From Vitrella brassicaformis CCMP3155 (Eukaryota; Protista; Chromerida), in the NCBI GenBank assembly GCA_001179505.1, contig CDMY01000310.1:62989-126988 (forward strand): a stretch of DNA of 64,000 nt, in the 5' to 3' direction. The position numbers were made by a program, and so were the translations under genes. This document shows, piece by piece, positions 1-64,000 of the stretch; the stretch's first letter is position 1; each line of letters begins with the position of its first letter. The notes under the pieces were generated by a model that worked only from the letters and a program-made list of their open reading frames with translations, did no database searches and was not told the DNA's origin.

Positions 1-640
1 ACACGCTGAGCGACAGAAAGATATACACGAGACAAGAGTCAGGGATTTCATTGGCTGGCTGGCTCATTTACTTGTTGATGTGCGTCTTGTCTGCGTCGGA
101 ATTCGGTCTCTGACTCAGAGCTGACTGCACCAATTGCACCTGCACAACACACACACACGCACACACATCCGTGCAGTGCACCACTCTCTCCGCTCTCTGT
201 GTATGTTATGTGTGTGTCTCATTTCTATGCCAGTCGTGACGGAGTCATTGTGTTGCCGTTGTTGTTGTGCGAAGGGTCATTGGAGAGCAGCAATGAGGCA
301 ATCTGGCCGAGTGCATCGACTGACTCAGTGTTGAGACCGGATAAAAGCGTGCCTAGCTCGCTCAAAGCTCGCGACTCCAGAACAACCCGGCAGTTGCGTG
401 TCGTCGTTTGATGGTGCGTGAAAGACATGGGACTTGGCCGTCAGGCCGCTTAGGACATTTCGTGAAACCGCTCTCTCTCTCAGAACAACCCGACAAGCCT
501 TCAGATCCGTACACACACGCATCAGGTCATCCTGCTGATTTGAGCGGGGAGTGGCGTCGTGCTGCTGATGGGTGGCTTGTGTGAATTGTGGAAGAAGACC
601 TGCACACACACCGATGGATGGATGGATAGATGTGTGTCAG
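1..640 (-). CDS. Partial paralogue of the 6062-7279 hypothetical gene; runs off the left edge of the window
   Basis: 1-330 is the near-exact reverse complement of about 6580-6925, and 505-630 matches about 6430-6570. Includes exons GLLPQFTQATHQQHD..DALGQIASLL..TPSRL and VQLVQSALSQRPNSDADKTHIN. Confidence 0.55.
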
Positions 641-1083
641 ACTCTCTGTCTGGCTGGCTGTCTGTCTGTTTCTCTTTGCCGCCGTCTTTGCCCTGTGGCG
701 TGTTCGCTTGCTCTTTGCCCTCTCGCGATGTGGTGTGACAACTCGAGTGACTCGCTACGCCGTTCTCTCGGCCGAATGCGTCACACGGCCGCATCGCCTC
801 ACCTCGTAGGGTTCAGGGTATCAAACCCTGCACCCACAAACCCTGTCTGTGACCGAGGAGCCATGGCACCCACAAACTCTGCCGCTGCTGGTGGTGCTAG
901 CTCGTTGACCTCTCTCTGATCTGTCCATCTGAGCATCGAACGAGGTGAGCAGCACACAGATCTGTGAGCAGAAATGCTCGATGGACATAATCCTCTGTCT
1001 GTCGGCTCTGTCGCTCTGTGCAGCCTCTCGTCGAGCGCCTCACTCATCTGACCGTCTTGGCCCATCCATCTCAGGGCTGAGAG

Positions 1084-2439
1084 ATGATTCAGGCGTGGAC
1101 GACGTCTTGCCTCTCGAGGAATGGTGGGGGGGATCAGCGAAGTGAGTTGATGAATCTGTGTGACGTCTTCCAGTCCGACGAGGACCATTACGGCAAGGGG
1201 CTGATGCTGAAGACCAACACTGACGAGCTCTATGTGATCACCGCCGCACACGTCGCCGTTGGCGCGACGAAGGTGAAGACCGACATCGGCAACAAAGAGC
1301 AGGAAATGGCCGTCAAGATGGCGTGGATGCACGAGGGCTACCTCGCTGATGGACACCCAGATCTCGCCCTACTAAGGATTGAGCACAACGACATCGTCCG
1401 CGCCGCACTCCGCGCCAAGCCACTTATTGCAGCCGACAATGTCAACCTCCGGCACGAGCTGTGTTCTGTCGACAAACAGCGGTTCTTCAAGGGCGAGATC
1501 ACGGAGATCCGTTCAGAGGCGCCATCGTGTGTGGCTACCGCGGCGGCAGCGGGTTCTACGGCTGGCGCAGTGGGCCCTACGGCTGGGGCACCGACTGCCG
1601 GGTCGGACCCCAGACGCATGTTGTGGCTGCTGCTCTCGGGCATCACGTCAATGCCAGGCGACTCGGGAAGCCCTATGGTGACTGCCGACGGATATCTCGG
1701 TGGTGTCGTCCACGGCGTGTCCCCACAGACATCCAAGAGCAAACGGCACATGAGCAGCACCACCAACTCTGTCACTGTCCGAGCTCACCACCCCCTCCTC
1801 TACATCGCTCCCCTCGATTCTCTCCGTTCGCCCAGCGAAAGTTTCGTCGCAGTCCCTCGTAAGGAGGACAACAAGCATCTCTACGAGGCCCTGGAGCTGC
1901 TCGAGCTGATGCCGCCCACCTTCTCCATCAAGAAGAATCCGATGATGACCATTGCCGGCTACAAAACAAGCTACGTCACGCCGGCGGAGTCGCAGCTCCA
2001 GGAGGGGGATGAGGCCGATGAACCTTGGATGAAGGCTCTCAACCGACTTGAGATCCGCCTCAGCAAGCAGATCAGCCGCGTGAGCGAGCAGATCAACAGC
2101 ATGAGAGGGTATGAGAAGGGCGAGATGGCCACAGAAGCGAGCTTCAAGAGCCTGCGAGAGCACCTCATGCAGCACTTCGACATCGCCGAGGCGGACATTG
2201 ACTCGATGACGGTCACGGATCTCTTCATGAAGCTCTTCAATGAGCTCGAGAAGGACCCCTTTCCCGAGGTGCGCACACAGTCAACACACATGTGCGCCCA
2301 CCCGACACCGAGCCGCGACGCTTTCTGAGTGTTGTGATGTGTTGTGCTGTGTCTTGTCTGTGTGTAGTGGGTGATGCTACAGTTGCAGTTCTCGAAAGCT
2401 GCTCATGTGCCCCCACCGAAGCTGCGGCACGGCGGCTGA
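1084..2439 (+). CDS. Trypsin-fold (clan PA) serine protease with C-terminal helical region, copy 1; exons 1084-2268 and 2368-2439
   Basis: Triad motifs ITAAHV (His), PDLALL (Asp) and GDSGSP (Ser). GT-AG phase-0 intron; exon 2 (WVMLQLQFSKAAHVPPPKLRHGG*) has the same length and stop as in copy 2. Confidence 0.85.
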
Positions 2440-3859
2440 TTGAGTGAGGTCGCTGGTTTAGCACGTCTTTGGCTGCATCAGAGGGTCGCTGTTGGCAGCC
2501 ACTGGAGCATCAGACACGTTTCAGACCTATCAGCTAGAAGCGCCACTGCGTTTGCGTTGTCCTTCACTTGTCGACTGATGGCTTGATGGTGAAGCCTGAA
2601 TGGTCTCTGGCATTTCGTATCTATCGCATGTCGAAATACACGCACCCCACCGAGCATGTCAGTAAGGAGGCTGCTGGTGTGCTGTGTCTGGCTGATCCGA
2701 GAGGTGCAAGATCTGCAGCTTGACCTTTCAGCACACACACGTCTGTCGCCCACACACGAGGGTCCATCACTCCGCTCACTTGCAGTAAGCAGTCAGCCGG
2801 GCCGCGAGGGTGGATGTGCAGACAAACAGATAGACTCGGGCCTCATCCATCAGATACAACGCAGACACCATACATGCATCCCGGCCACGTTTGGTTCGGT
2901 TGTGTGACAAAGCCAAGGACAAGACGCGTGCCAAGCCCTTCGTGGGGTGTGCACGGATCTCATCCTCGACCATGCCATGCAAACCAACCGAACGGCGACA
3001 CATCCATCCATGCACATCGAACGAACCATCCGGATCTCTCTTAGTGTCCATGTCTGTCTGTCTGAATGTAGGTCTGTCGGTCGGTCGGTCGGTCGGTCCG
3101 TGTTGATGCCTCTCTGACAGGTAAGTGAGACAATACTTGCGATGTGTGAATCGCCTCGTTCGTCTCGTGCCGCGGCAGTGAGGCGGAAACACACACCGAC
3201 CGACAGACAAGACGCTCTCCCCTCTCTGTTCGCTGGTAGGGACTGCACAGAGAAATGAAAAACACAGCTGCTGCTCATCCCGTTGCACCCTACCCCTCCT
3301 CTCGCTTGTGGGAAAAACGTGTTGCTTCCATCCATCCATCTCGCTCTCTACAAGTGCGTGCGTGTGCGTGCCGCCGACCCGCCAAAAGGAACATATCGAC
3401 ATCTGTCCTGCCTGCCTTCCCCGCGAGTCACGTCAACACTACTGACACGACTGGCTACATTCGTCTGGCTCTCCATGCACACATGCGTGCTAACGTGCCG
3501 CCGTCATTGCCCACATCAAAGCTCACCCGTCGATCAATCATCGGTAGTGATGTAAAACGCTCACCACCAAGTGAGTACGAAAGACTTCATTCGGAATGAA
3601 TGGAATAGACAGAAGAAGCCGAGAAAGCCACCCCCAACCCCACTCCACCCCTCCCCACATGCAAGAATGCATACATGGGCCCCTCCCTCCCCCTATGCCA
3701 ATTAGTAGCTAGTGGTGGTGACTGAGTGATAAAATCGTGGATGCTCTCTCCCACGTGCTGTGTTGGGTGCGTGTGCGTCGCTCACTCATTCACGAAAACT
3801 GCGCCCCCGCCGCTTGAAAGTGTGTGTACGTGTGAAGGTGTGTGGCCCTGCCAGTGTGT

Positions 3860-5500
<1,641 letters not shown>

Positions 5501-5565
5501 GATCGTGTCGTCGCTGGCAGAACAGAGGGGTGGTGGTCTTGGGTTGGGTTGGTCTGCGTGGGCGA

Positions 5566-5667
5566 GGCAACAAGCTCCCTTGCTTGCGTTACCAAGCTAG
5601 AGGTTCGAACGGTGTAGATCTCAGCCGGCGCAGCTCCTGTGAGCACACCAGCACCCGCGCTTGTGCC
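5566..5667 (-). ncRNA. TPP riboswitch-like aptamer (variant) in the THI4 5' region
   Basis: Minus strand reads GGCACAAGC GCGG GTG CTGGTGT GCTC ACAG GAGC TGCGCCGG CTGAGA TCTACA CCGT TCGAA CCT CTA GCTTG GTAACG CAAGC A AGG GA GCTTGTTGCC. P1, P2, P3/P3a, the UGAGA junction, GAACCU, the P5 hairpin and AGGGA occur in TPP-aptamer order, 65 nt upstream of the THI4 ATG. Confidence 0.88.
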
Positions 5668-6061
5668 GAAAAGCCAAAGATTCTCGAAGGTGGTTTTGTG
5701 GTAGTCGCGGTTAAGCTCGCGGATACCCTGATCGCTCAAACCCGGCACAATTCCTCTCTACGCTGACTGTGCGTGTTATCTGGTGCCAGGCATGCCTTTT
5801 CGGCGATTCCATTGCAAGCAGTCGAGGCGATTCATCATTCATACGGGTTGGGAAGGATTAGGAAGGATGGGAAGGATGTCCATCCACTTCAGGCAATGCA
5901 CCCCTTTTTCGTGATTCATCACTCGCTCATATACTGTACTACATATGATTGTCCGCCCGTACATATACATACGTGTATATGTCCACACACACACACAGAG
6001 AGAGATACAAGGACAGGAAGCTGTGCTGTGCGTGTGACTCCTCTCTCTCTGACGCGCAAAG

Positions 6062-7279
6062 ATGGTGGCGATTCTCGTGGCTGTCTTGCTGTTGCTTGCA
6101 CCAGCGAGCGGTGCCGAGATGAGGCTGCCGCGCAAGTCACGATTTGTTCAGCATGGCGCTGGTGGCGGCATGGGCACTGCGGTGAGCTCGAGTGACTCAG
6201 AGTCGCTGAAAGCCATGATGGACGACTCTTTAAAGCCATGTGAGCAACCAGACAGACAGACAGACAGACAGAGGCAGAACGATCACTGTCTCTCTTTGCA
6301 TGTGCGTGTGTTGCAGTGAAGAGCGAGATTCGCAAGATAGAGAGCGCACTGAACATCAACGACGCAGGCACACAGTCAAGTCAGTGTCTCCCACGGAGAG
6401 AGAGAGACAGACAGCCAGACAGACAGAGACACACATCCATCCATCCATCCATCCATGTGTGTGTGTGTGTGTGTGCAGGTCTTTTTCCACGATTCACGCA
6501 AGCCACCCATCAGCAGCACGACGCCACCACTCCCCCCTCACATCAGCAGGATGACCTGATGCGTGCCTTCAACGCCCTCGGTCTCAACACCGAGGCAGCT
6601 GACGCACTTGGCCAGATTGCGTCATTGCTGTTCGCCAATGACCCTTCGCACAACAACGACGGCAACACAATGACTCCGTCACGACTGGCATAGAAATGAG
6701 ACACACACATAACATACACAGAGAGCGGAGAGAGTGGTGCACTGCACGCGATGTGTGTGCGTGTGTGTGTGTTGTGCAGGTGCAATTGGTGCAGTCAGCT
6801 CTGAGTCAGAGACCGAATTCCGACGCAGACAAGACGCACATCAACAAGTAAATGAGGCAGTCAGCAGCAGGCCAGCCAATCAAATCCCTGACTCTTGTCT
6901 CGTGTATATCTTTCTGTCGCTCAGCGTGTTGGCGAATTGGCGACAGTCGATGCAGCAGCAGCAGTTGCCGCAGACACAGCAGTTGATGGCATCACCGCCA
7001 GTCTTCAACAACAATGCACCGAATGCACCGTTCATGGTGAGTGAGGGAAAGCCACAAAGCAAACGACAAAACACACACATGAATGGAATGTGGTCTATGC
7101 ACACCAGGCACCTCAGTTCATGCAGCAGCCACAGGTGATGCAGCAGCAATAGTAAGACACACAAAATGACAACACACCCACACCTGAATACGTGTGTGTC
7201 TGTGTGCAGTTGGCCACCGATGGCACCGATGCCATCTTGGCCAGTCGTCGCATTTGCACAAGGCCAGCCTCAGCCCTGA
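6062..7279 (+). CDS. Hypothetical protein with signal peptide and Q/P-rich C-terminus, about 7 exons
   Basis: N-terminus MVAILVAVLLLLAPASGA. Phase-consistent exon chain ends ..NNVLANWRQSMQQQQ..APQFMQQPQVMQQQYWPPMAPMP..GQPQP*; one junction requires a GC donor. Paralogue at 1-640. Confidence 0.55.
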
Positions 7280-7553
7280 CGGACTGATGACCGACACCGT
7301 ACAGTGTGTCTAACTCTGCTTGCATGCGGTGAGGTGACCCTCGAGACCAGACGAGATCGATCAGTGCAAGCCAGGCCGACACAGACATCGACATGCATAT
7401 ACGACTGAGTATTGACTGACAAGAGACCATCGATCACAGCGATGACAAATGTAAGGTAGACGCGCCAAAGGGACGTGACAAGAGCTGACAGACCAACACC
7501 ACACACACAATTAAGGGATCGAGGGACACAAACAAAAGAAAGTCAAGAACAAA

Positions 7554-10500
7554 TTAGGTAGGACGCACACGCGTAAGTCTGCCTAGCTTACTTACTTGCT
7601 GAACAAGCACCTGCTTCCCATTGCCTTTTTTGAGGATGAAAGGCACCAGCCATGTGCACCCACTCTCACTCTTGAAACCCTGCGCTCGGCCCTCCTCACC
7701 CCCACCGCCACCACTCAGCACCAGGTCGTCCACACAGCCCACCGTTGCATCTTTGACCAGATCGGCATGCAACAGCACACGGAGCAGACCCGTCAGCGGG
7801 TCAAGATACACCCTGTCGACAAACTGGACGCTGTCCACGGCAGCCCGCTCAATCGCCGACATGGACATTGAGTGCTTGGTGACATCCTCTCCTCCCCGCC
7901 GCTGAAGGTGCAGCCAGGCCGTCATTCTCTCACGCGCGTCGGGGCCCCAGAAGAGGGCCACACACGGCCGCGCATCTGGAGGCAGGGGAGATTTGGGCGG
8001 CAAGATGAAGGTGGAGTACCTGACCGACACGCAGTATGCCCCATGCAACGAATGCCTCTCACGCTCACCCATCTATCTCGCCTTAACTAACATTCCTTCC
8101 TTACGCATGGTGCTTGGCTGGGGCAGCAAGGGTCACACTCTTCTCCTCTGCTCCCTGCTGGCTGCTGCCATTGCCTTTGTCTCCATTATCCTCGATCGCC
8201 CTTAACACCGGCTGCTGCTGCCGATCCATGACGGCCTTCCGCAACGACGACCAATAGTGCGTGGCCGTCAGGTGCAGACACACACGGTGAGCCGACGAGA
8301 GGGACTCCGAAGCTAACAGGTCATACAGAGCACCGCGGATGAGCTTGCGCAGCGGGTGCAGCCTGACCGAGAGCCGCAGGAAGAGACGGAGGAGGGTCAG
8401 GGAGGGCGCCATGACGGTCGATGTTGGGGCGGGGAGAAGGGATGACGGGGGCAGGGAGGGGCTGCCTGTGGCTAGGAGGGAGGGGGCGAGGGTCAGCATC
8501 TGGTGCCGCAGGTCGTCGACTGAGTGGCTGTGAAAAGCAACGAAGGCCTCGGTCAGCGGGACGAGGTTCGGGCACTCGAACATATCGTGCTGATGGATGG
8601 CACCAACACCAGCACAAAGAGGACAGATGTGAAGACATCTGCTGCTAGACACAATCGACTGCACCTACCTGTAGTCTGTGTGCCTCTCGGCAGTCGATGC
8701 TGCAGTAGCTCACCTGACCGCACCGCCCGCATGTGAGGGTCGGGTCTTGCTTCCACGGCAAGGTCACAGCTCGGCAATACGGCACATTGGCGCACAGCCT
8801 CGACGCAAAAGGAAGAGCCTGCATGAGCAGCACAACACACTCACTCAATCGAAACATAGCTGAATGGGCGTGATGGTGTCGTGTCTCTCGCTGACTGACC
8901 GTCATGTTCCTAAGCCTCAGACACCTTGGCCCATACCACTCGCCCCCCTGCCTCCCCCGCAGCAGCCCCCTCTTTCTCTCCCTACGGCTCTCGGCAGACA
9001 CCCCCCCACCATCATCGCCGCCATGACGACCCACCGGATCCAACAGCCTCTCCACGCCCTCCTCCGTCCCACACCACAGCAGCACCTCCTGCTGTCTCTC
9101 AAAGCTTCCACCATCACCACACAGTGTCACGCCCATCGACGGCCAGCAGGCCTCTCCGTCTTCCATCACATGAAGGATGGTGTCATAGGGCGATAAATGC
9201 AGCTCAGTGAGGGTAGATTTGGGCCGTGTTGGGTCGGCCTGGATGAGGTGCTCGATGGGGATGTCTGGGTGCGGGGGCTGCGCGTGGGGCGGGGGCGTGA
9301 TCAGACACGTGTGGTGGGGCAGCGACCGACGCAGCTCGCTCTCCAGAGAGGGGGGGACGGGCGGGGCGTGACAACTGCAAAGACACACAGACGCACACAC
9401 ACCAAGACAGAAATGCGGCAAACACCTTTCCACTTTTCTTTAGCTCACCGGAAGTGCGTGTGGTGCAGTGGTTCCGCACTCGGCAGCATACCCAGCAGCA
9501 CGCCCATCTGCATGGGCGTCCAGTCGAACCCCTCCTCTCTCACTCCCCCCACCTCCCGATGCACAAGCGCGTCCCACAGCTCCGACTTCGCCGTGTAAGG
9601 CGCCCGAGCCATCCCCACCTCTGCCTCCCCTTTCCCTTTCAACGCCTTTCCTTTCACTCGCGCACCATCTTTGCCTCTCGGCCTGTCCTCTAAGGCCAGC
9701 AATGGGGCGGGGGAGGGCCCCTCGTATCCCAATCGGTTGCAGAATGGCGCCAGCTGTCCTGCCCCCTGGATCGGCATCAAGCGGAGAGAGAGGAAGAGGG
9801 AGAGGTCTTGTGAGGGCAGAGTGTGTGTGTGGGTGAGGGGAGAGACGAGGGGGGCGGGCATCCCATGCTGCACGCGCTTGGCGATCTGGTAGTGCGCTGG
9901 GTCGTAGGCCTTTGTTCTTCTCGTCCTTCGCGTGTCTGTCTCCTGGGGCTGCTCGCCCTGTGTTTCCATCTTGACGAGGGGTAGGGACAGCTCAGTGGAC
10001 TGCACCTGATGGTGTCTCCCTCCCCCTCTCACAGAAGGAGAGGGCAGGCCTTCCCTGTCTGTTGCGGGGTCCGTCTCCATCGCCGTGATGAAGAAGGACG
10101 GCTGCTCGTCACCTTCCCCGACTTCACCTCCCTCCACCGTCAGTGGCTCCGATTGCCAACCCGTGCTCATGCTGATGCTGAGATGGCGGGCTCGGTGTGA
10201 CCGAGTGAGGTCCTCAAAGGACGGCACCATTGACCTCTTCCGCCCCCTCTCCCCTCGCCCCCTCTTCTGCTGTGGCTGCTGAGTGCCGACTGCAGCAGCC
10301 GGGGCGGAATCGTGTCTCACGGGCACTCGCCGATGAGAAGCCACCCGCAACACACGGGGTGTCTCCGGCAACTCCAAGGGCAACGGCAACGGCAACGGCA
10401 GAGGGAAGGGTGGCGCTTCCGGCACCCTCGTCGTGCTTTCCGCGGATGCAGGCATAGCACCAGACATGGCCAAGGCCGCCTCCCTCCCTCGGGGAGACAC

Positions 10501-13500
10501 CCACAGACCGTCCGTACTTCTGTGTGTGGTGGGCATCGTCGATCGAGCGCTGAATGACGGAGGGACGGGGCGGGGGGTGGAGCAGAAGACCTCCTTCAGC
10601 GGCAGCAACAAAGCCCTCTCCCTCTCCTCCGTCCTACCCACATGGGGCGTTGTGGGCTGCGTCGACCTGACGAGCCGGCTTGACCCGTGCGACCTGATCT
10701 GCCTTGCCGTCTGCACCTGCCTGAAGGTCTTGTCCATGTCGGAAAGGTCGCTTGCGAGCAGACACACAGGCTGGGGCTGAATTGTGGGTGGGAGGGCCTT
10801 CTGGACGGATGTTTCAGGGGACAAGGGGAGAGGGAGAGGGAGAGGTTGGGGCTGAGGTTGGGGCTGTGGCTGTGGCTGGGGGGGCAGGGCGGGGAGACAT
10901 GACGGACACCCAGCCATTGGGGTCAGACACACCTACACACAGGAGGGAGCCACAGAACGTCATGGGACAGACAATGTCGGCTCGGTCTCTCTCTCTCTCT
11001 CTCTTTCACTTACTTTATGTTGGTAGAGTTCTTCGCTCGCCGCACACGTGACGGCAGCATGAGGGGACTTGGCCTTCAGTAGTGGCTGCAGTGCCGTGCA
11101 CAGCGACACCAGCCCCTCGCTAAAGAGGCTCTCCCGCAACAGGACAGCGTCGAACTGTCCCCTGCCTTTCGGGTGCAGCTGGCACTTCTGCGCCTGGTGG
11201 ATGGCGTTGCCCACCGTCACCACCACACGCACCCTGAACCACTGGCCCTCCTGCGTCATCTCGTCGAGCCAAGCGTCACCACCTCCACCTCCCCCTCCCT
11301 CTCCCTCCCTCCCACGATCTGGCAGCCACCATCTCTTCTTGAGGGCCGATGTGTCCGGGAGGAGTGCATTTGGGATGTCCCCCTTCGCCCACAGGATGAA
11401 CTTGTGCAAGCTGTGGTCGAGCTTTTGATGCGCCAGCCGGTGGTGAAGCCGGAAAAGCTCGCGGGATATCCACTCGGCGGTGTCCTCGAAGTCGTCTTCA
11501 TGTTGCTGCTCGATGTCTCTCTCGTCGACGTGGTCGATGTCGTGGTGGTCATTCTCTCCCTCCTGCTGCTGCTGCTGCTGCTGCTGCTGTGCAGTGTCGC
11601 CCTGTCTCTTGAGTGTGGGAAAGAACCCCACCAGCACGCCCATCGCCCGGAGCCACGCCTCCATCCTCTCGCTCGCCACACCCAACACGTTCAGCCTTCC
11701 CTCGGCAACACGCCCCTCCTCACCCTCGTTGCTGGCATGGCAGCAGTGAGCGTCCACCGGGCCGCACGGCAGCCATGAGACCATGCGTGGCGAGACGGAC
11801 TTGAACCCCTCCCTCTGTTTGAGCAAATGCCGTAGGGACGAGTGGTGCGACGATGGGATGATCGGGGGTGGGGGGGATGACGACGTTTGGGGGTTGTGTG
11901 TGTGCAGCGTGGCTGCGCGTCGGTAGAGAGTCGGTGCGAAGGTTGCGAAGAGGTCGATGGGGACTGAGGGGTTGAATGTGTGTGAGAAGGGCCGCAGGAA
12001 GAGTGGATTAGCTGAGGGGGGGTTGGGGGGGTTGGGGGCTCTCGATCGGTTGTCACCATTGTCAGAGGCGGCGAAGAGACTAAACCAAAAGAGAAACAAG
12101 GAGACACAGAAAGGGGCGATGAGTGAGTGACTTCGCTTGCAAGAGGACACCCTGACCTTCTCAGCTGCCTGAAGGCCTCACGGAAGATCCGCAAACCAAA
12201 AGACGACACAAACGAAGAAGACCTCTTCCCGTCCCCACAACCGTCGCCCTCCTCACCACCATCCACCGGTGGCGGCTCATTACGATTCCGCTTCCTTGCG
12301 CCCGCATCGCGGCCCCCCTCCCTCGATCTCTCCAGCACACGGACCGTGCTCATCCTGGGGGGCGCCAGCGCACCCAGCAATCCCCACAGCTGACGCTGAG
12401 ACAAGTCACGGACAGCCTTGTCTGCGTCTCCTCCGTTGCCATTCCCTCTTTCTTCCATTAGGTAAGACTGGAGCACGGGGCAGGGTGCCCTCAGCAGCCA
12501 CGCGTCCAGCAGGGCATTGGTCTCTTCCCCCAGCATATGTCGCCTGAACCTCTCGAGCACACTCTCGTGCACCTCTGCCGCCTTCTTTCGGTGCTCCCCT
12601 GCGCCTCCACCAGTTTCCACAGTCATTGTGGTCTCCAAGCTCCTTCTCGCGTCGTGCACATCAGCGGTTTTCAGCCGGCGGATGAAGGCGACGATCCTTG
12701 TGGGCAGCTGGTGGGCCGTGGCGGGCTGTAGAGGGCTCTTGAAGAGCCGCTCCTTGGTCTCTTCCAGGAGCTTCACTCTGAAGTCCGCCAGCTCTGCCAC
12801 CACACGTGGGGATCGCCAGCCGAGCCAGATGTGCTTGAGGCGGGTGAGGAGGGTGGGTGTGGAAGAGACACTGGCACTGGCACCGTCTGTACTGTCTGCT
12901 AAGTGTTGGTCATCGGTGTTGTCAAGGTCTAAGGCGCTCGCGAGGTTGCGCTGCTGCATAAGGGGGTCCTGGTACGCCGCCTGCACGGTTGTCACTCGTG
13001 TGCTTTCGTGGTTGTTGGTCTCATTGGCTTGCTTTGGGAGGGAGGAGGGCGTGTCGGGCGAAGGGGTGGACGGCAGCAAGTCCAGCCACGGAAACAGCAC
13101 ACAGAAGCTGGGAGGGTGGTCGGCAGCCGCAATCAGGTTGGTGAGAAGGTAGTCGACAGCTTGCTGCTGCTCATCGCTGAGCGTGCAGTGGCCGAGAAGG
13201 CTCACACCCAGATGAGTCCAGAATGCACCCAAATCCCGAGAGGCACCCTCTCGTAATACCTCAGCCACGGCGCGTTCTCGCGCGACCGCCCAGTAGACCA
13301 TCATGCGCGCCAGTGAAGGCACGTCTGGCGCCTGGATGAAAAGGTTGAGGGGCCTGAGCTGGGACGAGAGGAACTGGAAGGGGTGGAGGCGGCGGTACAC
13401 CTCGCCCCGGCGGCGGACGTTGTCCAGCTGCGAGTAGTGAGTAGGGTTGATGAGAGACAAGACATGCATCCAACAACATCATCATTGGGTTTTAGGTTTT

Positions 13501-13637
13501 CCCTCAAGTTACCGTGGCAAAGAAGTCTATCGGGTTTGTGGTGTCGAGAAAGAGCAGCGACAAGCCGGGGTCCTCCTCACCCAACACACTCTTGGGACCC
13601 CTCTCACGCTCAAACAATATGCTGTCTTGCAACCCTG

Positions 13638-13670
<33 letters not shown>

Positions 13671-15351
13671 AAAGGAGACACCGTGCATTGCTGTGCTGTG
13701 TGTGTGGCAGACCATCCCCCCCATACCAGCAGTGAGGTCCATAGGCCAGGGCACATTCACCGTCTCCGCCAGCCGACGCGCGTCGCATACACACCCACAC
13801 TCGCCATCGTCCTCCTGCCCATGCCATACAATGCACCAAAGAGAGGGACACAGAGAGACAGACAGGAGAGGAAAAGATTGCTTTGGTGTGTTTGTGGGGG
13901 GGTCGGTGCATAGCATGCGCACCATGGGCACTGTAATGTGGCAGCAGTTGGACGGCGTCAGCCGGGTGGCGCGGAGCTCCTCTATCCGCCGCAGCCCCTC
14001 GCGAATCAGTGCGTGCTGGCCCCTCAGCCACACTTCGCCCCCCCTCTCGTCGGGTGCCTTCATGCAGTGCAAGGCCGCTCTGATGCCATGGAAGCAAGCG
14101 ATGGAAGGACAGTGGCTTGTGGGTGGGTGCTGGATGTCTCACCTGAAGGCCGTCTCCGCCCTGTCGACCTGGTCGAGGAACACACTCGACGACTTGACCA
14201 TCCCCCTCCCGCCGCTCCTTCCCCCGCCCAGCCCACCCGCCGCACCACTGGTGGTCGGCGTGGCCCGTCCTGACCGATTCGCCTCACCACCTGGTGTGGC
14301 TGTGCCCTGCCCCAGCAGATGGGTGGAGGCCTTGACGAGCCGGCGCACAATAATGTTGCCCATCAGGGTATAGGCGTACACCGTTGCTTTGCGGCCGCTC
14401 AGCCATGACGACTGATGAGAGGGAGAGGTGGGGGTGTGGTGACGCGAGCGGTTGGAGAAGAGGAAGAAGGTCTCCAGGCCTCGCAACGCCGCTTCATCCT
14501 GGTGGATGGCCTGCAGTGCGGACGCCCGGAGAAGGTGCATGGCGGGGTCGGTCCACCGCAGCGATGTCCGCTCGAACAGCCGGTCGATCTCCAGGATGAC
14601 CTTCCTGTGCTCCCCTGCCCCGAGCCACCCCTCCAGCTCCTGAGTTGTCAGGTCGTTGCTGGCCTTTAGGAAGGACAGGAAGCGGCTGAGGGCCTCCCTC
14701 TCCTCCCAAGGTGCACACGCGCCATTAGCATCTCCTGTGAAGGCACCCTGCCTGGCCACATCTCTGCAGGACCGATTGAAGCTCGTCAGCACCCTGGCGC
14801 AGAAGGACGAGTGCGCCACGCAGAAGTGCACCATCGGGGGGGTGATGACGCTCTCGCCCGCCATCGAAAACGCCTTTGTCCATTCCACCACGTTCTCGGC
14901 TGACATGGCGACACTCGAGCTGACTGCATGACATGGAGGGCAAACAAGATGTATGTATCGGCCGTCCATAGTGCTTACTCTTTTTCAATGCAGCGAGGTG
15001 CGCCTCCCTCTCCGTGTGGTGGATGCACACCCGGTACATGATGTGCTTCCACTGCACAGTCAAAGAAACCTGCCGAGCGTCGAGGCCTCTCGCCAGCTGC
15101 CCCAGGGGTGTGTCCTCCCTCTCCATCTGCAGGAGGGCAGCCGCGGGAGCGTTCTCGATGAAGGTGGCCATTTGGCAGGGATGGATGCTGGACCAGGGGA
15201 AGGGGCGCATGGTTGCCGTGGCTTCTGCTGCTGTTGTCGGTGACGGGGAACTCTGGGGAAGGTCATTGGAGAATCTCCGCGTTGTTGCAGTGCCGCCGAG
15301 TTGGTCCGACAGGTGCATGTTGTTTGTTGAAGATCGTGTGTCAGCTGCCAC
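7554..15351 (-). CDS. Very large multi-exon hypothetical protein with a MYND-type zinc finger near the C-terminus
   Basis: Splice phases link the long ORFs 14725-15351, 14139-14969, 13527-14072, 11691-13469, 10960-12150, 9445-10932 and 8645-9433. LCANVPYC..LTCGRCGQVSYCSIDCREAH at about 8680-8800 is MYND-like. Start codon and the last exons (7554-8664) are uncertain. Confidence 0.6.
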
Positions 15352-15618
15352 AGTCAGTGCGCTCGAATGAGGCCAGACCCTCAGCTTTAGGTGATCATGA
15401 TGGCTTATAGCTGCACGATGTTCAAACTTGTCGCTCGGTGCTCGTGCAGTGCATTGGCAGTGCGGGACCCCCAGGAGCCCCCATGTGACGCAAGCTCGAA
15501 ATCGGCTGGATCTTCAGAGCTGCTTGTAGCACTGCACGACCTGGTGTGAACACACAAGCTGCCTTGCAGTGATGAATAGAGTGGAAACACTCAAACGATC
15601 CCTGCCTCGAGTGCGAGC

Positions 15619-17425
15619 TTGGACACTTCACCACGAGGTATCCCCTTAGTGATGCATTCCCACCATTCTGGCCATAGTTATCGTGGCGGTCGTTACTTCG
15701 ACGAGCGTGAGAGGCGTGAGAGGCACCGCGACGCCGACAAAGACCTGCAGCGCGGCAGTTGGCGGCACAGCAGGCGTGACGGCGACTACCAGGAGGGGCC
15801 GCAGAGGATACACAACCCCTCACAGAGAGGTCAGGTGCCTGCCAACACAACACAAGGGAGGGTGCTGTGCCAGAGCAGACCCTGTGTGGATTGGATGTGT
15901 GTGTTGCCGTGACGTCCGTGTCTGTCATCAGTTGAGACAGATCCCGCCCGTCTGAAGGCGCGGCGGCGGCAGATAGAGATCGGCAAGAACACCAATGGGT
16001 ACGAGAGGTACCGTGCGGCGGTGCCCAAGGACAAGAGGGACCCCACCAAGTCCTTCTCCGTACACCCCGTCACACCATCCATCCACGAGGTGAGCTGGGC
16101 AGGGCAGTGTGTGACTGACACGCAGACAGGAAGGGCCTCGTTTCCACAGACACCACGGCTACTCTCTGTGTGTGTGTGTGTATGTGTGTGGAGGAGGCGA
16201 GCAAGCGTGGGTTTGATGGCCGCATTCGCGCTTGGAGGCGGCTGCTGCACCAGTGGGATGACGTAAGCAAGCAATCATGACCAACCAAGCAACCACACAC
16301 ACACAATGAGACCTTGGCCATCCGCCTCTCTGTCTAACTGTCTGTGTGTGCGTCAGGACGCCAAGCCTTTCCCCAGTGGGTCGCCCAAGGACTCCAACCG
16401 CCCCTCTCCCGCACCCTCCCCCTCCCCACCCCCCACACCCACACCACCAGAAGCCCACCAGCAGCAGCAGCCAGCGATGGACGACCAGCGGTCTCGGCCC
16501 GCTGCTGCAGACAGGGGCGGCAAGGCTGGTGTGGATAGCTTCGACTTTGAGAGGGGGTGCCGATCGCTGAGGGAGGCCATTGGGGAGGCCTGGAAGAGTC
16601 GGAACTCGTTGACAGAGGTCGACTACCCGCTGCCAATGATAACGGTAACAGCTAAACCAGACGGACAGACACTCACGCAGCCACTATCTCTCTCTCTCTC
16701 TCTCAGCAAGTGGAGGGCTCGCCGTCTACCAGTGAGATGCTGGTGCTGCCGCCCCCCGCGTGTGAGTCGTCTGTGCCCATCCGGTGGGTGGCTGACATCC
16801 CGGTGCAGCCTGTTGTGTTCATCCCGGTGGAGTATCGAGACTCGAGCGGCAAATCATTCCTCACCACGTACGTATGTGCGTATGTTCCTCTGAACCACAC
16901 ACACACACACACACACAGTGTTTTGCTTTGCTCCATTGATGTCTGTGGGTGTGTGGGGTGTGTGTTCAGTAAGCGTCACGTGAAGGTGACGGACTTCCAG
17001 AAAGCTCTGCAGGACCACAAGCAGACCATAGGTGCCCTGCACGCCCACCACTCAACACACACACGTGTGTATCTTCCCTCCCTCTCTCTCTCCCTCGCCA
17101 TGCTATGCCATTCCATGCAGATCGCTTCCACGATCTGATGGAAGGCCCCTCCCTCCTCAACGGCTACAAACGACTATCACAGCACACCCCCACCCCTGAC
17201 GACCGCTTCACGGCCAGCAAGCGGCGCAAGCTGGAGAGTGACGAGAAGCAGCGGCTCAAGGAGGAGCAGGAGGCAGCCGCACTGCCCACCACTCTGACAG
17301 TGTATGTGAGCGATGGGCTTGGGGGTGGTGGTGGTGGTGGTGGGCGTGACGGAGGGGGGCTGACGCTCGTCAGTGCGACGAGGGGGAAGGAGGGGAAGAA
17401 ACAGCTGAGGCGGAAGCGCTTCTGA
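15619..17425 (+). CDS. SLBP: Histone mRNA stem-loop binding protein (SLBP-like), multi-exon
   Basis: Exons at about 15934-16089 and 16190-16261 give ETDPARLKARRRQIEIGKNTNGYERYRAAVPKDKRDP..HPVTPSIHE/EASKRGFDGRIRAWRRLLHQWD. This aligns by eye with the SLBP RNA-binding domain (ETD..L.RRQKQI.YGKNT..Y..Y...VP...R....HP.TP...S.R.WD..I..W...LH.WD). Confidence 0.88.
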
Positions 17426-17459
17426 GAGTTTGTCTGGTCTTCCTGTCTGGAAGAGTCTG

Positions 17460-18360
17460 ACGTTGATGTGGTGTGTTCTCTTTCGTCTTGCCACCCATCT
17501 GCATCTGCTCCAGTCAACGTGTACACACCGCACGTTGGCTGGCCCTGGTGGAGATGGCGAGCAAGACGGGAGAGAACACACCAACGGTCCGTCCGTGGCA
17601 CGCATTCATGATGGATGGAACAAACAAACAAATGCTGTCCGAACCAAACACTGTCTGGGAGGGTGGGGGTGGGGGGATGGAAAGTGCTGTGTATGTGAGT
17701 GAGTGTCTTTGTCTGATGTGGTGTGTTCTCTTTCGTCTTCGGTCCGTCCTCGCTCAGCTCCAGGCAACACGCGTACACTGCATGTTGGCTGGCACTGATG
17801 GGGGAGGGACTAAGGACGAGAGAGGGCGCACCAAAGGGTGGCACCTGCTNNNNNNNNNNNNNNNNNNNNNNNNNNNNNNNNNNNNNNNNNNNNNNNNNNN
17901 NNNNNNNNNNNNNNNNNNNNNNNNNNNNNNNNNNNNNNNNNNNNNNNNNNNNNNNNNNNNNNNNNNNNNNNNNNNNNNNNNNNNNNNNNNNNNNNNNNNN
18001 NNNNNNNNNNNNNNNNNNNNNNNNNNNNNNNNNNNNNNNNNNNNNNNNNNNNNNNNNNNNNNNNNNNNNNNNNNNNNNNNNNNNNNNNNNNNNNNNNNNN
18101 NNNNNNNNNNNNNNNNNNNNNNNNNNNNNNNNNNNNNNNNNNNNNNNNNTGGGAGGGTGTGTGTGGAGGAAGTGTGTATAGTCGAATGAGTTGTCTGGAA
18201 GAGCGTACAACGTGTTTCTGTGTTCATGAGCGCCTTCGTCTGATGCGCGACGCTGCACATGGACAGTTCATCATGGTGTGTCTTCTCCCGTATTGTTGAG
18301 CAGTTCGAACAGGCCCAGGCAACATGCAGTGGTCGCACGTTGCCTGGATCTGATCGAGCT
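17460..18360. repeat. Degenerate direct repeat (about 250 bp unit) flanking an assembly gap
   Basis: tgatgtggtgtgttctctttcgtctt..ctccag..caac..cacg/catgttggctggc at about 17464 and 17714, with a weaker copy at about 18271. Confidence 0.55.
17850..18149. other. Assembly gap (300 N)
   Basis: Run of N. Confidence 1.
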
Positions 18361-18564
18361 GGCCTATGATACGGGAGAAGACACACATAGCAACCAACAC
18401 ACGGACCGATTAAATGAACACTCTCTCAAAAAAATCATTACCACAAACCAAAATACCAAAGGAGACCGTAGACGCAAAGCAGCCTGACCGGAAAGCCCGC
18501 GACCGACCATCCTACGCGATGTGATGCGATCCATTGCTACGCCCCCTTGCCCTCCGCAATGGCA

Positions 18565-19547
18565 CTATTTATTGTGACTCTCTATCCACTCGACCGCTTT
18601 GGCGAAGTTGTCCACCACAGCTGTCGGCTGGGGATCGAGCTTCGCCTCATCTCCGGCACGATACTTGCCAGTCTGCACACAGACAGGACAGCTCACTCAG
18701 GCAGAATGATGCAACCAACATATGCGCTCAACAAGACAGACGCCCACCTTGACGAGAATGCCTCGAAGCCCGCATGCAACCGCCCCCTGCACGTCGTCCG
18801 TCGCATCTGATGGATGGATATGACACAACCAACACAACGAGCGCCCGCATCCATGCGTGTGTGAATCTTTCCTCCGTCCTTCCGTCCCGCACTCACTGAC
18901 TCACCATCTCCGATCATGACGACGCTCTCCTCCCCAATGCCATCGCCCAGCGTCCGCATGGCCCCCCGAAAAAACCCCGCACTCGGCTTCCCCACCACCT
19001 CGGCCGTCAGCCCAGTGGCATACTCCAACGCACACGCAAACGGGCCCACACTCATGGCCAGGCCGTCGGATCTCATGAAGTAACGGCTCTTGTGGATCGC
19101 CACCAGGGTGGGGGGGATGCCCGGGGAGGGGGTCAGGAGGAGCCGCATCGCCTTGGTCATGGTGTCGTAGTTGAAAGAGTCTGGTGCTAGGCCCACCACC
19201 ACGCACGGATCATGCTCCTCCTCCTCGCCACCTTGTCCATCGACCACACACGCCCCAGCCTCCCGGAAGTCCTCTTTGGCGCTCTCAGAGAGCATTAGGA
19301 AGGGCCGCTCCACGCCCCTCTCCTTGATGAGCCGCACAGCAGCCGACAGCGACGAGAAGATCTCCGATGAGTCGATGTCGAAGCCGATCGCCTTGAGCCT
19401 TGCCATGAGCTGCCGCTGGCTCTCCTTGGTCGTGTTGGTCACGAACCGGACTCCCTTGACGAGCGAACGAAGCTTCGTCAGTGCTGCAATGGCGTCGGGC
19501 GTCGGCTCACTCTCAATGTGCAGCGTGCCGCTGAAAACGAAAAACAG

Positions 19548-19581
<34 letters not shown>

Positions 19582-19896
19582 GAGGCATCGCATATTGATG
19601 ACTTTGTGAGCACCAGGGCTGCCGCGTGTGCCCGTGCTCGCCCACCTGAGGTCGACCAATGCGTATTCGATGGGCTTTTCGCCCACTGCAGACGACGTCG
19701 ACATGCTAGTGGTCTGGCCGGTCCCAGGCCGGTGTTGATGGTAGTGGCGGCGATAACGCAGAGATGCAGATCTTCGAGGCGCCTTCAGGCCACAGGAGCT
19801 GCAGAAAGCCGACAGGGCCACTGTGGGTGAGGGACGGTGACCGCCGATGGAGCGTGCGAGGATGAATGCAGCTGCAAGCAGAGATCCTTGAAGCAT
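18565..19896 (-). CDS. HAD IIA hydrolase, HDHD2/LHPP-like, with N-terminal extension
   Basis: Motif I VDLSGT split by an intron, FVTNTTKES, IHKSRYF..DGLAMSVGPF..ALEYATG, VVGKPS, MIGD/ATDDVQGA, ILVKTGKYRAGDE. Stop at 18565-18567. Confidence 0.92.
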
Positions 19897-20229
19897 TGGC
19901 CGACCTGTGAAGCCTTGCCTTCTCAGTCAAACGCACGAAAACCAAGACTGCGCATATGTTCGCATAGCTCGCGGAGTGGGCTCGCGATCGGGAGGGAAGG
20001 GAGAGCATCTGCCGCATGTGAGAGCCTCCCTCGGTCAACAGCAGCGTCATCCGGCAGCGAGATCCGCTGATCATCTGGTCATCACGAGAAAAGCTGCAGA
20101 AGGCGGAGCCACAATCGTTTGTGAGCCGCTCTCAGCAGACAGACAGCTGCATTGCATTCGATTCGTCCGTTCGTCATCCGGCAGACCTAAATAGGCAGAC
20201 AGATCCGGCAGAGCGAGATCGGCGCATCG

Positions 20230-21647
20230 ATGCCGCTGTGGCTGCTATCGCTGATTCTGCTCATCGCGTTGGCCTTGTGGCTGCTGCCCGGCATCATCTT
20301 CGTCAGGCGTGACCAATGGGCCATATGGCGTGTGCCGTGCAAGCGGCGGATGCAGACGGCCGCCGTGGCCACGCTGTATGGGTGTTTCGCGCTGCCGGTG
20401 CTGTTTATCGGCGTGGCGGCTCTGTATCGGGTCAACTGGTGGTGGATTGTGCCGTATGTGGTGTATCTGCTGAGCGATCGGAGGTCGACCTACGGCAACT
20501 GGCGGTCTCACTGGTTCAGATCTCTCTCCTGGTGGAAACACTGCCGAGTGAGCGTTGTGCATGCTTGAAGGCCTCCTGCAGGGAGGATCCGAGTCTCTCT
20601 CTCTCTCTCTCTAATGGGATCAGGATTATTGGCCGGTAGAGTTGAAGCGGCAGGATCCTTCTGTGCCTCTGAAGAAGGACCGGCCGTATCTGGTGGGTGT
20701 CCATCCGCACGGCCCTTTGCTGCCCATATCGATGGTCAACTTCTTCACCGAGGCCACACACATCACTGACGTCTTCCAGGGCACCCGCATCTCACCCACG
20801 ACCCTCAACGCCATCTTCATGCTCCCCGTCTTCAGAGAAATTGTCCTTCTCTGCGGCGCCGTAAGCGAGCCAAGCAATCGCGTGTGTCACACACACAGAG
20901 AGAGAATGAACCCTGCCCTCTCCTCTCTCTCTCTCTGTGTGTGTGTGTGTGGTTGGTTCTAGGTATCTGTGGCGCAGAAGTGCATCGAGTCTGTGTTGAG
21001 GAAAGGCGGCGGGCACGGTGTGTCTATCTATGTGGGCGGTGCGCGTGAGGCGAGTCAGACAAGCGACAGGTACACTGTGCTGGTGTACCGGCGGAAGGGC
21101 TTCTTTCGATTAGCGCTGCGATACGGCGTCTACCTCTTCCCGGCATTCACTTTCGGAGAAAACTATATCTACAGGTAGGGACTTGTCTGTCTCTGTGCCT
21201 GCCTTCCTGCCGATGCCTGTGTGTGTGTGTGTGTGTGTGCAGGTATAGGACACCCAAGACCGGCACAATGTACTACCGAATCAATGGTCAGTCCCCCCAG
21301 TAGTCAGTCCCACACCACAGACGTCATTCTTTGACCTCCTCCAAATGCCCGTGTGCATTGGATGGACTGTGTGGTACATAGAGCTGGCAATGAGGTGGGT
21401 GGGGTACGCGGTGCCCTTTCTGGTGGGCCGGGGGATCTTCCAAAAGTCCTTCGGCCTCCTGCCGCAGCGGCACCGACTGGTGACCATCATTGGCAACCCC
21501 ATCGAGTGCCCGCAGACTGACAACCCCACTGAGGAGCAAATCAAGCACTACCAGGACCTCTATGTGGCGGGGCTCAAACAGGTCTTCGAGCAATTCAAAG
21601 ACAGCTACGACCCGGAGGGCAAAGCCAAGGAGCTGGCAGTCGGATAG
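20230..21647 (+). CDS. DGAT2: Diacylglycerol/monoacylglycerol acyltransferase, DGAT2 family
   Basis: N-terminal hydrophobic segments, GVHPHG, VGGAREA, RKGFFRLALRYG..LFPAFTFGEN, LLPQRHRLVTIIGNPI, and a C-terminal QIKHYQDLY. Confidence 0.92.
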
Positions 21648-22159
21648 CACCACCGTCGAGAGATCGAGAGAGCGCCTCCCTCAGACAGGGGTTTTGGTGG
21701 GTGGGGGGAGGGGGGGTGCGGTGGTTTTGACGGAGAGATTGATTGAGGGACTCAGTGAGCGCTTTATGGCGTGAGTCTTTTTGGTTTGTGAGCGGCTGGC
21801 TGCATTTGGTGTTGCCCTGTGTGTGTGGGGGAGGGGAGGGGAGGATCTGATGGGCAGACGACCATATCTATCTAAGCAGAAGGCGCCTCCTCATCTGTGT
21901 GAACAATGTTAGCGTGCATTGCAAGCACCCGGTCAGTCCACGCACATCATCACATGGTGGGTCTGACGACATCAGGCAGGCTATGGTACAATGGTGGATA
22001 CACATCCCTTCCCACTCCTCTCCTGCGCCACCACATGCTAGCAAACCAAACTGACCTATCTTATCTGGCACACACAGCTGCGTCTGACTCGTCATGCACC
22101 ATCCCATCCCTGCACGCAGCAACCCTTCAATCCATCCACAAATCTGTCTGCCCGCCCCC

Positions 22160-22585
22160 TCAAGCCACAAGTCGCTTCCTCAGCTGCTTCACTTCGGCAT
22201 CGGCCCGTTCCACTCTTGCCACCTTCTCCTTAACCGTCGTGCTGTTGTCGCTGAGAATCTCCTCCCTCATGTGATCCCAGGCGCCCTCGTCCAGCTCAGC
22301 TATCAGCCGCACCACGCCCTTCAGTCGCTTCAGCTCGGCTTTGTCCGCCACATCATGGGTCTTGATGGTGTCGATCTCCTTCCCGAGCAAAAACGCTTCG
22401 CGTGAGGTTCCGATGAAGCATCCAAACAGGATGGCCCACAAGAAGACCACGAGGCAGACGGCCCCACAAGCGCACGGCATGATGGCGTAATCAATCTCCG
22501 CTACCCTGGTCTTGAGAGTCTGCAGCTCCGCATGGGTGTCAGCCGGCGGGGCGGTCGGGGCCGAAAGCTCTTGGTACGCACCCAT
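22160..22585 (-). CDS. Small single-exon hypothetical protein with one hydrophobic segment and coiled-coil character
   Basis: ORF MGAYQEL..CACGAVCLVVFLWAILFGCFIG..EVKQLRKRLVA*, free of microsatellites. Confidence 0.5.
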   Translation of the reverse strand: MGAYQELSAPTAPPADTHAELQTLKTRVAEIDYAIMPCACGAVCLVVFLWAILFGCFIGTSREAFLLGKEIDTIKTHDVADKAELKRLKGVVRLIAELDEGAWDHMREEILSDNSTTVKEKVARVERADAEVKQLRKRLVA

Positions 22586-22791
22586 CGAACGATGATCTCT
22601 CTTGATCTCTCTCACTGGGGCACCTGCACCGCTGGGAACATGGCAATGATGAGAGATTTAGCGAGAGAGGTTTGAGGTTTGGCTGTCGCTGCAGCAATGC
22701 AGATCTCTCAGCGCTCGGCTCTCACCTTTCCTTCTCCTTTCCCCGATCCGCTTTTGCGAGCTTAAAGGTGCAGTATGATTGGGATCTGTCA

Positions 22792-23739
22792 ATGAAGCTG
22801 GGCGTGATGGCATCTGCTCTCTTCGGCTATCTTCCCTCAACGATGACCTTCACCCTTGTTGCTGTGATCATCCTGCTGCTGCTGTCGGCAGCTGCAGCTG
22901 CTTTCGTTGCGTCAAGTCCATCAGCTGGCAATGGCATGCTCTTCGGCAGCAACGTGGGTGCGAACAGGAGGAGGGCATGTGATTCATCGCTGCTGCACCG
23001 GCTTCAATTGCGGGCTGCACAAGTGCGGGCGCATGCGAATGAGGGAGAAGAGCTGAGCGGCGCGCCTGGCCAGCCACCGTCAACTGTCATAGTGGGTGAG
23101 AAGATCAGCACACCGAAACACAAACCGATGTATGTGTTTGCCTCTTTCTCTGTGTGTGGTTAGGTGGTGGTCCGGCGGGCTACGCGACGGCCATCATGCT
23201 TGCGAGGAGGGGGTGGGCCAACATCACGGTGCTCGAGAGGCGGCCCCCGCTCCCACCGCCCAACTCGGACAGCTGGGGCGACCCCGACCGGTCCTACAAC
23301 ATGGGCATCAACGGCCGGGGGCAGCGGCTGCTCAAAGACATACAGTGCATCGACGTGAGTGAGCCCGCGAGCGAAATGCCCTGGGCACTCGCTCAGTATG
23401 TGTGTGTGTGTTGGGTGTGTGTGCACACAGCGGCTGTATCGGTACTCGGTGCCTGTGCGTGGTCGCTTCACCTGGTCGGAGGGCAACAAGACGGCGCTGA
23501 GGATATTCACCGACCGGACGGCCACTTCGAGAATCATTCAGGTGCGGGTGGGTGTGGTTGTGGGTGTGAATGGGCACACGCGTGAGTGTGTGTGTGGTGT
23601 GTGGTGTGTGGTGTGTGGATGGGCAGAGGGACCGGTTGGCTTCGCTGCTCTATGAGGAGATCACCGACAAGTACCCACAGCAGATACAGTGAGTGAATGA
23701 GTGAGACCCACACACACTGACCTGACAGACACACATGGA

Positions 23740-23770
<31 letters not shown>

Positions 23771-24411
23771 TCAACAAGGGTGGCCTTCAACACCACCTGC
23801 ACGAACCTCGAGGCAGCCAATGACGGCCGTCTGCTCGTCCAGGTCAACAACAGCACCGCCACACACATCCACACACATTTCGGTACACAACAGCCTCCTC
23901 CCTCCCTCCCTCCCTCCCTCCTCCCCCCCCCCCCCCCCCACACACCCCACTGCAGTGCACCTTTCCCTCCCATCTCTCTCTGGCTCTCTGTGTCTCTCTG
24001 TGTGTGCGTATGGCGTGACAGTGGTGGGTGCGGACGGGGCCCGGTCGTTTGTGCGTGACGGTCTGGGGTTCAGTGCCGTCAGGTTCCCCGAGAGCAACAC
24101 GCGTGTGTACAAGATCATGCCGCTCAAGCTGCCCAAGGACATGAGAATGGACCTCGACTACATCGCTGGACGACCGGTGGGTGCCATTCCACACACACAC
24201 ACACACAGACAGAGAGAGAGAGAGAGGGGGGGGGAGGGGGGTTACACCAAAGTGTTGTGTCGATTAGGATGGTGTGGCGCTGGACGCCCTCCCCACTCCC
24301 GAGGGCAATATGATCGGCGTCGTCCTCTTCAGGCCGGAGGACACACAAGTGGCCTCCCTAAACACCGGTACTCATACAGCACACGTGTGTGCGCCACGCA
24401 TCTCTCTGGCC

Positions 24412-24447
<36 letters not shown>

Positions 24448-25424
24448 CTGTGTGTGTGTGTGTGCAGCTGAATCGGTGCGGCGGTATGTCCGTGAGAGGT
24501 TCGCCGCCGTGGTGCCTTACATAGAGGAAGAGCAATACGCCCTCTTCGCGAAGCGGAAGACGTGTAGGTTTGACGCACACACTGAAGGCGTGTACACCCA
24601 CCTCCACCTCCACACACACTGACACACAGACACACACACACACACACAGAGAGAGAGAGAAGGCGCACCATCTATCCATCCATCCATCCGTGTGTGTGTG
24701 TGGCTGCATGGCATGCAGGCTCTCTCCCCAGCTTTTCCTACGCAGCCGGCCCTCTGCACAGAACCGACCCTGCTCCAGTGGTCTTGCTAGGTGACGCCAT
24801 CCACTGCGTCAAGCCTTATTTCGGCCAGGTGTGTGTGTTGACGCGCACCGACACCTTTGACGTGCCATGCATGTGTGTGACCCACAGGGTGTAAACAGTG
24901 CCTTTGAGGATGTCGAGGTGCTGCAGCGATGTCTGCAGGAGTGGTCGGTGGGCACCACACACACACACACAGACAGACAGACAGGGGAGGGAGGGAGGGA
25001 GGGAAGGGTCGCTCTCATGTGTGCGTGTGGGGGTGAGTGGCTGGTTGGTGCAGTGGCGATGATCTGCGTAGGGCCCTCCCTCTGTACACTAAGCGAAGGG
25101 CGCCGCAGGCCAAGGCACTTGTGGAGCTTTCCAGGTCTCACACACACACACACACACAGACACAGAGAGAGAGAGAGAGAGAGGCAGAGGGACACACACA
25201 AACAGTCACGTGTGTATCGTCCCGCGTGTGTGTGTGCAGGTCGTTCGACAAGGACCCGAGGAGCCCATCAGGTTTCCTGCTGTTCGTCCTGCCTCTGATC
25301 CTCGACGGCATCTTCCACAACCTGATGCCCCGGCTCTTCGCCACCAACCCCATCGCACTCATGCAAAACGACGGTCAGTCTGCCCTGCCTGTTGGCATCA
25401 CACCATCACACATCTCACATGCCC

Positions 25425-25465
<41 letters not shown>

Positions 25466-25616
25466 TGTGTGCGGCGTAGATCTGACTTTTACGGGCATTC
25501 GACGGCGGAAGAGGCTAGACAGGCTGGGGCAAGTGGCACTGATGGCAGCTGTGGTCACGGCAGTCGGCAGGACAATCACACTAGGCCTCAAGACACTACT
25601 CTTCATGACCGCTTAA
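22792..25616 (+). CDS. FAD-dependent monooxygenase, kynurenine 3-monooxygenase-like, with bipartite signal+transit leader
   Basis: VIVGGGPAGYATAIMLARRG..TVLERR, DRSYNMGINGRG, VVGADGARSFVR, VLLGDAIHCVKPYFGQ/GVNSAFEDV (GD motif and PxxGQGxNxxFED of the KMO family). Leader LVAVIILLLLSAAAAA-F. Confidence 0.88.
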
Positions 25617-25722
25617 TTACACTAATGGCCAGGCCTTGTGGACATTGTCTCTGTGTCTCTATGTGACGGATCGACCCAAGTCATGGTCATCAGGATATCG
25701 TGACGGAGGAGGCATCCATCAT

Positions 25723-27207
25723 TCAATCGGCTTCGACGGCAACCCCACTCGCCTGGAAGCTGGAAAACCCGGCGGCACACTTGGGCTCTTCCGGACCGAT
25801 GCACTGCTCCTTCTTCCTCTCTTCCACCGACATGGCAGAGACCTGCGCCCAATAGTGCTTGGCCAGTATCTCGGCAATTCCGGGCTGCTGCTGCCACTTG
25901 CCGACGGTGAACTCGCCCTCTGCGCACCGCACATCAGTGAGACGGCCGGCTATCAGCTGGCTGTGGAGGTATCGGAGGGTTTGCATGAGCTGCCCGTCCT
26001 GTGGGAGGGAGGGAGAGAGCGAGACATACACTTGTGGAGTGGGGTGGGGCTTCATTTATATTGGCAATGTTTGCTGCGCACGTACCGACTCGAATGGGTC
26101 GTTGGTGTCGTAGCGGCCAATGAATGGCGGCACGGGCAGGAAGTTCTGTGGCTGGCAGAGCCCTTGTTGCACCCTGCACCGCACACACACGCACACGTCT
26201 CTCGCTCTGTGTGTGTGTAAGGCAGGCGCGTACATGTCATCGATGAGGACAGTGTGTGAGACGTCTCCCTTGGTGGGCAGCCCACTCCAGCCGAGGTCCT
26301 TCAAGCCTGCGGCGGTCTCTCGCATGTCGCTGTAGTAAAAACTGCGTGCCGACACACACACACACACACAGAGAGGGAGGGAGGGAAAAGAAGACATGTC
26401 TTTATGACGAAACAAGCAGATGCGTATGCAGACCGGGCGAAGAAGAGCTCTCTAGGGGTGAAGCCTGCGTCCGTCTCGAGCCGGTCAATGATCGGGTCTA
26501 CCCAGTCGGCCACGCCTGCCGACCACACCAGCATCCGCACCCCAATGCCCTTCAGCTGTTTCAAAAACGATATGATATGCGGGCGGACGAGCACCTGCAC
26601 ACACACACACACATACACGCACAGAGAGAGAGAGGGATGCAACTCTTGGTGCACATGATGGATTCTGAAAGGGGTGACCGTTCTGTGTGTTGTGTCTGGA
26701 GTCCATGGGTGTTGGAAGTAGGTGACCCCTCTGTCGATGGGCCCGCTCTTCATGCCGTGAATCATGGTCTCGTCCACTGTGTTGACACACAGACAGGCAC
26801 ACCTCTCTCTCGCTATCTCTCTCTCTCTCTCTGTGTGTGTGTGCGTGTGTGCGTGTGTGCGTGCGTGTTCCTGCAGCCTGGCAGTGTTTGTTTGTCTGTT
26901 TGTCTGTCTGTCTGTCTGTGGTGTCTGTGCTGTGTCTCGCCTACTGTCCCAGACGATGGTCAGCCCCCCTGCACACAGGCACAACAGACAATGCCGGCCA
27001 GCCACGTACAACGCCTAGCCTGCCTGCTGGCAGTGCGTGCGTACCATGATGGTTGGATGCGGTGGCCGCCGCCGTCTGTGTGTCCAGGTCGGCCTCTGTC
27101 GCCTCGCTGTTTATGTCATGATGATGCTTCAGGTGCCACCTTGGCCGACCGCTGGACAACAGGGATAGCTGGGCAGACACACAGGCAATCGCCAGAAGAA
27201 TACGCAT
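25723..27207 (-). CDS. Signal-peptide FCP/SCP (NIF, HAD DxDxT) phosphatase-like protein, paralogue A
   Basis: MRILLAIACVSAQLSLLSSG; LTIVWD/MDETMIH across an intron; VLVRPHIISFLKQL..RMLVWSAG..WVDPIIDRL; KDL..DVSHTVLIDD; QNFLPVPPFIG. Confidence 0.8.
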
Positions 27208-27320
27208 GGCTGGAGGGCCACACTTTCTCCCAAATGGTTGGGGGCCGCATGCATTCGCATGCAGGGGCCCCCGACTTGGAGTGAGACGCGGCGTCTCAAC
27301 ACGACCTGAAACGGGCCAAA

Positions 27321-28745
27321 ATGCAGCCCCTAATTATCCATTCGGTCGTCCTTTTCTCCCTCTGCTTGTCGACAAGTGCTCGGCCGGCAGTGCATCGCGT
27401 TCCCTCACGTCATGATGCCCGTGCTGCCGAGGAGATCGGCGTGGATGTGGAATCGGAGGACCTGGCGGCCAATGCAACGACCCAAAGCGGTCTGGTTGTA
27501 TACTTTGACATGGACGAGACTTTGGTCTACCTCGGTAGGTAACCGCACCCATTCGGCAGGTGGTGATGCATGTGTGCGTGTGTGTGTCATGCCTTGTGTG
27601 TGTGGGTAGAGAGGAAGAGGGAGGGCATCGTTGACGAACGCCTGCACACTTTTGACCACATATATAGTAGTCGCAGTCTCGTAGACGAGGAGGATATCAC
27701 CGGCCCCGCGGCCCGGGTAGGTCAGACAACAGTTATCATAACACGCAGACAGGAACACCTCATTGTTGCAGGTCGGCGTGCGCAAGGATGTGATACCCTT
27801 CTTGATGCGTCTCAAGCACATGGGCGTCCGAATGATGATCTGGACGGCAGGTACTTTTCATTTGTGTGGATCTGATCCGTCTCCTTGTGGCCGTGTTTCT
27901 CACCTTTGCAGGAACGATGGATGTGAGCGGAGCCTTCAATCTGCATCGATCATGACACATGCATGTCAGACTCTCCCTGTCTCGTGTCTCAGTATGCGGA
28001 CTACATCCTTGACGCACTAGAGTGGATGGCTGGTGGTCACACAGTCTGGTGAAAAGCACTTCGAGCACCGGTGACCAAACCCGCCCATCAGCGGCGAAGG
28101 CATTCCGGTGTGTGCGTGTGTTGACAGTTACTACCGTGACACAGTGGCGACCATGCCAAGCAAGACCAAGGACCTCGTCGTTGCCACAGGGGGAGACATC
28201 TCGCATGCTGTCTTGGTCGACAACAAGTACAGTACACAGACAGAGACACAGACAGACATTCATGTGTATGGCGCGTGGATCTCGATTCCCGATCCGCCGT
28301 GCTGTGCAGCAAGCAATCCGGCCTGTGTCATCAAGAGAACTTCATTTGGGTGCCAGATTTCGTCGGACAAGTGGATGACCTCTTCAACATTGAGGTAAAC
28401 ATAGGGGGCGGACGCATGGCGCACGCATCCATGGTGTGATGGCTTGACTTCTTTTGTCTGCCCACGTGCGGTGCGCAGACCGGCCCCCTTTTCAAACACC
28501 TCATCTTCGAACTCCACAACCGCCTGCTGAACAGTGAGCACACACGAAAACACGCCAGCCGTCCGTCTGTCTGTTTGTGTTTGTGTCTCATCGGTGCAGA
28601 CCAGCCCCCCGACGTTCGTTGTCCTGGAGCCAAAAAGTTCATTCAGTTGTGGCAGAGGCACGCCCACTACCACCCGCGTCCGCCCCCAGCTACCTGCCTT
28701 CGAGCCGCCGACCCGCAGTGCGGTGAAGAACCAATGGCATCCTGA
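27321..28745 (+). CDS. Signal-peptide FCP/SCP (NIF) phosphatase-like protein, paralogue B
   Basis: MQPLIIHSVVLFSLCLSTSA; LVVYFDMDETLVY; VGVRKDVIPFLMRL..RMMIWTA; YADYILDAL; TKDLVVATGGDISHAVLVDN; ENFIWVPDFVG; DVRC shared with paralogue A. Confidence 0.8.
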
Positions 28746-29033
28746 CCGAGAGACAAGCGCACCCGACTCAAAGCCAGTTTGTTGACGAGAAGAGGAGGCC
28801 ATTGCACGACGAGAGAGGTCGTGCAAAGAAGGCGGTTCCTTTTCTTTTGCCATGGCCGAGACCGATCAGTCAGTCATCCGTACGTTGATTGATTCGAGGG
28901 AGAGACATCAAACTGTGGAATGAGGGAAAAACAGAAAGAGAAACAAACCGACATTACACATCCACTTCATGAGCACGAGAGATCCTCAATGCATCCACTC
29001 CATTCCACACAGAGAGAAAATCGTGCAACACGA

Positions 29034-31712
29034 TTAATCGACCCGCTGCATGGGCTGGCCAGTGACCAGAAGTGACCCCGTCTTGCCCCTCCTCGGCGAC
29101 ATGATGGACGTCCTTTGCCGTGGCGATGATCCATTGATATTATGATGTGCCAGTGGCAGTGGTGGTGGGGCTGCTGATGGTGGCAGCGTGCGGAAAGCGG
29201 TCATGCTCATGCGCCTGGCGGCTGTCGCTGCTGCCGGCACCATGGTGTGTTGCCTTCTGGGTGAGGTGGGAGGATGCAGGTGGTGGGGCTTGGTGGAGGG
29301 CCGGGAGACGGGACCACTCAGGGGGGGCGAGCTGAAAGAGGGAGAACTCCGGACGGCAGCGTCATATTCCCAATGAGATGTCTGCAGAGAGACAGAGAGA
29401 CACGGAGAGAGGGAAAGAGATGGATGGATGGATGGATGCTGATCCGGTGATGGGTACCGATGAGGATGCTTCGGCGGATTTCTCTCTGCGCTCTTTGGTC
29501 GCTTCTTCGTACCTGACGAGCGGCATGTCCAGCTGCTGACACGAATCCAGCACCCGACGCACCTCAAACTCCCTCGGCCACCTCTGCTCAGGACAACACA
29601 TGCACACACACCGCCCCGCCTATCCCTAAACCCATACCACACACCCATCCCATCCCGACTCACTCACCTCTTTCTCCGATGCCTTGCTGCTGCTTGGTGT
29701 GGACGGCTCCGGCTCATACCTCAGCTGCGACGGCAGCACGAAAAGCGTTTCATCGGCTGCCTGCTGCCCTTCTCGCCTGCGGTGCGTGTGTTGGGGATGG
29801 AAAGGGCTGGGCTGGTGCACGGCCGAGCGTCGCGAGGAGGCTGACGACTGCGCGCCGTCTTCGTGTGTGCCGCCGAGGTCTGTTGAGGGTTGTTGCTGTC
29901 TGGTGGACATCAGATGGGCGTGCAGCAGCACAACCAAGGCCTCACGGTTGATCTGCATAAGTAGGGGAAGAGGGAGGAGACAGGGAGGGATATGAGTGTG
30001 TTGTGTTGTGGTGCGAGGTGGGTGGGATGGGTTAGGTACGTCGAATGCCCAGCAGAGAGCGCCGAGAAATCTGTGCACATGGGGGTCAGCACAGTCGCCC
30101 AACTCAAGGAAACGAAGACACTGAACACACACACGAGACTCAGTACGAGACTCAGTCAGTGGTCTGTCTGTCTGTCTACCAGACATGTTTGGTGCGAAGG
30201 TAGGTTAGGTGTGTGCTCACTTCACTCACTTACTCTGCCCATGAAGAGGATGTCGACGTGCAGCCCCGCGGCCAGCTCGTAACGACACGCCTGGCTCAGA
30301 AACAACTCCCCTACACACACAGTCAACCATGGAGGGAGGGAAGGAGATGTGTCTGTCTGTGTGTGAGTGCGATGGTGTACCTGCCTACCTCTGGTTGGGT
30401 TCCTTTCTGTGTCAGCAAGCTTGTGCAGCACCTTGTCAAACCTACACGCCGTAGGTGCACACGGACCACGAATCAACACACATCACATAGACACAGTCCC
30501 CTTTGCATTGGGTACCGAAAGGCCTGGCAGGCGGGCCTACCGACCTGACCCGACTTACCTTCGTTTTTGCCGCTTGAGGAGGAAGAGCGCCCTTTGTCGC
30601 TGACGCACCTCTGTCCCCCGCAACACAGCCTGCAGTGCAGCCAGCCACAGTAAGTAGTAAGGTGAAAGGGAGACAGGAGGGAGGGAGGGAGGGAGGGATG
30701 CTCGATGGGATGGCCGTCGCCCGCCGATTTTGCCTGTGTGACTCACTGGCCGACCATGTCTTCCTCAAATGTGGTCAGATGGCGCGGCAACAAAGCCTCT
30801 GTGCGGCGCCTTCGTGTGGATGAACATATAACGACGTTCGGATTTGTTTTCGTTGTCTGTCTGCCATGCTATGCTGCCTGCCCTCCCTACCTGAGTAGCT
30901 GGGGTCTCTCTTTCCTCTTCTGCTCGATGGCCAGCCGCAGCTGCCGCGACAGGCGGCCCTTGCATCGCTTGAAGAGCACTGCCCGCCGGTACATGACCAG
31001 CTGCCCATGCCGACGGACTTTCTTGACACTCTCTAGAGGCGATGGCGACGGTGTGTGCAGTGCCACGGGTGGCACATTCGGTGGCACACCACTGGCATCA
31101 ATCCGGCGCGCAGCGTCACTCGGTGCAGGAGAGGCGCGCGGAGCCACTGACATCACACGCATACATCCATTCATCGGATGGGGACAAGAGAGGGAGGGGA
31201 GGGGAGGGGAGGGGAGGGGCGGGGAGAAAGGGTTGGTTGGGTTCCCTACCTTTGCCTATGTCTTTTCGTGCGGCTTTATCCAACTGCTCTTTGAGCTGGT
31301 CGGCGGCCATGGCGTTGCGCCGCTCGCGAGGCGACCGCTCCTTTGCCTCAGAGGACAGCATTGACCGTCTACAGTAAGTGCGTTCGTTGCGGAGATGCAT
31401 GGCATGTGTGGCACACACAGTGCGGGAGACATGAGGCACTTTACTTTGTGGCTTTGGTGTGTCTGTCGATCTTTGGTGGGTACGTTACGTTACGTTTGTT
31501 TGGTGGAAGTGTCGCCAAAGGCATTGTTGAGCTGGACGGCCAACGATGGGGACACTTCACGCGCGGCCTGGTCGCATCGCATCCATGCCATGGACGCAGA
31601 AGGGATACATACAGTTGTTGGTGTATGTATGTAAGTGCGTCTAAGTCGTTCGCATACTGACCTCGGCCTCTTTGTGCCGCTTGAGTGCGATCTTCCGGCG
31701 TCGCTTGGTCTT

Positions 31713-31743
<31 letters not shown>

Positions 31744-33738
31744 AGACACGTATGGGAGATGACAGGGGGCAGTGGGGCTGTATCTTACTTACATCGAGCG
31801 ACTTGAGGAGCTTCTCGGTCTTGCCGCTCAGCTGCACGACACAGAAGTGGATGTGCGGATGGCCTCTTTGCTCACATCACATATGTGTGTGTGTGTACTG
31901 TGGGTATGGGTGGGAAGGGCGGGATCTCCTTGCGGGTCTGCTGGAAGGCGGAACGGGCCGAACACACATCCCTGCACTCACGAATCATACCGATCACACA
32001 CTTGTTAAGGAAGACACAATTGCAAGGAAGGCTGCGGATGAGTAGTGCGCCCATGCATGGCGCAGAAGGCACCAACCATATTTGCTGCAGCATTTCCTCG
32101 TTGACCACCTCGTCACCCCCTCTGCTCCTGATGGACCGTCTTAAGCCGCTATCCACCTGCTGAGACAACGACGCACGACGGCTGCTCGGCCCTGCTGCAC
32201 GCTGCTGCCTTTCTCTGTCCCGTGGCCGCAATGTGTGCCTGAGGAGGTCTGCAGGCGGCTGTTGTCTCTCTCTTTCATCGACGTCTGGCCGTCGGTCGTC
32301 TGCATCTTCATGGTTGTCTCTGTAAGAAGACGCTGCCTCATCGCCGCTTGTGGTTGTCTCTATCTCTGAGCCGCTCTGCTCGACAGACTCCTCTCTGTGC
32401 ATCGCCGACTGGTCGGGCGGCAGGTGCGTCTCGATTTCTGGCCACTGGTTGATCGTCATCTGAGCGCGCAGCTCGCGAGCAGACGGCCGAGGGGCGGAAA
32501 CAGCAGGAGTAGCAAAGACGTGATGGTCACACAGGGGGTGGGAGAGCCGCAGCCGCGATGGTCTCCCGCCGCTTGTGATCTTCATCGGCCTCTTTCGGCT
32601 GGCGGCCATCTGCAGCCTCTCTGCTTCTTTCTTCTTCTCAAAGGCCGCATTGGGGTTGGAGTACCGCCAGAAGGGAGGTGCAACGGGATGCTCTTCGTCG
32701 CCCTTTGTCTGTGTCTCTCCTCGTGTGGTGTCTCTCGCTCTCTCTTCTCTCCGCTGCACCGACGAATGCCGGTGCTGTTGCTGCTGCTGCTGCTGTTGTC
32801 GGAAATGGCAGATGGAGTAGGTGTTGCGGGGGCTGCTTGTGGCTGTCGTCTGGGCGCCAGGCGATGGCATCTGAACCTTGTCGTAATCGTCGTGGAGGAG
32901 GCTGGATGGCGGATGGTGGGCTGATGCGTTTGGAGAGAAGAGGAAGGCACTGGTGATGCCTCGAGCAAACTGTGCTGCCCCTCTCCTCCCAAACAGCAGC
33001 TTCATCTGCGACTGGGCTGCCTGGGGAAGGGAATCAAGACCTGGTCGAGTCGGGCACACATAACATACACGACACGCGAACGTATCGCATCGATGGTGCG
33101 CGGTGCGGGAGACGCCGCCACGTCGGTATGATGCCTCCCTACCTACCTCCCCTAGCAGCCTTGAGGCGTCTCATGCTCTCCCTGATCTCAACCATCATGC
33201 TCCTGTACCCCTCCACCAGCAGCTGCCGCTCCACATAGAAACGCGACAGATCCCTCTCCCGACGCCACACCTCATGCGCACCCATCGCCTCACTGCCGCG
33301 GCGCCTTCGCCGCTTCCTTCCCTTCTCCACATCAACGATGTTGTCTCGGTCAATGGGCGCCAGCTTGACCGGGGGAACGTGCGTGTGTGAGGGGACGGCC
33401 CCTGCTGGCGTGCGCGTGGCGGCTGCCTTTGCTTTGATGGCCATCTGCAGCTCATCGAACGGGATGATGACTGAAGGGAGAGAGGGGAGAGAAGGGAGAG
33501 AGAGAACACAACGGATGCCAACCCCAACCTTCTTGTTTGCGTGTTCTCGAGTACCTGGCTGCCTCATCCGCTGCAACGGGTTGAGTGAGGCCGTGGACGG
33601 CCCTCCTGCGTGCAGGCTGCGAAGCGAAGCTGCCTGTCTTCTCCCCGTCATCTTTCTCTCTCGTCTATCTGCGGCCGTCTGTTCCTTGCCTGAGTCAACC
33701 AAGGGCCTTAATTCCACAGCTTGTAACAAAACGTGCAC
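29034..33738 (-). CDS. Multi-exon hypothetical protein(s), R/Q/S-rich; one or two genes
   Basis: Microsatellite-free coding-like stretches (33139-33738, 31872-33059, about 30900-31150, 29626-29950, 29034-29390) bounded by GT/AG. No domain recognised. Confidence 0.4.
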
Positions 33739-33791
33739 CTCTTCTCGACGAAGAGCATCTCTTCATCTCAGCCACACGCGCTTTCCTCGCC

Positions 33792-36700
33792 ATGCGCGCC
33801 AAAACCCGGCCAGCGATCGCAGCACGGCAAGGGACAGGCAATAGCAGTAGCCCTATGAGTGGTCCAGGCGGCGGGAGGGGCCGCAGACGAGGCCAGAATG
33901 CACCACAGCCAACTCCCAACATCGTTCATGAGGCTGACAGACTCCTCAATGGCGAGTACGTCCCAGGGAGCCTCCGGCGGTCCCATCGCATCGCGCGACA
34001 AGCCAACGTGCGGCGGGCCACCCTCGACAAGACCACCATTCGGCTTAAGAAGCTGTCAGAAGAGAAGCTGAATCTGCTGAAGCAGATGGAGAGGGGAAAA
34101 CCACTTAGCGTGGAGGAGAAAGTGGAGCTTGAGAGGCTGGAAGCGGAGCTGGTAGATCCCAGATGGAGCAACCAAGATGAAACATGGAGTGAGTGAGTGA
34201 GTGAGCCAGAAGGTTGGGCTGATGATACATATGAGTGGGTTGGCGGTCTCTCTCCCTCTTTGTTTTGTGTGTGTGTTTTGTGTGTGCGCTGCTCATTCAG
34301 GGAAGGCCTTCATCGACACGGGAGGCTTCCACGCGATCAAGGTAAGCATCACATCGCATCACCGGCTTCTATCCTGACTGACCATGTGTGTGTGTGTGTG
34401 TGTGAATGTCGCAGAACGAGTATCTGTTTTGCAAGGATCTGTTCCCACGTTGTGCCCTTAAGCTGCTACAACGCCTTTGGTAAGCAACACACACATACGA
34501 TATGTCCGGTGGATGCGATGGGATGCGGTTCGTTCAGGGATCATCTCACCCGGAGGGACGCGCTGCATTGCTTGGACTTGCTCGGCGACGAGGAAGGTGT
34601 GGTGGACTGGGCGCCAGCCCCAGGAGGGTGTGGAGAGATCATCAACGAATGGGTCGTCGAGTGTGAATGCATGCTGGTGAAAGTGGTCAGGCCTGGGGGC
34701 TGGCAGCCTGCCAATGGCGATGGCCTGATGGCGGGACTTGTCAAGCAGGAGCCTATAGAGGGACAGGGGGCTGACGAGGGTGAACAGGTGAGTGAGGTGG
34801 GGGTGGGGGAGAGAGGAGCATCGACACGTAAGGATTATTTATTGGGTTGGGTGGATGTCTGTGTGCGTGTGTGTGTGTGTGAACAGTTGGATGAGGGTGA
34901 GTTTGACGAGGATCGCATCATGGACGGAGAGGAAGACGATGTGGCCATGGTCAGTGAGTGAGTGAGTGAGTGAGTGAGAGAATGAGCGACGACAGGCACA
35001 TAAATGTCTGGCCACACGCGGTGCACATGCTGCTGTTCTCATTTCAGGCTGACGCGGATGCGGATGCGTCGCCCGAGGCGGAAGACAACTTGGATGAGGA
35101 CACCGACCAACAGGTGGGTACAGTCCGTGTGTGGGAGGGGGGATGGATGACGCACATGTCAGTCATGTGGAAGCGTCAACGATACCAATCGCATCGCTGG
35201 TGTGTATCTGTTGGCGGGGCGGCAGGATGGTGCCCTCGTAGCCGACGTCGGCGATGGTGATGGCGATGGTGGGGCTGCTGACGACAGAATTGGCCAATCG
35301 CCACGGTTGAATGCGGTGGGTATCACACACACACGGACAGACAGACAGACACACGGACAGACAGACAACATGGCCCATCCATCCCTCTCCCTCTGTGTGA
35401 GCCCTTCTGTCAGGCTAGTGCTGCCGCTGGTAGTGGTGCTGCTGGTGCTGCTGATGGCGCCGCGCCCGACTCACCGATGGACGTGCCCATCGTTTCCCCC
35501 AAGCAAGAGGCCGACACACCCATGGTACCCTAGACACACACACACACACACGGAGAGAGAGAGAGAGATCCATGCATCCCTCTCTCAGGAGCACCCCGAC
35601 GACCACTCCACCGTGCGCATGGTGGCCACCATTCGCGACGACATCATCACCCACCCCTCCGAGAACGAGCACCTGCCCACTGTCAAGACAGAGACCGAGA
35701 CAGACGCAGACGGCCGCGTCATCAGCACCACCACCACGCCCATTCCCCCCCTGGAAGAGTGCCACAGCATTGCCAAGGCCTTCTACCAGCAGCACATGCA
35801 CAAAGCCTTCAAACAGACTGGCTGGCGTGTGGCCCGGGAGATGCTGAGGTGTCTGCTTAGTGAGGACGACTTTGCCTATCACGCGTGGCGATGGGCGAGG
35901 TGGTGCCTGAAGGCGGGGCCTGGCACAGGAAAGCCCCCCGATTTCTGCCAGCTGGGGGTCTTTCGAAAGGTACGTGGGCTGACGTTTTGACGGCTGACGG
36001 ACACGCGCCCCCATGTGTGTCGTGTGGTGTGTTGTTCAGGTGGTGGTTCGATTTGAGAATGGCGAGACGCAGGTGTGGCAGCTCGATGGGGCCGAGATGG
36101 TGTACTCGCATAGCAAAAAGGGCGTGGCCGAGCTCATCGACGTCACCACACAACAGGACCAGGTGGACTTGCCAGCGGCGCACATCAAGCAGGAGCAAGA
36201 GGCCGGCATCGAGGAAGAGGGAGAGGGAGATAAAGATGACCGAGACCACGGCGAGGAGGGCGGTGGTGAGACTGGCAACGACATGGACGAGGAGGCATCA
36301 CCACAGGTCAGGTTTTTAGCCGAGAAGAGGTTCATCTGGCATCATCATGCATATCCTCATGTGTGTTGTCTGATGGGTTCATGGCATGCAGGCTGGTGTG
36401 CACGGCGACCCGGTTGCCGACAACACGCCCCCTCCCCCAGACAACATCCCGCCTGCCGACCTAGGCAAGCACACCATCCACCATCCACACACACACACAC
36501 AGACACTCTCTGTGTTCGTTAAGGTGCCCCAACCTCCCCCTCCCCTGCCGCCCCCCCTGCTGCTCTTCGTCGCCACGTGCGGATCAGACCCATCACCATG
36601 GACGAGTGGCGGGATAAGCACGAGCCCGACATTCGCCAGACATTCGAAGAATTCTGCAGAGGAAAGGGTGAGTGGCCACACAGAGAGAGAACCCACAGAT

Positions 36701-39700
36701 GGATGGATGGATGTGTGTGGTGTGGATGGATGCAGCCTCCTCCTCGAGCAACGCGCTTGGCGCCTACGCAGTGATGCGCTTCACCGACAAGGACATCTGG
36801 CACATTGAGCCGCAGCCCATCCCCGGCCAGCTGACAGGCAAGGACCTGGTCCATCCACACGTCATCAGAGTCACCTTTGCCCACAACGAGACCAAGACCC
36901 TCACCGATTGGATGCGCAAAAGATCGGACGAGAAGACGTTCGAGCGGCACTTTCGCCTCGTTTTCGACCGCTGGTTCCATCGGCACAAGGCGGCCATTAT
37001 GCATGGGCTGGGTGTGAATCTGCTGCCCCGTATGCCACGTGACCGGGAGATGGTGGCTCGTGCTCGTGCTGCTGCTGCTACCGCTGCCGGTGGTCATGCT
37101 GATACACCCGCCCCTGGTGCGGTGCGCACCGCACGTCTCTCATACTGGCCTCTGTGTACGTACACTGATCTGATGGATGGACATCGATCATCGGTCTGTT
37201 TTCAGGTGCTGCCGAGGTGGCCGCGCGCCATGACGACACGGCGGAAGCCGAAGAGCGGCGCCGGAAGCGCAAAGAGAGACGGCGGCTGGAGGTAAGGGCA
37301 AAACAGACACACTCTTTCACACACGCATAAGTTGTGTGTGTGGATGTGGGTGTGTATGGTGCTCAGAGAGCACAGAGGGAGCAGGCAGAGGGTGGTGCTC
37401 CTGCGAACGGCGTGGTGCCTTTGGTGGCCGTCAAGATAGAACCAGGAGTGGAGCAAGCGGCATCGGTATGAGACAATCAGAGAGAGAGACAGGGGGGACA
37501 TACATACACCCGCACGCATGTCCGTGACAACGCGTTGCATCCAGTGATCGCGTTAATTGTGTTGCGTGTGTGTGTGTGTGCAGGCGGCCTTCACGCCTGT
37601 GCCGATCAGGCAGGAGCCCACGGATGAGCACGAATATGAGCCGACGCACCACCCACAGCCGCAAGCACAGCGGCCCTTCGTGCCGATCCCACCACCCATC
37701 CCCATCCCACCACCACAGCCACGTGAGCACATACAGCACCACACACAGCAAGCCAAACCCACTCATACGCATTATAATGGCCGTCTGTCTCATCCGCTCA
37801 GTGGTCGGCGACGGTCTTCCCCCTCATGTGCAACCCACACCCCTGCCAGCAGGAGCAGCATCACCAGCAGCAGCAGCAGCGGACGGCTCGGAGCCATCCC
37901 CGGCCAACAGCAACCGCAACAACGGCACCAAGCGCAAGAAGAACTTTGCGAGTGGCGTGTCGATCAAGAAGACCAAGAAAGCCAAGAAGAAGGCCGCTGC
38001 AGGGGACGGCAGAGGGGAGGGAGAGGGACAGGGACGGGGGGCCGACATTCCCGCCAATGAGGCGGCCGATGCGCCGCCTCTTCCGCCCATCAACAGCAAC
38101 GGCTGGTCCATCCCGCCCCCTCCGCCTCCTCCTCTGGGGCTTCACCACTCCTATGGCCAGCTGCAGCCGCCCCCGCCCCCGTACCCTCCCCCGCCATATG
38201 CGCACAGCACGGCTGACCAATACGGCTATCAGCCGCCACCTCCACCACCCTTGATGCCGATGCCGCCCCACCAGCCCTACCAGCCACCCATGTCGCACAA
38301 CGGTCCCCACATGATGGACGGTGATGGAGAAGAGGATGATGATGATTTCGACAAGCTGTGGGCGGACGGGGCCAAGGGGCAGCCGCATGATGAGATGACT
38401 GACGCGCACATGCAGCACCAGCACCAGCACCAGCATCATCACCACCACCACCAGCAGCAGCAGGAGAGCGGTGCGGCGGCATCGGCCGCTGCCGCTGCTG
38501 GATTGGAGCACAAGGGCGAGGAGGAGTCGATGGTGGCCGAAAAGCAGGACACATGGCAGCAGCAATCGGCAGGTCAGCCCGGCCCTCAGCCCAGCAGCAA
38601 GAGGGAGGAGGAGGGCGAGATCCCCGAGGTCCCCGACCACCCACCCAGTCACACTGGGCCCACCCAAGGCGCCCCCACCACTACCGCAACCGCCAAGGTG
38701 ACCCTCCGCGTCTTGGCCGAGGCCAACAGTGACCCGAGCAGCCGCTCGCCGCCGTTCGACTTGGTGAGGCTCCGGGGGGTTCTCAGCAACATCGAGCGGC
38801 GCTCGAGTGACTTCGGCTACATCAGGAAGACTGGTGACCACACTCCCACTGCAGCGACCCTTATCACCACCCTGTCCGAGTCAACGAGACGCCCAGAGAT
38901 AACGGTGGGTGAGACGGTGGATGGATGGATGGATGGACATGCCTGTGTGTGTGTGTGTGTGTGTGTGCAGGTGAGCATGGAGGGCCCGATCGACAAGGTG
39001 GCAGAAAAGGCCACCAGCCTGCTCAGCACGTTCGAGCGGGGCGTCGATGAGGAAGCCATCCCCCCCGTTGTGCTCGACGCCCAGGCTGCCAAGCAGGAGA
39101 ACAAGCGACGCGGACGGATGAAGGGTGTCCACATCATGTTCGAGACGTCCCGCGAGCAGCTCATGTGCGCCCGGCTGCATCTCGAGCAACAGACGAGCAA
39201 TGAGGTGGGCGGCAAGGGAGGATTTGGCAAGCAGTACAAGGATGAGGTAGGCCGCTCCATCGGCCATTACCAGGAGAATCCATCGGGCGGCTTCTCGTGG
39301 CGGGGCTCGGCAAGCTCCCTCTTCGTCAAGCTGTCCGCCGACTCCCTGGCTGCCTTCAACCCATCCATGGTGATCGGTGACGGCTTCGACGAGACCATGT
39401 GCGTCGTGCGCTTCTACGAAGCCCACGGCGTTCTTTCGGTCCCTCGTGCAGCGACGAGGCCGTGGGAGCACGTGCTGTGTGCCGGCAGCCACATGGACCA
39501 CCGTCGGATCGAGGTGCGTTACGGCTTGTCCAACCCAAAGCCCGCCAACATCAAAGGAGGCACCATGAGTCACACCTGCCCCACCCTGTTTGTGAGGATG
39601 GAGGGACGGGATTTGCTGCCGTTTTTGCTTGAGAGCTACCCTGTCGGGGAGGGGGGCGGTGTGGTGGACGTGGATATTGTCAAAGCCCACAATTGGCCGT

Positions 39701-39702
39701 AG
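33792..39702 (+). CDS. Large multi-exon hypothetical, probably nuclear, protein
   Basis: Chain of coding-like exons, acidic and Pro-rich tracts, basic clusters (KRKKNF, KKTKKAKKK), and a long terminal exon (38971-39702) that looks globular. No family recognised; could be two genes. Confidence 0.5.
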
Positions 39703-40474
39703 CAGTACTACCAGCGATCGATCGATCGGTGCTGGTGGGTGGGTGGGTGCGCGTGGGGGGGAAGGGGGGGGTGCCAGCCTGTGTGTGTGTGATTTAGGTC
39801 TGTGTGAGTGGATGGGATGGGTCTGCCTGATAGCGATTTGCCTGATCTGATGGATGCACGACAGATAGAGAAGACAGACAGACAGACAGGTGGATGGACG
39901 GACAGGTGTGTGGGGTCGATGAACAGCTATTCTTGGCCGAGTGTGTGTCTGGTGTGTGTTCCATTCCTCCGTGGGTGGGGACACTTGGCCGATTTGCAAG
40001 CCATTGCATGTACCATATGTATGTACCGATGGATGCAGTCACAGTGCCTTAATTGTTGTGGTGTCGACACATGAGTGCATTGAATGCATTCGTGTGTTGT
40101 CAAGTCCCTCTTGTCGAGCAAGTGTCTCGTGCACTTGTCGCGTGCATGGGAGGCCACCTCTCCGTTAGGGGCGCCAACACGACACACGAAGGCATCATCA
40201 CGTGCAAACGGACGGACTGACCCATGTCTGCGTGAATGAAAAAATGGATGGATGGATGGAGCAGACACAAATGGATCTCTGGCTGAGAGTTGAACGGTAC
40301 TAGTCCACATAGTTGACTGCCCCACACACACACAACCGGTCGGCCGGTCACCATGCCGAGGGTGTGACTGGCGGAACAACAAACGCCTCTCCACTGACTG
40401 TGTTAACCGCGGCGCCAGTGGCTCTAGGGCTTGACGTTAAATCCCACCCGTAGATCCTGCCGCATTATCTCGTG

Positions 40475-41305
40475 ATGCAGAGCTGTGCCGATCCCGTAGA
40501 GGCCTACGATGACCCCCTCTTCTCTCGTTGCTACGACAGGATGGTGGCTGCTCTTCCGAAAAGCCTTGAGGTGGGGAAAGATGTCCAGCTTGCGGCTACG
40601 CTGCTTCCGGAGGGAGGAGCGCGCATCCTAGACGTTGCAGCAGGCAGCGGCAGGGTGGCCTTTGGCCTGGCGTCGCACTTTCCGAATCGTCCTCTGGAGA
40701 TCAATCTCCTGGACGCTTCCCAGGAGATGCTCTCTCGCGCACGGGAGCAGGAGCCTCCGCACACGGCCTGCCGCTTCTCGTATATGCATGGCGACATGAG
40801 CGATCTGGGGAAGATCCTCGCTGACGCCCCACGCTTCGACCTCATCATTCTCACTGCGGGGAGCATTCACCATCTTCTGGAGGAAGGAGAGAGGAAGGGG
40901 CTCTTTGAAGGCTTGGCCCAGCTGGTGGAGCCTCAGAGGGGACGCCTGCTGCTCACAAGGCTCGCCGATGAGGAAATTATTTGCGCGGAGGAGACAGCAG
41001 ATGCCACAGTCCAGCTGGCCCCCGGCGTGACGAAGCGCATCCTGCGTCAGGAGAAGCAGGAGTGCTCTAATGGGGACGCGGTGGTGCACACGGAGTTTGA
41101 GGTCTCGGAGCAAGGGGAGGAAGAGCAGGGCAGTAGGGTCTCATGGACTCTCAGGACCATTCGTCCGGAAGATCTAGCAGCTGCCGCCACAGCACATGGC
41201 CTTCTTCTGGTTAGACGCGCTTCGGGATTTGAGAGCGCTATGTCAGGAAATACACTGGATGTCCCAGACAGGGACTCCACAGTGTTCGTTTTTTCCATTG
41301 CGTGA
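40475..41305 (+). CDS. Class I SAM-dependent methyltransferase, intronless
   Basis: ILDVAAGSGR (motif I), LLDASQEML (motif II), MHGDMSDL, FDLIIL..SIHHL. Uninterrupted ORF of about 276 aa. Confidence 0.9.
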   Translation: MQSCADPVEAYDDPLFSRCYDRMVAALPKSLEVGKDVQLAATLLPEGGARILDVAAGSGRVAFGLASHFPNRPLEINLLDASQEMLSRAREQEPPHTACRFSYMHGDMSDLGKILADAPRFDLIILTAGSIHHLLEEGERKGLFEGLAQLVEPQRGRLLLTRLADEEIICAEETADATVQLAPGVTKRILRQEKQECSNGDAVVHTEFEVSEQGEEEQGSRVSWTLRTIRPEDLAAAATAHGLLLVRRASGFESAMSGNTLDVPDRDSTVFVFSIA

Positions 41306-42137
41306 TGGATGCGCTGTGTGGGGATCAGTTGGCGAGAGCCGCGAGGCGCCCGAGAGCCGGACGAGAGAAGAAAAGACTTCTCGCGTTTGTCTATCGCCCT
41401 CGCTCGTGCAACTAGCTACTGTCTGTCTGCGTGTTGATGGGGCGATAGACAGGGAGGGGCGGGTTCGCGGGGCTGGGATGTGCGTGCTGATGGGGCATGT
41501 GAGTGTGACGGACACACAGACGAGTGAGTGTTGCGGTGAACCTTTTTTCTATCCAGATCACGACCTGGGGTTGAGGAGTATTGATTACAACACACACACA
41601 CACACCCCCATCCATCCATCCATGTATGTCTGAATGTCACTCGCGTCGGTCGCAATCAGACGCAAAAGCAGCCCATCCATCCATCCACCCTCCCGCCTCG
41701 CTGCCTCCATCCATCCATCCATCCTGGTTAGATACTGCACTCCAGGCAGATAGAGATGGTCTGGTCCCTCGATTCGATGGGTGGATGCGATGGATGCATC
41801 CCATCCAGACATGCACACAGGACATACATGTCCATCTGCCTGCCTGCCTGCCTGTGCATACAAATCAAAGTGGTAGTATCGCTCGTTCGCCACATGGATG
41901 GATGGATGCAGTCTGTGTGTCTGTGTGTCTGTCTGTCTATTTCATGCGTGCGAAGACCGACTGCCTGGGCCGGTCGCTCGGCAGAAATGAGGGGCCGCGA
42001 ACGGACAGCTGCTCACGCAAATCGCCTACACAGACACACACAGAAACAGAAACAGACACACGGAGGGATACCCTACGCATCGATCTCCGTCCATCTGATC
42101 TGTGTGCGTGTTGTGTGTGTGTGTGTGTGTGTGTGTG

Positions 42138-43289
42138 TTATGGACCTCCTCTGGGTCCCAGGTCTTCATCGTCTTTGTTGTGTCGGCTGCCCGGCTGCGC
42201 ACTCTGGTCAACCACCGCAACCTGACGGACGGACGGACGGACGGACGGACGGATGCACCCACCCACCCACATGATCGGTGGAATGGATGGGTGTGGGTGA
42301 TGGGTGAGGGCATGTGTAGTCAGTGTACCTACCTTGATTTCGCTGGTGATGACCCCCCGTCTGCCCCTGGCCTTGAATGTGGTCTTGTTCAGCCTCGAGG
42401 CCGCCTCCTCGGCATCGCCCTTGCGCAGGAAACCCACCATCGCCGTCACGATCGGACCGCTGTCAAGCTGACACCACACACACACACACACACACGCGCA
42501 CGCGCGCAAGAGAGAGAGAGAGAGAGATGGGATGTGTATCCCATCACGCACGCAGCCATGTGTGTGTGTGTGGTGTGTTTCCTTCCATGCGCATCGCATC
42601 GCATTCCGGCCTACCTTGACAAACACCACTTCCCCGACTTTGGCAAAGGCGTCAATGACCATGTCCTTGGTCGTCTCCTTGGGCAGGTTCCGCACAAACA
42701 CGTGGCTCGTCGCCTCGATACCCCGCCCGCCGCCACCAGCACTCTCGAAGTACAGATCGTGGTCCCACTTGTCGCTGCTGCTGCCGCCGACACCCACACC
42801 GATATCGAGGTCCATGCCGCCACTTCTGTCTCGATCTCGGTCTCGCTCACGAGGGCTGCTGAAGACGGCTCGCGGGGCGGAGTATGGCCCGATGACCCTG
42901 CGAGCACGCGCAGGGCGCACCGGTCCGCTCATGAAGACCTCCCTGGTCTTGCGGCCGCCGCCACTGCCCTCGGTGTCCATCCGGTCAAACACGTTGCCGC
43001 CAGCATTCAGCGCACGCACCTGTGACAGACAGACAGACACCCATCCAATCCCATCCCATCATGGCAAACCATGGGCACATGCAGGTCTGCGTGGTGTGCA
43101 TGCCTATGCCTGCAGGCCTCGTGGTACCTGAGAAGAGACGCCTCCAGTGGCCTTTGGCTGCTGTCTCACCGCTCCGACAGCAGCGCCGAACAAGCCGCCC
43201 TCCTTGGTGCGCCGACCACGGTCACCGGCGCCAGAAGGAGCCATCTCGACGTCATCGCCGTTCGCTGTGCCGTTCCGCGCGTCTGCCAT
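42138..43289 (-). CDS. RRM protein, ALY/REF(THOC4)-like
   Basis: SDKWDHDLY (resembles the ALY WxHD motif) followed by RNP2 VFVRNLP, then DSGPIVTAMVGFLRKGDAEEAASRLN; G/R-rich N-terminus. Confidence 0.75.
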
Positions 43290-43531
43290 CGCGCGAGAGC
43301 CTCTTTGTCTGCTGTGTGGGTGTGGAGGTTGGGAGGAGTGGTGTGTCTCGATCCGCAGGAGTGGGGTGGGATATATCAGGCCTTCTCTGGTCAGGCCGAC
43401 TGCATGCCACAGCAGGCAATGCCACACACAGGAACCAACTTGTGAGCTGCCGTAAAACGGCTCTTCTCCAGGCGAGCTCTTCGGTGAAGGCGGCGATGGT
43501 GGTGTGTGTGTGGTGATGACTGATCTTCCCT

Positions 43532-44396
43532 ATGACAGACCGCAGTTGTTGTCATCTTGCAGCCCGTAGCTCTTTCCTGTTCCACCGTCTGCCGCACCCC
43601 TTTTTCCTTTTCTCCTGCCTCATCCTCGGCAGGACACTCACATTAGCACAGGCAAGCAAAGCAAACCAAAGCACACAAGCCACCACAGCTCACAGCTACA
43701 TACGCGCATATATCTTTCTCTCTGTGTTGATGTGATTGTGCAGGGCCAGATAGCCGCCTTATCAGAGGGGAGGGGGGCCGCCAACCACCAGGCCACACCC
43801 ACACCCACATCCACAGCAGCCGACACAGTGCGTCTGATATTGGCCTGGAATACCGACTCACCGGCAGCCAAGGAGAAGGCCAGGTCAGAGGTCAAGACTC
43901 TCGTCGGCGGGGCGAGTGTCGTGCTCAAGTTCGACCAGCTGCAATCGCTCAACATGGACATCATCACCGTGTCCAGGCAGGCCAGCGAGGAGGTCCTCAA
44001 CGCGCTGAAAAAGAGCCCAGCTGTCAGCGTCATCGGTAAAGGCGGGATGATTGATGTCATGGGATGTGATGTGATGTGATGTGATGTGTGTGGACACTAC
44101 AGACAGACATGAATGGATGACCCACTATATGGCCATTCTCTGCCTCTCTTTCTCCCCTTCTCTGTCCTTGTGTGTGTGTGTGTGTGTGTCTAGAGGTGGA
44201 CATGCCCGTGTATGCCGTGAGGGGTGAGCAGGAGGAGGCCGCTGCTGGTGGTGGTGATGCTGTCAGTGCTGCAGGCGGTGGTGGTGATGATGGCGGTTGG
44301 ATGAGGCGGATGGAGAGAGAGGGAGAGGTGCCTGTGGTCAGGGCGCACGAGGCGCACCCCCAGCACAATGAGCTGCTGCTGCTCAGGAGGCAATGA
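43532..44396 (+). CDS. Stand-alone subtilisin-propeptide (inhibitor I9)-like protein, 3 exons
   Basis: Spliced product VRLILAW..KARSEVKTLVGGASVVLKFDQLQSLNMDIITVSRQASEEVLNALKKSPAVSVI/EVDMPVYAV ends in the P-x-V-x-x-I-E-x-D-x-x-V-x-A pattern of S8 prodomains. Stop at 44396 with no catalytic domain. First intron appears to be GC-AG. Confidence 0.65.
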
Positions 44397-45936
44397 ATCA
44401 ATGGGGGAGGGGACAAGGGCGGGGGGTCGCTCGGTCTGTACGTATGGGTTAGATTTTTATCTCTGTCTGTCTGTCTGTCTGTCAAGAATAATTAACAGAG
44501 AGATAGGACAGAAGGAGAAAAAGAGAGAGGGTTCAGAGAGTGTTTTTTGTTGTATATGCCGCATGAGGCGAGTGCGTGTGACACCGGCTCGCAGCGTGGA
44601 TGCAAGTGTGTCTGTCTGCAGGCGTGTTGCGTGAACCGTTCGTCGCATGCAATGCATGAGCCTGTGTGTACTGTATTGTATTGTATTGTATGTATGTCGT
44701 GCGTCTCTTTTCGGGCCTTTTGTCCCTCTAAACTCTCCCTCCCTCCCTCCCTGGCCCCCTCCCTGCCTTCGTTCCTATGTGCGTGGCGCGTGAGCGTCTC
44801 TCTCTGCGTGTCTTTTTATGTGAGAGTACGTGCCTGCCATCGCAATCTTAGTGTGTCTCTGCCGGTGCCGGTCGGGTGCTCTGCTCGCCAGGTGTTTGTG
44901 TGTAAGGGGGGGTGGGCCGGGGTTTTTGATAAGGGCCGAAGGGCGAGTTGATGTATGCCATGGGGTGTGTCGGTATGTGTGTGGATGTGATGTGTGTCGC
45001 TCTGACACGCTTTGCGAATCGTCTGCCAGCAGCTTTGCTGCGGCTGGGAGATGATTCGCTCCGCGTGTCGGCGCGGCACCGACATACACACGTGGAGAAA
45101 GGGAGAGAAAGAGATGACAAATTGAGCAAGGACAGAAGGGATAAGGCATTTTGTGCCTGCCAGTGCATGCCGATCCCTCCCTCCCTCAGTTGGATATGAT
45201 ACCTTGGTCACGTATGTCTTCGCTGTCTTGCTCTCGTGCATGTGCATGTGAGGCCACCAGCTGTGTGGTGCGCCGCTGCTGGCGCGGTGGTCTGCCATCG
45301 TGCTGCCAGGGTGTTCCTACGCACTCCTGCGTGGCAAGATGGCACCTGCTGAGGCAGCAGCAGCGGCACAGCACACAGCCATACATGGCCAGACGACACG
45401 TATGTGCACACACTCGTCAGGGCGATGGCATAAACGAACGGGATAAAGGTATTGGTTGGTGCTGGCTGGTGGTGTTGGTATTTTGGTCTTTCCTGCCTGC
45501 CTGCCAGCTGCCTGTCTGTGTATGTGTGTATGTGTATTTAAGTACGCCAGACAGACAGATAGACAGACAGACCGATCGATGACCGATGGATCGCCATGGA
45601 TGGACATATAGATATAATATACGGTGTGTGTGCACTCACTGAGGGTGACTTTCCCTCTCTCTCTAGCTATGGATCTGTCTGTCTGTCTCTATGCGATCGC
45701 TTTGTGTTCGATCCTGTGTGTCTGCCAAATGAAATGAATTCAACCCACCAATTAATCATTCTCCCCCCCATTGATCATATAACACCACAGCACATCAATC
45801 ACACTTTGGTGCACCCAGCCAGCCCACAATAAATTAAACCCAACATAAACCCAACACACACACACACGCCACGCACAACATGAAAACACCCATACAGTGA
45901 GTGAGTGCACCCCCCCTCGTGTCGTGTCGTGGTTGT

Positions 45937-48900
45937 CTACGCCTGCTGCCTCTTGCCGTACTGGGTCATGTCTACCTCTGGCACACCACCCATTGCCATT
46001 GCATACTCACTCTGCTGCTGTTTGTCTTTGGTCCTCTTGCCGCGTGCCTCTGCCGCCCTGGCCATGACCGTCGAGTAAAGATCCTCCGGCAACGCACCTT
46101 CCTCATACTACACCACACACAGGGAGGGGAGGATCTTATGGGGTGTGTGTGGTGTCTGTCTTTGTGAGTGAGACGGACCATACCATCTGCTGGAAGAGCT
46201 TCTGATTGACGGCACAAAGGCGACTCGAAAAGGCCTCGCCGGTGTCATCAGCATGCCTATTACATGCCATGCCACACACCCATTTGTTTGTATGTGCGGG
46301 CATTGCATGTCTCTTCCTCTCTCCCCCTCTGTCTGTCTGCCTCTGTGTGTGCATTGCATTCACTGGCTCGCTCACTGTTTCTCGCTCACTGTTTTTCGTG
46401 CATCTGTGAGACGAGTGTTGCGTCCATCTGTGCGCGTCGCTCCCGCCGTGCCGCCTCCTCTGCACGCTCCTTGGCATCGCCTGCGGCGATCTGATTGGAT
46501 TGATGCCATACACACACCACAGCGAGGAAGGAATGACAACCAACAGCAATGTGTGGGTGTTTGTTTTGGTACTTGTTGTTTCCACATAGCGGCTTGCTCT
46601 GCCATCTCTGTTCGATGCTGCTGGGCACGCTGACGCTTCTCCTGTTGGTTGATGGACAGACACACAGACCCGGAGCGTGTGTGAGCGCCACTCTCCCAAG
46701 CGTATTGTATTGTGTGGGTGCGTGAGGGTCCTTTGATCGATCCATTGATTCATTCACCTAGCTACATACCTCTTGTTGCTCCTGCAGTACTTGTCTTATC
46801 TTAAGCACAGTCGCCTTTTGACGCTCAATCTTCTCTTGAGCCTCCTGCTCACAGTCATCGACTCGACTCGACACACACGTTAGTTAGTTGTGTGGCAGAC
46901 AGACCTGCCTAGCCTGCCTACCTTGTTTGCCTTTTCCTCTGCCATTTTGACGTATTTGATCATGTTCATCTCGTCCTCTCTGGCCTTCTTGTCGGCCGAC
47001 TCCGCCAACACACGACCCATCGTGTCTGCTATCCTGCAGGCACCATGGATGAATGGCAACACAACACACGGTGGGGCAATCACACACACACAGGCCTCCA
47101 TTTGGGTGTGTGTGTGTGGGGGGGGGNNNNNNNNNNNNNNNNNNNNNNNNNNNNNNNNNNNNNNNNNNNNNNNNNNNNNNNNNNNNNNNNNNNNNNNNNN
47201 NNNNNNNNNNNNNNNNNNNNNNNNNNNNNNNNNNNNNNNNNNNNNNNNNNNNNNNNNNNNNNNNNNNNNNNNNNNNNNNNNNNNNNNNNNNNNNNNNNNN
47301 NNNNNNNNNNNNNNNNNNNNNNNNNNNNNNNNNNNNNNNNNNNNNNNNNNNNNNNNNNNNNNNNNNNNNNNNNNNNNNNNNNNNNNNNNNNNNNNNNNNN
47401 NNNNNNNNNNNNNNNNNNNNNNNNNNGGAAGGGGGTGGGCGGCTGGTTGCCTCTTGATTTTGGCCTGCTGTTCCTCTATCTTTGCCAGGCGCTCTCGCTC
47501 CTTCCTCTCCAGCTCTTCCGCATATCGCCTGTGAGCACACAATACATAAGACCCACATGGATGGCATGGGTGTGCTGTGTGCAGGTGTGTGTGTGTGTGT
47601 GTGTGAAGGTACATACAGTACCTGGCTAGTTCGATGGCCTCTTCCCTCTCTTTTTGTTTGCGCATTTCCTTCTCCTCGATGGACTTGATGACGTGCTGCT
47701 GGATCTCAGCTGAACGAGCCTTCATCGCCTCAGCCTATACATACACAGACAGCATGGGATGGATGGCATCCCATACACACATATATACAGAAATGCAATG
47801 CAACGCAATCAGTTGTGTGTTGCATCGTCTCTCTTTCCGTATATAGCCGTTGGTTGTGTGTGTCTCTCTGTCTCTCTTTCCGTGTGGTGTGCCCTGAGTA
47901 ATCCTTCGTCTCTGCAGGCCTGTGTGGCTGTATCTGTCTGTGTCTCTCCCTCCTCACCCCCTCCCTCCCTCCCTCTCTGACTGCCTCACCTCACCCCACC
48001 CACCAGCATTCGTTTCTTCTCCCTGTCGGCCTCCTCGTCCCTCCGTATCCGCTCCACCATCTCATCAGCTTCCCTCTCAGCCCGCCGCCTCGCGCGATCC
48101 TTCCGCCTGTTGGCCTCCTCCTCGGCCTTGCGGCAGTACTGCACCTGCCGACGCATCTTGGCCTGACGGGCCTCACGCTCGCGGTTTTCCTGCTCTTTGT
48201 AGTCACGAATTTGCTGCTGCAGATGCTCCTGCATAGGAAAATGGGATGGATACGACTCGACGGAGGCGTGTGTTTACCTTTGTGTGTCTGTCGGTCTGTC
48301 TGTCTGTCTATGTGTGCTGGGGTGTGGTGGCTTACTCTGTCCCGGAGTATTTCGAGTTTGGTTTCCTCTTTCTGCTGGCGGTTCTTGTCCATCTGCTCCT
48401 CTACCTCCTTACGGAAACACACTGATGACGCATCGCATCGCATACACGCAAAAGTGGGGCAGGAGGGACATACAGACACACTGTGTCTGTCTGTCTGTCT
48501 GTCTGTGTGTGTCTACGTGTCTCTGTCTTAATTACCTGCAGTTGCCCGCATGCGTGCGAATTTGTCTCGTTCACTCTCCCCGTATTTCTTGCGGTCGTAC
48601 TCGGCTATCATGTCAAACGGATCCACCACAGACCGCCTGTTTATATGTACCATCCACACCACACGCCCATCCATCGGATCCCCTCCCTTTGCCTCATCAT
48701 ATAGTGTCTGTGTGCCTGGCGGTGTGTGTACACGTCCGTCCGTACTTGTGGCCGACATTTCTCTTGAAAAGGGGGATGTTGACGGTCGACTTGAACCTGC
48801 CACCCGCCTTGGACGAGGCCAAAGAGTCAGACCGGTCATCTTTATCCTTATCTTCCCTTGATGTGCCGGGGAGGGGGAGGGAACGCACAGCAGGAGACAC

Positions 48901-49430
48901 ACCAGGGGCCTCCACTGGCCTTTGGCTGCATGATATGACGGCACACACAGACAGATATATTGCAACGACACTCACCTCGATCACACATGATGGCCGGATG
49001 CTCTGGTGGTTGTTTGTGTGTCGTGTGTATGAGTTTGTGGTACATAGCGGTCACCCACGTACCTTTCAGCAGCAGCGGCTGGTGGTCTCTCTGTGCCACC
49101 CTGCCTCCCCTCCCTCTCTGCCTTGCCCACGTTCCTGCGGTGTTTGAGCTTCATGTGCACCGCCTTCTGTATCCCGTTCAGCATCTCCCTGTCCACCAAA
49201 GCCCTCTCCTTCTCATCACCTTCACCACCCACAAGTAGCAGCCTCTCCGCCTCAGGCCGCACCACCTCCCGCACCTCATCGTCTGTGGCACCAAACTTGG
49301 TCTTGAGCTTGGTGACCAGACTGTCAACGGCCTTCTGCCTGCGACGTGACGAGAGGGCCTTGAGTGTGCTGCCGCAGCTGACGCTGCAGCTGCCGGGGAA
49401 GGGCGAGGGGGACGAAGCTGAGTCTGCCAT
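45937..49430 (-). CDS. Long E/K/R/Q-rich coiled-coil protein (trichohyalin-plectin-homology-like, possibly flagellar)
   Basis: Many short exons of charged heptads (EHLQQQIRDYKEQENREREARQAK, YAEELERKERERLAKIEEQQAK, AEEAARRERRAQMDATLVSQM). Spans a gap. Confidence 0.65.
47127..47426. other. Assembly gap (300 N)
   Basis: Run of N. Confidence 1.
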
Positions 49431-49624
49431 CGTGAATGCGTGGGGGGAAACAAAGGAGGAACAGCGGCAGCTTCAATCACATCATGATGTTTGGATGGGG
49501 GCCTCGGGGGCCGGTGCATGAGACGGCCAGGAAGAGACTCGCCGGAGAGCCCTGGTCGAAAATGGTTCGCTCTTTTTGCACTGCCAACAGCATCTGACGT
49601 ACCGTATACGCGTCGAGGGAGGCT

Positions 49625-50981
49625 ATGAAGGCGGACAGGCTCAGCTGGCAGGCGCCCCAGAAGCGCCTCCTCGACAGACATCATGATGCTCTCTTTCTGT
49701 CGACGTCGTCCAGGACGCCGTCAACAGCATCGAGCGAAGACAGCGACATGAATGACCATCACTCTCACCAACAGCTTGAGAATGTCCCCCTGCTGGCCGG
49801 GACTGAACATTCGCATGGCATTGCGACAACGCCATTGCCCATTATCGAACATTATCCCGCCTTGCTATGGAACGGGCTGTACCTGGTGGTGTCTGTGGCC
49901 GTCTCGCTCGTCAACAAGGCCCTGTTCGACACACACATGGCCCGGCTGCCGTTGGTCGGTGTGGTGGTGCTGGCGCAGGTAGTGGTGACGGTTGTTGTCT
50001 TGATGTGCCTGCACTGCGTTGGGTGGGCGCGGCTGCCTGGCTGGAGCGGGGAGACCTTCAAGGGGACACTGATGCAGAGCTTATGGTGAGTGAGTGAGTG
50101 AGTGAGACAGACACACGCATGCACAATGGGTGCGTGCGTGTGTGTGTGTCAAAGTGCAGGTATGTGGGTCGCCTGTTCGGCGGTGTTGGCGCATTGCAGT
50201 TTCTCTCGGTGCCGACGACCTCTGCCTTGATGCGCGTCGGCCTGGTGGTGGCTGTGGGGCGAGGTGAGCTTATGACACAGACAGACAGACAGACACGCGC
50301 TGCGTGCTGCGCGCTGTACTGTATGTGTCTCACATTCGCTGTGTGTGCGCTGTATGTGGGACAGCATTGGCCATGCGACATGAAGTCCACCATGCGTCAT
50401 TGGACGTGATGGGTGTGCTGTGGTACCACTCACTAGCAGCCATCCCCCTATGCGCCTTCATCACATGCGCCGAAACACTCATCCGCTCAGACTTCCACAC
50501 GTACCTAAAAGAGACAGACAGACACACAGTCGGTCGCAGAGAGACTTGAGAGACAGACACAACAATCCGCCCTCCCTCTCTATGCTATGCAGGCTCCTGT
50601 CCCACCTCAGCGGCAACATCCCCACAATGGGTCTATTGGCGGCTTCAGGCCTCTGTGTGTGTCTGCTCAACTTGTCCCACAGCCTGGCCATGCACAACTT
50701 CCATCGCGCATGGGAGGCCTCCCGGGATCAGCTCAACAGACACCGGCTGTACGCCACATTGCAGCAGCACATTCTATGTGGGGGAGAGAGGGGGACAGCG
50801 GTGGGTGTGGTGATGGTTGCGAGTGGGCTGGCCGTCACACATGGGCTGAAGCACGTGTTGGCCGATTTGTTGGGTGTCCTGGTGTTTCCTCACACCGTTG
50901 CTCTCAACGCAGGATACATCACAGGCACGCTCGCAGACAGACAGACATACACACCCACACCCACAGCCACACACACGAATG

Positions 50982-51015
<34 letters not shown>

Positions 51016-51230
51016 GTGTGTGTGAAGGAGTTGTGTTGTCGTGGGTGGGTATCGTCATGTATGGCAATGCCAAATTCGCCGTGCCGGTGGTCTGCACGCG
51101 CACACAGCCCCACAGCGGGCCCCCTTCCACGAGAAGGCACAACAAACGGCGGAGACCGCATCATCATCATCAGCAGCAGCAGCAGCGGCAACATGTGTAC
51201 GGCTTTGGGTGTGGGTGCAATGCCGTGTAG
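49625..51230 (+). CDS. Divergent nucleotide-sugar/triose-phosphate transporter family (SLC35-like) membrane protein
   Basis: LYLVVSVAVSLVNKALF, VVLAQVVVTVVVL, ALQFLSVP..SALMR, GVLWYHSLAAIP, and a terminal GVVLSWVGIVMY. These match the DMT/SLC35 pattern (S..VNK, Q, YN-like positions). Confidence 0.65.
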
Positions 51231-51554
51231 TTGAGAGTGGGGTCAGTTAGTCAGTGCGATGGAGAGATAGATAGCTCTTCGTTTGTTGGTCCGGTCCATC
51301 CCATCGGTGGCTTCCATCGTGAGCAGTGAAGAGAAGAGTCGCGCAGACAGGAACAGAGGTAGGCCTTGGTGTGTTAGTGAATTAATGTGACGGACTGACA
51401 AGACCTAGATAGGAAACTCGTCAACAAACAAATAACAAATAAGTGGCACATAGATACAATTGCGGCGCATACGGCAGACAGACATCAGTCAGGCACACAG
51501 AGACACAGACAGACAGACAGCCTTACTTCCTGACAGACTACTTACTGAACTCAT

Positions 51555-54173
51555 TCAGTCGTCTCTCTTGTCTGTCTTGTCTTTTCTCTTCTTCCGCACA
51601 AACTGATCCGAAGACTCATACCCCGGCTGCATGGCATGGCATGGCATGGCATGTGTGCATCGCACGCATCCGTCACACACACACGCACACGCACGAGGCG
51701 TTGCATGTGTGTCTGTCTCTGTGTGTGTCTGTGCGTACCTCGAGGTTGAAGTCGATGAGGTGTTCGTCACCCATCTCTGCCCCACTAGACAGCACCAAGT
51801 CACACTCGTTGTTGCGCGCGAAACTCGCTGACATAACGACGTGCCCACACATATGATCGATATAAGCACTCATATGCACACATATCCCCGTGTGTGTGTG
51901 TGTGTGTGTGTGGCCACCGTACATGGCCAGAAGTCGCTGCTGGGAATGTCGTTGGGCAGCACCTGCAGTATCTTGAGCGCATCGGCCACCAGCTCAGAAC
52001 AGAAATACGTCTCGCTCTCACCCACTCCTACAAAGACGTACGTCTTCTCTTTGGGCATGTCTCTCTCCACCACACACAGTCTGTAGTATGTGGTGTGTCC
52101 ATTGCCTGTCCACCTGTCTGCTTTTCCCTTCTGAGCAACTTTGCGGTGGTAATGAGATACGGCTTGCCACAAGACGCCTTGACGAAGGCCTCGAGTGCGA
52201 GCAGCCGCTCGTTGGTGCGCTCGAAGGTCAGCCGACGGACTGCCAACCTGTGCGTCCATTCGCGTGTGTGTGGATGTCTCACTCATCCACGATTAGGTAC
52301 TTACTTAGGGTAAAGGAGGTGCCACTTGTGGGCGATAAAGTCACGCCATGTGACCACACCCACACCCTGTAAGTAATGCATTACATGTTGCACACAGACA
52401 CACATGAGTGAGTGTGTGTCTGGGTGTGTCTGTGTGTGTGTGCATTTGTTTGTTTATGCCTACCACCCCTCCCGCCGCCTCGAAGAACGCCAGCCGGCCA
52501 TCGGCAAAGCGCAACACCAGCGCCACATGGTCGTAGTGAGACCCAGTGATGGCTCTCTGATTGCAGTGTCGTATGATAGATACTGCCGACCCGTGCGTGG
52601 GACTCTGACTGCCTCTAATGGCCCTGCTGACTGACTGACCTGTATCTTTGCGGCCCTGTGTGTCGAGCAGAAGAGGAGAATGTCACCCGTCTGGGCAAGA
52701 GTCTCAAACCGACTGGGCGTGATGCGGTCGAACTGCATGACATTGTACGTACGTACGTGTGATGTGATAACACACATATATATTCTGGTTGGGGTGGGGG
52801 GCCATGGCCATGGTCTGGTCTGGTCTGGATGCTCTGCTGACTTTCCAGAACTTGGGCTGGTGTGCCAGGAGCTGCTGGTGGTCTGCAGGGGGGCGGGACG
52901 AGGCAATGTGATACCTATGGAGAGAACACACACACACACATACACACAGGGAGGGAGGGAGAGAGAGAGACCGACTAATGGGCCCACAGCTGCACAGCAC
53001 GTTACACACACGCACGACGTCCGTAAGTACTGACTTGAGAGCGGCTACCCACAGCTGGACCTCGTCGTACGGCCCCTTGAGCTCAAACACACGGTCCACA
53101 CCCTTTGGATAAATGCGGAAGCCCACCTCAGGCAGGTGAACCGTCAGTTTGCCCCGGCAACACTGCATGGCATGCATGACTCAACACATGACCTTAGACA
53201 GACAGTGGGGTGTGGGTGCTTACCAGGTCGGTGACGGGGGTGATGCACTGTGTCCAGCCGGACTCTCGGATCAGCTGGGGGCGGGGAGGGGGCTGCTGGG
53301 GATCCCACAGACACTGCACACATGAATAAACAAACGAGCCAACACAGCAGACAGACAGACAGACAGACAGACTGCTTATTTACACGAAGAGAGATGGATA
53401 GAGACATACATGTCGATGTGAATGTGCAATGCAATGCCAGGATTTAAGCCAGTCAATAAATACATATGTGGTTGTAGGTAGGGTAGGTACCTACCTCAAT
53501 TTGCACTTGTATGAGGTCGGAGTCTAGCGTGCCTCGTGGTTTCCTGTCGTATTGGTGCCGGTAGTACGTCAGCTTCCTCTCACGAAGAACGAAGAACCGG
53601 GTCTGTCCGCCACACATACACACATACATACAAGCAGTGTCAAAAGAAATGTGTCAATGATCTGCAGAATCTACGTGTACCGCCCACCCGATGAGTGAGC
53701 TCTTCTTCTGAAGGAAGCCGCGCATCTCTGTCAACTGCACTCATCCATCCATCCATCCAGGTACCAACACAAGAAGAAAACACGTACATGACATTGGTCA
53801 AGGCAAGCAGAACGGGGTTTAGAGGGAAGGAGGGAGGGAGGGAGGGAGTGTGTGCGTGCATGTCCGTCCGTACGCTGCCCCTTCTTCTCTCCTTCGCATC
53901 CATGGTGAGGTGTATGTCGGTGTCAGACAGTGGCTCGGGAGGCTGAGCCGCACTGACTCGGTGAGGAGGGTCACCTGCAGCCAGCAATGGGCAAACGGAC
54001 ATTGGCAATGCTATACACCAAGCACAGTGGGCATGACCGTACCTGATGGGGGTGTCTGTGGCTCTCCTGGCTCACCCTCGACAGCAGTGCTGCCCTCATC
54101 ATCGCTCTCCGAGTCGCTCTCCTGCATGGACACACACACACACGTAGCCTGCATGTCTCTTACTCAGTCTCGC

Positions 54174-54205
<32 letters not shown>

Positions 54206-54438
54206 CTTACGGCATATTCCACAGGCTCGTCCCTCCCCCTCTGGTACACCACGGTAGCAGCAGCCCCACTCCCAGCCCCAGACCCATGATTCCCAACTCC
54301 CCCCTGCTGCGGAGAGGCGTCACTGCCATTCACATTGTCACGGACACTCCTGGAGGGAACGGGCTGCAGTGCAGCGGAGGGCGTGGTGTCTTTGAGGCGC
54401 TCGTATGTTGGGCGGGAGGGGTTCTCTTTGTGCTGCAT
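51555..54438 (-). CDS. PH domain + permuted NlpC/P60 (papain-like, YiiX/YebB-type) amidase
   Basis: PH part: MRGFLQKKSSLIGW, TRFFVLRERKLTYYR..KPRGTL, FELKGP..VQLWVAAL. Amidase part: QTGDILLF, SHYDHVALVLR..FFEA (His), CGKPY, YFCSELVADALKIL (Cys). His precedes Cys, as in the permuted class. Confidence 0.85.
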
Positions 54439-54684
54439 TGGGGGAGCGGCTCTTGTTGCCGATTGGGGGTGGGTAAATGAAATGCGTTTGTGAGTGGATG
54501 AAACAAGAAAAATTCCCGCAGTGGCCTTGTGAGGGGAGGAAGGGAAAGAGGAACGGAAAGAGGGGGGAGGGAGGGGATCGAGGAAGGACGCGAGCTTTTT
54601 TCTGTGGATCGTTTTGGGACACCGGCAGCTTCTCCATCCTCGTGTGCGTGTACCGCTGTGTGTTGTGGATCGGTGTCTAAAGAG

Positions 54685-55087
54685 ATGGATAGGAAGGTGT
54701 CTGAGTCGACGGCGGACAGCGAGACCAGCAGTCAGAGACCACGCGTAGAGACCAACAAATGGTGAGAGGGATGGAGATGTGGCGCGAGACAGGCAGGCAG
54801 GGAGCTACCCAACTCTCTCTTGCTGCAGGTGTTCCACTGATGAGCTTTGGACGCCTGAGGTCGAGCTCAACAGAGCAACCACCAAAGGCTCATTCAGGTA
54901 GGTGAGGTGAGGTGCACACACATCCACACATCAACATGACCCTATCTGTCTGGTGCTCACTGTTCTTGTCTGTTGCAGGAAACCCAAACCCAAGTTGAAA
55001 ATCTGTGTGGCAGGTGGGGAACGGTGGACAGACAGAGAGAGGGAGAGAGATGCATCCCTGCATCGACTGGTGGATGGACGGTCTCCT

Positions 55088-55118
<31 letters not shown>

Positions 55119-57356
55119 GTGGTGGGAATGGCGGACACGTCATGGCGGGTCTGTTCGCCAGCAAGGGCCATGACGTGAGCCTCCTCGTGTCGGCACCACA
55201 TCATGTTGACAAGGTGCGAAGACACACACACACACACACACACACACAGAGGGAGAGAGAGGGCACAGCTGCGAGCACACTGCGATACCCGTCTGTGTGT
55301 GTCCCTCTATAGTGGCTGAGTGGGATAGAGGCCGGTGGCTTGACGGTGCATTACGTCGAGGGCGACCGCAAAGTCAAAGGCACACCGATAACCGCCACAC
55401 ACAACCCTGCTGACGTACGCCAGAAGGACAGACAGACAGCTGTACGTGATCTGCATAGCCACTCCTATGTGTGTGTGTGTGTTTAGGTGGTGCCCTACGT
55501 CGATTTGATTATCATCGTGATCCCCGCCAAGTACCACCAACCCATGATCGAAGCCATGGCACCACACTTCAGGTACATCACGCGCACCAAACACACACAC
55601 ACACTCACACACACACACACATCCCTGTGTGTCTGTCAGGCCTGGTCAGTGGGTGTGTGCGGTCGAGGGCGCCTGGTGGGGCATCCCGCCGTCGGTCTTC
55701 GGACCCAACACGCAGCAACTCGTGTTCGCCGAGATCCAGTGTTTGCCTTGGGCGTGCAGGGCCACCGAGTAGGCTAAGCTGCCAATGCAATGCATACCAA
55801 ACACCAATAGACCGACGTCCATGCCATGCCATGCCGTATCGCATTGTGTGTGTGCGCGTGTGTGTAGGTACGGTCGTTATGTGGAGGTGTTTGAGGAGAA
55901 GGATTTGGTGGAGATCGCCGTGTCGCCGTCGAAAGACGGCAGGGAGGTCGCCCGCATACTTCAGCAACTCATGGACATTCCCTTCAAAGCACACGGTGGG
56001 CACATGGGCAGACAGACAGACAGACAGACAGGGAGGGAGGGAGGGAGGGAGGGCCGGTGGGAGGGCTGACTGACATACACGTTTATTGTGTCACGTATTG
56101 TGTGCCTCTTGCTGGCTGGGTGGCTGGCTGGCTGCAGGATCGTTGCTGGCAATGGCGTTGAGCGCTCCGTGCAATTGGGTGCATCCCGCCGTCATGTACG
56201 GACACTTCGGTAAGGAGGAACGAACAGACACACTCACACACATAGCTGACCCGCCCCTTTATTCATGCGTCACACACGTGTGTGTGTGTGTGTGTGTGTT
56301 GTGCAGCCGAGTGGGACGGGAAGCCGTTTCCGCGTTCCAAGGTGCCGCTGTTCTACCATGACATCACCCAAGACACCGCTGACATGCTGGAGCGGCTCGA
56401 CGATGAGTACCGACAGCTGAAAACACAGCTCGAACAGGTAGGTGCCTACAGAATGACACATGAGGGAAGGCCGCCTGCATTCCTTCACACACGTACTACA
56501 AATGAGATGCTCTCTCTGTGTTGTGTGTGACGTGCCGTGACGTGCAGCGTTGCCCGTTGTTGGATTTGTCAGCCATCAAGCCGACGAAGGAGCTGCTGAT
56601 GGAGTACTACCACGGCAAGATCACCGACGAGAGCACCACCCTGTCGTGCTTCGCCTCCAACCCCGGTACGGTACACACCTTCAATGAGTGCATCAAGGAA
56701 TCGAGCATGGATTGAGATGGAGCGACGATTTATCTGTCTGTCTGTGTGGTTGCGGTGCCCATCCATTAGGTTACGACACGTTGTCGTCTCCTGTGGTTGA
56801 TGTGGGCGAGGGAATGGTCGTGCCCAACTTCGACTACAGGTCAGTCACCCACCCGACAGAGACACACACACATGGCTGGCTGTGTACAGGTATCTGAATA
56901 GCGACATTCCCTTCGGGCTGGTGGTCACCCGTGGCGTCGCACAACTCGCCGGCGTGTCCATGCCGACGGTGGACTTCCTCATCCGATGGAGCCAGGAGAA
57001 GCTCGGCAAGGAATGGCTGCTCGGCGACAAAGTAAGTCACCATACACACACACGCAGAGGCAGTGAGACATCTTTGCCTTTCTGTGTCTCAATACAGCTG
57101 TGCGGTCGCGACATGGGGAAGACCCGCGCGCCCCAGGTTTTTGACTGCCACACACTCGACGAGTTCGTCAAAATATGTCTCCCAGAACTCACCATACGGA
57201 CCAGGTACACCACACTCACACACTGCACACCCTGGATTGCATGATCACGCACGCCATATTCTCTCTGTCCTCAATTGCTGTAGGCGTGACAAGGAGGCCC
57301 AGAAAGAGGAGGGCGGCGTCACCCAGGAAGAGCCCCCGGCCGTGTGTGCCGTCTGA
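54685..57356 (+). CDS. Opine dehydrogenase (octopine/tauropine/nopaline DH family), about 16 exons
   Basis: LKICVAG/GGNGGHVMAG (Rossmann), FAEIQCLPWACR, NWVHPAVMYG, PLFYHDI, PNFDYR/YLNSDIPFGLVVTRGVAQLAGVSMPTVDFLIRWSQEKLGKEW, KTRAPQVF. Confidence 0.92.
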
Positions 57357-57924
57357 CACACTCTCACTCTCACTCACCCACCCACACAGAACAGAACAAC
57401 ATACACTCATTCATTCCCACACGCTTTTTCGTTTTGTGGCTTTTGTACGTTTTGTGTCTGCATTGTGCTGTGCTGCATGTGCTGTTCATGTGGGCGGCTG
57501 AGAGCGCGTGACAGAGGGGAAGCGGAAAGAGAGAGAGAGCACACACATGCACAGCACACGATGGGCTGGCTGATGGACAGTAGGTCCGGCAGGGGTGATT
57601 TTTCGGCCGAATGCACATGACATGCAGAGGCCATTCATTGATGTGATGGCTGCGTGCACGGAGTTTTTTCGGTCATACTCAAGGACACCAATAGCTTATA
57701 GCTTGTCTTGTAGGAGCGGCCGATGACGAATGGATGGACCATCATGGGTGTCTATTTTTCTCCAGACATCATCACATTACGTGGTCTGATGGCTGGATGT
57801 TTCTGTTGACGCGTCTGTGGTCGTGCTTTGCTGTTTTGTCTTGTGTTGTGTTGTGTTCTGTTGTGTTCTGTCGTGTTGTGTTGCGTCTTGTGGCGTGTTC
57901 TGCTGATGTTCGTTTGTCCCCGCC

Positions 57925-58224
57925 NNNNNNNNNNNNNNNNNNNNNNNNNNNNNNNNNNNNNNNNNNNNNNNNNNNNNNNNNNNNNNNNNNNNNNNNNNNN
58001 NNNNNNNNNNNNNNNNNNNNNNNNNNNNNNNNNNNNNNNNNNNNNNNNNNNNNNNNNNNNNNNNNNNNNNNNNNNNNNNNNNNNNNNNNNNNNNNNNNNN
58101 NNNNNNNNNNNNNNNNNNNNNNNNNNNNNNNNNNNNNNNNNNNNNNNNNNNNNNNNNNNNNNNNNNNNNNNNNNNNNNNNNNNNNNNNNNNNNNNNNNNN
58201 NNNNNNNNNNNNNNNNNNNNNNNN
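57925..58224. other. Assembly gap (300 N)
   Basis: Run of N. Confidence 1.
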
Positions 58225-58785
58225 CCCCCCCTCCCACCACCACCCACCCACCCTGCTGCACACCTCTGCAAGGTTGGATGAGTGGTATGGACACACATGA
58301 GTGACAGAAGCACATGACGCACGAATGATGTATGTTCGACATGCAGAAGTGCTTTTCCAACGCCCGGTCAGCTGCATGGTTCTGCTGTGCTGTGCCGTGC
58401 CGTGCGAGTGTTGATATGTTCCGATTCGGAGTCATCATGTTTGACTGACCTGACAAGCCCCCTGCCTGTCTGCCTGTCTGTCCCCCTGTCTGCGTGACTT
58501 GGCTTGACGTATTGGTGTGTGTGCGACGCCTACTGGCAAGGAGAGAGAGAGATGGATGGACCGATGGATGGATGGATGTGTAGATGTGAAGAGACAGTCG
58601 TCACACTCAATTGAATTGATGCGCACGAATCCAATCCATTTCTGAGTGTAGCACTGCGAGAATGCACCCCACCCACTCAGCAGCAAACAAGCACTGAGGG
58701 CAGTAAGACACATCCACGTGTTGTATCTCTACATCCGCATCACCATGTGTGTGTCGCCCCGCTACGACACAAGTCGCCGCGCAGA

Positions 58786-60435
58786 TGGCTGCAGATCTTG
58801 CAACTCTCGGATCAGCCAGACACAGCACACCAGCAGCCTCCTTACTGACATTCTCGGTTGGGCGCGTGTGTTTCGACATGCGATAGATACGAAATGCCAG
58901 ACGCAGTCGATGATGTGTTTACCATCAAGCCATCAGTCGCCAAGTGAAGCACAACGCACACACCAGTGGCCTCTCTAGCAGCTGATGGGTCTGATACGTG
59001 TCTGATGCTCCAGCGGCTGCCGAAAGCGACCCTCTCATGCAGCCAAAGACGCGCTAAACCAGCGACATCACTCACGCTATCAGCCGCCGTGCCGCAGCTT
59101 CGGTGGGATCACACGACTAGCACTCGAAAAGTTTAACTGTAGCTTCACTTCCTACATACAGACAAGACACAGCACAACACAACACTCAGAAAGCGTCGCG
59201 ATTCGGTGTGGTGTGGGCGCACAAGTCTACTGTGTGCGCACCTCGGGAAAGGGTTTCTTTCTCAGCTCCTTCAAGAGGTTCATGTAGAGCTGCATGATAG
59301 TCATCGAGTCGATCTCCGCCCTGGTGATGTTGAAGTGCTGCATGAGGTGCTCTCGCAGGCTCTTGAAGCTCGCTTCTGTGGCCATCTCGCCCTTCTCATA
59401 CCCTCTCATGCTGTTGATCTGCTCGCTCACGCGGCTGATCTGCTTGCTGAGTCGATTGAGAGCCTTCATCACAGCGCCATCGGCCCCATCACCCCCCTCG
59501 CTCAGTAGGGACGAGGGCTCCGCTGTCGAGAAATAGGCTTCCCTGTACTCGGCAATGGTCATCGTCGGATTCTTCTTGATGGAGAAGGTGTGCGGCATCA
59601 GCTCAAGCAGCTCGAGGGCCTTGTAGAGATGTGTCGTGTCCCCCTCAGGCAGAGGGACTGCGACGAAGCTCTCGCTGGGCGAACGGAGAGAATCGAGGGG
59701 AGCGATGTAGAGGAGGGGGTGGAGAGCTCGGCGGGTGAGGGAGTTGGTGGTGCTGCTCATGTGCCGTTTGCTCTTGGATGTGTGTGGGGACACGCCGTGG
59801 AGGACACCACCGAGATGTCCCTCGGCAGTCACCATAGGGGTTCCCGAGTCGCCCGGCATTGAAGTGACGCCCGAGAGCTGCAGCCACATGCGTGGCTGCG
59901 ACCCGGCGGTCGATGTCCCAGCCGCAGGGCCCATAACGCCAGCCGCTGGCGCCGCCGCGGGAGCCACACACGATGGCACCTCTGAATGGATCTCCGTGAC
60001 CTCGCCCTTGAAGAATCGCTGTTTGTCGACAGAAAACAGCTCGTGCCGGAGGCTGACATTGTCGGCTGCAATGAGCGGCTTGGCGCGGAGTGCGGCGCGG
60101 ACGATGTCGTTGTGCTCAATCCTTAGTAGGGCGAGATCTGGGTGTCCATCAGCGAGGTAGCCCTCGTGCATCCACGCCATCTCGACGGCCATCTCCTGCT
60201 CTTTGTTGCCGATGTCGGTCATTACCTTCGTCGCGCCAATGGCGACGTGTGCGGCGGTGATCACATAGAGCTCGTCAGTGTTGGTCTTCAGCATCAGCCC
60301 CTTGCCGTAATGGTCCTCGTCAGGCTGGAAGACGTCACACAGATTCATCAACTCACTCCGCTGATCCCCCCTACCATTCCTCGAGAGGCAAGACGTCGTC
60401 CACGCCTTAATAATCCACGCCTTAATCATCTCAGA
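58786..60435 (-). repeat. Inverted segmental duplicate of about 1077-2727 (protease gene, intron and 3' flank)
   Basis: Collinear reverse-complement similarity across the CDS, the intron and about 290 bp of 3' sequence (e.g. gtcagtaaggaggctgctggtgtgctgtgtctggctgatccgaga). Confidence 0.9.
59080..60429 (-). CDS. Trypsin-fold serine protease, copy 2; exons 60429-59242 and 59151-59080
   Basis: ITAAHV, PDLALL, GDSGTP intact; same intron position as copy 1; exon 2 EVKLQLNFSSASRVIPPKLRHGG*. Confidence 0.85.
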
Positions 60436-61330
60436 TACGCCGCACTTTCGCCTCTCGCGCCGTGGGGTCATAGGGTAACAAACCCTTTGACCCCTCGTCA
60501 AACCCTCCGGCGCTTTCCGCTCGGTGCGCAGCCCTCCTGACGGCTGTGTGCTGAGATCTGTCTGTCGTTTTTTGGCGTCCACTTTGTCTTAATTGTCAGC
60601 TGAGGTCGGCGCCACAGACGCACACACACGTGGCGAGTCAGTCAGGTCAGTGCACGTGAGTGAGGGACGCCTCGAGCATCGCCATGATGTCAGACGGCCG
60701 CTCTGTTCTGTGTGCTGTGCTGTGCCGCAGATGTCTGTCTGTCTGTCTGTCTGTCTGTTGAGTGAGTGAGTGGGTGCGGCCGTCCGTCATGACGACAGGC
60801 AGACAGACACTGCTGCAGCTGAGGGCGCCGAAGTGGCTTACCGCCGACTGCACTCGAACACCGCAGCAGCGGTGCGCAGGCAGACAGCCACACACACACA
60901 CACACAGATGGGGTGGACGTGACACACGACAGCACAGAGTCACCGACTGTCTGTCTGTGGTTTGTGTGGCGTTCAGGTGTGGTTGGCTGGCCGGTTTGAC
61001 GACTGACGATGGCTGCTGAGTGCTGCTTGTCTGTGTGTGTGTGTGTGTGTGATGTGTCGGCCGATGTGTCGACGACTGACTGACTCGACTCACCTGAATC
61101 GCTTTGTCTCTCTCGTGGGCTGGCCGCCCTTTGTGTGTCGCGGGGATGTCTTCATTGTAACGTGTGGACTGTGTGTGGTTTTGCGTGTTGGCCGTCTGCT
61201 GCCGTGAGTGTGTGGGCCGGTGAGTGGGGGGCGGAGGAAATATGACAGACAGACAGACAGAGAATGTGTGGTGCGGTGTTCGGATTGCCGTCTGTCTGTG
61301 AGTGCCCTGTCTGGGACGTCTGCTCGCGAG

Positions 61331-62300
61331 AGTGTGTTAATCTCCCGTCGGTGCATTCGTCACACACGGGCGGCTCACAGACAGGCAGACAGGCCGACAG
61401 ACACACACACACACACACTGATCTGTCTGACATCCTGGGCGAGTGTGTTCTGTCTGACATCGTGTCTAATGGGAGAGAGGGGCTGCGTCTGTGACAGTGC
61501 GGTTTCCCATCCTGTGTGTGTCCTCCGTCTCTCTCTGTGGGCATCTCATCTGGCGCTCCGAAACCAAAGAGTATCAGCCCTCGTCAGGTGTTGGTGCTTT
61601 GGGGTTGCCGGGCGGTGACAGAGATGCCACAGAGGGAAATGGACACACACGACGACACGTGTGAGTGGGTGTGTGGTGCGCTGGTGAGTGTACGCTAAGG
61701 GAAGAAGACAGAGAGATGGGATAGGAGCAGAAGTGAGAGAGAGAGGCACAGTGTTCACTGCGTGTCAGTGTGCTGACTGTCAGCGAGCTGAGGGTCATTC
61801 TACACAGAGCGTTGATCCTCACTCTCTGTGTGCGGTGACCGTCGAGCGGCTGACAGACACACGCAGACACAAGGGACGGTGTGGCTCATTGGCACGGCCG
61901 TCGACTTGATGGCCTAATCGATCGACTGACTGACTGACTGACTGAATGGCCGCAACTTTGTTGCCATTGCCATCACACGGAAAGTAAACAAACCCCACGA
62001 GCAGCGTGTTGTGTGGCTGACTGTATCTCTCGCGGGCGGGTTGGGTGTGCCGATAGACTGTGATGACTATGATGTGTTCCATGGCTACCATACACACGAG
62101 AGTGTCATTGATCTCTCGTCGATGCATCCGTCACACACGCGCGGCTCATAGACAGACAGGCGGGCCGACACACACACATATTCTCGTTGTTTGTCTGTTC
62201 GCCTGGGGTCTCATGAGTGTGTCCTCCCCTCTCTGTCTCCTCTGTGGGCATCGCTGTTCGTCACTTTGCGCATTTCCCTTGCCTGCCTGTCTGCTTGCCG

Positions 62301-62333
<33 letters not shown>

Positions 62334-63550
62334 CATGCCACCGTCATGGCTCTCACCTGCTGTGATGATTTCATGTCGACAAACAAACATAAATAGATGT
62401 GTGCTCTGTCTTCTCTTACGAGTTCTGTGCAGTGGTTCTGTGCGCCTGTCTGTTGGGGGCTTATGATTGGTGCTGACGTGGATGAGCTCGTTCCTGTTAG
62501 GTGTGTGTTCTGGCGTACTGGTGAATGGACGCTGGATCAGCGCTCTTACGGATTTTGCGCCTTTCTCATGAGTGGGTGTGTGAGAGTGAGAGACAGAGAG
62601 ATGATATATAGATAGGATGGCAGCATGAGAGTGAGAGAGAGAGGAGAGATCAGAAGGTTTTTCCTTGGTGTGCATCGTTTGTCGGTGTGCTGTCTGTAAG
62701 AAGCATGATCGCCACGTCAGACATTAAGTAATAAGCATCATTGTCTGTGTGCGGTTGTCGTCGAGCATCTCACAGGCAGACAGACACACAGCATACTGTG
62801 TTTCTGTGTGGTATGTGTAGATGACAGAGAGAGACTGTTCTTTTATTGCCAGCTGTCCTCTGTCTGATATTGTGTATTGTGTGTGGGTTTCATGCATTTG
62901 TCCTCCCTCCTCTTTGTGGCCATCTTCGTGAGCCTTCAGCAACGTCAGAGTATCAATTCATGTGTGGTGTTAGTGCTTTGGAGTTGCCGTTTGTCGATAG
63001 AGATGCGCACAGAGGGAAATAGACAGATACACGCTAGCTGCAGTGTATTGTGATGGTTGCATGTCGACGAGACAGTGACACACATGTAATATACATGAGT
63101 GGATTGATTTGTGTGCCTTTAGGTATATTGGGTGCGTCTGGTTTGCTTTCTTTTGATGTGTATCGTGTGTTGGTGTGCTGACTGTTGTGCGCTCATCGAT
63201 TAACGTACACAATGAGTGTTCGTCCTCACACTCGACCGGTGATCGGCTGAGAGACAGACACCGTCCACACAACACAGCACAAAGGTGGTCAGTATGGCAG
63301 CAGACTTGATTACGGTGCGTACAAGTGTATGTGTGTGTTTCTGTGTGTAAGTCTGATCAGACACAGACATTGATAAGGGGGATCTTTGCCATTTGAGCCG
63401 ACAATGACAGTAAAGAGCAGATGCGCAGTCTGGACGATATGCGCATTCACATACGTCCATCAGCTGGACTGTCAAAACACATATGATACGTAATCACACA
63501 CAGACACCGGCCGTCAACTTGATAACCTCATCAGGCGACTGACTGACTAA
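61331..63550. repeat. Degenerate subtelomeric direct repeat, two copies (about 61331-61945 and 62101-63550)
   Basis: Shared blocks in the same order: 61331/62101, 61568/62947 (agagtatca..gtgctttgg.gttgccg..cagagggaaat), 61801/63206, 61896/63509 (ggccgtc.acttgat..gactgactgact). Confidence 0.65.
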
Positions 63551-63760
63551 TTCGTATACGACATACACTGAATGATACTCGCCCCGAGCAGCCAGAAGAG
63601 AATGTGCGAGTCAATGCAGCCCACACACCACACAAAACGCAGCTCAACATTCCCGTCCGGCTGCCGCTCGCTCTGGCTGCCCGGGTTTGTCTAAACCTAA
63701 ACCCTGTTGAACACTGAGCAGCACCGAATCCAGACGACGACAAACACTAACGACTGAGAT

Positions 63761-64000
63761 TTTAGGGCTTAGGGTTTAGGGGTTTAAGGGTTTAGGGTTT
63801 AGGGTTTAGGGTCTAGGGTCTAGGGTTTAGGGTTTAGGGGTTTAGGGCTTAGGGTTTAGGGTTTAGGGTTTAGGGCTTAGGGTTTTAGGGTTTAGGGTTT
63901 AGGGTTTAGGGTTTAGGGTTTAGGGCTTAGGGTTTAGGGCTTAGGGTTTAGGGCTTAGGGTTTAGGGTTTAGGGTTTAGGGTTTAGGGTTTAGGGTTTAG
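63761..64000 (+). repeat. Telomeric repeat array (TTTAGGG)n with CTTAGGG, TCTAGGG, TTTAAGGG and TTTTAGGG variants
   Basis: About 33 tandem units running to the end of the window, with the G-rich strand 5'->3' toward the end, as expected for a chromosome terminus. Confidence 0.98.

What the first reader, a model, noticed from the sequence alone, without database searches (positions are those of the whole stretch)
5572..5606. Pyrophosphate-sensing arm of the aptamer is rewired: possible altered ligand specificity
Seen: the P4/P5 arm reads CCU-CUA-GCUUG-GUAACG-CAAGC-A-AGGGA, whereas the consensus is CCU-GAU-CnGG-nUAAUn-CCnG-CGn-AGGGA. The conserved G of J4/5 and the CG of J5/4 are not in their usual positions, P5 gains a G-C pair, and L5 is UAAC rather than UAAU. 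The pyrimidine pocket (UGAGA) is intact. Established: J4/5 and J5/4 bind the diphosphate through Mg2+. Inference: this may sense thiamine, TMP or an HMP-type pyrimidine rather than TPP, which would make it a variant class. It could also be a decaying aptamer.
Basis: partly seen in the sequence, partly recalled or inferred. Interest (0 to 1): 0.82.

Follow-up and report, generated by a model that had tools for sequence, protein, structure and literature searches.

The report
Rewired thiamine riboswitch before algal THI4
The leader of the thiazole-synthase (THI4) mRNA of the alga Vitrella brassicaformis carries a thiamine-pyrophosphate riboswitch aptamer whose phosphate-sensing loop has been replaced; the same replacement is conserved in a group of bacteria, so it is probably a working variant and would be the first seen in a eukaryote.

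Summary
The aptamer lies on the minus strand at 5559-5668, and the arm at 5603-5576 reads CCU-CUA-GCUUG-GUAACG-CAAGC-A-AGGGA.

- **Identity.** It is a full-length TPP-family aptamer scoring 38.9 bits, below Rfam's cut-off of 54.3. It sits in the unspliced 5'UTR of Vitrella brassicaformis THI4.
- **Not an assembly error.** The arm is identical in the genome record and in three transcript assemblies.
- **Derived state.** Chromera velia THI4 has a canonical aptamer at the same place (72.1 bits; GAU / CGC).
- **Where the changes fall.** All uncompensated changes lie in the pyrophosphate core (G60, U62, G78, U79) or L5. P1, P2, P3 and P5 are kept by compensatory changes.
- **Main new result.** Nearly the same rewired core (CCU-U-UA-G…C-A-AGGGA) is invariant in Phycisphaerae thiF-thiS-thiG-thiH terminator riboswitches. 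That clade also has canonical orthologues. This argues against decay.
- **Literature.** McCown et al. 2017 mention bacterial TPP variants with a mutated pyrophosphate core that bind thiamin, TMP and TPP alike, and state that eukaryotic aptamers conform to the consensus.

My best reading is a phosphate-blind thiamin-vitamer sensor (about 45%); the ligand is untested. L5 UAAC is ordinary variation. The scan noted this same stretch before in this genome, and I know of no note on other DNA.

The parts
5559..5668 (-). TPP-family aptamer (P1-P5) in the 5'UTR of THI4
   Evidence: RF00059 full-length match, 38.9 bits. The MFE fold gives P1, P2, P3 and the P4/P5 hairpin.
5619..5624 (-). J3/2 CUGAGA, pyrimidine-binding T-loop, intact
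   Evidence: Aligned to the invariant CUGAGA of the model; the same motif is present in Chromera.
5601..5603 (-). P4 5' strand CCU
5598..5600 (-). J4/5 CUA in place of G60-A61-U62
   Evidence: Chromera has GAU; the Phycisphaerae variant has UUA.
5582..5597 (-). P5 (GCUUG/CAAGC, with a new G-C pair that takes up C77) and L5 GUAACG
   Evidence: P5 pair probability 1.0. Two pairs are flipped relative to Chromera's CAAG/CUUG.
5581..5581 (-). J5/4 reduced to a single A (canonical C77-G78-N79)
5576..5580 (-). AGGGA (P4 3' strand plus junction GA)
5571..5575 (-). P1 3' strand GCUUG, pairs with CAAGC at 5659-5663
   Evidence: P1 probability 1.0.
5501..5696 (-). Unspliced 5'UTR of the THI4 mRNA; it contains no AUG
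   Evidence: RNA contigs of X10 and X11 run without a break across 5300-5696/5693; sequence read.
3860..5500 (-). THI4 (thiazole synthase) coding region in 8 exons: 5500-5302, 5212-5163, 5085-4882, 4775-4707, 4640-4437, 4336-4213, 4142-4021, 3937-3860
   Evidence: Splice joints in RNA contigs of three runs. The exons read give exactly protein P0002 of Vitrella brassicaformis CCMP3155.

Best explanation
The element is a genuine, expressed member of the TPP-aptamer fold in the 5'UTR of Vitrella brassicaformis THI4.

Its pyrimidine-sensing half and three-way junction are canonical. Its pyrophosphate-sensing internal loop is not. The canonical G60-A61-U62 / C77-G78-N79 loop has been replaced by C-UA on the 5' side and a single A on the 3' side. 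A new G-C pair takes up C77. Both guanines that hold the Mg2+-diphosphate are therefore gone.

I read it as a functional variant, not a wreck. It would be a sensor that recognises the aminopyrimidine end of thiamin compounds but no longer discriminates by the diphosphate. It would then report the pool of thiamin, TMP and TPP and repress the costly single-turnover THI4 enzyme.

The aptamer stays in the mature, intron-free, AUG-free leader about 30 nt from the 5' end. The likely output is therefore hindrance of ribosome scanning or translation, or reduced mRNA stability, not alternative splicing.

Shown here: the sequence, expression, derived state, compensatory maintenance, and a conserved bacterial look-alike. 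Inferred: the ligand range, the direction of control, and the output mechanism.
For: 1. Full-length RF00059 alignment with an intact CUGAGA, ACC, GAACCU and AGGGA.
2. It lies directly before THI4. Chromera velia THI4 mRNA has a canonical aptamer at the same position (72.1 bits), so the element is ancient and the Vitrella core is derived.
3. P1, P2, P3 and P5 differ between the two species only by pair-preserving changes. Of the strongly conserved (upper-case) model positions outside the arm's loop positions, none is changed without compensation. Three of the 8 upper-case loop positions of the arm (J4/5, L5, J5/4) are changed (U62, U71, G78). G60 is also changed and there are two indels. Hand count; chance of such clustering is about 0.007.
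4. The strands CCU-Y-UAG and GC-A-AGGGA match, at 6/7 and 8/8 positions, the arm of TPP-like aptamers before thiF-thiS-thiG-thiH in 8 distinct Phycisphaerae/Planctomycetota sequences. Their ThiF proteins are 64-93% identical to the ThiF of L092. There the arm is invariant while P3, P3a and the tail vary.
5. Those bacterial variants have an intrinsic terminator like that of the canonical orthologues L135 and L136, so they are working OFF switches.
6. G60, C77 and G78 are the diphosphate/Mg2+ contacts (PMC3764141; bioRxiv 10.1101/2025.01.21.634073). In the latter, mutants at A61/C63/G78 stopped responding to thiamine addition.
7. McCown et al. 2017 report bacterial TPP variants with a mutated pyrophosphate core that bind thiamin about as well as TMP and TPP.
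8. The leader is unspliced in three RNA data sets and has no AUG.
Against: - No binding or regulation data exist for Vitrella or for the bacterial look-alikes.
- Vitrella has C where the bacteria have U. The bacterial U-A pair becomes a C.A mismatch, and the nearest-neighbour model prefers a register-shifted P4 (probability 0.8-0.9 against 0.04 for the canonical register).
- Only one Vitrella lineage could be examined. The diverged relative in marine-sediment metagenomes has no coverage of the leader.
- The sequence signature of the published bacterial variants is not given, so identity with them is unproven.
- Diatom TPP aptamers with a perfect consensus do not regulate at all (PMC9544697), so function in non-green algae cannot be assumed.
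- No 5'UTR scanning-block riboswitch is established in nature.
Confidence: 0.45

Rival explanations
1. The aptamer still selects TPP. The YUA bulge and the new G-C pair would build a different Mg2+/diphosphate site, so only the wiring differs and not the ligand.
For: In the Phycisphaerae group, canonical and variant forms replace each other before the same operon with the same terminator. The ThiF tree requires at least two switches. This is easiest if both forms do the same job. A61 and C77 can still be aligned.
Against: Both guanine O6 ligands (G60, G78) are missing and C77 is predicted to be paired. PP-helix mutations at A61/C63/G78 abolish the response to thiamine addition in engineered thiM switches. 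The published remark on core-mutated variants reports loss of discrimination.
Confidence: 0.2
2. It is a relic. The aptamer lost ligand binding in the Vitrella lineage and persists only as a structured leader, possibly still affecting translation constitutively.
For: The score is 33 bits below the Chromera orthologue. A C.A mismatch and a predicted register shift of P4 are present. There is no second Vitrella lineage to show conservation. Diatom aptamers do not regulate.
Against: Changes are confined to the diphosphate core and L5, while all helices and the pyrimidine pocket are intact. Random decay would not be expected to land on the same loop, at 14 of 15 positions, that is conserved in bacteria.
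Confidence: 0.2
3. It senses a shorter pyrimidine precursor (HMP, HMP-P or HMP-PP) to balance the thiazole branch against the pyrimidine branch, as the bacterial thiS-motif HMP-PP riboswitch does.
For: Both origins of the rewired core stand before thiazole-branch genes: THI4 here and thiFSGH in Phycisphaerae. HMP-PP control of thiS-associated genes has a precedent (PMC6478431). The pyrimidine pocket is intact.
Against: About 20-25% of canonical bacterial TPP aptamers in my sample also precede thiS, thiO or thi4, so two hits are only weakly significant (about 0.05). The bacterial variants keep the OFF-type terminator of their canonical relatives, whereas HMP-PP logic is activating. The architecture is unlike the terminator-embedded thiS motif.
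Confidence: 0.1
4. The deviation is a sequencing or assembly error.
For: None.
Against: The 31-nt arm is identical in the genome record and three transcript assemblies and in RNA contigs of separate studies. DNA runs from three studies hold 95-100% of the sampled words of 3800-6300.
Confidence: 0.01

Closest known systems
Canonical TPP riboswitch aptamer (Rfam RF00059; E. coli thiM and A. thaliana THIC structures)
   Same: The five-helix three-way-junction fold, the CUGAGA T-loop, GAACCU/AGGGA, an L5 with UAA, and a position before a thiamine gene.
   Different: The diphosphate core (G60, C77-G78, the 'GCG' motif) is replaced by CUA / A with C77 paired. The score is below Rfam's gathering threshold.
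Bacterial TPP variants with a mutated pyrophosphate-binding core that bind thiamin, TMP and TPP alike (McCown et al. 2017, citing Roth et al. in preparation)
   Same: Mutations are confined to the P4-P5 diphosphate core of an otherwise typical aptamer.
   Different: Their sequences are not published in the library I could search, so the same signature cannot be verified. They are reported only in bacteria, and the paper states that eukaryotic aptamers conform to the consensus.
Phycisphaerae/Planctomycetota thiF-thiS-thiG-thiH leader aptamers found here (L025, L031, L092, L133, L137, L140, L142, L143, L144)
   Same: Arm CCU-Y-UA-G-[P5]-C-A-AGGGA; RF00059 scores below the cut-off (36-48 bits); they control thiazole-moiety synthesis.
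   Different: They are bacterial, have a P3a hairpin and an intrinsic terminator, and have U (pairing with A) where Vitrella has C. P1-P3 sequences are unrelated, so the likeness is convergent.
Chlamydomonas THI4 and fungal NMT1 TPP riboswitches (alternative splicing)
   Same: A eukaryotic TPP-type aptamer in the leader of a thiamine-synthesis gene; the Chlamydomonas one also precedes THI4.
   Different: No leader intron or alternative splice form is seen here. P2 is GCGG, not the AGGG splice-acceptor form described for green algae and plants. No uORF is present.
HMP-PP riboswitch (thiS motif)
   Same: Associated with thiazole-branch genes and senses a pyrimidine-bearing thiamine compound.
   Different: It is a tiny terminator-embedded aptamer with a different fold and is an ON switch.

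Membership tests
TPP riboswitch aptamer (RF00059) | P1-P5 three-way-junction secondary structure over the whole model | tested here: met
   cmscan aligns model positions 1-105. The MFE fold reproduces P1, P2, P3 and P4/P5.
TPP riboswitch aptamer (RF00059) | Pyrimidine pocket: J3/2 CUGAGA T-loop and the ACC / GAACCU junction | tested here: met
   All letters are identical to the consensus.
TPP riboswitch aptamer (RF00059) | Diphosphate core: G60 in J4/5 and C77-G78 in J5/4 | tested here: not met
   G60 is C, G78 is A, U79 is absent, and C77 is predicted to pair with a new G.
TPP riboswitch aptamer (RF00059) | Rfam gathering score of 54.3 bits | tested here: not met
   38.9 bits. The Chromera orthologue scores 72.1.
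TPP riboswitch aptamer (RF00059) | Cis-association with a thiamine synthesis or transport gene | tested here: met
   It lies in the 5'UTR of THI4, and the transcript carries it.
TPP riboswitch aptamer (RF00059) | Selective binding of TPP | not testable with these tools
   Needs in-line probing or ITC.
Core-mutated, phosphate-blind TPP variants (McCown 2017) | Mutations restricted to the P4-P5 diphosphate core of an otherwise typical aptamer | tested here: met
   see the counts in the report.
Core-mutated, phosphate-blind TPP variants (McCown 2017) | Thiamin bound about as well as TMP and TPP | not testable with these tools
   This is a biochemical property. Only the published statement is available.
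Core-mutated, phosphate-blind TPP variants (McCown 2017) | Same sequence signature as the described variants | not testable with these tools
   The source study is cited as 'in preparation' and was not found in the library.
YUA-bulge arm of Phycisphaerae thiFSGH aptamers (defined here) | 5' strand CCU-Y-UA-G and 3' strand G-C-A-AGGGA flanking a P5 hairpin with a GUAA loop | tested here: met
   Vitrella has CCUCUAG / GCAAGGGA against CCUUUAG / GCAAGGGA in the bacteria.
YUA-bulge arm of Phycisphaerae thiFSGH aptamers (defined here) | Y pairs with the A before AGG, giving a four-pair P4 | tested here: not met
   Vitrella has C opposite A. The predicted P4 register differs.
Splicing-type eukaryotic TPP riboswitch | Aptamer inside or next to a leader intron with alternative splice sites | tested here: not met
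   RNA contigs of X10 and X11 are colinear with the genome over 5300-5696, and X12 over 5300-5573. All seven coding introns are seen and none in the leader.
HMP-PP riboswitch (thiS motif) | Small aptamer embedded in a terminator stem | tested here: not met
   No such Rfam match in the window, and the architecture is the TPP fold.

The most novel reading that the evidence does not exclude
A eukaryote has independently evolved the same phosphate-blind (thiamin-vitamer) version of the TPP aptamer that a bacterial clade uses for its thiazole operon. It would deploy this version in an unspliced 5'UTR to control translation of THI4. That would be a natural scanning-block riboswitch, and a case of convergent re-engineering of a ligand pocket across domains of life.
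Probability: 0.3. Interest if true: 0.8.

Novelty: new variant of a known kind. Interest (0 to 1): 0.62.

Why it matters
Eukaryotic TPP riboswitches are described as conforming to one consensus (PMC5473149). This one does not, and the departure sits exactly on the ligand's diphosphate contacts.

The same solution is fixed in a bacterial clade. That gives a defined, testable sequence signature (CCU-Y-UA-G…C-A-AGGGA) for a specificity variant that current Rfam thresholds miss.

The work also shows that chromerid algae, the photosynthetic relatives of apicomplexan parasites, carry TPP aptamers in THI4 leaders without leader introns. This raises the question of how a riboswitch acts there. Chromera (canonical) and Vitrella (rewired) form a natural matched pair for experiments.

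Tried and rejected
- **Closer Vitrella relatives.** A word search with the exon-1 ORF found nothing. The marine-sediment relative in run X13 covers exons but not the leader.
- **Exact Vitrella signature elsewhere.** There were no hits in 185,579 bacterial and archaeal genomes. Two JGI metagenome contigs matched, but these are chance matches: there is no P5 hairpin and no TPP hit.
- **Relaxed scan.** The scan with GCHAGGGA mostly returned canonical aptamers with a one-nucleotide-longer J5/4 (CGCA or CGCU).
- **Other THI4 transcripts.** L145-L147, from unidentified eukaryotes, have no TPP aptamer.
- **P1/P5 strand swap.** P5 (GCUUG/CAAGC) and P1 (CAAGC/GCUUG) could in principle swap partners as a built-in switch. 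The alternative fold is far less stable and has zero ensemble probability.
- **Loose contig end.** The end at 5614 in run X12 has no match in the window and is most likely an assembly chimera.
- **Thiazole-gene association as evidence for a new ligand.** The base rate among canonical aptamers is about 20-25%, so this is only suggestive.
- **Papers not held.** Moulin et al. 2013, Croft et al. 2007 and Weinberg et al. 2017 could not be read.
- **Joined exons.** Full-length comparisons used the database protein P0002.

Full report
**What is there**

The finding lies on the minus strand. The reverse complement of 5559-5668 aligns end to end with Rfam's TPP aptamer model RF00059. The score is 38.9 bits, with E = 8.5e-6 in a 1.2 kb search and 4.5e-4 for the whole window. 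The family's gathering score is 54.3, so a default scan reports nothing.

Against the model:
- G60 is C.
- A U is inserted.
- U62 is G, which can pair with C77.
- U71 is C.
- G78 is A.
- U79 is missing.

CUGAGA, ACC, GAACCU and AGGGA are unchanged.

**Gene and organism**

Downstream on the same strand is an eight-exon gene for the thiazole synthase THI4. The ATG is at 5500 and the stop at 3860. I read the exons from the sequence. Every intron is confirmed by spliced RNA contigs in three runs.

The exon model equals protein P0002, the THI4 of Vitrella brassicaformis CCMP3155. Locus L007 is the same place in assembly GCA_001179505.1. I did not type a joined protein; full-length comparisons used P0002.

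**Expression and correctness**

RNA contigs of X10 and X11 run colinear with the genome across 5300-5696 and 5300-5693. So the aptamer sits in the mature leader, about 30 nt from the 5' end and about 60 nt before the AUG. No leader intron is seen, and the leader has no AUG.

The 31-nt arm is identical in the genome record and in three transcript assemblies. DNA runs of three studies hold 95-100% of the sampled words. The deviation is not an assembly error.

**The orthologue**

Chromera velia THI4 transcripts (L001-L006) carry a canonical aptamer at the same position in the 5'UTR. It scores 72.1 bits, with the arm CCU-GAU-CAAG-GUAAUA-CUUG-CGC-AGGGA.

The element therefore predates the split of the two chromerids, and the Vitrella core is derived. 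The orthologue does not share the substitutions.

Between the two species, P1 (GAAGCU/AGCUUC against CAAGC/GCUUG), P2, P3 and P5 (CAAG/CUUG against CUUG/CAAG) all differ, but always in a pair-preserving way.

Counting the strongly conserved (upper-case) positions of the model:
- Outside the arm's loop positions (J4/5, L5, J5/4), none is changed in Vitrella without compensation.
- Three of those 8 upper-case loop positions are changed (U62, U71, G78).
- G60 is also changed and there are two indels.
- The chance that three changes all fall in those 8 of 37 positions is about 0.007 (hand calculation).

This is not the pattern of free decay.

**Thermodynamics**

P1, P2 and P5 have pair probabilities near 1. 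The canonical register of P4 (CCU/AGG) has probability 0.04. A shifted register (CUCU/AGGG with a 1x1 A.A loop) has 0.8-0.9 and is 2 kcal/mol better. The open internal loop that normally holds Mg2+-diphosphate is predicted to be nearly closed.

**Established roles of the lost bases**

G60, C77 and G78 are the highly conserved diphosphate/Mg2+ contacts (PMC3764141). A61, C63, C77 and G78 build the pocket (bioRxiv 10.1101/2025.01.21.634073). In that study, mutants at A61, C63 and G78 were selected as no longer responding to thiamine addition while still responding to synthetic ligands. 'GCG' is used as the pyrophosphate-binding motif in algal aptamers (PMC9544697). Vitrella has GCA.

**The same rewiring elsewhere**

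A scan for the exact Vitrella signature found nothing in bacterial genomes and only two chance matches in metagenomes.

A relaxed scan returned 120 bacterial loci. Most are canonical with a longer J5/4 (CGCA or CGCU). Three Planctomycetota MAGs have the arm GAACCU-U-UA-GCAG(U/C)G-GUAAU(G/U)-C-CUGC-A-AGGGA.

These aptamers score 43-45 bits, again below Rfam's cut-off. They precede thiF-thiS-thiG-thiH, the thiazole branch.

I fetched nine further distinct loci of ThiF relatives:
- All have a TPP-like aptamer before thiF.
- In all there are eight distinct variant sequences.
- Their ThiF proteins are 64-93% identical to the ThiF of L092.
- The arm is invariant except at two positions outside the core (the P5 bulge and the last L5 base) and one G-to-A change in AGGGA in L144. 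P3, P3a and the 3' tail vary and covary.

Two orthologous leaders, L135 and L136, are canonical (CCUGAA…CGU-AAGGGA; 46.5 and 64.7 bits). On a ThiF tree they are successive sisters of two variant-bearing genomes. At least two switches between the forms occurred.

Variant and canonical leaders are followed by closely similar intrinsic terminators. The variant is therefore a working OFF switch in bacteria.

Vitrella's strands (CCUCUAG and GCAAGGGA) match the bacterial ones (CCUUUAG and GCAAGGGA) at 14 of 15 positions. P1-P3 are unrelated and P3a is absent in Vitrella, so this is convergence and not transfer. The one difference, C for U, turns a U-A pair into a C.A mismatch.

**Literature**

McCown et al. 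[quoted passage not shown] The primary study is cited as in preparation, and I did not find it. I found no paper on riboswitches in chromerids. So the kind is known in outline for bacteria, but a eukaryotic case and this explicit signature appear to be new.

**Interpretation**

Most likely (about 45%) this is a functional, phosphate-blind thiamin-vitamer sensor that represses THI4. Because the leader is unspliced and lacks uORFs, it probably acts on scanning, translation or stability. That last step is inference only.

Rivals:
- TPP selectivity retained through a different pocket (about 20%).
- A relic (about 20%).
- An HMP-type ligand (about 10%).

The HMP-type idea is weakened in two ways. 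The bacterial variants share an OFF platform with their canonical relatives. And 20-25% of ordinary TPP aptamers in my sample also precede thiS, thiO or thi4.

The diatom precedent of non-regulating consensus aptamers keeps the relic and no-regulation possibility alive.

**Corrections to the finding**

- The strand is minus.
- L5 UAAC occurs in canonical bacterial aptamers and carries no weight.
- The orthologue does not share the substitutions.
- Raw data exclude a consensus error.

**Limits**

- No binding data are available.
- Only one Vitrella lineage could be examined.
- I could not check other thiamine genes of Vitrella.

Noticed in passing
L001:61-167 (Chromera velia THI4 mRNA; also L002-L006): There is a canonical TPP aptamer (72.1 bits, above Rfam's cut-off) in the 5'UTR of Chromera THI4. 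The leader has no AUG before the start codon. I found no paper reporting riboswitches in chromerids.
   Followed up: partly
L025:4329-4442, L031:515-623, L092:3305-3407(-), L133, L137, L140, L142, L143, L144: A clade of Phycisphaerae/Planctomycetota thiFSGH leaders carries TPP-like aptamers with a rewired diphosphate core. All score below Rfam's gathering score, so standard annotation would miss them.
   Followed up: yes
window 5520-5545 (minus strand); L001:180-200: Both chromerid leaders share a C-rich stretch after the aptamer (ACC..CCCAACCC). In Chromera, the MFE fold of the whole leader pairs GUACCC with the P2 strand GGGUGC, which could be an anti-aptamer pairing.
   Followed up: partly
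window 5614 (run X12): One RNA contig matches from 5614 upward and continues on the other side into 190 letters that occur nowhere in the window. It may be a chimera or an unknown junction inside the aptamer.
   Followed up: partly
window 3790-5400 (run X13 and other marine-sediment metagenomes): Marine-sediment metagenomes hold short contigs mostly 85-95% identical to the Vitrella THI4 exons and to part of its introns. This points to an uncultured close relative of Vitrella outside corals.
   Followed up: no
window 134-428 and 6316-6785: Near-identical ORF translations occur in opposite orientation on both sides of THI4 (for example 134..334(+) and 6543..6785(-)). The gene sits between the arms of an inverted duplication.
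   Followed up: no
window 1084-2328 (+): A 414-aa ORF corresponds to the trypsin-family gene (PF00089, 418 aa) annotated next to THI4 in L007 and L008.
   Followed up: no
window 55088-55248 (-), 5946-6063: The weak microRNA-family hits (mir-466, mir-297, mir-3149) appear to fall on GT/CA-rich stretches (read for 5946-6063; not checked at 55088-55248) and look like composition artefacts.
   Followed up: no
L135:758-955: The canonical Phycisphaerae orthologue carries an insertion of about 90 nt in P3. L142 and L144 also have long, repeat-like P3 insertions.
   Followed up: no
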